DNA from: Eledone cirrhosa
Taxonomy: Eukaryota
Direction of reading: 5' to 3'
DNA length: 64,000 nucleotides
Assembly: GCA_964016885.1 (NCBI GenBank)
Contig: OZ024741.1
Location: forward strand, 343,480,001 to 343,544,000
The notes below the pieces were generated by a model. That model was given only the letters and a program-made list of their open reading frames with translations, was not told the DNA's origin and did no database searches. The position numbers and the translations under genes are program-made. Of this stretch, positions 1 to 64,000 are shown in pieces (positions within the stretch are counted from its first letter, which is position 1; every line of letters begins with the position of its first letter).

Positions 1-600
1 AAAGTTAGAATTATTAGTATTCAAAGGGTTAACTGGTAGAGGTAGATTAACAGAAAGGGAGACAATGTTTGTTTAGATACTTATGGTTACTAAAAGTAAT
101 ATGGTCTGCAGGGTTAGAGGTAGTAGGGAAAGAAATCTTAATTTATTTTTGTTAAATAAGATATAGTACTTATGGCTAGGTGGGATGTTGCTGCGCAAGA
201 TGGAGAATGGCTAAGTGGGAAGTTGCTGCGCAAGATGGAGAAGAACCTTTTGGGGAGGTTAGAAACGACGCTACGGCAGAACGGAGGATTAAACCAGGAA
301 CAATTTCTAAACCATTTTCGGGGAGGAATACTTGTAGAATAAGAAGGGTTTAAAGGTACATGTAGAGTATATTTTAAGTTATTATACATACTAGTGCATG
401 AATTCTTAGTATTAAGAGAAAGCAGTTGGTTAGGATGTCTACTAGAGTTAATCTTGAACTCATTGCAAGGAATGGGTAGCAAACCATAGTTAGGAGACCG
501 GTTCTTTCTATTTTTGTTTTTAAATCTATTATTACTAGAAAGATAACTCTGCGCAATTACATTATTTTAAAGTAAACTATGAGGACAGTTCTTAATTCAG
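1..600 (-). mobile_element. Decayed Penelope-like element fragment (Naiad-type RT-to-GIY-YIG linker)
   Basis: ORF 138..482 contains WFNPPFCRSVVSNLPKRFFSILRSNFP, which matches [27 protein letters not shown] in the element at 39-41 kb. Boundaries are approximate. Confidence 0.6.
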
Positions 601-1051
601 TTTTATTACCATCTGTTCTTATCGATTATATAGGACATCATTTTTATTTTTATGAACTGCATTTTGATCTGATTTCTGAAACAATTGTAAACCAATAAAT
701 ATATTTGTTCAAGAATTCGGCAATGTATTCTCAAACAATTAATTTTTATATTAATGCTCTGTCTATACAATTTTTTCTTGGCACATAATTCTCTTGCTTG
801 CTTTTATTGTTCGCTTGTCTTGCATTTTATACGCTTTGAGTACACTCTCCTCTTCACTACTGGCTTATAATTCTCACAACTAATCTCCTATCTCTCCTTC
901 TTGACTGGTTAGTACACAAACATTCGATATATATATACATATATATATATATACATATATTTGCATATACAGTGAGGAAGATAATAGATGTATACACAAA
1001 TACGCAGCAACGTGAATTCAAAACTATTATGAGCATACATACATACACTCA

Positions 1052-1169
<118 letters not shown>

Positions 1170-1689
1170 AAGACAGATGGAGTGAGTATGTGTGCGTCTG
1201 GGGTTGGTGCCGTATCACAATGTAAATAGAAATGAAGCTAGAAAAAAAAGAAAGAAACTGAACTAGGTATCACTGTAAGTATTCTTCTATATCTACTAAA
1301 CTTATTGCATTTACATGTTTGCCATATTTACCTCAGATCAACATTAACGAAACACCATTAACACCCACCCAAACAACACCAGTAGCAACACGATTGTCGC
1401 TGCTGTCACCTTTATTACCAACAGAAAATGGTTTTCCATCAATACACATCTCACATCTCGCAAATTCTTTAGCATTTCTAGGGCTACATAGATTCCAGTG
1501 CAAGTGATACCAACAAAGCCCATCTTCCATTACAATCAATATCAATCTTCTACTCCTCTATCACTCAACAACCATAACTACGTTGTACATTCTGTGTATG
1601 TACGTACAGACATAAACACGCACACACACGCAGACATATATAAATATATAACATATATACAGGCACACTGGCACGCATACATATATATA

Positions 1690-1803
<114 letters not shown>

Positions 1804-1804
1804 T

Positions 1805-1836
<32 letters not shown>

Positions 1837-2243
1837 ATATATATACGTATATATATATATATATGTTATTATATTTATTACTGTATTTTCAGTTTTATAT
1901 ATATATGTGCGTCTGTAGAGAGAGGAAGTGAAAGAGAGAGAGAGAGAGAGTAAGTGAGACAGTGAGAGAGATAAATCTTAGTGAAGTACTTAAGAACATT
2001 ATCTGTGAATTTTATATACCTAGCTGTACATATTTCAATAGAAACATCTGCATAAATGGATATGTCTACGGGCAAATGCACGAGTATATGTCGATGTGTA
2101 TGCTCATAGAAAAACACGAAACATAGATATAACTTCCAGTGTACAAACGAGTAAAAATATACGGATATGTACATGCCTATAGACAGCTGCTTAGAATCAT
2201 GTACATAGATATGAGATATTTTATCTTGAATATATGCAGTCAT

Positions 2244-2328
<85 letters not shown>

Positions 2329-2387
2329 AATATATGTATATATATATATAAATATATGTATGGATTAAAAGTGAATTTACATGTATA

Positions 2388-2428
<41 letters not shown>

Positions 2429-2571
2429 AGGGGCTTACATACATGAAATATATATATAGATATATACAGATGCACAACCTATACATACATATTTAACTAG
2501 CGATATATCTACCTGTATTTTGGCTCTTTGTAATATATACATACCTGCACGTGCGCAGACCCTCACCCCCC

Positions 2572-2604
<33 letters not shown>

Positions 2605-2605
<1 letters not shown>

Positions 2606-4545
2606 CATCATCATCATCATCAACGTTTAACGTCCGTGTTCCACGCTTGCATGGGTTTGGACGGGGGTAGTCCCACTTGAGGCAAGAGTGATTGTCTTGC
2701 TCGCATAGGACTGTCTGGCAGGTTTTCTACAGTTGGATGCCCTTCCTAACACCAACCACATTTACAGTGTGGGTCTGGGAGGTTTTTACCGTGTTGCCTA
2801 CACGGCTACATTACAGCGTGGACTGTGTGTTTTTTTGTCGTGACACCTACACGATCTCATTTGTTTCGGCCTGGATGGTGTGGCACCAACACAACTTTAC
2901 ATAGAACTGGGTGGCGTGGATGGGTTGGGGTGGTGGGACGGGGGGGGGAGTATTTTGTTAGAGATGCCTACTGGCTGTAGTAGGTTTTACTATGTATTTA
3001 AGTAAGGCGGGTCTTCTCTGTTACTGAGTACCGCCAAAGGTCTCGGTCCAGTGACATTGTCTTGGAGAGGTGTAAGTGTGTGAGGTCGGAGTTTATCAGC
3101 TCGTCCCAGGTTTTGCTAGGTCTGCCTATTCCGTGGCTACCGTCTATCTTTACTGCCCTGCACTTTGTTATACAGCTATCGACTTTCATGCGCATCACGT
3201 GTCCATACCAACGTAGCCTTCTCTCGAGTAAACAACATCTGATCCCTCTTATTTCTAATTTTTTTTTTTCCTTAGTTCGTTTATGCTTTGCCGTTCACGT
3301 ATATTACTGTTACACATCCAGCGGAGCATGCAAGCTTCGTTCCTCTCTAGTCTGCGTATATCCTCTGCACACAATGCCCAGGTCTCACTGACATGCAACA
3401 TTGCTGTTCGTATGCAGGCATCGTACAACCTGCCTTTCATTTTTAGGGAGAACCCTTTAGCAGCTAATAGTGGTATAAGCTCTCTGAACTTTTTCCGACC
3501 AGTTCTGACTCTAGCTACAGTACTTTCAGAGCACCCTCCCCCACTGCTGATTTTATCACCCAGGTAACGGAAACTGTCCACTATTTCTATAGAACCCTCT
3601 GCGCAATTGAAAGAGCTAGTATTTTGTGGGCGCTTGCTGCTACTTATTGCACCAGAGCACCGGCCACATGTAAAATCTATGTTCTTAGTTAGCTTACCTG
3701 TGATCCCACTCCATCTTTTATGCACCCATACTTTGCATTTAGGACATAAAATGGAGTTTCTACCTACGCCTTTCCTACACACCGAGCACGACCATTTCCC
3801 AGAAGGGACCGCCGCCTTATTTTCTTTCCTACAAACTAGAACTTTAGTCTTAGCCAGGTTAATTTTAAGGCCTTTTGATTCTAGGCCGTGCTTCCATGTT
3901 TGGAATTTCTTCTCTAGCTCGGCCATTGATTCCGCTATGAGTGTCAGGTCGTCTGCGTATAGGAGTTCCCATGGGCAGCCGGTCTTGAACTCCTCTGTTA
4001 TAGCCTGAAGGGCAATAATAAATAGTAGGGGGCTGAGAACAGAGCCCTGATGGACGCCAACTTTTACGTTAAACTCTTCACTATATTCGTTGTTAATTCT
4101 AACCTTGCTGACTGTTTCTTTATACATGGCTTGTATAGCTCTCACAAGCCATTCGTCAACGCCTAGTTTTCTAAGAGCCCACCAGATAATGGAGCGGGGG
4201 ACTCTGTCGAAGGCTTTCTCCAAGTCGACAAAAGCTAAGTAGAGGGGTTAACCTTTAGCTAGGTACTTCTCCTGTAGTTGTCGTACAATGAAAAGAGCGT
4301 CTGTGGTACTTTTGCCTGACACAAACCCGAACTGCATTTCATCTAGGTCAATTCTCTCTCTGATTAGTTGTGCTATTACTTTTTCCGTGACCTTCATGAC
4401 CTAGTCGATTAATTTAATGCCTCTATAGTTACTCCTAACTAGGGCGTCTCCTTTACCCTTATAACAGTTAACGATGATGCTGCTATGCCAGTCCTTCGGA
4501 ACAACCCCATTCTGTACGACTTGGTTAACTATGCGGGTGACCATG
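2605..4545 (-). mobile_element. 5'-truncated RTE-clade LINE (RT C-terminal half, 3' UTR, (GAT)n tail)
   Basis: ORF 3255..4223 has EKAFDRVP, GVHQGSVLSPLLF and LLYADDL. Upstream frames give [18 protein letters not shown] 2998..3198 has GRPSKTW. The (CAT)n run at 2605-2622 is the tail. Confidence 0.92.
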
Positions 4546-4596
4546 ATACATATATTCTCTATATATATGAGTGTATGTGTATGTGCGGTGTGTTTG

Positions 4597-4675
<79 letters not shown>

Positions 4676-4683
4676 GTACATAC

Positions 4684-4784
<101 letters not shown>

Positions 4785-4918
4785 TGTGTGTGTATGTAGG
4801 TGTTTACAATATGATGTTTCAGATATCTTGGCAATAGCGCTTGATATGCAAGTTCTACATTTCTGGCTATATATTGCGTATGAATCATACATCCAATACA
4901 CGCATTTATAATAGATAT

Positions 4919-4966
<48 letters not shown>

Positions 4967-5069
4967 TAAATCATGTCCTTAGAATTATTAGAATATATAT
5001 ATATATATATAACGGCGATGAATTAGTTTTGCGTGGTTTTTTTTATATGAAATCGTGTGTCGAAACAAA

Positions 5070-5380
5070 TATTGTTATACTTGGGGAGGGTCAAATTCGT
5101 GTAATATTGCCAGAATTAATAACAGAACACACTCACTGTTTGGTTGGTTTTCGCTTTTCGCTTCTGTGTCTTTTATATCGGTCATCTATGTTTGTGTCTA
5201 TATTGTATCTGTATTATTTTTGACCGTTGGTCAGTAAATGGCAACATTGAGGACCGAATAAATTAGATTACCGATATAAAAGACACAGAAGCGAAAAGCG
5301 AAAACCAACCAAACAGTGAGTGTGTTCTGTTATTAATTCTGGCAATATTACACAAATATGACCCTCCCCAACTATAGCAA
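5070..5380. repeat. Inverted repeat with ~120-bp arms between (TA)n tracts
   Basis: 5070-5188 is the reverse complement of 5264-5380. It shares gggagggtca and ttggttggtt motifs with the repeats at 47.7-51.5 kb. Confidence 0.85.
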
Positions 5381-5468
5381 TATATATATATATATAAATA
5401 TAAGTATGTATACGCACATACATATATGTGTACAGACGTACAGTAGTATGTATATATATACTTACATG

Positions 5469-5532
<64 letters not shown>

Positions 5533-5537
<5 letters not shown>

Positions 5538-5830
5538 GTATGGGTTTACCGGACATTTATTATAATGTTCGCTTTGTTTGTAAACAAACAGCCCGAATTA
5601 CGCCGTACAATGTTCGGCAACCATCGTCGCCATTTTGTTCAACACGGACACAAATGATGTTTCAAGCGTATTAGCTGTCGTCAGCATCGTATACCTTTCT
5701 GTCAAATGATTGAACGTTTGAAAGTATATACTTTCCTCATGCATATTAACGGCTGAGCAGCCTAATTTGCATATCGAGTGAGTTAGTCGGCCGGGCGTAG
5801 CGAAAACGATAAATGCAAAAGAATGAAACG
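5533..5830 (-). repeat. Octamer+HHR repeat family, decayed copy
   Basis: Reverse-complement homolog of 20150-20440. ATTTGCAT at 5765-5772. CTGACGA..GAAAC on the minus strand with stem III deleted. Confidence 0.8.
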
Positions 5831-6594
5831 AAATTTCAATATAATATAATAATAATAATAATAATGAAAATATCGTGTACAGTGCTCAGGTGCACTATAA
5901 CTCATCAAAAGTGTATGTATAGTACACAGGGTAATGTACACACGTCAGGAATATGAACAGTGCATCTATATATATTATATATGTGAATAAATTTGAAGAC
6001 TAAAATCCAAAGAGGGCTCGATAAGGATAAATATATATCAAATATATAAGAACCGTAGAGCAAATATTTATTAAAATATTTATTTATTTCTATTACTTCT
6101 GTATTGTATTTATTTACTTGTTCTTAACTCTGTAGCGGAGATTCATTTGGTCTCCTAGTTAGAATTTTAGTCTACGACTTCTGCTATACCATTTACGTGG
6201 TTTTGTCTTTGCGTGCTATTGTTAACCACACTCCACATATCACGTATTATCTTCGTTTTTTCGTTCATTGCCACAGAACGTCTCTATGCACCACCTAAGA
6301 GAACATTAGCCTACGACCTCTTTTATACCATAAACGAGGTTCTGTCTTTGCGCGTAATTGTTTTTCACCGTTCCTATTAATGACGTATTATTCGTTTTTT
6401 CCCGTTCTTTGCCAGCGAACGTTACCACGAACCAAAGTATCGTCTTCCTGTCTTTCTCCGGTTGCAACGTTTTTTGAAATATCCAGTTCTGCGTTTACAG
6501 ATTGACTTTGTTCGTTTCAGAAGATCCCGTTAAGGGTGAAAGCAGCGATTCTTTGCTTAAACTTTAATCTTTATATATATGTATCTATCTCTCC

Positions 6595-6686
<92 letters not shown>

Positions 6687-6754
6687 GTATATATATATGT
6701 ATATATAATTGTATATATATGTATGTAAATGTATGGATACACAGATATATACAT

Positions 6755-6921
<167 letters not shown>

Positions 6922-7165
6922 CAAATAACGAAACGAAATTAAATTTCGTTTCGTTTGTAACTCACTTTTGTATGACTGGCGCTTAAACAATTAAGTTAAA
7001 AAAAACGAAATTTAATTTCGTTTCGTTATTTGTTTTTATCGTCTCCGTTGAACCGGTACGTACTCACGCTCAATGCAAATTGGTCTGCCCACTACTAATT
7101 TTCATAGAAAAAGCATATAACGATATGTGCTTTTACGATTCTCTAGAGAGGCCGGAAGATAGGTA

Positions 7166-7210
7166 AATATTGCTGATGAGATGTAACAACATCGAAACTA
7201 GTTCAATATT
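7166..7210 (+). ncRNA. Minimal type-I hammerhead ribozyme
   Basis: AATATTG-CTGATGA-GATGT(aaca)ACATC-GAAA-CTAG-TT-CAATATT. 7-bp stem I, canonical core, palindromic ACUAGU stem III, GUU cleavage site. Confidence 0.9.
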
Positions 7211-7418
7211 CCTTGTCTGGCTTTCTGGAGAATAGAGGAAAGGTGTTTCCTCAAAAACCAGCATGACTCTAAAAACCGGTTTGTCTGTGTGTTTACATAC
7301 AGAATAGCTGGACACTCACAGTAAAGTGACCAGTGAAAAACTCGGTACATCTACATATGTATACGTGTGTGTATTCATATGCATACTAGTATTTCAGTAT
7401 GGATGTACATTTTTTAAC

Positions 7419-7455
<37 letters not shown>

Positions 7456-7606
7456 CATATATCTTTATATATATGTATCCATCTCTCCGTAAATATATAC
7501 ACACACATATATTTATATATATATATGCATTTATAATTGTATGTATATATGCATATATAATTGTATATATGTATGTGTTTGTATACACATATATATACAT
7601 ATATAT

Positions 7607-7680
<74 letters not shown>

Positions 7681-7682
<2 letters not shown>

Positions 7683-9162
7683 CAAAGGAAATGTGGTAAT
7701 GAATTAGATGGACCATAACGCACCAGAGTACTCAATACTTAGGGTAGTAGAGTGGGAAAAAGGAAAAAGTATGACCCCAACAGCAGAGCTCAAGCTGTTT
7801 CGACGGCTATTTCTGGACTAAATTAGAATGTTTAGCCTGGTGAATAAATAGCCGAACTTGTCAATGGGGTACTTCCTTATATGGGAAGAATGTAGTTGTC
7901 AAGAGGATTGGTTAAAATTTGTTGTAAATACAAATAAGTCTATCATGGCATTTGGTGGGAAATAGGGGGGGGGCTGAAATTGCCTGTAGAACAATAGGGG
8001 AGTGAGTGGAGCGGTCAAGCGTTGAATGTGATATGTATACAGCAGATTCTAAGGATAGTGTATGTAGTGGAGGAGGGAGGTTATAGAATAGGTAAATCGA
8101 ATGAGAGTAGGAGACAATAAAAGATAATAGAAATCAATAAAAAAAAAAAAAAAAATTAGTTAGTGAGAAATGAATAAAAAAAGAAAATATATATATATAT
8201 TACAATGCTATCTTACAATTACAGGTTAATAAGTTGAGAATAGAAACAACTTGTAGAAATTGAGTAGTACCAAAACTGATACAAAAATGAAACGGGTTTA
8301 ACACATCTGCTATAAGTAGTTAGTAAAACGTATTCGGTCAATTCTATCTTGAAATTAGAGGGGTGGGGAAACTGATGCTACAGAGGCCCGATGGGCTGCA
8401 TCGGGGTAGGCGAAAGAAGAAAAGCAGACGACGAAGAAAATAGGGGGTAGAAGGAAGTGATAAGATGAGACAGGGGTAAGAAGAAGACAATGAGGAAAAG
8501 AAAAGAAAAGAGATACATCTACCTATGTAACCTGGGGTTTCCCCTAACTTATTCGGCAAGTGGGGGGTATCAGCCCTTGTCTAACCCCTCCCCCCCGGTC
8601 GTTATGGGGTTTGAACGAGGTATGTCCTACGCAATCTGTGTTTGCATGCGGTTACCAGTTCGTCTTTCTTGTTTAGGAGTTGGTCCTTCGAAAACACTAT
8701 TTGTAATGTTTCCTCCAAGCATAAGTTACACGGACGGCGTCCTCCCATGTAAGAGTTAGCTCTGGACAGTAAGCTCCAAGTGATTATATTGGAGGTCCCA
8801 GATGTGGCCCGAGAGTGTCGTGGCATGTCACCGGACCGGGTTTCGAAAAGTATGTCGGTGTTGGTAAAGCATCATAATCAACAAAAACACCAACAAACTC
8901 TCCTACAGCACCACACCTAACTTCGCACAAAACATCGTCTCCTCAAACAACAAAAAACTCAACCCCTATGGAAGAAATAACCTAGACATCAGTGTAAAGC
9001 CGACCAGGAGGTGTAACTGCCTTGATAGATCTACGTGCCCCCTCAACAACAAATGCTGAGAACGTAACGTGATCTACCAGTGCAACGTGAGGACGGACAC
9101 CTCCAACAAAGCTTATATAGGATTAACCACGTGTGACTTCAATACCCGGCTCTACCAACACC
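7681..9162 (-). mobile_element. Truncated Naiad-type Penelope-like element: GIY-YIG fragment, 3' UTR, pLTR with HHR-like motif, inverted 5' part
   Basis: Minus strand reads LYQHRHTF..HATTLSGHIWDL..CNLCLEE..LLNKKDELVTACKH. Plus strand 8874-9162 reads CNC..CPLNNKC..VIYQC..YIGLT..RLYQH. HHR-like motif at 7774-7870. pLTR homologs at 38570, 49615-50100 and 54200. Confidence 0.8.
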
Positions 9163-10099
9163 AGCAGCAACATCATTACCACCATCATCGCCATCATCAC
9201 CATCATCATCATCACCATCATCATGAACATCACCATCATCGCCATCTTCACCATCACCATCATCATCATCACCATCATCATCATCAACACCATCATGATC
9301 CTTATCACCATGAACACCATGATCATCATAACCATTTCCTCACTCATCGCCAACACAATTACCATCAACATCACCATCACCATCACCATAACCACAACCA
9401 TCACCTCAACCAGCAGCAACATCATTACCACCATCGTCACCATCATCATTAACATCAGTACCATCATCGCCACCATCACCATCATCGTCATCAACATCAC
9501 CATCATCATCATCATCATCATCATCGCCATAACTATCACAATCAACATCACCCTCACCACAACCATCTCCTCAACCATCACCATCACCAAAACTATCACC
9601 AATACCATCACCATCACCATCATCAATCTCAGCGTAACCTTCATCACAATCACCAACACCATCACCACCAACATCACCATCACTATCACTACCACCTCCA
9701 TCACCACAATCACCACCATCACCCCCACCACCACCATCATCACCACCACCGTCACCCCCAACACCACTACCACCATCACCACCACAACCATCACCACCAC
9801 CAACACCATCACCACCACTATCACCCCCACCACCATGACCCCCACCACCCCCACCACCATCACCATCACCACCACCATCACCCTCACCACTACCATCACC
9901 ACCGCCATCACCCTCACCACCATCACCACCACCATCACCACCACCACCACCACCACCATCACCACCACCAACACCATCATGATGAGGATGATGATAATGA
10001 TTGTGAATATGAGGACGATGATGATGGATGATAATGATGATGGTGGCGATAATGATGATGACGATAATGATTATGATGATGATGATAATGTTTATGGTT

Positions 10100-10142
<43 letters not shown>

Positions 10143-10210
10143 CATCGACTATGATGATGATGTTGATAAAGATGATTTTACAGATGTTATGTTGTTGGTG
10201 ATGATAATGA
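9163..10210. repeat. Degenerate (CAT/CAC)n tract followed by (GAT)n microsatellite
   Basis: Direct reading. It accounts for the His/Thr/Asp-rich ORFs. Confidence 0.95.
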
Positions 10211-10296
10211 TCACGTTAATGACTAACGATTATAAAAGAGATGGTGATGAGATGTTGGAGAATGATATCAATAGTGGTTCTGCCGGTAATGATAAC

Positions 10297-10435
10297 TGTT
10301 TCTTCTTTTGGCACAAGGCCAGCAATTACCCTAGTACATTACTGGTACTTTATTTTATCGACGCTGTAAAGATGAAAGGCAAAGCTAACTTCTGCGGGAT
10401 TTAAACTCACAACGTAAATGGCCATAATTCTATGC
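10297..10435 (-). mobile_element. tRNA-derived SINE family A fragment
   Basis: Shares ggcacaaggccagcaatt..ctggtactttattttatcgac..gatgaaaggcaaag with the copies at 45.8, 53.4, 57.5 and 59.8 kb. Confidence 0.8.
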
Positions 10436-10469
10436 AAGAAGCAAAAGAAAATTTCAGTATATATATATA

Positions 10470-10625
10470 TATAAATATATATATATATATCAAATTTAAA
10501 ATAGCAATGGCTTCTACAAGGCTAGAACTGTTTCATTCGATGTAAATCATCAGGAAAGCTCTGATGAAATCTTTCGAATGAAACAGTTGTAACCCCGAAA
10601 AACCGTTTCTATTTTAAACTTGATG
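10470..10625. ncRNA. Head-to-head pair of degenerate minimal HHRs in an inverted repeat
   Basis: Plus strand: CTGATGA aatctttcgaat GAAA CAGTTG TA (10561-10591). A mirrored CTGATGA..GAAAC lies on the minus strand at 10522-10553. Confidence 0.55.
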
Positions 10626-10881
10626 TTTACACTATAATAATGTATTGAGTACCTTACATACTGTGATTACCCCCGATTAGACCAGGGACTCACTCACACG
10701 CACACAGTGTGTGTTTGTGTGTTAGTGTGTGTAGATAGATAGATAGAAAGATAGATAGATAGTTTGAGAGATAGATATGATACGAAAGTGGATACTTTGA
10801 TGTCTTCAAAATGTTTTCGCGAACATATACATAACATCATACACACACAATCTTCCCCACCCCTCTCTCTGTCACAACTCT

Positions 10882-10932
<51 letters not shown>

Positions 10933-11116
10933 AACCCCCTCTCTCTTTCTTCTCAAATACACACCTCTATGCATATGATGTGTTCGTATATGTCATGTGA
11001 CGTAAATTGCCTAACAGTATGTAGTACTATAGATATCTTTGCTAGGTATTCATTGACATGTCCTGGAAACACCAGTCACATTTCTGTCTATCTATGTCTG
11101 TCCATCTGTAGGCATG

Positions 11117-11148
<32 letters not shown>

Positions 11149-11439
11149 AGTGTGTGTGTGCGTGTGTATGTGTGCGTGTGTGTGTGTTTGTATATATATA
11201 TAAATATATGTATATATCTATATACATATATCTATATATATATATATATACATATATCTATATATATATATATATATATATATGCATATATCTATATGTG
11301 TGTTGAAACAAAATTTGTTTTCACTCACGAATAAATATATATATACTCTTAGATATATATGTACATATATCATAATAATAATGATACTATTTATAGTTAT
11401 ATATATATACTATAAACAACTATAAACCGGAAAGGTCAG

Positions 11440-11666
11440 TAATTTATTACTACCTTATTACCAGTAAGAGAAATAGCTCAATGTAAGAACATCAGGTGTT
11501 TTACAGAGCAGGAATATAAATTACACAATATTCAAACTTATGTTCAAATCATTATTTTGCTGCCAATAGTTTCTTCCAAACTTTCGTTTAGGGTCGTCGG
11601 AAAGTTTGGAAGAAACGATTGTCAGCAATAAAATGATTTGAACATAACTTTGATACTTGTGTAATG
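11440..11666. repeat. Palindromic copy of the pLTR-like family also at 52.3 and 53.6 kb (CCGAYGA HHR variant)
   Basis: Arms 11520-11585 and 11600-11665 are inverted. Homologous to 53660-53820. Confidence 0.75.
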
Positions 11667-11719
11667 TATATTTATATGTATGTATATATATATTTATATA
11701 ATTATAGATAATTATAGTT

Positions 11720-11785
<66 letters not shown>

Positions 11786-12239
11786 TGTGGAGAAATAAAA
11801 AGGGCAAAAAAAATATTTTTCTTCTTAATAATCGTCCCTTTCTCACTGTTTTCATATACATATTTGTGTATATATATATATATTTGTGTGTGCGTGTGTG
11901 TGTGTGTGGATAACTGGCATATACTTTCCCGAGGTTGCCGATATAACCTGATGTTGTTATTGCTTCGTTCGCCAGCAAATATAATATAACATATCTCTAT
12001 TTTCCATATAGAAGGCTCTTTCTTTAGTAATTACAATCTCATATTCAGGCAATGACATACACACACACGCACACAGACACAGACACAGACAGACACACAC
12101 AGACACACATACAGACACACACCCAGACGCACTCACACACACACACACACACCCATATATATATATATATATATTTGAAAAGATTCAGGACGTTTCGACA
12201 GCTAGATTCGAACGTATATATATATATATATATACGCAG

Positions 12240-12343
<104 letters not shown>

Positions 12344-12759
12344 TTGTAAAGGAGAGATATAAAATGAGTAGCTTCCATAGATTCAAGGTTAAATAGCTAT
12401 TTATTTTGTGTCTCATTGTGCGATGTCTTTTCTAGATATTTGCCTTCTGATTTCAAATTTCAGCTCTGTGTCAACAGATGCCAGGAATTACAATGTCAAT
12501 GGAAAGATTTTTTTGTTGCTCCGTTGTATAAAATCGGCTCAATTCGTTTTCCATTTTAAAACCTCATGTTCAACTAATTGTATGAAATTTCAATTTATTA
12601 AACTAAAGAGAAAATATGATAAAAACTACGATATAAATAGCAATAAGGACACGAAAATAAAGAGAAAGAAAAGAAGGAAAAGAAAAGGGAAAAGAAATTA
12701 AGCAACAACAGAAAGGGAAAGAGGGAGGGAAGGTAGACTCACCACCTCAGTCTGAGCGA

Positions 12760-13310
12760 TATATTTTAGCGTAGCCTGCCGACAAAATGACGAAATCATA
12801 GCTGCGGTAAATGGCCAGCGACAACCATACCTAACCATGGGTCTTCTTGCTCTGACGGGCTATGGTCTTTCTGATTTGACGGAGGAAAACAAAAGTTCTG
12901 GGACGAAGGACACCTAAGATCTCAAAAGAGACTGGTGACTTGCGCGAAAAGAAAAAATAACACTCTCGCTCAAAGACCGGTATTTAATTATCTTCCTCTT
13001 CCCTGCATTGTGATCCATGGTGATTGGGTTTGCGGCCGAAGCGACGTGGTCGAAGGCGGAGAACGAGTCGCAGCACCTGACATTCCAGATCAGGATTTAC
13101 ATCCCTCGAATAAGAAGACAGTTATCCCATCTTGGTGCTTACTTTCAACATGGTCGAAGCCAGCAGGCTCTAGTTTTGATGGAAAGACGGCTGCATTGAA
13201 GATCCTTCTCATGAAGTCGTTTAGAACGGTGCGTTGAGAGAACTGACCTGCTCTATGGCAGCAGGATAGTGGATGCAGTGAAAAAGGCATTATCGCCGTT
13301 TGAAAAATGC
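12760..13310 (-). mobile_element. Old CRE-clade non-LTR retrotransposon 3' fragment (restriction-like endonuclease domain)
   Basis: Translation across frameshifts gives LNDFMRRIFNAAVFPSKLEPAGFDHVESKHQDGITVF..IWNVRCCDSF..KIIKYRSLS..WLSLAIYR. This resembles the CRE pattern LEP.GL...DGKRPDG...WD.TC.D..K.RKY..LS.AIQR. Confidence 0.65.
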
Positions 13311-13727
13311 AGTTATTCCTTCTAATATTTGTTTATGTAAACACATTTCACTATATTTGTGTCTATATGACAATCAACACGGATATACAACAATCACTAA
13401 CCACCAAACCAGTTAAGAGATTGTGAAACATATCACATTCTTAATACAGAAAGCATACACAGCACTATTTGCAAGTAGAAAAGAGCAGCTGATTGGACTG
13501 TAAACGTTTATTGTTTTCATTTCAAGAAATATCTAATCTCCATAATACGTCATTCATTTAGCAATATCAGGAGCGTTTATTAATGTCCCGCATGTGCTGC
13601 ACATTAATGAAGTAGTGATATTTATTAACAATATGTTTGAAAGAAAAGCACTTCACAAAATATACATACATATATACATACATACATACATACATACATA
13701 CATACATACCTACATACATACATACAT

Positions 13728-16700
13728 CACAGTCAACGTAATCAGTCGCATATTTTGGCGTGGGAGACTATTTATTAAATTTAAGATGAATACTATCTCC
13801 GACACAACTACAGCCACAACTACAGCCATGTTGAATAACTGGTTATTCTTCTAACTATATCTTCTGAAGACACCTTTTATTCGAATTCCTAGAGATATCC
13901 GACTAAATACATAATTCATTTTACAAGGATTTGCTACAAACATCATGGCTAAACACAACATCAACAACAAACTTAAGGAAGTATTGAAGACAAACAACAA
14001 GAAAAGTAAACAAACTATATTCAGTTGTAGCTACAGAAGAAACCGAAATTATGAATCGTATTTCTCTTGGAGTTGCGAACTTAATAATGATTTATTTAAT
14101 TGTTATAAAATGGCAAAAAATAATCCATCCATTGGCTATATGAACAGAATGAAGCTACATTGGGACGAAATGCACCCAGAGCTGAATTATTTCACAGCGA
14201 AACGATTACGCCAACAAGCGACGTTTGTTGAACGTAAAAATAAGATAAATATTATTAATTATAAGTCTCCCACAACAAACATGGGATCACAACACGTGCT
14301 ACAGGTCGCCATGGTACTAGACTTCCTAGCAGCCAGGTCGAACAACGCCTTGAAACAACTATGCCTGTAAGAAACTTGACACCACCTGTACCATCTAAGT
14401 CTACCTCGAATGCTGGGGAAAACACTATCGATGATAATATTAATCGAAGAAATAATAATAATAATCGAAGAAATGTGACACCACGTGTACCATCCGCGTT
14501 TACCTCGAATGTTGTTGAAAATACTATCGATAATGATATTAATCAAAAGTATAAACAATTGAAAATTTCCCTCAACGAAATCTTCCAGAGAGAAATTAAT
14601 TCACGTATAAATATCTCTCTTGCTGAACGTGTTAAAACGAAAATATTTAATAAAAAACCAAATAATGAAATATTACGTGTTATTGGCGAAATAGTGGGTG
14701 AATATTTACGACGGATAAAAACCCCAACATTTTGGCAAATCAACGCCTGTTTATATGCCTTAGCCACGACAGTAAAGCATTATCTTGGTGATAGCAGAGA
14801 TATTAACAAGAACAAAAAACCACCAAAAATACCATCACATATAACTAAAATAGAAAAAAAGATTGTTGACCTACGAAAAACCATAGGATATGTGACAATG
14901 CTCCTTACATGCAAACAAACAAACAAAAAAACTTCACTCCTCACCAACAAACAGTGAAAAATAAAATAGAGACGATGTTTGGTAACAGTAGAACCAGAAC
15001 TCTTCAATATAAGCTGATCACCCTCAAACAAGAATTGAGAGCTGTTAGCGAAAAACGCCGATACCTGAAGAAGGTAGATGAGAGAAAAGTGCTTAATAAG
15101 AGATTCAGACGAAACCAAACATCAGTCTATATAGATATGAAGAACAAAATAATAAGTGTCACTGAGTGCCCATCCCAGAAAGACATAGATTCCTTTTGAA
15201 GTAGAATATGGGGTGAAAAGAAGAATTTCAACCAAGATGCAGTGTGGCTTAAAGAAATCCGAAAGAACTATTGCTCCTATACTACAACAAAAACATACGA
15301 AATAAGTGAGGGTACCCTTGAGACTGTGATAGGAAAACTCCAAGATATAAGAAAACACCAGGAAGAGACTTGATTGTCGGCTACTGGTACAAAAAACTGA
15401 TATTCTATCGGAGGTATCTTACTGACCTCTACCAACAAGTTCTTAAGGGAGATACACTTATACCAGAATGGTTCACATTAGCACAAACATTACTGGTCCC
15501 CAAGAACAAAGACACCCACTTGGAAAAAAACTACCGACCCATTGCATGTCAGAACCTGATGTATAAGATGTATTCAGCCTGCCTGAACCTATTCTTCCAA
15601 GATCACTGTGAAAATAATAACATCATCACAGATGAAAAATCAGCTGGAAAGAAAGGGTTTGGGACTGTGCTGAACAACTCCTGGTCAACAAAACTGCGAT
15701 GTCGGAGGTGCGACAACTTAGAAGGAATATGGCTACAGTCTGACTGGACTACAGGAAAGCTTTCGATTCTGTTCCCCACACTTGGATGATCGAGGCCCTC
15801 CTACTTGCTAAAGTCCCAGACATTATTGTCAGAGCCATAGAGAAGCTGTCTTCCTCTTGGGCTACTATCCTCCGGTTAAAGACAGAGAGGGAGGACTCTA
15901 TTTTCACTGATAAAATAAAATATTGCAGGGGAATATTTCAGAGGGACAGTCTCTCTGTGATATTATTCATCTTGTCGTTAAACCCCTTGTCCTTTCTGCT
16001 CAAGAAATGTGAGGGATACATCATTGGCTCACAGGAGGACAGAAATACGTACCTAACCCATGATTTCTTTGTGGGCGATCTGAAACTCCATGCCAAGAAC
16101 ATGGATGGGATGAAGAAAAATCTTGACCTGGTTACAACGTTCTCAAAAGATATAGGAATGGAGTTTGGCCAAGATAAATGCTCATACATGACTGAAAAGC
16201 GGGGAAAAACAACAACCCAATCTAACAACATTGTCATCAATGGCCTAACTGTTTCACCGATATCTTATGAGGACTGCTACAGATACTTGGGGATAGATGA
16301 GAACATATCCTATAATGGTATCTGTAATAAAGAACGCGTAACCAGGGAATACAACACCCGATTAAGAAAGATCGGGTCATCGGAACTCACTGCGCAAAAC
16401 AAAACAGTGGCTCACAATGTGTTTGCTGTGCCTGTCCTAACACCAACGTTTGGAATACTCAATTGGACGATAGACGAAATTCGCGCAGTTGATATGGGAA
16501 CTCGAAAAATACTAAACAACACCGGAAACTTCCACATCAACAGTGACATAGACCGCCTTTACTTGATACGTAAGCAGGGAGGCAGTGGCCGAACCTCAGT
16601 CCAGACAAGATTTGAATGTCGCATCATATCTCTCCGACAACATCTACGAACCTCGAAGCGTAGGAGCCCGTTTCTCGAGCAAGTCTATCTGCATGAAACA

Positions 16701-17866
16701 GATAAGATCATGAGAGTTGGGAAGGACCTCTTCGAGAGATATTCCCTGCATGATAATAAAAAAATCACACCCAGGGAAGTCGCTCAGCAGTATCGCAGTG
16801 AATCCATGGATTAAAAACTGCATGGTTATCGGCAAAAAATCATGCATGGATATGTTGCCAAGAAGCTCCAGAGTGAGAGTAATATAGATAAGGAAAGTAG
16901 TCTATCTTGGACCAACAACCGCTATATTGGCTCCCACTTTCAAGGATACGCTTTTGCAATCCAAGAACAGGAGATTAACACGAAATACCTGATTCACAAA
17001 AGAGATAGGGATGCAGACAAAACACCTAGATGTGATAACAAGTGCAGACTCTGCAGAAATAATATCGAGATCACCCATGTCATCAGCAGCTGTCCAAAGA
17101 TGTCATCGCCGTACTATCTACCTATGAGGCATGATGTAGTGGCCAAAATACTGTACAATGCAGTCCGTAAAAAAGATAGCCCCGATAATAAACACATTAA
17201 AAGCTACAACAATGTGGAAGACATCCACATACATAGTATGAAAGAGTACTGGTGTAATGTTCCAGTAAAAACCCCAATAAAATGCAGGCTGAACAGACCA
17301 GATATGATGATATGGGACAGGGAGAAGAAAGCATGCAGAGTAGTGGAAATTAGCTGCCCAGCAGATGCCAATATAATATCAAAGATTAGCGAAAAGGAGA
17401 ATATTTACGCAGAACTGATGAGAAATCTGCAGATACTCCACCCTGATTACACCTTCAGATTTATGCCTGTGATAATTGATGGCACTGGGGTATGTTAGTA
17501 ACTGCCTCAATACAAATCTTGAGAAGCTAGGCTTCACAGGAACAGAAAGAACACCACTAGTTAGGAAATTACAAGTACAATCCATTAATGGAACAGTAAA
17601 AATATATAAAACATTCCAAAAATGTTGTATCTAATAACTGCATATACACATGTACAGATACAAAGCATATATACAGATTCATACATACAACTCAAAACAT
17701 ACACATCCACACGTACAATAACATCCATAATACACATGCATGCATACATACATTATCTACCTAGTTGATGTTGTGTAAATTCCAATGAGAGAGTCTTGTG
17801 TCTATGTTAGAAACCGACTCTCTCTCTATTGAGAAAAAAATTGTGAAATTATAAAACCAGAAGAAC
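13728..17866 (+). mobile_element. Near full-length R4/Dong-clade LINE (RT, CCHC knuckle, RLE), frameshifted
   Basis: NYRPIAC, GIFQRDSLS..LF, FVGDLKL, CRLC..ITHVISSC, RHD and RPDMMI..VVEISCP motifs. Flanked by (CATA)n on both sides. Confidence 0.92.
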
Positions 17867-18015
17867 ATACATACATACATAATGGCTGCAAACTCTGCTA
17901 AGGGTATTGCAATCGCTTGTCAGATTACAGAAACTGGTGCACTTTTAGGCGACGGCCAGCCACACGAACCTGTAACAGATCCTGAACAAGCAATGCCTGT
18001 GCTTTGAAGGTTTGT

Positions 18016-18047
<32 letters not shown>

Positions 18048-18072
18048 CATACATACATACAACCATACATAC

Positions 18073-18527
18073 ATGGTGGTGGCTGCCAACTCGTTTTCAA
18101 GTACGGTCACTACTTTATATCCATGTAGGAGAACCCCTTACGATGCGCTGAACGAGTGTGACTTTTTAGTCCAGCCAGCGACTTGAAAACTCTGGTACAA
18201 ACACTACACCTGTGACAATTATTGACACATAGTGCCGGGCCCATGGTACCATGTGACGACAAGTGCAGAGAGATCTCCAGATACAAAGCAATGCCTGTGC
18301 CGTGAAGCTTTTATAGTGAGCAAAGGCACTGCACAAAGCCAGTCCCACTCTCTTAACCAAGATGATATTTACCAAAAAGAAGAACAAGTCAACATTATTG
18401 GATACCATCAGGGTTGCAGGTGTTATATCAGAGTTTTCCTTCTCCTAGAATTCTGCCTTGACAAAGGCTAAGGGGTCATCTCTCCCGCTGATTTTGGATG
18501 GCCATTGACTCTTAAGAGCTCCTTTGA
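18073..18527 (-). mobile_element. Bipartite non-autonomous RTE-derived element, 5'-truncated
   Basis: Minus strand has the RTE-like 5' UTR motif ggagaaggaaaactctgat joined to a C2H2 finger remnant ([22 protein letters not shown]) and an (ATGT)n tail. Confidence 0.7.
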
Positions 18528-18590
18528 TACATACATACATACATACATACATACATACATACATACATACATACATACATACATACATAC

Positions 18591-19168
18591 ATGGTGGCTG
18601 CCAACTCGTTTTCGAGTACGGCCACTACTTTATATCCATGTAGGAGATCCCCTACCGATACGCTGAACGAGTGGGACTTCTTAGTCCAGCCAGAGACTTG
18701 AAAACTCTGGTACAAACACTACACTTGTGACAATTATTGACACATAGTGTTGGGCCATGGTACCATGTGACGACAAGTGCAGAGAGATCTCCAGATATAA
18801 AGCAATGCCTGTGCCGTGAAGCTTTTATAGTGAGCAAAGGGACTGCACAAAGCCAGTCCCACTCTCTTAACCAAGATGATATTTACCAAAAAGAAGAACA
18901 AGTCAACAGTATTGGATACCATCAGGGTTGCAGGTATTATATCAGAGTTTTCCTTCTCCTAGAATTCTGCCTTGACAAAGGCTAAGGGCTCATCTCTCCC
19001 GGTGATTTTGGATGGCCATTGACTCTTAAGAGCTCCTTTGGCCTTTGACAGGTTTTGTTTTTAGTCCTGCAGGATGTCCAAAGTCACCCCCCTCACTGAT
19101 AAACCTTGGTGGGGTTGCCAGCTTAGTCGCCAACGACCCGACCATGAGACAGGTTGTACTGGGATATA
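18591..19168 (-). mobile_element. Bipartite non-autonomous RTE-derived element, longest copy
   Basis: Close homolog of 18073-18527 with ~130 bp more 5' sequence. Bounded by (CATA)n. Confidence 0.72.
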
Positions 19169-19266
19169 TTCATACATACATACATACATACATACATACA
19201 TACATACATACATACATACAAATACATACATACATACATATATACATACATACATACATACATATA

Positions 19267-19666
19267 AAGATCAGTGAAAAGGAGAACATTTGTACTAAAA
19301 TGAGGAATTTGCAGATACTCCACCCTGACTATACCTTTAGATTTATACGTGTAATCATCGGGATCTTGGATATATTACCAACTACCTCAGTACAAATATT
19401 TAGTAGGTGGGTTTCACAGAACCAGAAAGAGTTCAACTAGTTAGGCAGCTGCAAGTACAATCCATTAATGGAACTGTAAAAATATGTAAGACACGTGTAC
19501 CCATATAACTCAAAATATACAGAACCAAACATACAATGATACCCACATCTGACGTACATACGTATTTACCTAGTAGATGTTGTCTAAATACAAATGAAAG
19601 AGTCTTGTGTCCATGTCTCTCACTCTATTGGTGAAAATATATAAAATAATAAAACCAGAAGAACAT
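19267..19666 (+). mobile_element. R4/Dong LINE 3' fragment
   Basis: KISEKENI..MRNLQILHPDYTFRF and the same 3' end (ataaaaccagaagaa) as the 17866 copy. Confidence 0.88.
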
Positions 19667-19689
19667 GCATAAATAAATATAAAAGCCTA

Positions 19690-20007
19690 AAAAATCCCTT
19701 TGTTCACTCTGACCATGGGTTTTGATCCGAGAAAGTTCTCCTCCTAGGTACAAGCCTCAGCAAACTATTGTGGAAGACCAGCCGTCACCCATGCATAACA
19801 GTCTCCTCTCTCCTCACCACTAATGTTGTCCAAGGAAAAGACTAAAGCCAATACAGTTTGGTACCATTGACGTCATAAAACATTTTTACTGCTGAGTGAA
19901 CTGGAGCAATGTACCTAGCGCAAGGACACAACAGGCCTCCCTGCCAGGAATCGAGCTTACAACCTCTCAATTGTGAAACCAACTCTCTACCCAATAAGGC
20001 ATGCGCC
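19690..20007 (-). mobile_element. tRNA-derived SINE family B
   Basis: Minus-strand start ggcgcatg, B-box-like gctcgattcc, core tgtgtcctt..ttgctccagttcactcagc. Homolog at 44979. Confidence 0.75.
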
Positions 20008-20082
20008 GTCACAACACACAGATTTATAAATGGAAAAAATGAATACATTGTATACATATATGTATACATATATGTATGTACC

Positions 20083-20570
20083 TATACATACTTATATTTA
20101 AGTATCAGCCGTACTAAGAATAAAAAAATGAAATTTCATTTTTTTCCATTTATTGTTTTCGGTAAGCCCGGCCGACTAACTCACTCGATATGCAAATTAG
20201 GCTGCTCAGCCGTTAATATGCATAAGGAAAGTATATACATTCAAACGTTCAATCAACTGACAGGAAGGTATACGGTGCTGATGACAGCTAATAAGCTAGA
20301 AACTAGTTCATCGTTCCTTTATCAGTGTTGAACAGAATGGCAACGATGGTTGCCGAACACTGTACGGCTAATAATTCGGGCTGTTTGTTTACAAACAAAC
20401 CGAGCATTATAATAAATGTTCGGTAAACCCATACGTCCATATATATATGTGTGCATGTATGTATGTATATACACACTCCTGTACGTCTGTATACATATAT
20501 GCATGTACGTATACATACTTATATTTAAGTATCAGCCGTACTAAGAGTGAGAAATGAAATTTCATTTTTT
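20083..20570 (+). mobile_element. Octamer+HHR element: 427-bp unit plus a terminal direct repeat
   Basis: agtatcagccgtactaaga at both 20101 and 20528. ATGCAAAT at 20190. HHR at 20273-20313. Confidence 0.75.
20273..20313 (+). ncRNA. Minimal type-I hammerhead ribozyme
   Basis: CGGTG-CTGATGA-cAGCT(aata)AGCTa-GAAA-CTAG-TT-CATCG. Confidence 0.85.
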
Positions 20571-20586
20571 TTATTTATATATATAT

Positions 20587-21795
20587 AGTATTTTGCAATA
20601 CACTTTATGCTTAATTAAAAGCATTTTGAAGACCGTATGCTATTGTTTTAGAGTAGTGACAAATTCACTTACTTTAATCTCAGCAAACAGGGGAGATAAG
20701 CCGACAAGGGCTTTGTTTCGCTTTTGTTGAAGCTTATCAAGGCTGACTACTCCTCCTGTCTACTGAGATTACTGATGTTATATTCTTATAGAATTCTTGT
20801 AAATAATCAGGAGCTGATTATACAGAGCGATTGTTGGTCAGGCAGAAATTAAAAATTAGAATTGGAGCTCTGAAATAGCAATATATATATGGATGTATAT
20901 ATAATGTATTTTGCAATACATTTTATGCTTAATTAAAAGCATTTTGAAGACCGTATGCTATTGTTTTAGAGTAGTGACAAATTCACTTACTTTAATCTCA
21001 GCAAACAGGGGAGATAAGCCGACAAGGGCCTTGTTTCGCTTTTGTTGAAGCTTATCAAGGCTAACTACCCCTCCTGTCTACTGAGATTACTGATGTTATA
21101 TTCTTATAGAATTCTAGTAAATAATCAGGAGCTGATTATACAGAGCGATTGTTGGTCAGGCAGAAATTGAAAATTAGAATTGGTGCTCTGAAATAGCAAT
21201 ATATATATGGATGTATATATAATCTATTTTGCAATACACTTTATGCTATAAGAATATAACATCAGTAATCTCAGTAGACAGGAGGGGTAGTTAGCCTTGA
21301 TAAGCTTCAACAAAAGCGAAACAGGGCCCTTGTCGGCTTATCTCCCCTGTTTGCTGAGATTAAAGTAAGTGAATTTGTCACTACTCTACAACAATAGCAT
21401 ACGGTCTTCAAAATGCTTTTAATTAAGCATAAAGTGTATTGCAAAATACATTATATATACATCCATATATATATTGCTATTTCAGAGCTCCAATTCTAAT
21501 TTTTAATTTCTGCCTGACCAACAATCGCTCTGTATAATCAGCTCCTGATTATTTACTAGAATTCTATAAGAATATAACATCAGTAATCTCAGTAGACAGG
21601 AGGGGTAGTTAGCCTTGATAAGCTTCAACAAAAGCGAAACAAGGCCCTTGTCGGCTTATCTCCCCTGTTTGCTGAGATTAAAGTAAGTGAATTTGTCACT
21701 ACTCTAAAACAATAGCATCTGGTCTTCAAAATGCTTTTAATTAAGCATAAAGTGTATTGCAAAATACATTATATATACATCCATATATATATTGC
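20587..21795. mobile_element. Head-to-head array of 318-bp HHR-bearing units (retrozyme-like), ~2 minus and ~1.7 plus
   Basis: Period 318 (ttttgcaata at 20591, 20909, 21227). Polarity switches at ~21246. HHR: AGCC-TTGATAA-GCTT(caacaa)AAGC-GAAA-CAAGGCCCTTG-TC-GGCT, with a one-base stem III variant at 21293-21338. Confidence 0.85.
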
Positions 21796-24700
21796 GGTTT
21801 CGCAGTTCTTCTGCTTTTCCAAAATAGAATTGAGATGGAGCGTTTTTGGTTTATCTCACATCTGGTTGGTCTTTGAATGTTACTTCTGTTTTATATAGAA
21901 AAAAGTGGCTCGAAATGCCAGGTTTTTAGAGAAGTAATTTGGCTGGTTGGTGAATAAGTATAGTAAATTTCGCGCCAGTGCGCATTACAAAGTTCTTATT
22001 GTATTTTCCTTCAAACAAGGGGAGGGGGGGGGGGGGGCTAACGTTGTTTTTTCATATATGAGTGAATTTGGTTGGTTGATGCAGTCACGGGAATAAACAC
22101 ATCAGTTTTCTCGCCAGTTTGTGTTTGAATTTCTTTTTACTTAAAAAAAAGGTGGCTCAAGAAGGCTTTTTTTTTATAATGTAATTTGATTGGTTATAAA
22201 TGAAATTATGACTGTCCCGTGAACAAGTACATTCAATTTCGCGCCCGTATTTGGGAATTTATTTTGTAGCCCTTTAGAGAATTTTGTGCCAACCAAAAGA
22301 TAATGGTCAAGAAAAATGGGATGGGGAGAATTGTTCTGGTTCAGTGAATATGGGTGGTGCGCTGGGGTGTCAAAATACACACTTTCTATTGAAGTGAAGA
22401 AAGCAGAGATATGTATGTTTATTTGTGTGCTTGTGTGTGTTTGTGTGTGTGTGTCTGTGTGTAGGAAGATGATTCTATTAGTAGAAATGGGGGAGGGAGT
22501 TGTGTGTGTGTGTTGGTGTTATGTGTGTGTGTATATGTGTGTGGGAGTATGGTTAGCATGTTAAGATGGAGAGAATATATATATGTTGTGTGTGTGTGTG
22601 TTTAGGAAAATGATTCTATTAGTAGAAATGGAAAGGGAGTTATGTGTGTTTTTTTTTGGGGGGGGGGGTAGCATGTTAAGGTGTTTGAGTATTAGCGTAT
22701 GTTAAGGTTTATTTAGTTCTGGTTTTTATTTTCTAAAGTAGAAGGTGTTATGTGTGTATGTATGTGTCTGTTTGGATAGTTAGAATGTTAGGGTGTTGAC
22801 ATAATGTATATTAAACTAAGTTTAATGCTGGTCTATATTTTCGAATAAACGTATTTTCCTTATTTATTCGTATTTGTAATGTTGTATTGTCAGCGCAAAG
22901 ATAAAATGGGAAGACTTGGAATTTGGGTGTCTTATTACTTGCGCATATGTCTAGATGCGCACTTAGTGGTATCTGTCTCGTGGTTGCATCTCGTAAGTGT
23001 TGGCGATGAACTGTCATTCTGTTTCTGAGTGTGAGTTTAGTTTGTCCTATATAATCTTCATTGCATCCTTTACATTTAATGGCATAAAGTTGATTTTTTG
23101 ATGAGCAAGTGAAGTGATTTTTTACAGCAAAATTTTGTCCTGGTTGAAATGTATACGTTTTGCCTTCAATGAGGTGAGTGCAAGTTCCACAATTAGAGCG
23201 ACCACATTTTTAGACAGTTGGTTGTGTGTTTGTGGTAGCTAATTTGGCATTGGTGAGTAATGTTTTTAGTGATTTCGGTTGTCTTTTGTTTTTGATTATT
23301 TTGTGTTTCAAGGGTTTTCTTTCATTCTTGGGTTTTGTTTCAATAGTGGGATGTTCTTGTGAATAGTGTTGTAAGCTTCCGCATTTCTTGGGTTGTGTGT
23401 TGAGATATATGATAGAATATTGGACGTAACTTGAATTTGTTTGTTTTCGTAATTCCTCAATGCCCTTTCTATTCCATTATTTATTAGTAATGGTGGGTAC
23501 TGTCTTTCGAGTAGAATTTCCTTTAATTCCTGAAGTCTTTTATTTCGCGTTTCATAATTGGAGACAATTGTGCAAATTCTTCTTGCTAGGTTAAAAGGGG
23601 TGTTCGTCTTCGTATGCTTTGGATGTTTGGAGGTGAATAGCAGGTAATGTTTGGAATCTGTTGGTTCTTAGTGTATGTCAGTTTCAATATTTGTGTCTTT
23701 TTTTAAGATTAAGATGTCCAGAAATAGGAGTTGATCTTGGCTGTATTCCTTTGTGAATTGGATGTGGTTATTGATGCCGTTAATTAAACTTTTGAAATCA
23801 TTTAGTTGGTCGAGTGTGTGAGACCAAAGAATGAGACAATCATCCAAGTAGCGTTTCCAATTCTCTGATAAATATTTGTGGAAGTTCAATCCGTATTTTG
23901 ATTTGGACGGTTCATATATCTGAACTTCTAAGTATGTCATGACTAAATTGGCATAAGTTGGAACGGCTTTTGTACCCATCGCAGTCCCCGATATTTGCTT
24001 GTATGTACTGCCATCGAAATCAAAAAAGTTGTTCTGTAAAATAAATTTTAAACCCTCGGTGATGAAGCTTTTTTCTATTCTGTCAGGTATCTCATTGGGA
24101 TATATCTCTAGCCAGAATCCTATTGCTTCTTGTCCGTATTGGTGTGGAGTCGTTGTGTAGAGATTCACTACATCGATATTACACAATAATAGTCTCGTTG
24201 TTGACATGTTTGGGGAGGTGGTTTAAGAGGTCCAGATCGTCTCTTACAAGGCTTGGTATGTGTTTGAGAATTGGTTTTAGTAGTATGTCTATAAAGTTGC
24301 TTAGTCTGTGTGTTTCACATTGTAGGCCCGCTACAATTGGTCTTAATTTAAGGTCTGTGGGGGTATTGTGTGTTCAGGCAGGTTAAGGTGGATTGTTTAC
24401 AGGCATTGTTAATTATTTCACACTTGTGGATCTTCGGAAGTCCATAAAGGTTGCTGGTTTTGTATTAAAAAGTGTTAAATAATCGTGTTCCTTTTTAGTT
24501 AACTCTTCCTCGTATCGACAAATGAATGTGTTTAATCTGGTCATCGTTTTTGATTGCTCGTAGTTTTTTACACTTTCATAGTAGTTAATATTTTGTAAGA
24601 GAGAGAACATAGAATTTTTATATTGTTCAGCATCCATAATGACGACAGTACTTCCCTTGTCGGCTTCCTTAATTATAATTTCCGTATTGTTTTTTAGTTC

Positions 24701-27245
24701 ATGGATAATCTCCCATTCCCTTCGACTCGTGTTGGGTTTGGGTTTCGGTTGCGGGAGGTCATGGTATGGGAAAGTTGCTATATGGTCACAAAATTTGTCC
24801 AGAACTCTGTTTCTACCTTTTGTTGGGTTGTAGCTGCTTTTATTCCGTGCAATTGATTGGTCGTTATTCTCCATGTCAAAAAAGTCCTCTGTGAGACGTA
24901 ATTTTCTGCAGAAATGTTAAATATCGTCATTTATCTCATTGAGGGTAGATATTGTAGTGTTACTATGAATTTCAGTCCTTTGGAGAGAATTTTGATTTGT
25001 TGGGCTGAGAAGTTTGTATTCGAAAGGTTGATTATTTTCGGTTTTTCAAAATCGGTTTGTGCCACCGGGTGCCGTGGGTCCTGTAACCTTGGTCTAAAAA
25101 ATGATTTTTCTGAATAGTTTTTTCATGGGTATTATTATATCTAATGGCATTTCCCCTGTTGTTGTGTGATCTTGTATAGAAGTTTCGGACGTATTGAGGT
25201 TCGGTTTGTTGATGGTTCGAGTTGTAGATTTTGTTCCTTTGTGTGGGTTGGAATCTACGATTTTGGAACAGGTTCTGTGTGGGTTGGGATCTACGATTTT
25301 GGAACAGGTTCTGTGTGGATTGGGGGTCTACGGTTTTGGAATAGGTTTTGTGTTGGTTGTGATCTGCCGATCGGGTCCTGTCTTGTGTTGGGGGACATTC
25401 GGTTTTTGTTGGGGGACATTCGGTTATAGTTTTGTCTATGGGTTCTGGGATTATCGTCATAGTTTTGCTGGGGGTATGTTGGACATTTTGTTACTTTTTT
25501 TTGTTATTTGTTGTGCGTGTAGTGTGTGAGTGTTAGTTTGTTTTAAAAATGGGTTACCTGTATGTTGTTCATTTTTGAAATCCATTTAGTAGTTGTTGAA
25601 CCAGGTGGCATTTTTCCCCCATCGCTGTAGGGATGTTAGTTCTTCATACTCACAATCTTCCTTCCAAAGTTTTAAGGTTTTTTTCATAGAGTAGGCCTTC
25701 AGAATGCCTTGAGATTTCTGTTTCCATCTGTTGTTTGAGTGACTTGAATTTTTCTTCGTTGGAGTTGGCTCTTAACCGCAACAGTTCTATTTCTATTTTA
25801 AACTTTTCTAACGCCATCTTTTCCCTAAGTTTTTGTTAGTTTTCTGGTTCATTCGGGATGGGTTTTATTTGGAGTTTTTTTGGGAGGATGATTGGGGTAT
25901 ATGTCTGCCTTGCAATTATTTTTTAGGAGATTCCAAAAGGCGAATTTGCGGGCTGTGAGCTTTTGAGTCCATATATTGATTAGGGTGTTTTACACCGAGT
26001 GGACATCTCGTAGATTGGGTTCTAATGGTTGTTCCAGCTTTGGGAGCATTGCTGTTTCAATGGTTTCGATAAGTTTAGTTAATGTTGGAGTAATATTCGT
26101 CTCTTGGGTATTTCCTGCTTCTTCATTGGGTCCTTTTTTTATAGATATGTATTTGGTCCACTTTGTTGGTCAAAATTAAAAGTTTAGAGTAAAATTCTTT
26201 GAGTTCATTTAAGATGTCATGGTTCAGTGAGTTGTCGTTTTGTTGAGACTGTGGTGGCATTTTCGGTCTTCGTGTGGTGGGTATGTATTAGAAAGTGAGG
26301 TTTTTTTTACAAAATGAAAAATAACCGAGGTGTCCTACACAAGTGAAAGTATAAGGAAAAAAGATGAAATCGAAAATGCAACTGGAGTCATTTTTTTAAA
26401 AATATATATTTATTTAGTTCTTTTACCGGTTTCGCAGTTCTTCTGCTTTTCAAAAGTAGAATTGAGATGGAGGGTTTGTGGCTTTTCTCACATCTGGTTG
26501 GTCTTTGAATGTTACTTCTGTTTTATATGGAAAAAAGTGGCTCGAAATGCCAGGTTTTTAGAGAAGTAATTTGGTTGGTTGGTGAATAAGTATAATAAAT
26601 TTCGCGCCAGTTCGCGTTACAAAGTTTTTATTGTATTTGCCTTCAAACAAAGAGGAGGGGGGGGGGGGGGGGGCGCAGGTTGTTTTTTCATATATGAGTG
26701 AAGTTTGGTTGCTTGATGCAGTCACGTGAATAAGCACATCAGCTTCCAGTGTGTGTCTGAATTTCTTTTTACTTAAAAAAGGTGGCTCAAGAAGGCTTTT
26801 TTAAAATAAATGTAATTTGATTGGTTATAAATGAAATATTGACTGTCCCGTGAGCAAGTACATTAAATTTCGCGTCCGTATTTTGTAATTTTTTTATAGC
26901 TATTTAGAGAATTTTGTGGCAAACAAAATATAATGGTCAAGAAAAAGGGATGGAGAGAGTTGTTCTGAGTATGACTGAAGTGCTGAAATGTAATTTGATT
27001 GGTTATAAATGAAATTATGACTGTCACGTGAACAAGTACATTAAATTTCGCGCCCGTATTTGGGAATTTATTTTGTAGCCTTTTAGAGAATTTGTGCCAA
27101 ACAAAAGATAATGGTCAAGAAAATGGGACGGGGAGAATTTTTCTGGATCAGTGAATATGGCTGGTGCGCTGGGGTGTCAGAATTCAGACTTTTTATTGAA
27201 GTAAAGAAAGTAGAGATATGTATGTTTGTGTGGTTGTGTGTGTAT
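21796..27245 (-). mobile_element. Neptune-type Penelope-like element with direct pLTRs and a disrupted ORF
   Basis: RT motifs IIKEADKGS, YKQISGTAMGT..APTYANL-like and WKRYLDD. Cys linker KCGRSNCGTC. GIY-YIG region CKGCNEDYIGQT..RMTVHRQH. Direct repeats at 21796-22450 and 26428-27240. Confidence 0.9.
26418..26460 (-). ncRNA. Minimal HHR in the Neptune pLTR, U3-A8 core variant
   Basis: Minus strand: TTGAAAA-GCAG(aagaa)CTGC-GAAA-CCGG-TA. Stem I is short and imperfect. Confidence 0.7.
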
Positions 27246-27260
27246 ATATATATATATATA

Positions 27261-27640
27261 GGCAGAATTCTAGGAGAAGGAAAACTCTGATATAACACCT
27301 GCAACCCTGATGGTATCCAATGATGTTGACTTGTTCTTCTTTTTGGTAAATATCATCTTGGTTAAGAAAGTGGGACTGGCTTTGTGCAGTGCCTTTGCTC
27401 ACTATAAAAGCTTCACGGCACAGGCATTGCTTTGTATCTGGAGATCTCTCTGCACTTGTCCTCACATGGTACCATGGGCCCAGCACTATGTGTCAATAAT
27501 TGTCACAGGTGTAGTGTTTGTACCAGAGTTTTCAAGTCGCTGGCTGGACTAAAAAGTCACACTCGTTCAGCGCTTCGGTAGGGGTTCTCCTACATGGATA
27601 TAAAGTAGTGGCCGTACTCGAAAACGAGTTGGCAGCCACC
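27261..27640 (+). mobile_element. Bipartite RTE-derived element copy
   Basis: Reverse complement of 18073-18460, followed by an expanded (TATG)n tail. Confidence 0.75.
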
Positions 27641-27837
27641 ATATGTATGTATATGTATATATGTATGTATATGTATATGTGTATGTATGTGTATGTATAT
27701 ATATGTATATGTGTATGTATATGTATGTATATATGTGTGTATATGTATGTATGTATATGTATATGTATATGTATGTATGTATATGTATGTATGTATGTAT
27801 GTGTATATGTATGTATATATATATGTATATGTATATG

Positions 27838-27868
<31 letters not shown>

Positions 27869-27917
27869 GTATATGTATGTATATGTATATGTATGTATGT
27901 GTATGTGTATGTATGTG

Positions 27918-27949
<32 letters not shown>

Positions 27950-27993
27950 TGTATATATGTATGTATGTATATGTATGTGTGTATGTATGTATG

Positions 27994-28024
<31 letters not shown>

Positions 28025-28088
28025 ATATGTATGTATGTGTATATGTATGTATGTGTATATGTATGTATATGTATATGTATATATATAT

Positions 28089-28351
28089 GCTGCTTTGTGC
28101 AGTGCCTTTGCTCACTATAAAAGCTTCACAGCACAGGCATTGCTTTATATCTGGAGATCTCTCTGCACTGGTCGTCACATGGTACCATGGGCCCAGCACT
28201 ATGTGTCAATAATTGTCACAAGTGTAGTGTTTGTACCAGAGTTTTCAAGTCGCTGGCTGGACTAAAAAGTCACATTCGTTCAGCGCATTGGTAGGGGTTC
28301 TCCTACATGGATATAAAGTAGTGGCCGTACTCGAAAACGAGTTGGCAGCCA

Positions 28352-28352
<1 letters not shown>
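28089..28352 (+). mobile_element. Bipartite RTE-derived element, 3' part
   Basis: Near-identical to 27380-27640. Confidence 0.75.
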
Positions 28353-29021
<669 letters not shown>

Positions 29022-29027
<6 letters not shown>

Positions 29028-29410
29028 TTAGTAAAAGGAAAAGAAAATGCTGACAAATTTTTCCCAGGGAAAAAAAGTTTAATTAGGAATAATAAGTATT
29101 GGTTAGTATTCAATTTTAGTTTTAAGTTTTTACCGGTTGCGCATTTCTAATGCTTTTCAAACATAATTTTGAGATAGAGCGCTCGTGATGTTTGCTCTAA
29201 TCTGATTAGAGCAAACAGATTAGAGCACACATCACGAGCGCTCTATCTCAAAATTATTTTTGAAAAGCATTAGAAATGCGCAACCGGTAAAAGCTTAAAA
29301 CTAAAACTGAATACTAACCAATACTTATTACTAATTTATACTTATTCCTAATTAAAATATTTTTCACTGGGAAAAATTTGTCAGCATTTCTTTTCCTTTT
29401 ACTAATATAT
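29022..29410. repeat. Palindromic pLTR-like element with two variant HHR-like motifs
   Basis: Inverted arms of ~180 bp. TTGAAAA-GCAT(tagaa)ATGC-GCAA-CCGG-TA at 29260-29289, mirrored at ~29131-29160. Confidence 0.75.
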
Positions 29411-29528
29411 CCCAACTCGTGTGTTATACCTCTATTTTTATATATATATATATATATATATAAGGATAACTTGAACCGTTAAGGTATATTTCTCCTTGGT
29501 TATGTCAACATTAATAAAACACACTTCG

Positions 29529-29588
29529 TATTTTATCTGATGATAGCGTACCAAATGTTGGTACCCTTGAAATATATATAATAGAATA
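29529..29588 (+). ncRNA. Type-I HHR (inverted partner at 30629-30691)
   Basis: TATTTTAT-CTGATGA..GTACCAA/TTGGTAC..GAAA-TATATA-TA-ATAGAATA. Confidence 0.8.
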
Positions 29589-29619
29589 AATATGGTTTTA
29601 TAAATATAAGTTTTGGAGA

Positions 29620-29790
29620 ATTCTAAAAATTCTCCAAAGCTTGAAAACTCCTACAACTTGTCTAAACTCTAAGACCGAGATATTTAGATGTTGTCCGCAC
29701 CTGAAATCGCATCTACTTTTTAACTGGATTAACATACCAGTTTTACTCCACTTTGTCCTTACTTACCCACTAAGTTTTTAAGCCTACTCA
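29620..29790 (+). mobile_element. Naiad-type ORF C-terminal fragment
   Basis: TCLNSKTEIFRCCPHLKSHLLFNWI is nearly identical to the end of ORF 39101..39445. Confidence 0.8.
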
Positions 29791-29899
29791 CATTAGGTTA
29801 TATGTGGGCTCATATGCACACAGGCTTATGTGTACTTACATATATACGTGTTTTTATTTATATGTATGTGTGTGTGTGATATATATATATATGTATATA

Positions 29900-29938
<39 letters not shown>

Positions 29939-30510
29939 TTATATATATATATATATGTATTTGTTTGTATATATATATATATGTATGCTTGTGCTTGTAT
30001 ATATGTTTATGTGTATATGAGTATATATGTGTTTATATGTGTGTATAGATTTACGTATATATTTATTTGTATGCGTGTGTTGATTTCTTATTGCGTGCGT
30101 GTGTGCGCACGCGTATGTTTACGTATGCACGTGGGTTATGTACCTTTGTGATTCATTTATCTAATTTATTGTAGTGTATGCATGTGGATGTGTGTGTATA
30201 TGTTTGTATATATATGTGTGTATATATACACATATAAATATACACATATATATACACATATATACGTGCGTGTGTTTGCATGTGTGTATAGGTATATATG
30301 CATGTATATGTGTATATGTGTACGTATATGTATATATATATATGTGTGTATATATCCTGTGTATTTGTTTATATTTAAGTTGTTTTTTAATTTATTTCTC
30401 TCGCCTGCCCCCTACACACTCACACCTACCTATCGTTGTCAACACGTCCCCCCTTTTTTTACTTTATTTTGTTTTTGATTTTTATCTTTACTTTCTTATA
30501 TATATATATA

Positions 30511-30589
<79 letters not shown>

Positions 30590-31592
30590 ATATTAAATAA
30601 ATGGAAACTATATTTATAAAACCATATTTATTCTATTACATATATTTCAAGGGTACCAAAAAACTTTGGTACGCTTTCATCAGATACAATACAAAGTGTG
30701 TTTTATAAATTTTGCCATAGCCAAGGAAACATACCTTATCAGTTGAATTTTCCTTGGATAGTGAATTTAAAGTACGGATTTTTCAAAATTATTAGGATGA
30801 GTATGCACATGAAAATGTAAATGAGGTTGAGTTATATGATTGAAAAACCGTTATTTTAAACGCTATGGAAAGTTTAGATATATTAGTAGAAGAGAAAGAA
30901 AGAAAGAAAAAAAAAAAGAAAAAGAAAAAAAAAAGAAAAAGAAAAAGAAAAAGAAAACCACTTATATACGTTAATTTTTGGAAAAAACTTTTTTGAATAC
31001 TTACCTACATTATGTATATATTTATATGGAGAATTATGTTTGTAAGTATTTATATTCTTACAATATTGTAATGGGTTAAATATATAAATATTATATATAT
31101 TTTAATAATATCATATGTATTATTATTAAAGAGATAATTTCCAATTATTAGTTGTTTATAATACGAGTTACGAAAGAAGTTGATTTTATGTTTTATGTAA
31201 ATAAATAAGTAGTTAAAATTATGAATTTATATATTTGAATATCTTGTTCGGCTTTGAGAATGTTTTAATTTAACGGAGTTAATTTATGTAATAATGTAAT
31301 AAGGTTATATAATTAAGAAAGGAAAGATAACTCCAATTTTGTTTGTTAATCGATAATTTTTTAAGAATTAGTGTGAGATTAATTAATTATTTATTCGAAA
31401 GAAGTGTGAAAGTTTAAAAATCGTCTTGAATAGGATACATTTTTCTAATGTCAGTTAATGGTTATTAAGCTACGTTTAAAAATAGCTTTAGAGGGTGTCA
31501 TTGTAAAAACATAATGTAAGAATTAAAGAATTAAAGAATTAAAAAATTAAAATTAAAATTATAGATATACATAAATATATATAAATATCTAT

Positions 31593-31640
<48 letters not shown>

Positions 31641-31646
<6 letters not shown>

Positions 31647-34600
31647 ATAAATGCTCTGAAATAGCGATATATATGTGAATATAGACATAGAATATTCGAA
31701 AATATTCTGTATGTTTATAATAAACATTTTGAAGACCTAATCGCTATAGAATAATACGTCACGTATTACAATTAGATTCTCGACAAAAGCAAGGGAAGTA
31801 ATCTACGCGTTTCATTCTTGTTAGAAATCATCAGGACTACATATCCAGTGCTTTTATCGAGAATGACACAGCTAGAGACTTATAGAATACTTAGCTGTGT
31901 ACAGGAACTGGTTTGAAAGAGCGGTTGCCGGTCCGGCAGAAATTAGAAATTGGAATAAATGCTCTGAAATAGCGATATATATGTGAATATAGACATAGAA
32001 TATTCGAAAATATTCTGTATGTTTATAATAAACATTTTGAAGACCTAATCGCTATAGAATAATACGTCACGTATTACAATTAGATTCTCGACAAAAGCAA
32101 GGGAAGTAATCTACGCGTTTCATTCTTGTTAGAAATCATCAGGACTACATATCCAGTGCTTTTATCGAGAATGACACAGCTAGAGACTTATAGAATACTT
32201 AGCTGTGTACAGGAACTGGTTTGAAAGAGCGGTTGCCGGTCCGGCAGAAATTAGAAATTGGAATAAATGCTCTGAAATAGCGATATATATGTGAATATAG
32301 ACATAGAATATTCGAAAATATTCTGTATGTTTATAATAAACATTTTGAAGACCTAATCGCTATAGAATAATACGTCACGTATTACAATTAGATTCTCGAC
32401 AAAAGCAAGGGAAGTAATCTACGCGTTTCATTCTTGTTAGAAATCATCAGGACTACATATCCAGTGCTTTTATCGAGAATGACACAGCTAGAGACTTATA
32501 GAATACTTAGCTGTGTACAGGAACTGGTTTGAAAGAGCGGTTGCCGGTCCGGCAGAAATTAGAAATTGGAATAAATGCTCTGAAATAGCGATATATATGT
32601 GAATATAGACATAGAATATTCGAAAATATTCTGTATGTTTATAATAAACGTTTTGAAGACCTAATCGCTATAGAATAATACGTCACGTATTACAATTAGA
32701 TTCTCGACAAAAGCAAGGGAAGTAATCTACGCGTTTCATTCTTGTTAGAAATCATCAGGACTACATATCCAGTGCTTTTATCGAGAATGACACAGCTAGA
32801 GACTTATAGAATACTTAGCTGTGTACAGGAACTGGTTTGAAAGAGCGGTTGCCGGTCCGGCAGAAATTAGAAATTGGAATAAATGCTCTGAAATAGCGAT
32901 ATATATGTGAATATAGACATAGAATATTCGAAAATATTCTGTATGTTTATAATAAACATTTTGAAGACCTAATCGCTATAGAATAATACGTCACGTATTA
33001 CAATTAGATTCTCGACAAAAGCAAGGGAAGTAATCTACGCGTTTCATTCTTGTTAGAAATCATCAGGACTACATATCCAGTGCTTTTATCGAGAATGACA
33101 CAGCTAGAGACTTATAGAATACTTAGCTGTGTACAGGAACTGGTTTGAAAGAGCGGTTGCCGGTCCGGCAGAAATTAGAATTTTCGAATATTCTATGTCT
33201 ATATTCACATATATATCGCTATTTCAGAGCATTTATTCCAATTTCTAATTTCTGCCGGACCGGCAACCGCTCTTTCAAACCAGTTCCTGTACACAGCTAA
33301 GTATTCTATAAGTCTCTAGCTGTGTCATTCTCGATAAAAGCACTGGATATGTAGTCCTGATGATTTCTAACAAGAATGAAACGCGTAGATTACTTCCCTT
33401 GCTTTTGTCGAGAATCTAATTGTAATACGTGACGTATTATTCTATAGCGATTAGGTCTTCAAAATGTTTATTATAAACATACAGAATATTTTCGAATATT
33501 CTATGTCTATATTCACATATATATCGCTATTTCAGAGCATTTATTCCAATTTCTAATTTCTGCCGGACCGGCAACCGCTCTTTCAAACCAGTTCCTGTAC
33601 ACAGCTAAGTATTCTATAAGTCTCTAGCTGTGTCATTCTCGATAAAAGCACTGGATATGTAGTCCTGATGATTTCTAACAAGAATGAAACGCGTAGATTA
33701 CTTCCCTTGCTTTTGTCGAGAATCTAATTGTAATACGTGACGTATTATTCTATAGCGATTAGGTCTTCAAAATGTTTATTATAAACATACAGAATATTTT
33801 CGAATATTCTATGTCTATATTCACATATATATCGCTATTTCAGAGCATTTATTCCAATTTCTAATTTCTGCCGGACCGGCAACCGCTCTTTCAAACCAGT
33901 TCCTGTACACAGCTAAGTATTCTATAAGTCTCTAGCTGTGTCATTCTCGATAAAAGCACTGGATATGTAGTCCTGATGATTTCTAACAAGAATGAAACGC
34001 GTAGATTACTTCCCTTGCTTTTGTCGAGAATCTAATTGTAATACGTGACGTATTATTCTATAGCGATTAGGTCTTCAAAATGTTTATTATAAACATACAG
34101 AATATTTTCGAATATTCTATGTCTATATTCACATATATATCGCTATTTCAGAGCATTTATTCCAATTTCTAATTTCTGCCGGACCGGCAACCGCTCTTTC
34201 AAACCAGTTCCTGTACACAGCTAAGTATTCTATAAGTCTCTAGCTGTGTCATTCTCGATAAAAGCACTGGATATGTAGTCCTGATGATTTCTAACAAGAA
34301 TGAAACGCGTAGATTACTTCCCTTGCTTTTGTCGAGAATCTAATTGTAATACGTGACGTATTATTCTATAGCGATTAGGTCTTCAAAATGTTTATTATAA
34401 ACATACAGAATATTTTCGAATATTCTATGTCTATATTCACATATATATCGCTATTTCAGAGCATTTATTCCAATTTCTAATTTCTGCCGGACCGGCAACC
34501 GCTCTTTCAAACCAGTTCCTGTACACAGCTAAGTATTCTATAAGTCTCTAGCTGTGTCATTCTCGATAAAAGCACTGGATATGTAGTCCTGATGATTTCT

Positions 34601-35977
34601 AACAAGAATGAAACGCGTAGATTACTTCCCTTGCTTTTGTCGAGAATCTAATTGTAATACGTGACGTATTATTCTATAGCGATTAGGTCTTCAAAATGTT
34701 TATTATAAACATACAGAATATTTTCGAATATTCTATGTCTATATTCACATATATATCGCTATTTCAGAGCATTTATTCCAATTTCTAATTTCTGCCGGAC
34801 CGGCAACCGCTCTTTCAAACCAGTTCCTGTACACAGCTAAGTATTCTATAAGTCTCTAGCTGTGTCATTCTCGATAAAAGCACTGGATATGTAGTCCTGA
34901 TGATTTCTAACAAGAATGAAACGCGTAGATTACTTCCCTTGCTTTTGTCGAGAATCTAATTGTAATACGTGACGTATTATTCTATAGCGATTAGGTCTTC
35001 AAAATGTTTATTATAAACATACAGAATATTTTCGAATATTCTATGTCTATATTCACATATATATCGCTATTTCAGAGCATTTATTCCAATTTCTAATTTC
35101 TGCCGGACCGGCAACCGCTCTTTCAAACCAGTTCCTGTACACAGCTAAGTATTCTATAAGTCTCTAGCTGTGTCATTCTCGATAAAAGCACTGGATATGT
35201 AGTCCTGATGATTTCTAACAAGAATGAAACGCGTAGATTACTTCCCTTGCTTTTGTCGAGAATCTAATTGTAATACGTGACGTATTATTCTATAGCGATT
35301 AGGTCTTCAAAATGTTTATTATAAACATACAGAATATTTTCGAATATTCTATGTCTATATTCACATATATATCGCTATTTCAGAGCATTTATTCCAATTT
35401 CTAATTTCTGCCGGACCGGCAACCGCTCTTTCAAACCAGTTCCTGTACACAGCTAAGTATTCTATAAGTCTCTAGCTGTGTCATTCTCGATAAAAGCACT
35501 GGATATGTAGTCCTGATGATTTCTAACAAGAATGAAACGCGTAGATTACTTCCCTTGCTTTTGTCGAGAATCTAATTGTAATACGTGACGTATTATTCTA
35601 TAGCGATTAGGTCTTCAAAATGTTTATTATAAACATACAGAATATTTTCGAATATTCTATGTCTATATTCACATATATATCGCTATTTCAGAGCATTTAT
35701 TCCAATTTCTAATTTCTGCCGGACCGGCAACCGCTCTTTCAAACCAGTTCCTGTACACAGCTAAGTATTCTATAAGTCTCTAGCTGTGTCATTCTCGATA
35801 AAAGCACTGGATATGTAGTCCTGATGATTTCTAACAAGAATGAAACGCGTAGATTACTTCCCTTGCTTTTGTCGAGAATCTAATTGTAATACGTGACGTA
35901 TTATTCTATAGCGATTAGGTCTTCAAAATGTTTATTATAAACATACAGAATATTTTCGAATATTCTATGTCTATATT

Positions 35978-35988
<11 letters not shown>
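31641..35988. mobile_element. Head-to-head tandem array of 308-bp HHR-bearing units (non-LTR retrozyme-like), 5 minus and 9.1 plus
   Basis: Period 308 (31642, 31950, 32258...; 33181, 33489...35953). Polarity switches at 33180/33181. Each unit has GTAGTC-CTGATGA-tTTC(taacaa)GAAt-GAAA-CGCG-TA-GATTAC (e.g. 33351-33393). Flanked by (TA)n. Confidence 0.92.
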
Positions 35989-36059
<71 letters not shown>

Positions 36060-36482
36060 ATATTATACTCTTGATTTGGCCTGAGATGAATATTTCCAGA
36101 TACCTTTTAAGTGTAACTTTCCGTATTTATTATTACTATGAAATATTGATTGTTGATATGGTATTATATATCTCTGTTTTTAGCCTAAGAAAATACCTAT
36201 ATGCGTGTATAAATAATACATGCATATATTTATTTTTTAAAAATCTAATTGAGTTCTCCACACGCAAGGTTAAAATTATTGAAAAAATTAATTGACCCGC
36301 ATGCATATTATTTTATTATGTTTCGCGATGACCTCCCCTTTCCGCTTGATGACAGTGTGAAATTTCTCATTCTGAGACTGCTAGAATTTCAAATTTGGCG
36401 GTCATTCAGATACGGAGAGGGAACATCGTAAGACATGGAATATCGGTAAGAAAGTTTTTTTTATATCGATGTTTGACGGGCA

Positions 36483-36603
36483 TCCACTGATGATTTATAA
36501 GTGCCCACCTGCATATATTCCTACTGACTATGTGCAGGCTTCTAGATAACCTGGACACATTTTCCCAACTTGTAGAAAACTTATGATGAAACAATTGTTT
36601 GGA
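36483..36603 (+). ncRNA. HHR with a long branched stem II
   Basis: TCCA-CTGATGA-tTTATAAGT..ACTTATGAt-GAAA-CAATTG-TT-TGGA, with an internal hairpin CCTGCATATA/TATGTGCAGG. Confidence 0.7.
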
Positions 36604-36783
36604 AAGGGAGATGTATTTTAATTATGTCTCATATAAAATAATACAACTGGCTATCCGCAAAATACATATAGTTAGCAGCCCAAACGTAAAATTGGATTAT
36701 ACTAAGGTATATCCTAATGTTTGTTGAGTGAGATGGAAGCCAGTCAGAGTATAGCTTAAAGCTTTCTTTCTCTGTTAATGTAT

Positions 36784-36820
<37 letters not shown>

Positions 36821-37161
36821 TAGCGAGAATCGTATTTCGGCTTAGGAATTAACGAAAAACAACTTCTGAGATCTGTGGCAAGCTCTCAATGATTCAGATG
36901 AACCAGAGCTACAACATACGTTAAAGGCCAAACACACTGAGACGATGGTTAAACAATCATCCGCGCAGCCATAAAAACGACCAAGTAATTAAGGTCAAAC
37001 AAACAAAAATATGTGATTGAAAATTTACCCTAACCCCTGAATGGTTAGCAAAATCCAGCATTTGGGCTTCTGCGACTCCTAAATCAAGTACTGTCCGCTT
37101 CCACAAAAAATATTAGGCTACTGGTAAGATGATTGAACAAGGAAGTCGCTTTTTCAACAGG

Positions 37162-37221
<60 letters not shown>

Positions 37222-37457
37222 ATATATATATAGTTATGTAATAAACAACATAAGATAGTTATGTAATAAACAACATAAGATAATTATTTCATTTACCAGT
37301 GGTTTCTTGAAAGCAAGCAAAATTTGCTTTCAGTCATCGGAATGAAAAAATCCTGGTGTATTTATTGACAGTGGATTTTTAAAATAAAATTATAATCTAT
37401 ATAAAAGTGAGGCTGGAAAAGGGAGAAGGAAAGGAAAAAGAATAAATATAAAAGTAG

Positions 37458-37515
<58 letters not shown>

Positions 37516-37583
37516 ACATATACATACACATACATATATATATATATATATACATATATATATACATACACACATATATACAG

Positions 37584-37639
<56 letters not shown>

Positions 37640-37997
37640 CCATACATACACATAATTACACAAACACACACACACATATATATATATATATACGCACATA
37701 ATCATGCATATATACACACGTAGATACACACACATACATACACACATATATACACGCATACATACGCACACACATAAATAGACCTACATACGCACACACA
37801 CAATTAATTATAAGAAAAAATAAAAACAATGGACAACCATATAATGCAATAGGCCTTCACATAAAAATTATTATAAAGTTGACAGCTATACAGGAAAGGC
37901 CACAAATAAATAAACGAACACACGTGGTAAGCAATACACACATTTACACATACACATACATACATATAAATATATACATACACATACATACACACAC

Positions 37998-38060
<63 letters not shown>

Positions 38061-38072
38061 TATAAAATTTAT

Positions 38073-38161
<89 letters not shown>

Positions 38162-38388
38162 AAAATACATAAATATTATATATATATAAAAATAAAAATG
38201 TGGAAGGGGTAAACAAATAGTTGGGAATACGACAAATAATAAATAAATAAATAAATAGATAAAGGTATAACTGTGTATAGCTTATTTAGAGCACTAACAA
38301 CTTCCTGGAACAAATAATCAATGAAAATAAACATTAAATCACTCTGTATGTAATTATGCATATACATACACATATACACACACATACA

Positions 38389-38469
<81 letters not shown>

Positions 38470-38505
38470 ACACACACACACACAACCATACAAATACACA
38501 CATAC

Positions 38506-38566
<61 letters not shown>

Positions 38567-41500
38567 AAAAAGTATGACCCCGACGGCAGAGCTCAAGCCG
38601 TTTCGACGGCTATTATATATATAAACATATAAATACATATATATATATATACATACACATATACACACCCACACACTAATATACACTCACACATATATAC
38701 AATAAAGTTACGTCACCACCTTAATAAAAATACACACACACATATAAACACACACACACGCATATATATATATATATATACGGGGTAACATACATACATA
38801 TACATACAGATATATACATACAGATATATATAATTATATACACATATATACATATGTATATATACATATATACACATACACACAACAAATACATACACAC
38901 AGAAATACATATCTATAAATAAAAAAGGTGGGTAGTAAAGGGTAAAGTAGAAAGTAGGGGGGAATAAGGACAATAAATAACATAGGAAAAAGTTTAAATA
39001 TAAGTGGAGATAAGGGAGAAAAAGAATATAAGAGTACAGAAAGTGAGTTCAGAGAGTAATAAAAATTGTAGTGGATGGAAGGCGTAGAGAGCAGAGAAGT
39101 TTAAGGTGGTTGAGTCATCGTAGGAATGTCAATCCAGTTACAGAGCAGATGTGATTTCAGGTGAGGACAACATCTGAAGATCTCGGTCTTGGTGTTCAGG
39201 CAAGTTGAAGTGGCTTTCAAGTTTTGTAGAATTCTAAATGTTTCAGTGGTACACAAAGAACAATTCTCTGTGGCTCTTTGGTATTCCCTCGAATGGTCTA
39301 AAATAGACCAATCGATAGTGTACGGGATGTTTTTATCTTTGAATTCCCACACCTTATTTGCGAGAGCCGTTGATGTTCTTTTATCAGAGTGTTTAAAAGA
39401 AGCGAGATGTGCATAGAACCTGGTTTTGAACCTGTCCTGAGTCATGCCAACATATCGTTCACTCCTGGCTGGCTGGCTGGTTGTTAATCAAAGGTGTCAC
39501 TTTGGCCTCATATACAACGGATTTGGTATTACAGTTGCCCTGTAATGGGCATTCATCCGGCTTCCTGCAACTGCATCCTGGATTTATTCTCGTACGATTA
39601 GAATAGGTGATTTTAGACTCATTGATGGGCAGCAAGAGTAACTGATTTTAACTACATTTATATTAAATATCTTATAATATCTATGATTAGGGGGAAAATG
39701 TTTGTCTAAGATGTCAAGGAATTTCCTTCCTACATTAGTTTTGACAGTTAGAGAGAAGGGGGGGGGGGTGTAAACCAAATAATTTTCCTTTTCCTATTAT
39801 TGTGATTAGTTTTAGGGGGAGGAGTAGGTGAATATTTAATGTGTTCTGTAAAGCCGCTGTTATTAAGGGCTTTGTTATAAATGTCTAGAGACGATGATAA
39901 GGTAGAAATCCTACGGCTAATATTGGGAATAAGATTTTTAAAAGCTATAGGGGCATGGCAAGACTCTGTGTATAAAATGTTCGTTAGGTTTATGATAAGG
40001 TTTAAAAGAGGCACTAAGTAGATCAAGATTAATGTCAAGAAAGTTAGCATTGGTAAGGTTCGTATCTATAGTAATTTTAAGGTTTAGATTAGCAACAGTA
40101 TTGATTAAATCTTTACGGAATTTATCAAGGTTATGGCCGTTGGTGGTATGAGAAACTGCCAATCCGTCGTCACGGTATAAACCGATATTATGGGAAGGAA
40201 ATTTCTTTTTAAGGGCGTGGAGAAGGAATAATCCTACTAAGTCACACACATCCGCACTGTCATATGAACCCATTGCAACATCAAAAGAGTTTTCAGGGTT
40301 TGACTTTTTAACCCAAATACTTTCATTAGTAAAGAGTAGAGTTTTCCTAGCATGAAAGATAATGTCTTCTTCTAATTTAGAAATAATAATGAAGGGTCTT
40401 GGAAAATCTAAGGCTTTAGTTAATAAGGAAACAGTAATAGAGGGGTAAAAATCAACAATATCAAATTGGGTAAATCTACACTTATTTTTACCTTGTATAT
40501 TATTAAACCAAGAAATAACAGAGGATGTATTTAACCATTGTGATAAGTCAGTCTTAGTTCTAATTTGGAGAATTAGTTTTCTTAAGATTTTTTTTACTTG
40601 CAAGGCCAACTTCGGATTTAGCCGGGTTAATCAGTCTACAGCTAGTTCGATTAGTAAAGTCTAATTTATGGTCTTCAAGGGTAATATATGCTTTACGTTT
40701 AGCTAGGCTTTCAATCCGGTTGTCTATTTTTAAAGAACTAGCTAGTTCTTTAGCTTCTTTATTAATAGTATTGTAGGTGTTATTGTGAGTTAATTGATAT
40801 TTGTTGGTGATACTATTAGTTAAAAGTTGGTTGTACTAAATACTATTAACTTCAAAGAGATTTTTAGTTTTATCGGAAAGAACAAAAGTGTTTGTAGAAT
40901 TTTTAAAATTAGAAATTTCGTTAGAAAGTTTAGTTTGAAAATTATTATTGTACTTACGAAATTTGATATCACTAATTAAATTAACAAGGTCTAATTCGAA
41001 GTTGGCCATGTCTTTAATTCTAGGTGGGTATTTACGGGATTTTATGTCAAAAGAATCATTTGTATCAGCACTGAATAGTCCATCGTAAACCATTGCCCTC
41101 CATCTCATTCTTTTAACGACTTGTTCGATTGTATCTATAAGCAGTTTGGTATAAATTGTGTTGGAAGGAGTAGGTATATTCTTGATTGATAATCTAATTC
41201 ATAAATGTCCATGGTGTATGTTGGTTAAATTCCAGAAAACTGTAGAGTGCTCAACTAATCGGGCTGGAAAGTGTCAATCATATATGTAATATAGAATATG
41301 CTTCAATCAATCCAAGTTGGAGCTGTATAAATGAAGTAATTCCGTCGGAAAGGTCCAGGAAAAAAGAGAGCTCTATGTAGGTTACAGAGCTTATTAGTTA
41401 TGTAATGATCAACATAAGATAATTATTTCATTTACCAGTGTTTTCTTGAAAGCAAACAAAATTTGCTTTCAGTCATCAGAATGAAAAAATGGTGGTGTAT

Positions 41501-41656
41501 TTATTGACAGTGGATTTTAAAAACAAAAATATAATCTATATGAAAGTGAGGCTGGAAAAGGAAGAAGGAAAGGAAAAATTATTTGTCGTATTCTCAACTA
41601 TTTGTTTACCCCTTCCACATTTTTATTTTTATATATATATAATATTTATGTATTTT

Positions 41657-41733
<77 letters not shown>

Positions 41734-42107
41734 ATATATATGTATATATATGTGTATATTTATATATATATATATATGTATATGTATGTATGTATGTATG
41801 TATATATTTATATGTATGTATGTGTATGTGTAAATGTGTGTATTGCTTACCACGTGTGTTCGTTTATTTATTTGTGCCCTTTCCTGTATAGCTGTCAACT
41901 TTATAATAATTTTTATTTTCTTAAGTCGTATATTTTTTATTTTTATGTGAAGGCCTATTGCATTATATGGCTGTCCATTGTTTTTTTAATTTTTCTTAGA
42001 ATTAATTGTGTGTGTGCGTATGTAGGTCTATATATGTATTTGCGTACGTATGCGTGTATCTATGTGTGTATGTATGTGCGTGTATGTACGTGTGTACATA
42101 TGTATGA

Positions 42108-42170
<63 letters not shown>

Positions 42171-42637
42171 TGTGTGTGTGTGTGTGTGTTTGTATATTTA
42201 TGTGTATGTGTATGTATGGATATATATATATAATTAGGGTAAATATTGATGCAATTCAATTCAAGCACTCAACGTACTTTTTCCATATAGGAGTGACGGA
42301 GTAAATATCGAATAAGGAAAAGCGAAGTAGTTTCAGATGTTCAAGTCCATCCCCTCTGGCTTTCGGCTGACTGCCACAGTCGTGATGGGTAGCAGTAAAC
42401 TTTGGCAGGGCATAGGTGGGCCATTGTTTTGGCTGAGAGGGTGAACTGACAGCGAATTTCGTTGAAATCTGCGGTGGCTAATGGTCAACTTCCTTCGGAC
42501 ATGCGCTTGCGCAGACCGGTGGGGGTGAATTGGTACTCACAAGGGAACGGATGAAAAACCCCAAAGCACGAACTTCATCCGTTCCAATGTCGATTCAATT
42601 TGGATTGCCTCGGAAACATAACCTTATTATGTAACAA

Positions 42638-42711
42638 GCTGTCTGATGATGACACGACACTCGCACACAGAACAGTGTGGCCAGTGTCGTCATTGAAATA
42701 TATATCACAGC
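42638..42711 (+). ncRNA. Type-I HHR inside a nested 0.5-kb element (42236-42762)
   Basis: GCTGT-CTGATGA..ACGACACT/AGTGTCGT..GAAA-TATATA-TC-ACAGC. Confidence 0.82.
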
Positions 42712-42758
42712 ATTATTATTAAAGGACTTGAACATCTGAAACTACTTCGCTTTTCCTT

Positions 42759-42878
<120 letters not shown>

Positions 42879-42917
42879 GTATGTGTATATATGTGTGTAT
42901 GTATATATATATGTCCA

Positions 42918-42948
<31 letters not shown>

Positions 42949-42976
42949 ATATATGTGTGTATGTATATATATATGT

Positions 42977-43065
<89 letters not shown>

Positions 43066-43193
43066 CATGTGTGTTTATCTACTTTTATATTTATTCTTTT
43101 TCCTTTCCTTTCCTTCTTCCTTTTCCAGCCTCACTTTCATATGGATTATATTTTTGTTTTTAAAATCCACTGTCAATAAATACACCACCATTT

Positions 43194-43254
43194 TTTCATT
43201 CTGATGACTGAAAGCGAATCTTGTTTGCTTTCAAGAAACCACTGGTAAATGAAA
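43194..43254 (+). ncRNA. Type-I HHR of the Naiad pLTR
   Basis: TTTCATT-CTGATGA-cTGAAAGCGAA/TTTGCTTTCAa-GAAA-CCACTGG-TA-AATGAAA. Confidence 0.87.
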
Positions 43255-43346
43255 TAATTATCTGATGTTATTTCTTACATAACTAATAAGCTCTGTATCC
43301 TACATAGAGCACTCTTTTTTCTTGGACCCTTCCGACGGAATTACTT

Positions 43347-43392
<46 letters not shown>

Positions 43393-43396
<4 letters not shown>

Positions 43397-44190
43397 CGAA
43401 ACATTAGTCAATTGCATGAACTCATAATCCCTTATTTACTGCTATATATATTTCGATGATAGCCATAGAATGGCTATGACCTCATCAGGCAGTTAGTCAG
43501 TTCTTAGATATGCCAGCTCTGTGTGTATAGTGTTGATGGTATCAGAGCCTTGGGACATAAATGTTTAATATTTTAATATATTAATATTTCTAAATTGTAA
43601 TATCTATAATATTTGTAGTACTTTCACCTTTCAGCAAAACTTTCTTTTAATATATATATATATGTATTAAGAGAAATTTTTGCTGAATTTTACTACAAAT
43701 ATTAGAGATATTAACATTTAGAAATATTAATATATTAAAATAATAAACATTTTAATTGTTAAAGAAGATAGGATCATTTTGAAGATTTATAGGAATATTA
43801 TAAATTACACTTATTTCTGAATGTAGAGTTTTGGCGATGTGTGCAAGAAGAAAATAATTCTGAAGAAAATAATTCTTTTGACAGTTAATTATATAAACAT
43901 TTCTTCGATACACAATTTACAGAATTTTGATAAAGCCATATTTCGGTACGCAGGTGCTTTCGTAATCGTTTTTAAAGATATTGAATAGTCTATATTCTTG
44001 CTTTTTAAGTTCCATATAAGATGTGAAAGAGAAGTAGAAGATTTTTTATCAGATCTGCTGAAAGAATGATTATGGTTATTCCAGCGATGTTTAAATTCTG
44101 TAGAAGTGGCACCGACATAGTTAAATATATAATCTCTAGTTTTAACTGTGCATTTATAGACTACTGTATATTGCACATTGAACACACGCC
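43393..44190 (-). mobile_element. Naiad-type GIY-YIG 3' fragment with an HHR-bearing pLTR
   Basis: ORF 43889..44185 reads VVYKC..YVGATSTEFKHRWNNH..CKLCIEE. HHR at 43438-43493(-): ACTGC-CTGATGA-G..ATAGCCAT/ATGGCTAT..C-GAAA-TATATA-TA-GCAGT. Confidence 0.85.
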
Positions 44191-44296
44191 TTTACGCTTT
44201 GGCTTCTAACTAATTCACCAATCTCTCCTCTCCTATCTCCTCTCCTACCTCCTCTCCTATCTCCATCTCTCTCTTTAAGATTGGTTACTCTTGAAC

Positions 44297-44397
<101 letters not shown>

Positions 44398-44771
44398 ATA
44401 TATATATATATAGCGAGAGAGAGAAATAGATAGATAGATGCAATCATATACATATGATAAATTATGTAATAACTATTTTGTTGTTTCATTACACATAGCG
44501 GTGTTTTCTATGTTTCAAACGTATGGTTTTACAAACGTCTAATATAACCTCTGCCATTAAATATCTCCTATGTAATATTGATAGACATGCCGTCAGTTAA
44601 AACATATTTATAGTTAGACAAATAGTGTCTGCATTTGGGACTGAATTTAGATGTAATGTATTTATTTATGTTCTGAAATAGCGGGGGTATCAGAAGAAAT
44701 GTATTGTGTAATACCTGAAGGAAATGATATAGATTCACCGATTCACAGACACACACGCACGCGCGCGCGCG

Positions 44772-44883
<112 letters not shown>

Positions 44884-44978
44884 CTATAACGATTCTAATC
44901 GAGAAACGTACGTTTCGTTAGCTTAGAAGGCCAACTTATTCATCCTGGGCCGAGGGAATTGAATCAGAAAATGTTTAA

Positions 44979-45125
44979 GGCGCATGTCTTAGTGGTTAGA
45001 GCATTGGGCTTGCAATCAAAGGGTTTTGAGTTCGATTCTCGGACCGGGTGATGTGTTGTGCCCTGGAGCAAGACACTATTTCACGTTGCTCCAGTTTACT
45101 CAGCTGCAGAAATGAGTAGCGATCC
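44979..45125 (+). mobile_element. tRNA-derived SINE family B (head and core)
   Basis: A-box-like cttagtggttagagc, B box gagttcgattc, core tgtgccctggagcaagacac. Confidence 0.8.
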
Positions 45126-45776
45126 TGCTAAATCGATGGGTGGCAGTAGTTCCAGCTGCACGCATAGAAAGACTGGTGTAATGGTTCTGAGAAAAACGCG
45201 GCTTTGCAGATAATCAATGCAAATTGACAATGGAAAGGCGCTCCCCCTCGAGTTAGAAGAGAACTATTGACCTTCAGGAGGAGCAGCGACCCTTGATTGT
45301 ATTCAGCAACCGAAACAAATATGAAGTACATCAAATCCAATTCTCCTAGGGGCGGCCCTGGTTCATCTTATTTGCGAGTGTAACTTGGCCAGATTAGATT
45401 AGATTCTATAACGACTGTAATCGAGAAACTTACGTTTTGTTAGCTTAAGGGGCCAACTTATTCATCCTGGACCGAGGAAATTGAATCAGAAAATGTTTTC
45501 TTAAGAAAAGAAAAGTGCAAGAGTGAACAAAGGGGGAGGTATTGCATATATATATAACATTGTGTTAAATATCAGATCGTTCTTGGAACGCCCAGCCCAC
45601 ACCTATTCCTTTTCATATGAATGATGCTTTGACCTGTAACTACCGGGGAAAGTCCTTGGCATTTTAAACCTGGCAGAACTCATCTCCTTTCCTTGTTTGA
45701 TCACAGCCGAATTCTTCTAGAGAAGGACAGAGAGTGACAGAAAATGGAAGTGTGAACGAGATATTCAGGAATAATG

Positions 45777-46075
45777 GTTTCTTATTTAGGTACAAGGCCA
45801 ACAATTATGGGGGAGGGGAAAGTCGATTAAATCGACCCCATGTGCATGACTGGTACTTTATGTTATCGACCCCGTAAGGATAAAAGGCAAAGTTAACCTC
45901 GGCGGGATTTGAACTCTGATATAGAAGAATAATAAATCCTAGTACTATACTGATACTTTAATTATCGACCTCCAAAGGAAGAAAGGCAAAGACCTCAGCG
46001 GGATTTGAATTCAGATTGCAGAGAGCCATAACGAATACCACGAAGCATTCTAGCTGACGATATAACAACTCCACT
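45777..46075 (-). mobile_element. Two SINE family A fragments
   Basis: atcgaccccgtaaggataaaaggcaaag..ggcgggatttgaact occurs twice. Confidence 0.78.
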
Positions 46076-46149
46076 AATTATCTTCCTTCCGCCTAATACA
46101 CACATTTGTCTATCTTCACATCTTCACTATAGCAACCTTTCAATCTCTA

Positions 46150-47380
46150 TCAGTTAGCTTATATAGGTTGACCGTCATGACTTGTCCAGTCAAAACGCTC
46201 ACCAAAATGGGGCGCGCGCTCTTCCAATATCTTTGGAAGAAGCGGGCTCTCTTGGTGAGAAGATCCATCCACTGCCAACACCCTTTCAACGGAGGGCTGG
46301 GTATGCCGTGGCTGACGATGCGCAAACACGCGCTCAGGCTGCGGCATCTCTACGTATTCCTCACCAGACAACCGGTGTGGGCCCCGTTCGTGAGGCGAGC
46401 CTTCCCACGACTCGTCTCGCTGACCTGGGTCAAGCAAAGACCGAAGAAAATGGGCGACTGGCACATCGAATGTGCTCAGGCGCTCACAACCCTCTGACAG
46501 GCGGACTCGGCGATCAGTGGAGACTCCACTTTGTCATTCTATAGAGGGATGATCCGCAACAAGTGCAACGACGTGCTCGGAGAAACTCTATGCGTGGAGG
46601 AACACGAACTAACCAGTCTGTTCGGTAGGTTCTTCCGCCCGGACCGATGGACAACTTCCAAAAGTCCCTGGCCTGGCAGTGCTACTGAGGAGCTCTACCA
46701 GTTCGAGACAAGCTCGACAGACATGGGCGCCCGGCCAAGGAATTAAAAAAAGATCTGTCCGAGATGCACGCGAGACGAAGAAACCGTCGCGCATTCATAC
46801 ACTTTCCGGGCGTTACCGACCTGTGGGCTATGTAGAATGACTATTGTCGCGGGTGGGACCAATCCGGTTGACCACCGAGTCCATTGTCATGATCAAACCG
46901 CCACCCTCCTTCAAAAACGAAGGAGGGGCGGTTTTCCTTTGTGCGATAGCTATGGCGAAAGAGGTTGTATGGTGGACGAGGTTAAAAGGGCTGAGGTCAG
47001 ACACCTTTCTCTCCGGCCAACAACTGATTCTTTTTTTCAAATACCACGTTGGAAGAAGAATCAGGATGGCAAGTTTTATGAAAGGTGGGTGAAAGTGGCG
47101 AGAATGGCCCGAGTGAATGGGCCTTCTCTCTATATCAGCCTGTAGGTTGACGAAAAAGAGGAAGAGTGGAAAGGGGTACAAACTCTTCGTGCTCCTGGAG
47201 ATGAGGGTTGCACATTTTTTTCGGGGGTATGTGCTACCCATATGAACTGTCACCCCCTATTGGGAAAATCGATTAACTTTTAAGTTACATTTGTGATATT
47301 ATTTTTCACGTGTTTATTGCATGTAAACCCCCCCTTTGTAATTGTCCCCTTCGTCTGTGCCCCTTTGGCCAATAAAGAAA
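46150..47380 (+). mobile_element. L1/Tx1-clade LINE 3' fragment
   Basis: LFQYLWK..LVRRSI..HPFNGGLGMP and a CPRC..EETVAH knuckle, ending in aataaaga. Confidence 0.75.
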
Positions 47381-47444
47381 CATATCTATCTATGGATATG
47401 TATGTATCAAACAAACATATATATATAAACACACATATATACAG

Positions 47445-47547
<103 letters not shown>

Positions 47548-47694
47548 CTCACACATATATATATATGCATATACATATGTACGTATGGGTTATATCGAAC
47601 AGTAATAATCATGTTCAATTCGTTTGCAAACAAATATATTTCGTTTCTGAATTTGTTTAGCAAGATTCTTTATCTGAAAACGTGTGTTGAAACC

Positions 47695-48104
47695 GATATT
47701 CTTATACTTTGGGAGGGTCATGATGACAATAAGAAACACACGCACCACATGCTTTCAATCCAATTTATTATAAATTAAATTTATAAATTTAAGAATTTAT
47801 AAATTTCCGGTTGGTTGGTTGGTTCCATAACCGGACGGTTGTTCATATATTGTCAAAGTTCTTTCGTCACACATTCTGTGACATCTTTAGTGACTGGGGA
47901 TTCTTTTCTTTGTTTTTGTGCCTCTCCTTTGTTCTGTCCTACGCCATCTTGTAGAACTTTGACAATATATGAACAACCGTCCGGTTATGGAACCAACCAA
48001 CCAACCGAAAATTTATAAATTCTTAAATTTATAAATTTAATTTATAATAAATTGGAGTGAAAGTAACTGGTGCGTGTGTTTCTTATTGGCAACATGACCC
48101 TCAC
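47695..48104. repeat. Palindromic pLTR-like repeat (family also at 49100-49335 and 51290-51530)
   Basis: Arms are inverted. Best HHR copy at 49138-49180: GTCA-CTGAAGA-gGTCACA/TGTGAC-GAAA-GAAC-TT-TGAC. Confidence 0.78.
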
Positions 48105-48106
48105 AA

Positions 48107-49091
48107 TCTATATATATAAAACTGTGGTTGTCTGTCTGTCTATCGTTTTTTGGCACACATCTCCTCTTAGAATCTCTCACGGAATTGCACCGAAATTGCT
48201 ATACTTGTACATTGAGCCCTAGCGAAGACATCGGAAAAAAAATATTTCAAATTGACCCACCCTATGTGACGAAATCGAATATAATGTATCGATTTTTGAG
48301 CGTAAGTTATCAGTTATTTCCCTTTGTTCTGTTTACATTGAGCGTCTTACGTAAAAAATTACGCTGGCTTTCTCAGCGTTTAAAATGACATTAACACAAT
48401 ACACGAACAGTTGTCGAGCCAGCAAAATATTGACCTGCAAAATTCATCAGTTCGAACACTAAGCTTCCGTTTTGCTTCATTTCCATTTAAAAGCATTTTA
48501 AAACAATATTTTTACTTGAAAACAAGTCTATTTAAAGACTACGTAAAACAAGCAAATATTTCGTCGTTAGGCGTGCAGACAGACAGTCGTGCAGACAGAC
48601 AGTCGTGCAGAGAGGTGATATACGCGTGCAGACAGACAGTCGTGCAGAGAGGTGATATAGGCGTGCAGACAGACAGTCGTGCAGAGAGGTGATATAGGCG
48701 TGCAGACAGACAGTCGTGCAGAGAGGTGATATAGGCGTGCAGACAGACAGTCGTGCAGAGAGGTGATATAGGCGTGCAGACAGACATAACTGATAATTTG
48801 GTTACGCTAATGTTTTTCTCTGCGTTGCAGTGTTTACATTTTCGATCTTTGTTAATAAATAACCAGTGCAGTTTCTATCCCCAGCATCCTCTTTTGTTAT
48901 AACAATCGGGTTATCGTTATGTTTTCTTAACTTCATAAGGCATATTGTTGGTTGGGGGAATATTAATCAAAAACACCACATGCAAGTCTGCACAGTAGAC
49001 ACTACAGTTTTTAAGCCAAGAAAGAAACTTAACATTGTAACTTTAACACAGCTACTGAGCGACCCCGAGCAACGCCGGGCTTTACTGCTAG
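48107..49091 (+). mobile_element. Non-autonomous Helitron with an internal 37-bp minisatellite
   Basis: Starts A|TC(tatatatataaaa). Ends with a GC hairpin cccgagcaacgccggg followed by CTAG|T. The 37-bp repeat spans 48570-48786. Confidence 0.75.
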
Positions 49092-49328
49092 TATATATAT
49101 AAAAGGAGAGGCACAAAAACAAAGAAAAGAATCCCCAGTCACTGAAGAGGTCACAGAATGTGTGACGAAAGAACTTTGACAATATATAAACAACCGTCCG
49201 GTTATGGAACCAACCAACCAACCGGAAATTTATAAATTCTTAAATTTATAAATTTAATTTATAATAAATTAGAGTGAAAGCAACTGTTGCGTGTGTTTCT
49301 TATTGGCAACATGACCCTCCCAAAGCAT

Positions 49329-49370
<42 letters not shown>

Positions 49371-49536
49371 TGGAAAACGAAGAATCCGTGATCCATCGGA
49401 ACATATTTTATTAACGTTTTACAATTGTGTTCCGATGCATCACTGATTCTTCGTTTTCCATATTATTATACTCTGCTCCAAAGGAGCATAGAGTGCTCAA
49501 CCGGCATACCGCGTATAGACGCATCCAATCACCCTA

Positions 49537-49575
<39 letters not shown>

Positions 49576-49578
49576 ATA

Positions 49579-49614
<36 letters not shown>

Positions 49615-49616
<2 letters not shown>

Positions 49617-50450
49617 ACAAAGGAAATGTGGTAAGGAACCAGATGGACCATAATGCACCAAAGTACTCAATACTTAGGGTAGTAGAGTGGGTAATAGGAA
49701 GATGTATGACCCCGACGGCTGAGCTCAAGCCGTTTCGACGGCTAATTCTGAACTAAATGAAAATGTTTATCCTGGTAAATGAATAGCCGAACTTCTCAGG
49801 GGGTAATTCCATATATGGTAAAAGTGATTGTCACAAGGATTGGTCAAAAGTTTTTTGTTGAGACACATGATTCTATCATGGCATTTTATGGAAGGGATGG
49901 GTAGCTGAACTTGCCAGTAGAAGAAAGACGGAGAGGGAGAGGAGGAAACCCAGTCAAGCGTTGAAAGTGACAACTACAGCAGATTCTAAGGATAGAAGGT
50001 CGAAAAAAGTATACTAGAGAAGGGCGTCGGGGAGGAAGTTGAAACAATAAGTAAATCTAAATGGAGTAAATATATAGAAAATATAAAAAATATAAAAAAT
50101 ATAAAAAAAAATATTTCTGGTTACTATTCCCCCACCACAATCATCAAATCTCTCACTGGTACTGCTAAGCTATAGAAAAGTTTAATAGGTGGGACGGAAT
50201 ACTAAATACGAGATTGTAGTGAAAGAATTTTATGAGTTAGTAGTAATCGGCCAAATCTATCTTACAATGACAGGTCAACAAGTAGGGGGCCAACATACTA
50301 AAAAAAAACTAATACGAAATAATAATTCAAGATCCCGAAATTAATACGAAATATTAATTCAGAATCCCGAAACATGAATACTAATACGATGTATATAAGT
50401 ACTGCTACAATACATACATTCTAATACAAACTCTGACGTCGGAGTCCTAC
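49615..50450 (-). repeat. pLTR/3' UTR homolog of 7681-8350 with an extended HHR-like motif (49709-49804)
   Basis: Aligned by eye to 7681-8100. ACCCC-CTGAGAA-G..C-GAAA-CGGC(ttgagctca)GCCG-TC-GGGGT. Confidence 0.75.
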
Positions 50451-50455
50451 TTGTT

Positions 50456-50505
<50 letters not shown>

Positions 50506-50544
50506 GATATATGTGTGTGTATGGAGATATATATGTGTGTACGT

Positions 50545-50910
50545 GTGCCTACTTACATTTATGTATCAGCTATGCATGGGCGAGAAATAAAATTCTAATT
50601 TTATTTTCAATATGCAGCAAGGCCAGCCGTAACTCACTCGGTAAACTCACTCGGTATGCAAATGAGGCTACTCAGCCGATGTGTACGTAAGAAAATACTA
50701 TATATTTTCAACCGTTCAACAGACTGGCAGTTGTATACAGTCCTGGTGGAGGGTAATGAGCCAGAAACATGTTGATTGTTCTTCAATGCCAGTGTTGAAG
50801 AACAGGTGACGATGGGTCACCGGCACAGCATCAAATCGGACCGTTTGTTTAGAAACGAATTGAACAATATTATTAAGGTTCGATATAACACATAAGTACA
50901 CATGTATATA
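50545..50910 (+). repeat. Octamer+HHR family, diverged copy
   Basis: aactcactcggtATGCAAAT at 50656. CAGTC-CTGGTGG..GAAA-CATG-TT-GATTG. Confidence 0.7.
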
Positions 50911-50937
50911 CATATATATATATATCTATTCTAATCC

Positions 50938-51240
50938 AATATATATCTATTTCCGAGCACCAATCCTAATGTTTTATTTTTACTGGACTGGCAATTGCTC
51001 TGTATAATCAGTTCCTGATTATTACTGGAATTCTATAAGAATCTAGCCTCTATAATTTTCGGCAGAGGTCGGAGAGTACGTTCCTCTGAGGATCACCAAC
51101 AATGGGAAACAGAATCTGTCAGCTTCTCTCCCTTCCTTTGTCGAAAAAAGAAGTGACATAGTCAGTACTTTAAAATAAAGCGCAAAGCCTTCAAAGTGTT
51201 TTTAATTAGACATAAGGTATATTACCAAATATACTATACA
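50938..51240 (+). mobile_element. Diverged monomer of the 308/318-bp retrozyme-like family
   Basis: gctctgtataatcagttcctgattatt..ttctataagaat block, and CTGAGGA..GAAA-CAGAATCTG-TC. Confidence 0.8.
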
Positions 51241-51549
51241 TACATTCATATATATATATATATATAAACAAAATATACAAACAAAATGGCGTAGGACAGA
51301 ACAAAGGAGAGGCACAGAAACAAAGAAAGGAATCCCCAGTCACTTAAGTGGTCACAGAGTGTGTGACGAAAGAACTATGACAATATACAAACAACTATCT
51401 TGTTGTGGAACCAACCAACCAACCAGAAATTTATAAATTTATAAATTTATTATAATAAATTGAAGTGAAAGCAACTGGTGCGTGTGTTTCTTATTGGCAA
51501 TATGACCCTCCCAAAGTATAACAATATAAATATACATATATATACATAT

Positions 51550-51650
<101 letters not shown>

Positions 51651-51654
51651 TATA

Positions 51655-52102
51655 TCAATGCAGGGGGATGCAGAACAATTATATGAAAGACGTAAAATAA
51701 GAAAATTTTAAAAATTAAAAATTAACTTACTTACTAAAATTTTCACTCCAACTAATTAGTTTCTGTAATGGGATAAATATAGTTACACAATGTAACTATC
51801 GAGAATTCATTACGTCATCAGGGAGTCTATTCTCAGCTAAGTTCCCAGGCAATACGCGGACACTAGGAGCCCATATTTTTATATGGGCTCCTAGTGTCCG
51901 CGCATTGCCTGGGAACTTAGCTGAGAATAGACTCCCTGATGACGTAATGAATTCTCGATAGTTACATTGTGTAACTATATTTATCCCATTACAGAAACTA
52001 ATTAGTTGGAGTGAACATTTTAGTAAGTAAGTTAATTTTTAATTCTTAAAATTTTCTTATTTTACGTCTTTCATATAATTGTTCTGCATCCCCCTGCATT
52101 GA
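51655..52102. repeat. Near-perfect 448-bp palindrome carrying two HHRs
   Basis: Centre at 51877-51880. HHR at 51931-52012(+): ACTCC-CTGATGA-cGTAATG..CATTACa-GAAA-CTAATTAG-TT-GGAGT. Mirror copy at 51745-51826(-). Confidence 0.9.
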
Positions 52103-52181
52103 ACCACCTAGGTATTTTGACATAACTTATATATTTACTAGCATTAGTGTACATCTGTACGCATATGTTGGTAGATGTATT

Positions 52182-52273
<92 letters not shown>

Positions 52274-52298
52274 AGGTATATATATATATATACATACA

Positions 52299-52324
<26 letters not shown>

Positions 52325-52329
<5 letters not shown>

Positions 52330-53820
52330 ATTACACAATTATCAAAGTTATGTTCAAATTATTTTATTGCTGACAATCATTTCTTCCAAACATTCGTTCG
52401 GATTCATCGGAGCATTCGTAATGTTTGTACATATAATTAACCACCTATTCAACTGAACAATCATATAGATACATATATATTGATCTTGTGAACAACAGTT
52501 TCGTATTTACAGGGTGTAATGGATGCGACATATATTATACGAGAATTGTAAAATAATTCAAATTAAAATTAAAAGCAGAGTGGAATACGTGCGACAGATA
52601 ATACAAGGGAATAGTCTAATAATTAAAGAGGCATTGAGAAAGAATGAGGACACTAGCAGTACATATGCAAGCGTGTAGAAAGTACACATGCGTAAGTCAT
52701 AGATATGAGAAGGAAACAAGCAAAGGTATTAGGCATATATAAATACTGTATGGCAAAGGTATCACATAAAATACAAGCATATCAAGCAAATGTGTTAGTG
52801 TATTAAAATTTATGGTGGGTGTAATGTGATGATAGTTTCTGTATTGTTCAAATTTGTATGTGTTTAGAGTATCAAAGTTATTGTTTTCTTTTCCATTACA
52901 TATGTTAAATTATATTTAAGTTAATATTTATATTGAATGTTTTTAGTTAGTTACAGCAATGGATTGTAAATTGGTCTTATTGTATTCTTATTCATGGATT
53001 AGAGTTATTCTACAGCGAGACTTTCTAACGGTTTAATTTCCGGAAGTGAGTATGAGATCCAAAATTAAGGGGAGCTAATGCGTAATGGGAGGTAACTAGC
53101 TAATTAAATTAAATTAAATTATATAGGAAAGTATCAATTATTTAAATTCTTTGCTCTAATATACATTATATTGTGTTACAAGTGAATCACTTCTACATAA
53201 TGTTATATATTTATATTTAATTTTAAATACAGTCTATTTTCCTATAATACATTAAATGTCTCATTAGATTGTTATCTATCCATTACTGGACAAGATATAA
53301 GTTATGGAAAAATGTATAGCTGTTTACATGTCCAATTAGTTGAATCCCTTGTGTTAATAATATACATTGAGGGTCGGGCGCCATGCTTTCCAGCATAGTT
53401 ACGTCCCTTTACGATCTGAGTTCAAATCCCGCCGAGGTTGACTTTGCCTTTCATCCTTACGGGGTCGATAAAATAAAGTACCAGTAATGCACTGGGTAAT
53501 TTCAGGCCTTGTGCCTAAAGCAGAAACAATTATATTGTGTTCAAAGTTAATCCCTTATATACAATGCTATTAATGTACTGTTGTTCACAATATCAATATA
53601 TATGTATCTATAGGATTATTCAGTTGAATAGGAGGTTAATTATATGTACAAACATTGCTAATGCTCCGATGACTCCAAACGAAAATTTAAAAGAAACGAT
53701 TGTCAGTAATAAATGATTTTGAACATAACTTTGATAATTGTGTAATTTATATTCCTACTCTGCAAAACACCTGATATTCTTAGATTGAGCTATTTCACTT
53801 ACTGGTAATAAGGTAATAAT
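52325..53820. mobile_element. Old Penelope-like remnant bounded by inverted pLTR-like repeats with CCGATGA HHR-like motifs
   Basis: 52325-52500 is inverted relative to 53578-53750. Motifs at 52368-52414(-) and 53662-53708(+). Confidence 0.6.
53369..53531 (+). mobile_element. SINE family A (tRNA head, MetaSINE-like core)
   Basis: B box gagttcaaatcc and core gcctttcatccttacggggtcgataaaataaagtaccag. The core name is from recall. Confidence 0.8.
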
Positions 53821-53959
53821 ACTGACTAGCTCGAGGCACGATCGATGCAATGATCGAACCTGACTCTGAAATCGCAAGATCCTCAGATACATCTCGAATC
53901 TACGAAGCAGAGCTTTCAATATATATATATATATATATATATATTACACACACACACAC

Positions 53960-54070
<111 letters not shown>

Positions 54071-54166
54071 TATATATATGTAAATATATATATATATATA
54101 CATATACATACACGTGTGTATATGTGTGTGTATGTGTATATTTATATACACACACACTCACACACA

Positions 54167-54205
<39 letters not shown>

Positions 54206-54286
54206 CGAAGGAAATGTGGTAAGGAACCAGGTAGTCCAGAATTAGCCGTCGAAACGGCTTGAGCTCAGCCGTCGGGGTCCTACTCG

Positions 54287-54393
<107 letters not shown>

Positions 54394-55025
54394 GTGTGTG
54401 TGTGCGTGTACATATATACATATGTATATATACATATATGAATATATGTATTCATATATAAATAGGAATATATGTATATAAATTAATTCAATGAACCGGA
54501 ACTCTAAGTAATTAGTCGAATTACTCGAAAGTGATAATCTTATATTTTTTTGTCTTGCATTATTATTTTATTCTTGTTTTGTATTTATTCCATTTGTTTT
54601 GTATTTTTCCATTTGTTTTGTAATTTTCCATTTCAATTAATTAAAACTATTAATTAACTCAGAAACAAATTAGTAGAGAAGAGAGTGTAACGTTTTCTAA
54701 TAATTTAACTGTCATCACAGATGCTAACACATACATGCACATGCACATATATTCACATTCATTAACGGACATAAACATATAGGCAGTCATTTTTCATACA
54801 CTTACACAGACATACTCTCTTACAGATACATAGACTCATTCAAATATACCTTTCCACTGATTGAGACACATTATATCCACTTCTACTGATATAAGCACAC
54901 ATACTCACTGGAAAACAGTCACAAACACACTTGTACACACAAGTGCACACACATACACAAGCTCAAATAAGCATTGACACATGCACACATTCATACAGAC
55001 GAACATACACTCAAACACTTATATA

Positions 55026-55102
<77 letters not shown>

Positions 55103-55295
55103 CACACACCAACAGAGGTATACATATTTAGGTTAATGAATATGAATTAATCATTATGATGATGATTACCACAATAATTACGATGATAATTATTAATAAT
55201 CCTTATTAATGGAGCAAAGTACGTAATATATATCTATATCTATCTATCTATCTCTCACACACTCAACTATATACATACATATATACATATATATC

Positions 55296-55351
<56 letters not shown>

Positions 55352-55802
55352 TATACCTATGTGTAGATGAACGTAACGTGAATGTGCTTCTGCAACTGCA
55401 TGTATGTATTTATAAAAAGTGATGTGGAAAGACCGAATATTCTATAGGAGTGGGAATGGCAATGGCAGTGAGAAGAAGCATAAAATAAAAGTCATCAAAA
55501 GCTCCATGCACGCTGATTGCATTACCCTTCAATTTCTTCCCTTTTTTCTTTTCAACTTTTTCGTTCTTATTCGGCCTATTTCTTCTCTCCCACTCCACTT
55601 CTTACATACTCACAAACATACAATCAAACGAACACACACGCACACTCCCACAAACATACTCACAAGTACACTCACATGCACACATCTCTCTTTTTCTCTC
55701 TCTTTCTCTTTCTTGTTATACACACACACACACACGCACACACTCCTACACACATACACCCCCCCCCATACACGCATACACACACACATATATATATATA
55801 TA

Positions 55803-56345
55803 TTTTGTTACCTCATTTTATCTGATGAGAACACAATTTTTGTCCCAGGATGATTTTGTATTCGAAATGCGCATAATAAAATATATGGAACGCTTTTAAC
55901 CATATATATATAAATAATGTAGGAGGTGAGTTTTATTGTAGTACAATAAAGCAATGCAGATATCGGATAAGTAGCACTCTACAGTTTGTAGGACTGGAGT
56001 ATAAATAATATAAGTTCAAAAGATGGTTAAAAGAGTTCCATGTATTTTATTATGCGCATTTCAAAAACAATTATCATCATGCGATGACATTTGCGTTTTC
56101 GTCAGATAAAATAGGGAGACATGATATAAAGGTTAAAAAACACTTGTGAATAGTGCAGTTTTAAATCAGCATATCATATGTTGATTTAAAACTGCACTAT
56201 TCACAAGTGTTTTTTAACCTTTATATCATGTCTCCCTATTTTATCTGACGAAAACGCAAATGTCATCGGATGATGATATTTATTTTTGAAATGCGCATAA
56301 TAAAATACATGGAACTCTTTTAACCATCTTTTGATCTTATATTAT
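55803..56345. ncRNA. Cluster of three related HHRs (+,-,+); the last two form a palindrome
   Basis: 55816-55881(+): TTTTAT-CTGATGA-G..C-GAAA-TGCGCA-TA-ATAAAA. Further copies at ~56043-56113(-) and 56237-56307(+). Palindrome centre ~56175. Confidence 0.82.
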
Positions 56346-56380
56346 ATATATATATATATATTATACATATATATATATAA

Positions 56381-56442
<62 letters not shown>

Positions 56443-56450
<8 letters not shown>

Positions 56451-56760
56451 TAAAACATGTCTATAGAATCACAAGATAAAATATATACTATTTCCTCTCC
56501 CAATTAGCATAATTAACTATATAAAAATCGAATAGACCAGGCTATACGAATGAGGCTTCTATGATAAATATTCTACGATAAATATTCCACTACGGCCGAC
56601 GCGAAGCGCTAGTTTTGGTTATTTGTTGGAGATTCCTTCATAGAAGCCTCATTCGTATAGCCTGGTCTATTCGATTTTTATATAGTTAATTATGCTAATT
56701 GGGAGAGGAAATAGTATATATTTTATCTTGTGATTCTATAGACATGTTTTATGATATATA
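56443..56760. repeat. Inverted repeat with ~120-bp arms and a ~75-bp spacer
   Basis: 56443-56563 is the reverse complement of 56638-56760. Confidence 0.9.
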
Positions 56761-56854
56761 GCTCTGATTGTTTAATTTATTAATTTTTCATTGAGCCAAA
56801 AAGTGACCAGTTGCAAAACACGTATATGTATGTGTATGTATATATATATGTAAA

Positions 56855-56904
<50 letters not shown>

Positions 56905-57282
56905 TTACACACCAATTACTCTCTTTGCATATCTCTATCTCTCCCCCTTCCCCCTCTCTCTTTCTTTCTCTCTCTATATATGCAGCTATGGATATATGAG
57001 TCTGTGCGTGCGTACACGTGTATAGACTAGAGAAATATATCTCATGTAGATATATACACACACAGATATATATTTATTTAATATATACATATTTATTACA
57101 GGCAAGATACTATATAATACAGCAGTGTCTCAAGGTTGTAGATTTTCGCGTATAAAATCAGACATAATAGATTCTTTAATGTATGTATATAAGTATGTAT
57201 GTATGTATGTATGTATGTATGTATGTATGTATGTATGTATGTATGTATGTATGTATGTATGTATGTATGTATGCATGTGTGT

Positions 57283-57745
57283 GTTTGTCAGGGCATTCTT
57301 CTAGGAGAAGGTAACTCAGGAAACTGGGATAACTCCGACATAAAACCTGCGACCCAGTAGTAACCGATGATGTTGATCTTTTCTTCTTTTCGGATTATAG
57401 CTACTGTCGCTCAGAGAGTGGGTTTGGCTCAGTGCACAGTCTTTCCTCACTTTAAAAAATATCTTCACGCACAAACATTACACGATAGAATTAATTAATT
57501 GTTTCTACGTTAGGCACAAGGCCAGCAATTACCCAGTGCATTACTGGTACTTTATTTTATTGACCCCGTAAGGATGAAAGGCAAAGTTAACCTCGGCGGG
57601 ATTTGAACTCAGAATAGCAAGGGCCGTAACTCTATGCGTCAAAGCATGGCGTCCGACCCTCTACCGATACTGCCATAATTAATAATTACTAATAAGGGTA
57701 TGTCGTGCAATGGCCATACTCGATAACGAGGGGGCAGCCATCATG
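57283..57745 (+). mobile_element. Diverged bipartite RTE-derived element with a nested full-length SINE A (57500-57676, minus)
   Basis: 5' part ctaggagaaggtaactc and tail ggccatactcgataacgagggggcagccatc. SINE A box tggcagtatcggtaga on the minus strand. Confidence 0.65.
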
Positions 57746-57759
57746 TATATTTGTGTGTG

Positions 57760-60497
57760 TTTATAATTTCACAAATGTTTGCCAATAGAGAAAGAGTCGG
57801 TTTCTAACATAGATACAAGACTCTCTCATTGGAATTTACACATAAACTAGGTACACATGTTTACATGTCTGCATGTCAGCATGTCTGCATACATGCATGA
57901 GTGAGCAGGTATGGATGTTATTGTATGTGTGGATGTGTATGTTTTGAGTTGTATGGGTGCATGTGCATATGCTTTGCATCTGTACAAGAGTATATGCAGT
58001 TATTAGATGCAGAGTTTTTGGAATGTTTTATATATTTTTACTGTTACATTAATGGATTGTACTTCTAATTTCCTAACTCGTCTTGTTATTTCCGTTTCCG
58101 TGAAGCCCAGCTTCTCAAGATTAGTATTGAGGCAGTTACTAACATACCCCAGTGCCCCAATAATCACGTGCATAAATCTGAAGGTGTAATCAGGGTGGAG
58201 TATCTGTAGATTTCCCATTAGTTCTGCATAGATATTCTCCTTTTCGCTAATCTTTGATATTATATTGGCATCTGCTGGGCAGTTAACTTTCACTGCTGTG
58301 CATGCCTACTTTCCCCTGCCCAATATCATTATATCTGATCTGTTATGCCTGTACTTTATTGGGGTTTTTACTGGAACATTCCACCAGTACTTTTTATATT
58401 TTATGTATATGTATGTCTTACACATTGCTGTAGCCTTTAATGTGTTTATTATCGGGGCTATCTTTTCTACGGATAGCACTGTACAGTGTTTTGGCCACTA
58501 CATCATGCCTCATAAGTAGATAGTACCGCGATGACATCTTTGGACAGCTGCTTATAACATGGGTGACATCTTCGACGTTATTTCTGCAGAGTCTGCATTT
58601 GTTTGTCACATCTAGGTGTTTTGCCTGCATCCCTATCTCTTTTGTGAATCAGCTTTTTGTGTTGATTTCCTGTTCTTGGATTGCAAAAGCGTATTCTTCA
58701 AAGTGGGAGCCAATATAGTGGTTGTTGGTCCAAGGTAGATATACTTTGTTTATCTGTATTACTCTCAATCTGGAGCTTCCTCGCAACATATCCATCCATA
58801 ATTTTTTGCTGATAAGCATGCAGTTTTTAATCCTTGGATTCAATGCGGTACTGCTGGGCAACTCCCCTGGATGTTAGTTTTTTTTATTATCATGCAGGGA
58901 ATATCTTTCAACGAGTTCCTTCCTAACTCTCATGATCTTATCTGTCTCATGCAAATAAACTTGCGCAATAGATGTGGTCCTACGCTTAGAGGTTCGTAAA
59001 TGTTGTCGGAGGGATATGATGTGACATTCAAATTCTGTCTGGACTGATGTTAGGCCTCTGCCTCCCTCCTTACGTTTCAAGTAAAGGCGGTCTATGTCAA
59101 TGTTGATGTGGAAGTTTCCGGTGTTAATTAGTACTTTTCGAGTCCTAACAGCAATTTCTCGAATTTCGTCTATCGTCCACTCGAGTATTCCAATCGTTGG
59201 TGTTAGGACAGGCACAGCAAACACACTGTGAGCCACTATTTTATTGTTTGCAGAGAGTTCTGATGACCATATTTTTCTTAATCGTGTGTAATATTCCTTG
59301 GTTACGCGTTCCTTATTACAAATTCCATTATAGGATATGTTCTCAGCTATCCCCAGGTATCTGTAGCAGTCCTCATCAGATACCAGTGAAGCAGGTAGGC
59401 CATTGTTGAAAATGTTGCTTCATGGGGTAGTTTTTCCCCGCTTTACAATCATATATGAATTATCTTGGCCAAACTCCATTCCTATATCCTTTGAGGAAGT
59501 TGTAACCAGGTCAAGATTTTTATTCATCCCATCTATATACTTGGCATAGTTTCAGATCATCCACACAGTTCGTATTTCTGTCCTCATGTGAGCCAATGAT
59601 GTATCCTTCACATTTCTTGAGCAAAAAGGACAAAGGGTTTGCTGACATGATAAATAGTATCACAGAGAGACTGTCTCCTTGAAATATACCCCTGTAATAT
59701 ATTATTTTATCAGTGAAAATAGAGTCGTCCTTCTCTGTTTTTAACCTTAGAAGGAGAGAGTTTCTTGATGGCTCTGATAATAATTGTTTCTATTTTAGGC
59801 ATAAGGCCAGCAATCACCAGTACACTACTGGTACTTTATTTTATCGACCCCGTAAGGATGAAAGGCAAAGTTGATAATAATGTCTGGGATTTTAGCAAGT
59901 CGGAGGGCCTCTATCATCCTAGAGTGGGCAACAGAATCACAAGTTTTCCTGTAGTCCAGCCACACTGTAGCCATATTCCTCCTAAGTTGTCGCACCTCCG
60001 ACATCGCCGTTTTGTTGATTAGGAGTTGTTCAACACACCCCCAAATACCTTTCTTTATGGCTGCTTGTTCATCTGTGATGATGCTATTATTTTCACAGTG
60101 ATCTTGGAGAAATAGGTTCGGGCAGGCTGTATACATCTTATACATACGTTTTTGGCATGCAATGGCTTGGTTTTGTTTTTTGCCAAGTGGGTGTCTTTGT
60201 TGTTGGGGACCAGTATTGTTTGTGCTAATGTCAACCATTCTGGTATAAGTGTATCTCCATTGAAAACTTGTTGGTAGAGTTTGATAAGATACATCCGATA
60301 GAATATCAGTTATTTGTACCAACTGCCGACAATCATGTATCTTCCTTGTGTTTTCTTATCTTTGAATTTTCCTATCACAGTCTCAAGGGTATCCTCCTTT
60401 ATTTCATATGTTTTTTTTTGTAGTGTAGGAGCAATAGTTCTTTTGGATTTCCTGTAATCACACTGCATCTTGGTTGAAATTCTTCTTTTCACCCCAT
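57760..60497 (-). mobile_element. 5'-truncated R4/Dong LINE, same family as 13728-17866
   Basis: ORFs 58003-60492 align with 15.2-17.8 kb. A SINE A fragment at 59785-59871 interrupts it with the 10-bp TSD tgataataat. Confidence 0.92.
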
Positions 60498-60499
60498 AT

Positions 60500-60810
60500 T
60501 TAGGTATTAGTATTGGTGCTCTGAAATATCGATGTATTTTGCTTGACCGGCTATCGCTCTGTGTAATCAGCTCCTGATTATTACTGGAATTCTATAAGAA
60601 TCCAGCTTCTATAATTTTCGGCAAAGGCAGGGGAGTGCGTGGTTTTGATGAACGCCAAACAGAGAGAAACAGACTGTCAGCCTCTCTCTGTGCCTTTTCC
60701 GAAAATAAGTGAGTGACATTTAAAGTTACTACTTTAAAACTGATAGCAAATGGTCTTCTAAACGTTTTTAATTAAACATACGGTATATTGCCAAATATAC
60801 TATATATATA
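60500..60810 (+). mobile_element. Diverged monomer of the 308/318-bp retrozyme-like family with a short inverted 5' piece
   Basis: Inverted piece ttggtgctctgaaata, then gacc..cgctctgtgtaatcagctcctgattatt..ttctataag..TTGATGA..GAAA-CAGACTG-TC-AGCC..ggtcttc. Confidence 0.8.
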
Positions 60811-60887
60811 TATATGGTAATGAGGTAGTAGGAAATTACTGACATTTCCTGTTTATAGTTGTTTATAGTATATACATAACTATACAT

Positions 60888-60976
<89 letters not shown>

Positions 60977-61589
60977 AATAAATTAGGATCGTCTCAGGAT
61001 ACCAAACAAATTATTAGAAACGGAAACAGAACTACTCTTGAAAGAGTCAGTAATTTGATAATTGAAAATATATCAACTATACTAAAAGTCATGAGTATTT
61101 TAGTTGAAACTATAGCTCTTCCCACTCTCTTTCAAAACAGAAAATCAACACTTATATTATACGCGTAGATGAAGCGTGCGTTTGCGAGTGTTTGTGAATG
61201 TGCATATGCATCTGAATGTAAAAATATATTTGCCAACATTCTCTACTTTAGCATACCGGATGGTTTCTAATATTTTCTACGTATTGTCATTTGTAGTTAT
61301 TCTTAAAAATCCTGATTTAATTATTTATGTACTTTTAATGCGCACATGCGAGGATATCCAACCCTGTGAGACTTTGTGCTTGAGAGAAAGCTAAAATATA
61401 TATACAAAAAGACAACAACAAAGAAACCAGCCTTCGTTGGAATATAAAAAGCATTAATTCTTTGCTCATGTATTCAAGAAAAGGATCCGTCTTCCTTCAC
61501 TATTATTTCAGTTCTTCTTCTTCTTCTTCTTCTTCTTCTTCTTCTTCTTCTTCTTCTTCTTCTTCTGCCCCTTGTTGTTGTTGTTTTTG

Positions 61590-61626
<37 letters not shown>

Positions 61627-61679
61627 CTAGTGCCTATCTCACTCAGGCTTTCACTATGAATGTATTGGAGTTGTTGTTG

Positions 61680-61699
<20 letters not shown>

Positions 61700-61711
<12 letters not shown>

Positions 61712-64000
61712 GAATGCTATGGTTGACGGAGGCTCGGCTCTGTAAGGTATTGTAAATTTTTACCGCTATAACAATTGTAAATTGTTTAAAACTTTAACCA
61801 AATCGTAGACAAAAACACCCTCCTCCTCGTGAGAGGGGTCTTTCTGCCCGTTATTTGGCCCTTCGGGGTTAAATAACCGCTTATTGGGGTTTTGTGCCCA
61901 ATATTTATTTTAAACAAAAAAAAAAACATGGCTACGAAAAATAATTTTCATAGGTCACTCCCACTCATTCCGTCTTCTTCCTCAATCGTCACTACAGCAG
62001 AGAGAAGATTGTCTCTCTCCCTCCCTTCTCTAAATGTGTCTCTCTCCCTCAAGCGACGCCAGAAAAGAAAAATCACGTGCAAAGCGTGCAAGATTTCTCC
62101 ACGACGACGACGACAACGACGAAAAAGGTGTGCGGGAAATACGAAAACCCATTTCATTCGTCTGACGCCAGGAATAATAGCAGTAGCAGCCGTAAAAACA
62201 GCAGCAGCAGCAACAATGACAAGGAAAACAACAGTAGCAGCCGCAACAGCATCAGCAGCAGCATAAGCAACAACAGCATTAGCAGCAACAGCAACAAAAA
62301 CAGCAGCAGCAGCAACAACAACAACAACAACCACAGCAACTGCGGCGGCGGGAGTAGTCGTAGTACCTGCAGCAACAACAAAAGTAACAGCAGCTCTGAC
62401 AACAACAACAACAACAACAACAGCAAAGAAAAACCAATCTCGTTTGCAGGTATCGCAAAGAACCTGGAAACCATCCTCATAAAAAATGAGGAATTAGAGG
62501 AAGCGAAGAAGATGGTGACAAAAACCGGACACCGAGCAATCTGCAAGGCAGCCGAAAATATTTTCGAAACTCACCAGCACTGTACGGTCACGTACCGTAC
62601 AGTAAGCACAAAATCCCGTAGGGTTGAAAGAGCCACAGAGGCTCAAATACAAAAAGCCTTAGGAAAACGCACATCACCCGAGGCAAGAAATATGCCACCG
62701 TAGACGTGCGTTTTGCCACACCCCAGGAGGAAAAGGCTCAATCCTTAGTGACCCTAAGGAGCGAGGAAATGGTGTTGGTGCCCTCCTACTGCGGGCAAAA
62801 ATTGTGAGGGTCAAACTGACCCACGTCCCCCCCCCTCCGGAATGACCCCTTCTTGGCTGGCCGCGTCAGTCCTCGTCGGAATCGAGGACAAAAAAACTGT
62901 ACTGCAAGTACAGAAAAAAGTAAGAGAAGATTAGGTCGGCAACTCCATTGAGATGTTAATCCAAACCGACCAGGAGTGCATCGAAGCTATCCCGGATGTG
63001 ATAGACTTCGATAACGGCACTCAACTGCCCATAAGTGTTGAGGGCAAACGCCCGAAATGCTTTCGCTGTGGATTGAAGACTCACCTCAGGGCCTTCTGCA
63101 ACGAGAAGACCCTGAGAAAGAAAAAAAAACCCTCCTTCCGAAACCGGCTCCACGGCTACCAGCAACAGGACAAGCGGGAACCAGGAACGATAGATCCGTG
63201 GCACCCATACCCACGCCACGGAAATCAAGAACAGCAGCAGCAGTGGAAGTATTAACAACAACAGCAGCAATACCAAATGCAGCTGCAACAGAGACTCCAC
63301 TGCAAACATCACCACCAACAACAAGTGAAAGAGTGGAGCTGGTACCCCTCCCCGACCTCACAGAATCAGACATGGAGTGTGAGGTGGGAGAGGGATGGCA
63401 AAATGTCGTAAGAAGGCACAAACGCAGAAGCAGCGCATCGTCGCCTTCGAAAAGGGAGGAAAGAAATGAAAAAAGGGTAAAAGCTACTGCAAAGAGACTC
63501 ACAGCAGCAACACCACCAACACCATCACCACCCACACTAGCACCACCATCACCACCAGCGACAACCCCACCGCCAACAACAACAACACCTTCAACACCAC
63601 CACCACAAGCACCAACATCGCAAACACAACAACAAAACACACACACCCAGCAACAACGACAAGAAAATAGCAGAACCACACCCCACCCCCAGAAAAACAA
63701 ATGCACGGCAATAAATACACACAACAAGAAACTAATGACTTACATAATTGAACACACAGACATTTCACAGCACTACTACATAATACCAGCAACAATCAAA
63801 ACGCCAACGAACATAAGACTTCTAAAAATAGCACAGAAACAATACACAAACATTAAAACGAAATTCCCCAACGCAGTTGGTGATTTCAGAGACCTAGGAG
63901 GGACTCTCAACCGGAGAGTATATTCGGACATACTCATAGAAAAGCCGACGACCAGCCGAAGGGACGATTCAACGGTCCCTTCACCAGACGATCAAGTGAA
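61700..64000 (+). mobile_element. Decayed L1/Tx1-like ORF1 region with a gag-type zinc knuckle and low-complexity tracts
   Basis: ORF 62953..63255 has ISVEGKRPKCFRCGLKTHLRAFC (CX2CX4HX4C). Boundaries are uncertain. Confidence 0.55.

Follow-up and report, generated by a model that had tools for sequence, protein, structure and literature searches.

Inverted arrays of a young animal retrozyme family and their probable insertion by PLE-type priming at two sites of one RNA

The 308-bp tandem array found in the window (by which the whole analysed stretch of 64,000 nucleotides is meant) is recognised, from its units and its ends, as one insertion of a young, protein-free family of animal non-LTR retrozymes, of which more than 1,000 insertion ends are present in the same genome. 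The original prediction, made from the letters of the window, had proposed a candidate new retrozyme/circRNA system and had treated the array as a single special locus; instead, the class is a known one, and arms in head-to-head orientation are the norm of the family, with 31 of the 39 short-site ends on C1:1-97.5 Mb lying in such pairs. The proposals that the array is a retrozyme, that it is very recent and that it arose by reverse transcription with a rolling-circle-like signature are supported, and mobilisation of the Penelope-like-element (PLE) type is supported by the tail at one end, the inverted 5'-truncated copy and the AT-rich target. The two fixed end sites and the common haplotype of the arms, on which the mechanism rests, had gone unnoticed in the original prediction. 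The value of the family lies in the countable evidence that it offers for two-ended PLE-type priming on one RNA, probably a circular one. In the reading which we consider quite likely, both ends of a broken TA repeat serve a PLE enzyme as primers, and a single RNA, probably circular, is copied from two fixed positions that lie 26 bases from each other.

The array and its predicted hammerhead

The array at 31641-35988 is real and consists of 5.0 minus and 9.12 plus units, as established with Tandem Repeats Finder (period 308 in both parts, with 5.0 copies at 31641-33180 and 9.1 copies at 33180-35988) and by exact comparison, in which all units are identical bar one base, 32650 (Table 1). The 5 minus and 9 plus near-identical 308-bp units, the single difference at that base and the lack of an ORF had all been predicted, and all of them stand, the longest open stretch in the array being of 59 codons, a length which no stop-free stretch exceeds in any frame. 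The GC content of the unit is 34%, and unit positions are counted from the first base 3' of the predicted hammerhead cut. Since the array has pure TA on both sides, a target duplication is unreadable at this locus; the left and right flanks are unrelated. The fact that the left arm measures exactly 5.0 units was considered as potentially meaningful and is taken as chance, the 5' ends being uniform across 88 arms. The earlier remark on transcription agrees with the geometry, in which read-through would meet antisense units before sense units; such an RNA could fold back over 1.54 kb.

Table 1. Features of the array in the window
Feature	Position	Strand	Description
Left arm	31641..33180	-	1540 bp, 5.0 units; sense 3' end (31641) at unit position 163, the long 'tail' site
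Right arm	33180..35988	+	2809 bp, 9.12 units; start at unit position 101; sense 3' end (35988) at unit position 137, the short site
Inversion junction	33180..33180	.	Meeting point of the two 5'-truncated arm ends; 1-base overlap
26-nt tail	31641..31666	-	Unit positions 138-163; at the left end, missing from the right end; PLE-type asymmetry (compare PMC11167929, PMC3846280)
Type I hammerhead, first of 9 plus copies	33351..33393	+	Every 308 bp; predicted cut between 33387 and 33388
Type I hammerhead, one of 5 minus copies	33030..33072	-	Every 308 bp down to about 31798
Predicted hairpin	33483..33502	+	Unit positions 96-115, about 20 nt upstream of the short site
Single differing base among 14 units	32650	.	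Exact comparison
(TA)n target tract, left flank	31613..31640	.	
(TA)n target tract, right flank	35989..36067	.	

A descriptor scan found one type I hammerhead per unit in all 14 units (9 plus, 5 minus), composed of a helix I of 6 bp (GUAGUC/GAUUAC), an intact core (CUGAUGA, GAAA), a helix II of 4 bp (UUCU/AGAA) over a U-U mismatch, and a helix III of 2 bp (AC-GC-GU) forming the palindrome ACGCGU, with the cut predicted between GUA and GAUUAC and repeating every 308 bp. The earlier description of a minimal hammerhead with ACGCGU holds as regards the motif, which is intact in every unit, but not as regards the word 'minimal', since a short palindromic helix III is, in the available text of PMC4209133, the usual form of the metazoan type I hammerhead and distinct from the 'min-HHR'. 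The same source describes such hammerheads as acting as dimers in tandem repeats; the self-duplex of ACGCGU is calculated at -7.5 kcal/mol. Folded as a circle, the monomer has a predicted minimum free energy of -70.5 kcal/mol, against -47.6 +/- 4.6 in 100 shuffles (z = -4.9), and the fold of the circle with hammerhead helices I and II open is 1.5 kcal/mol costlier. The energy of the 66-nt hammerhead alone was insignificant (z -1.6), and an Rfam scan of the window gave no match at gathering scores.

Insertion ends, templates and junctions across the family

All data come from a single genome assembly of 3.0 Gb, in which the unit is dispersed, with at least 389 matches, from 38 of 164 candidates scored. 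Exact end patterns occur genome-wide as 1,186 short-site ends and 750 tail ends, the latter count being given for the forward strand, since reverse counts are inflated by overlapping matches. Two sets of loci were studied: 19 picked by identity to the unit (the array in the window and 18 others among the matches listed) and 40 further ones taken from the end lists on C1.

The sense 3' ends of the arms are fixed. In the 19 loci picked by identity, all 32 arm ends lie at about position 137 or at 161-170 of the unit, with AT-rich or (TA)n sequence adjoining, which defines two end sites 26 nt apart; the 13 inverted loci of this set are without exception head-to-head and pair an end of one kind with an end of the other. 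Moreover, on C1:1-97.5 Mb, the region where both end-pattern lists are complete, the 31 pairs of outward-facing ends within 20 kb are all mixed and none is homotypic (chance about 5e-10), and loci picked by one end only, with the other end in view, gave 9 further mixed pairs out of 9. At L112 the tail arm measures 11 nt. Target duplications, which in animal non-LTR retrozymes are longer than 4 bp where they occur, can be read in few loci: informative direct repeats at the insertion flanks were found in 7 of 42 loci, as against 11 of 249 (4%) mismatched controls, three of them being 42-63 bp long; most flanks are pure TA. In the available text of PMC3846280 and PMC8557442, PLE insertions are described as having an inverted 5'-truncated copy and a 30-40-bp tail at a single end, and for the PAc element this tail is bounded by two internal start sites of the reverse transcriptase (RT), both strands being cut and extended by a protein that prefers ATT and is predicted to be a dimer (PMC11167929, as far as its available text goes). 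The lopsided two-site ends of the arrays are thus read here as the PLE signature, and integration of the retrozyme arrays by a PLE-type process is very probable.

Both arms of an insertion carry the same haplotype. Among 44 inverted loci with 23 haplotypes, none has arms discordant for a multi-unit variant, the probability of a haplotype match between two random loci being 0.055. Haplotypes have up to 7 fixed changes relative to the window unit, and the differences within arrays amount to at most 79 in 144,161 bp, an upper bound which includes sequencing errors and junction edges. These counts leave out L111 (assembly gap), L114 (270 bp between the arms), L129 (four segments) and single-arm loci; L113, L117 and L128, with one end outside the fetched stretch, are excluded from the counts of ends and lengths. 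The lack of discordance in 44 loci with 23 haplotypes, together with the homogeneous arrays, indicates that both arms share one template and that lineages pass a one-unit bottleneck; we hold the single template with high confidence. In addition, the 5' ends of the arms are uniform round the unit (Rayleigh p 0.98, n=88), a single one of the 88 falls no more than 5 nt from the cut site, and copying continues through 464 cut positions, from which it follows that the template was not a cleaved linear RNA. At L033, the short-site arm has one variant in its units 1 and 3, and the tail arm has it in its units 2 and 4, a pattern best read as coming from a mixed multimeric template rather than from a monomer circle. 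Variants repeat at a spacing of 4-21 units in L035, L037 and L139, and the junction of L129 is duplicated; the variants at 4-7-unit spacing and the repeated junction indicate that some local duplication occurs. On balance, a circle is likely to have been the usual template.

Arm lengths range from 0.3 to 27 units and are near exponential (CV 0.86, KS p 0.12). The lengths of the two arms show a weak correlation (rho 0.25, p 0.11), and the longer arm can be of either kind (23/41 loci). Inversion junctions show microhomology of at least 2 bases in 18 of the 30 cases free of insertions, against 18% in simulation, and short extra sequence in 13 of 43, about 3 of these 13 being probably point changes near the junction. 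No clustering of junction offsets was found in 41 loci (p 0.27), in which a hint of fold-back, given by near-zero offsets in the first 13 loci, disappeared. The joining of two separately primed cDNAs end to end is a better fit than fold-back, which we state with considerable confidence.

The hammerhead appears to be under selection, as judged from the kinds of change it carries. All 7 array-wide substitutions within it are of a tolerated kind (a variable core position, loop II, or a pair kept or added), whereas 7 of 8 single-unit substitutions harm the core or stems and only 1 of 8 is tolerated (Fisher p 0.0014); an array-wide insertion in helix I of L135 was left unscored. When transitions at sites predicted to be paired are counted along the entire unit, pairing survives in 9 of 10 array-wide cases and in 2 of 12 single-unit cases (p 0.002), a test which rests on one predicted structure and in which the single-unit differences include sequencing errors. 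Six array-wide changes break predicted pairs of the rod.

In an older sister family, which shares about 67% identity with the unit, the two homologous end sites and a 26-nt tail recur, although the sequence that it has internally at the short site often departs from pure TA, which indicates that the end site is set by position and not by homology alone. The hammerheads of the sisters are retained with different stems, one of them having the U3-A8 core previously described in PMC4209133. A hairpin at unit positions 96-115 is kept with different sequence in two sister families and may be a candidate enzyme-binding signal; inspection of the alignment by eye gave no sign of a doubled hairpin at the two end sites. 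An 8-mer upstream of the short sites, common to the unit and to the PLE at 22811-25490 of the window, was rejected since it is missing in the 318-bp sister family.

An ORF-bearing PLE family of the same genome, encoding a 775-aa RT plus GIY-YIG, has end sites 62 nt apart, and inverted copies with one end of each kind and a 62-nt tail were seen. The sampled PLEs, which we take to be Neptune-, Hydra- and Poseidon-like, are placed by motifs and not by a tree. None of the PLE families sampled (L049-L108, L149-L178, L111 and those in the window, the genome having further families) has a pLTR homologous to the unit; the candidates for a partner, all lacking homology to the unit, are the ORF-bearing family (22811-25490 in the window), that of 39101-41198 and one that is C-rich (L111, L121). 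A search with a distant PLE endonuclease gave no homologous pLTR and mostly returned what is apparently the 22811-25490 family again, and none of the 58 young-family and 30 older-family loci has a PLE ORF continuous with the array.

Words of the unit were also met outside this genome: each of 20 runs, with 17 organism labels, contains at least half of those sampled. Horizontal transfer was considered and rejected, and the cross-organism signal is not counted as transfer, since it looks like trace DNA from a host rich in this repeat, which would explain it. X3 and X13, when assembled, gave one contig each that runs round the unit (340 bases at depth 48.5 and 280 bases at depth 5.1) and has the common 310-bp haplotype, and no flank was present among the listed loose ends of these contigs (6 of 33).

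Proposed mechanism and its rivals

According to the mechanism proposed, tandem units would be transcribed and cut by the predicted hammerhead, which would probably act as a dimer held by its palindromic helix III; the cut RNA would then be ligated into a circle of 308-310 nt. A PLE protein with RT and GIY-YIG domains would nick both strands of a (TA)n tract, one DNA end priming at about position 137 and the other at about 163; each RT would then roll round the template for a random distance, from 0.3 to 27 turns, and the two cDNA 3' ends would be joined by microhomology or short insertions, producing an inverted array with a tail on a single side. The points against this reading include the variant patterns of L033, L035, L037 and L139, the lack of a homologous pLTR among the PLE families sampled, and results from other systems: the available text of PMC11167929 reports that uncleaved RNA of PAc is inserted in vitro, the hammerhead being dispensable, and that of Li et al. 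2026 (10.64898/2026.07.22.740005) reports cleavage in vitro for 1 of 9 Xenopus retrozyme dimers. Somewhat better than even, in our estimation, is the wider proposal that this is the general PLE mechanism, a dimeric enzyme using both tail-bounding sites on a single RNA, applied here to a ribozyme-made circle copied by rolling circle for up to 27 turns.

The closest rival keeps the same two-ended PLE priming and places it on long uncleaved linear multimers, with circles as a minor form. It would suit the variants of L033, offset by one unit between the arms, as well as the finding that PAc takes unprocessed RNA in vitro with no reads ending at the cut site (PMC11167929, available text), and arms with a common haplotype and read-through of cut sites are equally allowed. 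Nevertheless, arrays differ from one another by fixed changes and are nearly free of differences inside; repeated linear copying would accumulate unit-specific errors, so that a one-unit bottleneck would be needed at least occasionally. The array-wide variants also spare the hammerhead, and the linear multimer is considered unlikely. More doubtful still is a model put forward for PLEs, as far as the available texts go, by Arkhipova et al. 2013 (PMC3846280) and Craig et al. 2021 (PMC8557442), in which priming occurs once and is followed by fold-back, with either the cDNA or an antisense template used for self-priming, and resolution by the endonuclease sets the second end. Such a process accounts for the common haplotype and the head-to-head polarity, and a few junctions do lie on local palindromes or hairpin stems (L033, L048, L109). 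However, junction offsets span the whole unit with both signs, single-unit variants are by eye mostly unmirrored between the arms, the tail arm of L033 needs more template than the cDNA of the other arm provides, and the second end would have to hit the other fixed site every time.

Local amplification of short solo pLTR-like insertions, by DNA circles or by unequal crossover of the satellite type discussed by Li et al. 2026, would explain the variants recurring every 4-7 units and the repeated junction of L129, but the same variants are homogeneous in both arms across the inversion, arm lengths decay smoothly from under one unit to 27, and polarity and ends are fixed in RNA-sense terms, which makes it very improbable as the origin of the arrays. 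An artefact of assembly or library, either a fold-back chimera or a collapsed repeat, was suggested by the near-perfect 1.54-kb inverted repeat and by the fact that no listed read contig bridges the junction in the window. It is hardly credible in view of the unrelated flanks, of the fixed 26-nt asymmetry in 44 loci on many contigs, and of the microhomology and insertions at junctions; in run X1, possibly the sample from which the assembly was made, the contigs show loose ends at the same positions of the unit (33216, 33244, 33247). Copy numbers within arrays could still be off in the assembly. Two-ended priming on one RNA, usually a circle, is therefore the reading preferred.

Comparison with known systems

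Mobilisation of animal retrozymes by PLEs through circular RNA has been a hypothesis since 2020, based on co-occurrence and terminal similarity, and the origin of the inverted-plus-tail form of PLEs is debated between self-priming, endonuclease resolution and two start sites. Since more than 1,000 near-identical recent insertion ends with haplotype barcodes are at hand, the alternatives give different and countable predictions; furthermore, the family specifies an RNA unit of 308-310 nt and two start positions for the existing in vitro PLE assay. If the preferred reading is true, nature would provide an example of rolling-circle reverse transcription that is site-primed and leads into a genome. 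Under the wider proposal, PLEs would be directly shown moving retrozyme circles, and the head-to-head arms and one-sided tail of PLE insertions would be explained in one step; the hammerhead would be selected because only RNAs that have passed through a circle found new lineages.

The features common to this family and the animal non-LTR retrozymes, as the available texts present these (PMC7229834; 10.64898/2026.07.22.740005), are tandem units of 150-450 bp with one type I hammerhead each and a GC content below 45%, the lack of ORF, LTR, PBS and PPT, dispersed loci, a rod-like predicted circle, and the presence of PLEs in the genome. The axolotl HHR_Amex2 resembles the unit in the U-U mismatch of helix II and the two-pair helix III. 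In those retrozymes circles and cleavage have been demonstrated, whereas in the present family both are predicted. Both mobilisation by PLEs and tandem cDNA from circles have been proposed for retrozymes (PMC7229834; Li et al. 2026, available texts), the former being argued from co-occurrence and pLTR similarity; here it is read from the insertion ends. The word 'inverted' has 0 occurrences in the main text of PMC7229834, and no description of inverted arms, fixed ends, tail or haplotype sharing in retrozymes was found in the literature searched, which consisted of listings and abstracts, supplements being a place where insertion structures could be shown.

The plant LTR retrozyme, with a type III hammerhead in its LTRs, PBS, PPT and a 4-bp duplication, is a different element, since the array has type I hammerheads and head-to-tail multimers with no internal region; nor does the array have the RT and GIY-YIG ORF of an autonomous PLE. 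In LINE-1 twin priming, two target ends prime on one RNA and give an inversion joined by microhomology; the poly(A) end is where one primer starts, and the start of the second is internal and variable. In the arrays, by contrast, both starts are fixed and internal, and each cDNA can span many units.

The endonuclease-positive PLEs are the closest in their ends, sharing, in the available texts of PMC3846280, PMC8557442 and PMC11167929, a head-to-head inverted 5'-truncated copy, a tail at one end, two internal starts, AT-rich or (TA)n targets, microhomology junctions and a hammerhead in the terminal repeat. The array differs from them in having no RT/endonuclease ORF, a tail of 26 nt instead of 30-40, and an insert made wholly of unit multimers; its short site shares TA homology with the target, whereas the start site of PAc is non-homologous (PMC11167929). 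Chlamys MRC1 is likewise a non-autonomous PLE-type element with multicopy head-to-tail insertions, although elements of this kind resemble the 3' ends of autonomous partners and their clade is described, in the available text, as having no canonical hammerheads (PMC8557442). Judged by its ends, the array would thus work like a non-autonomous PLE.

Sister families and target tracts

The 308-bp hammerhead unit of the young retrozyme arrays has relatives within the window (see the table). In the 318-bp sister family the hammerhead has a long helix III and a core of the U3-A8 type, and the 3' end of a Penelope-like element (PLE) adjoins the right end of the array. In the older sister families, sampled at 30 loci (L179-L208), the fixed 3' end sites are those of the retrozyme unit.

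TA tracts following PLE 3' ends are occupied by young retrozyme arrays at loci L115 and L137. Interrupted TA tracts are also repeated in the flanks of L032, L036 and L132 and in the right flanks of L083 and L086, the repeats being either both-sided (42-63 bp) or periodic on one side, which suggests either that long stretches of target were duplicated or that TA was synthesised reiteratively during priming, in the manner of telomerase.

Table. Repeats and hammerhead motifs in the window and at related loci
Feature	Position	Remarks
Type I hammerhead motifs, unrelated	7173, 20278, 29537, 43201, 43488, 55822, 56105/56245	56105 (-) and 56245 (+) form an inverted pair
Non-LTR retrotransposon-like reading frames, broken	2998-4957, 14265-17498	ORF list judged by eye
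318-bp sister family, inverted array	20576-21801	~66% identity to the 308-bp unit
Older sister families	50947-51256, 60537-60812	copies ~317 bp
Two-ORF PLE, broken copy	22811-25490	(-)
Other PLE families, fragments	39101-41198, 43889-44191	both (-)
C-rich PLE family	L111:1186-3975, L121:5058-5900	

Possible multimeric templates, and unit sequence in other runs

A variant recurs in alternate units of both arms at L033:2436-5701, repeats of two variants are spaced 7 units apart at L035:2707-8585, and an inversion junction is present in duplicate at L129:518-5251; these patterns are signs of multimeric templates or of later local duplication.

Retrozyme sequence is also present in sequencing runs under 17 organism labels. 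In two runs labelled as other organisms (X3, X13), compared with window 33140-33487, one contig per run circles the unit and carries the common 310-bp haplotype. Trace DNA accounts for such occurrences most simply; a free circle or transfer could instead lie behind them.

PLE families

The two-ORF PLE encodes ORFs of ~410 aa and 775 aa (RT/GIY-YIG), its intact relatives (L079-L088) being many and near-identical. A U3-A8 hammerhead is predicted in the terminal repeat (pLTR) of this family, whose two end sites are separated by 62 nt, and which we take to be Neptune-like. The fragments of the other families are presumably Hydra-like, that at 39101-41198 belonging to a family with many open 714-aa copies genome-wide, and the C-rich family is assumed to be Poseidon-like.
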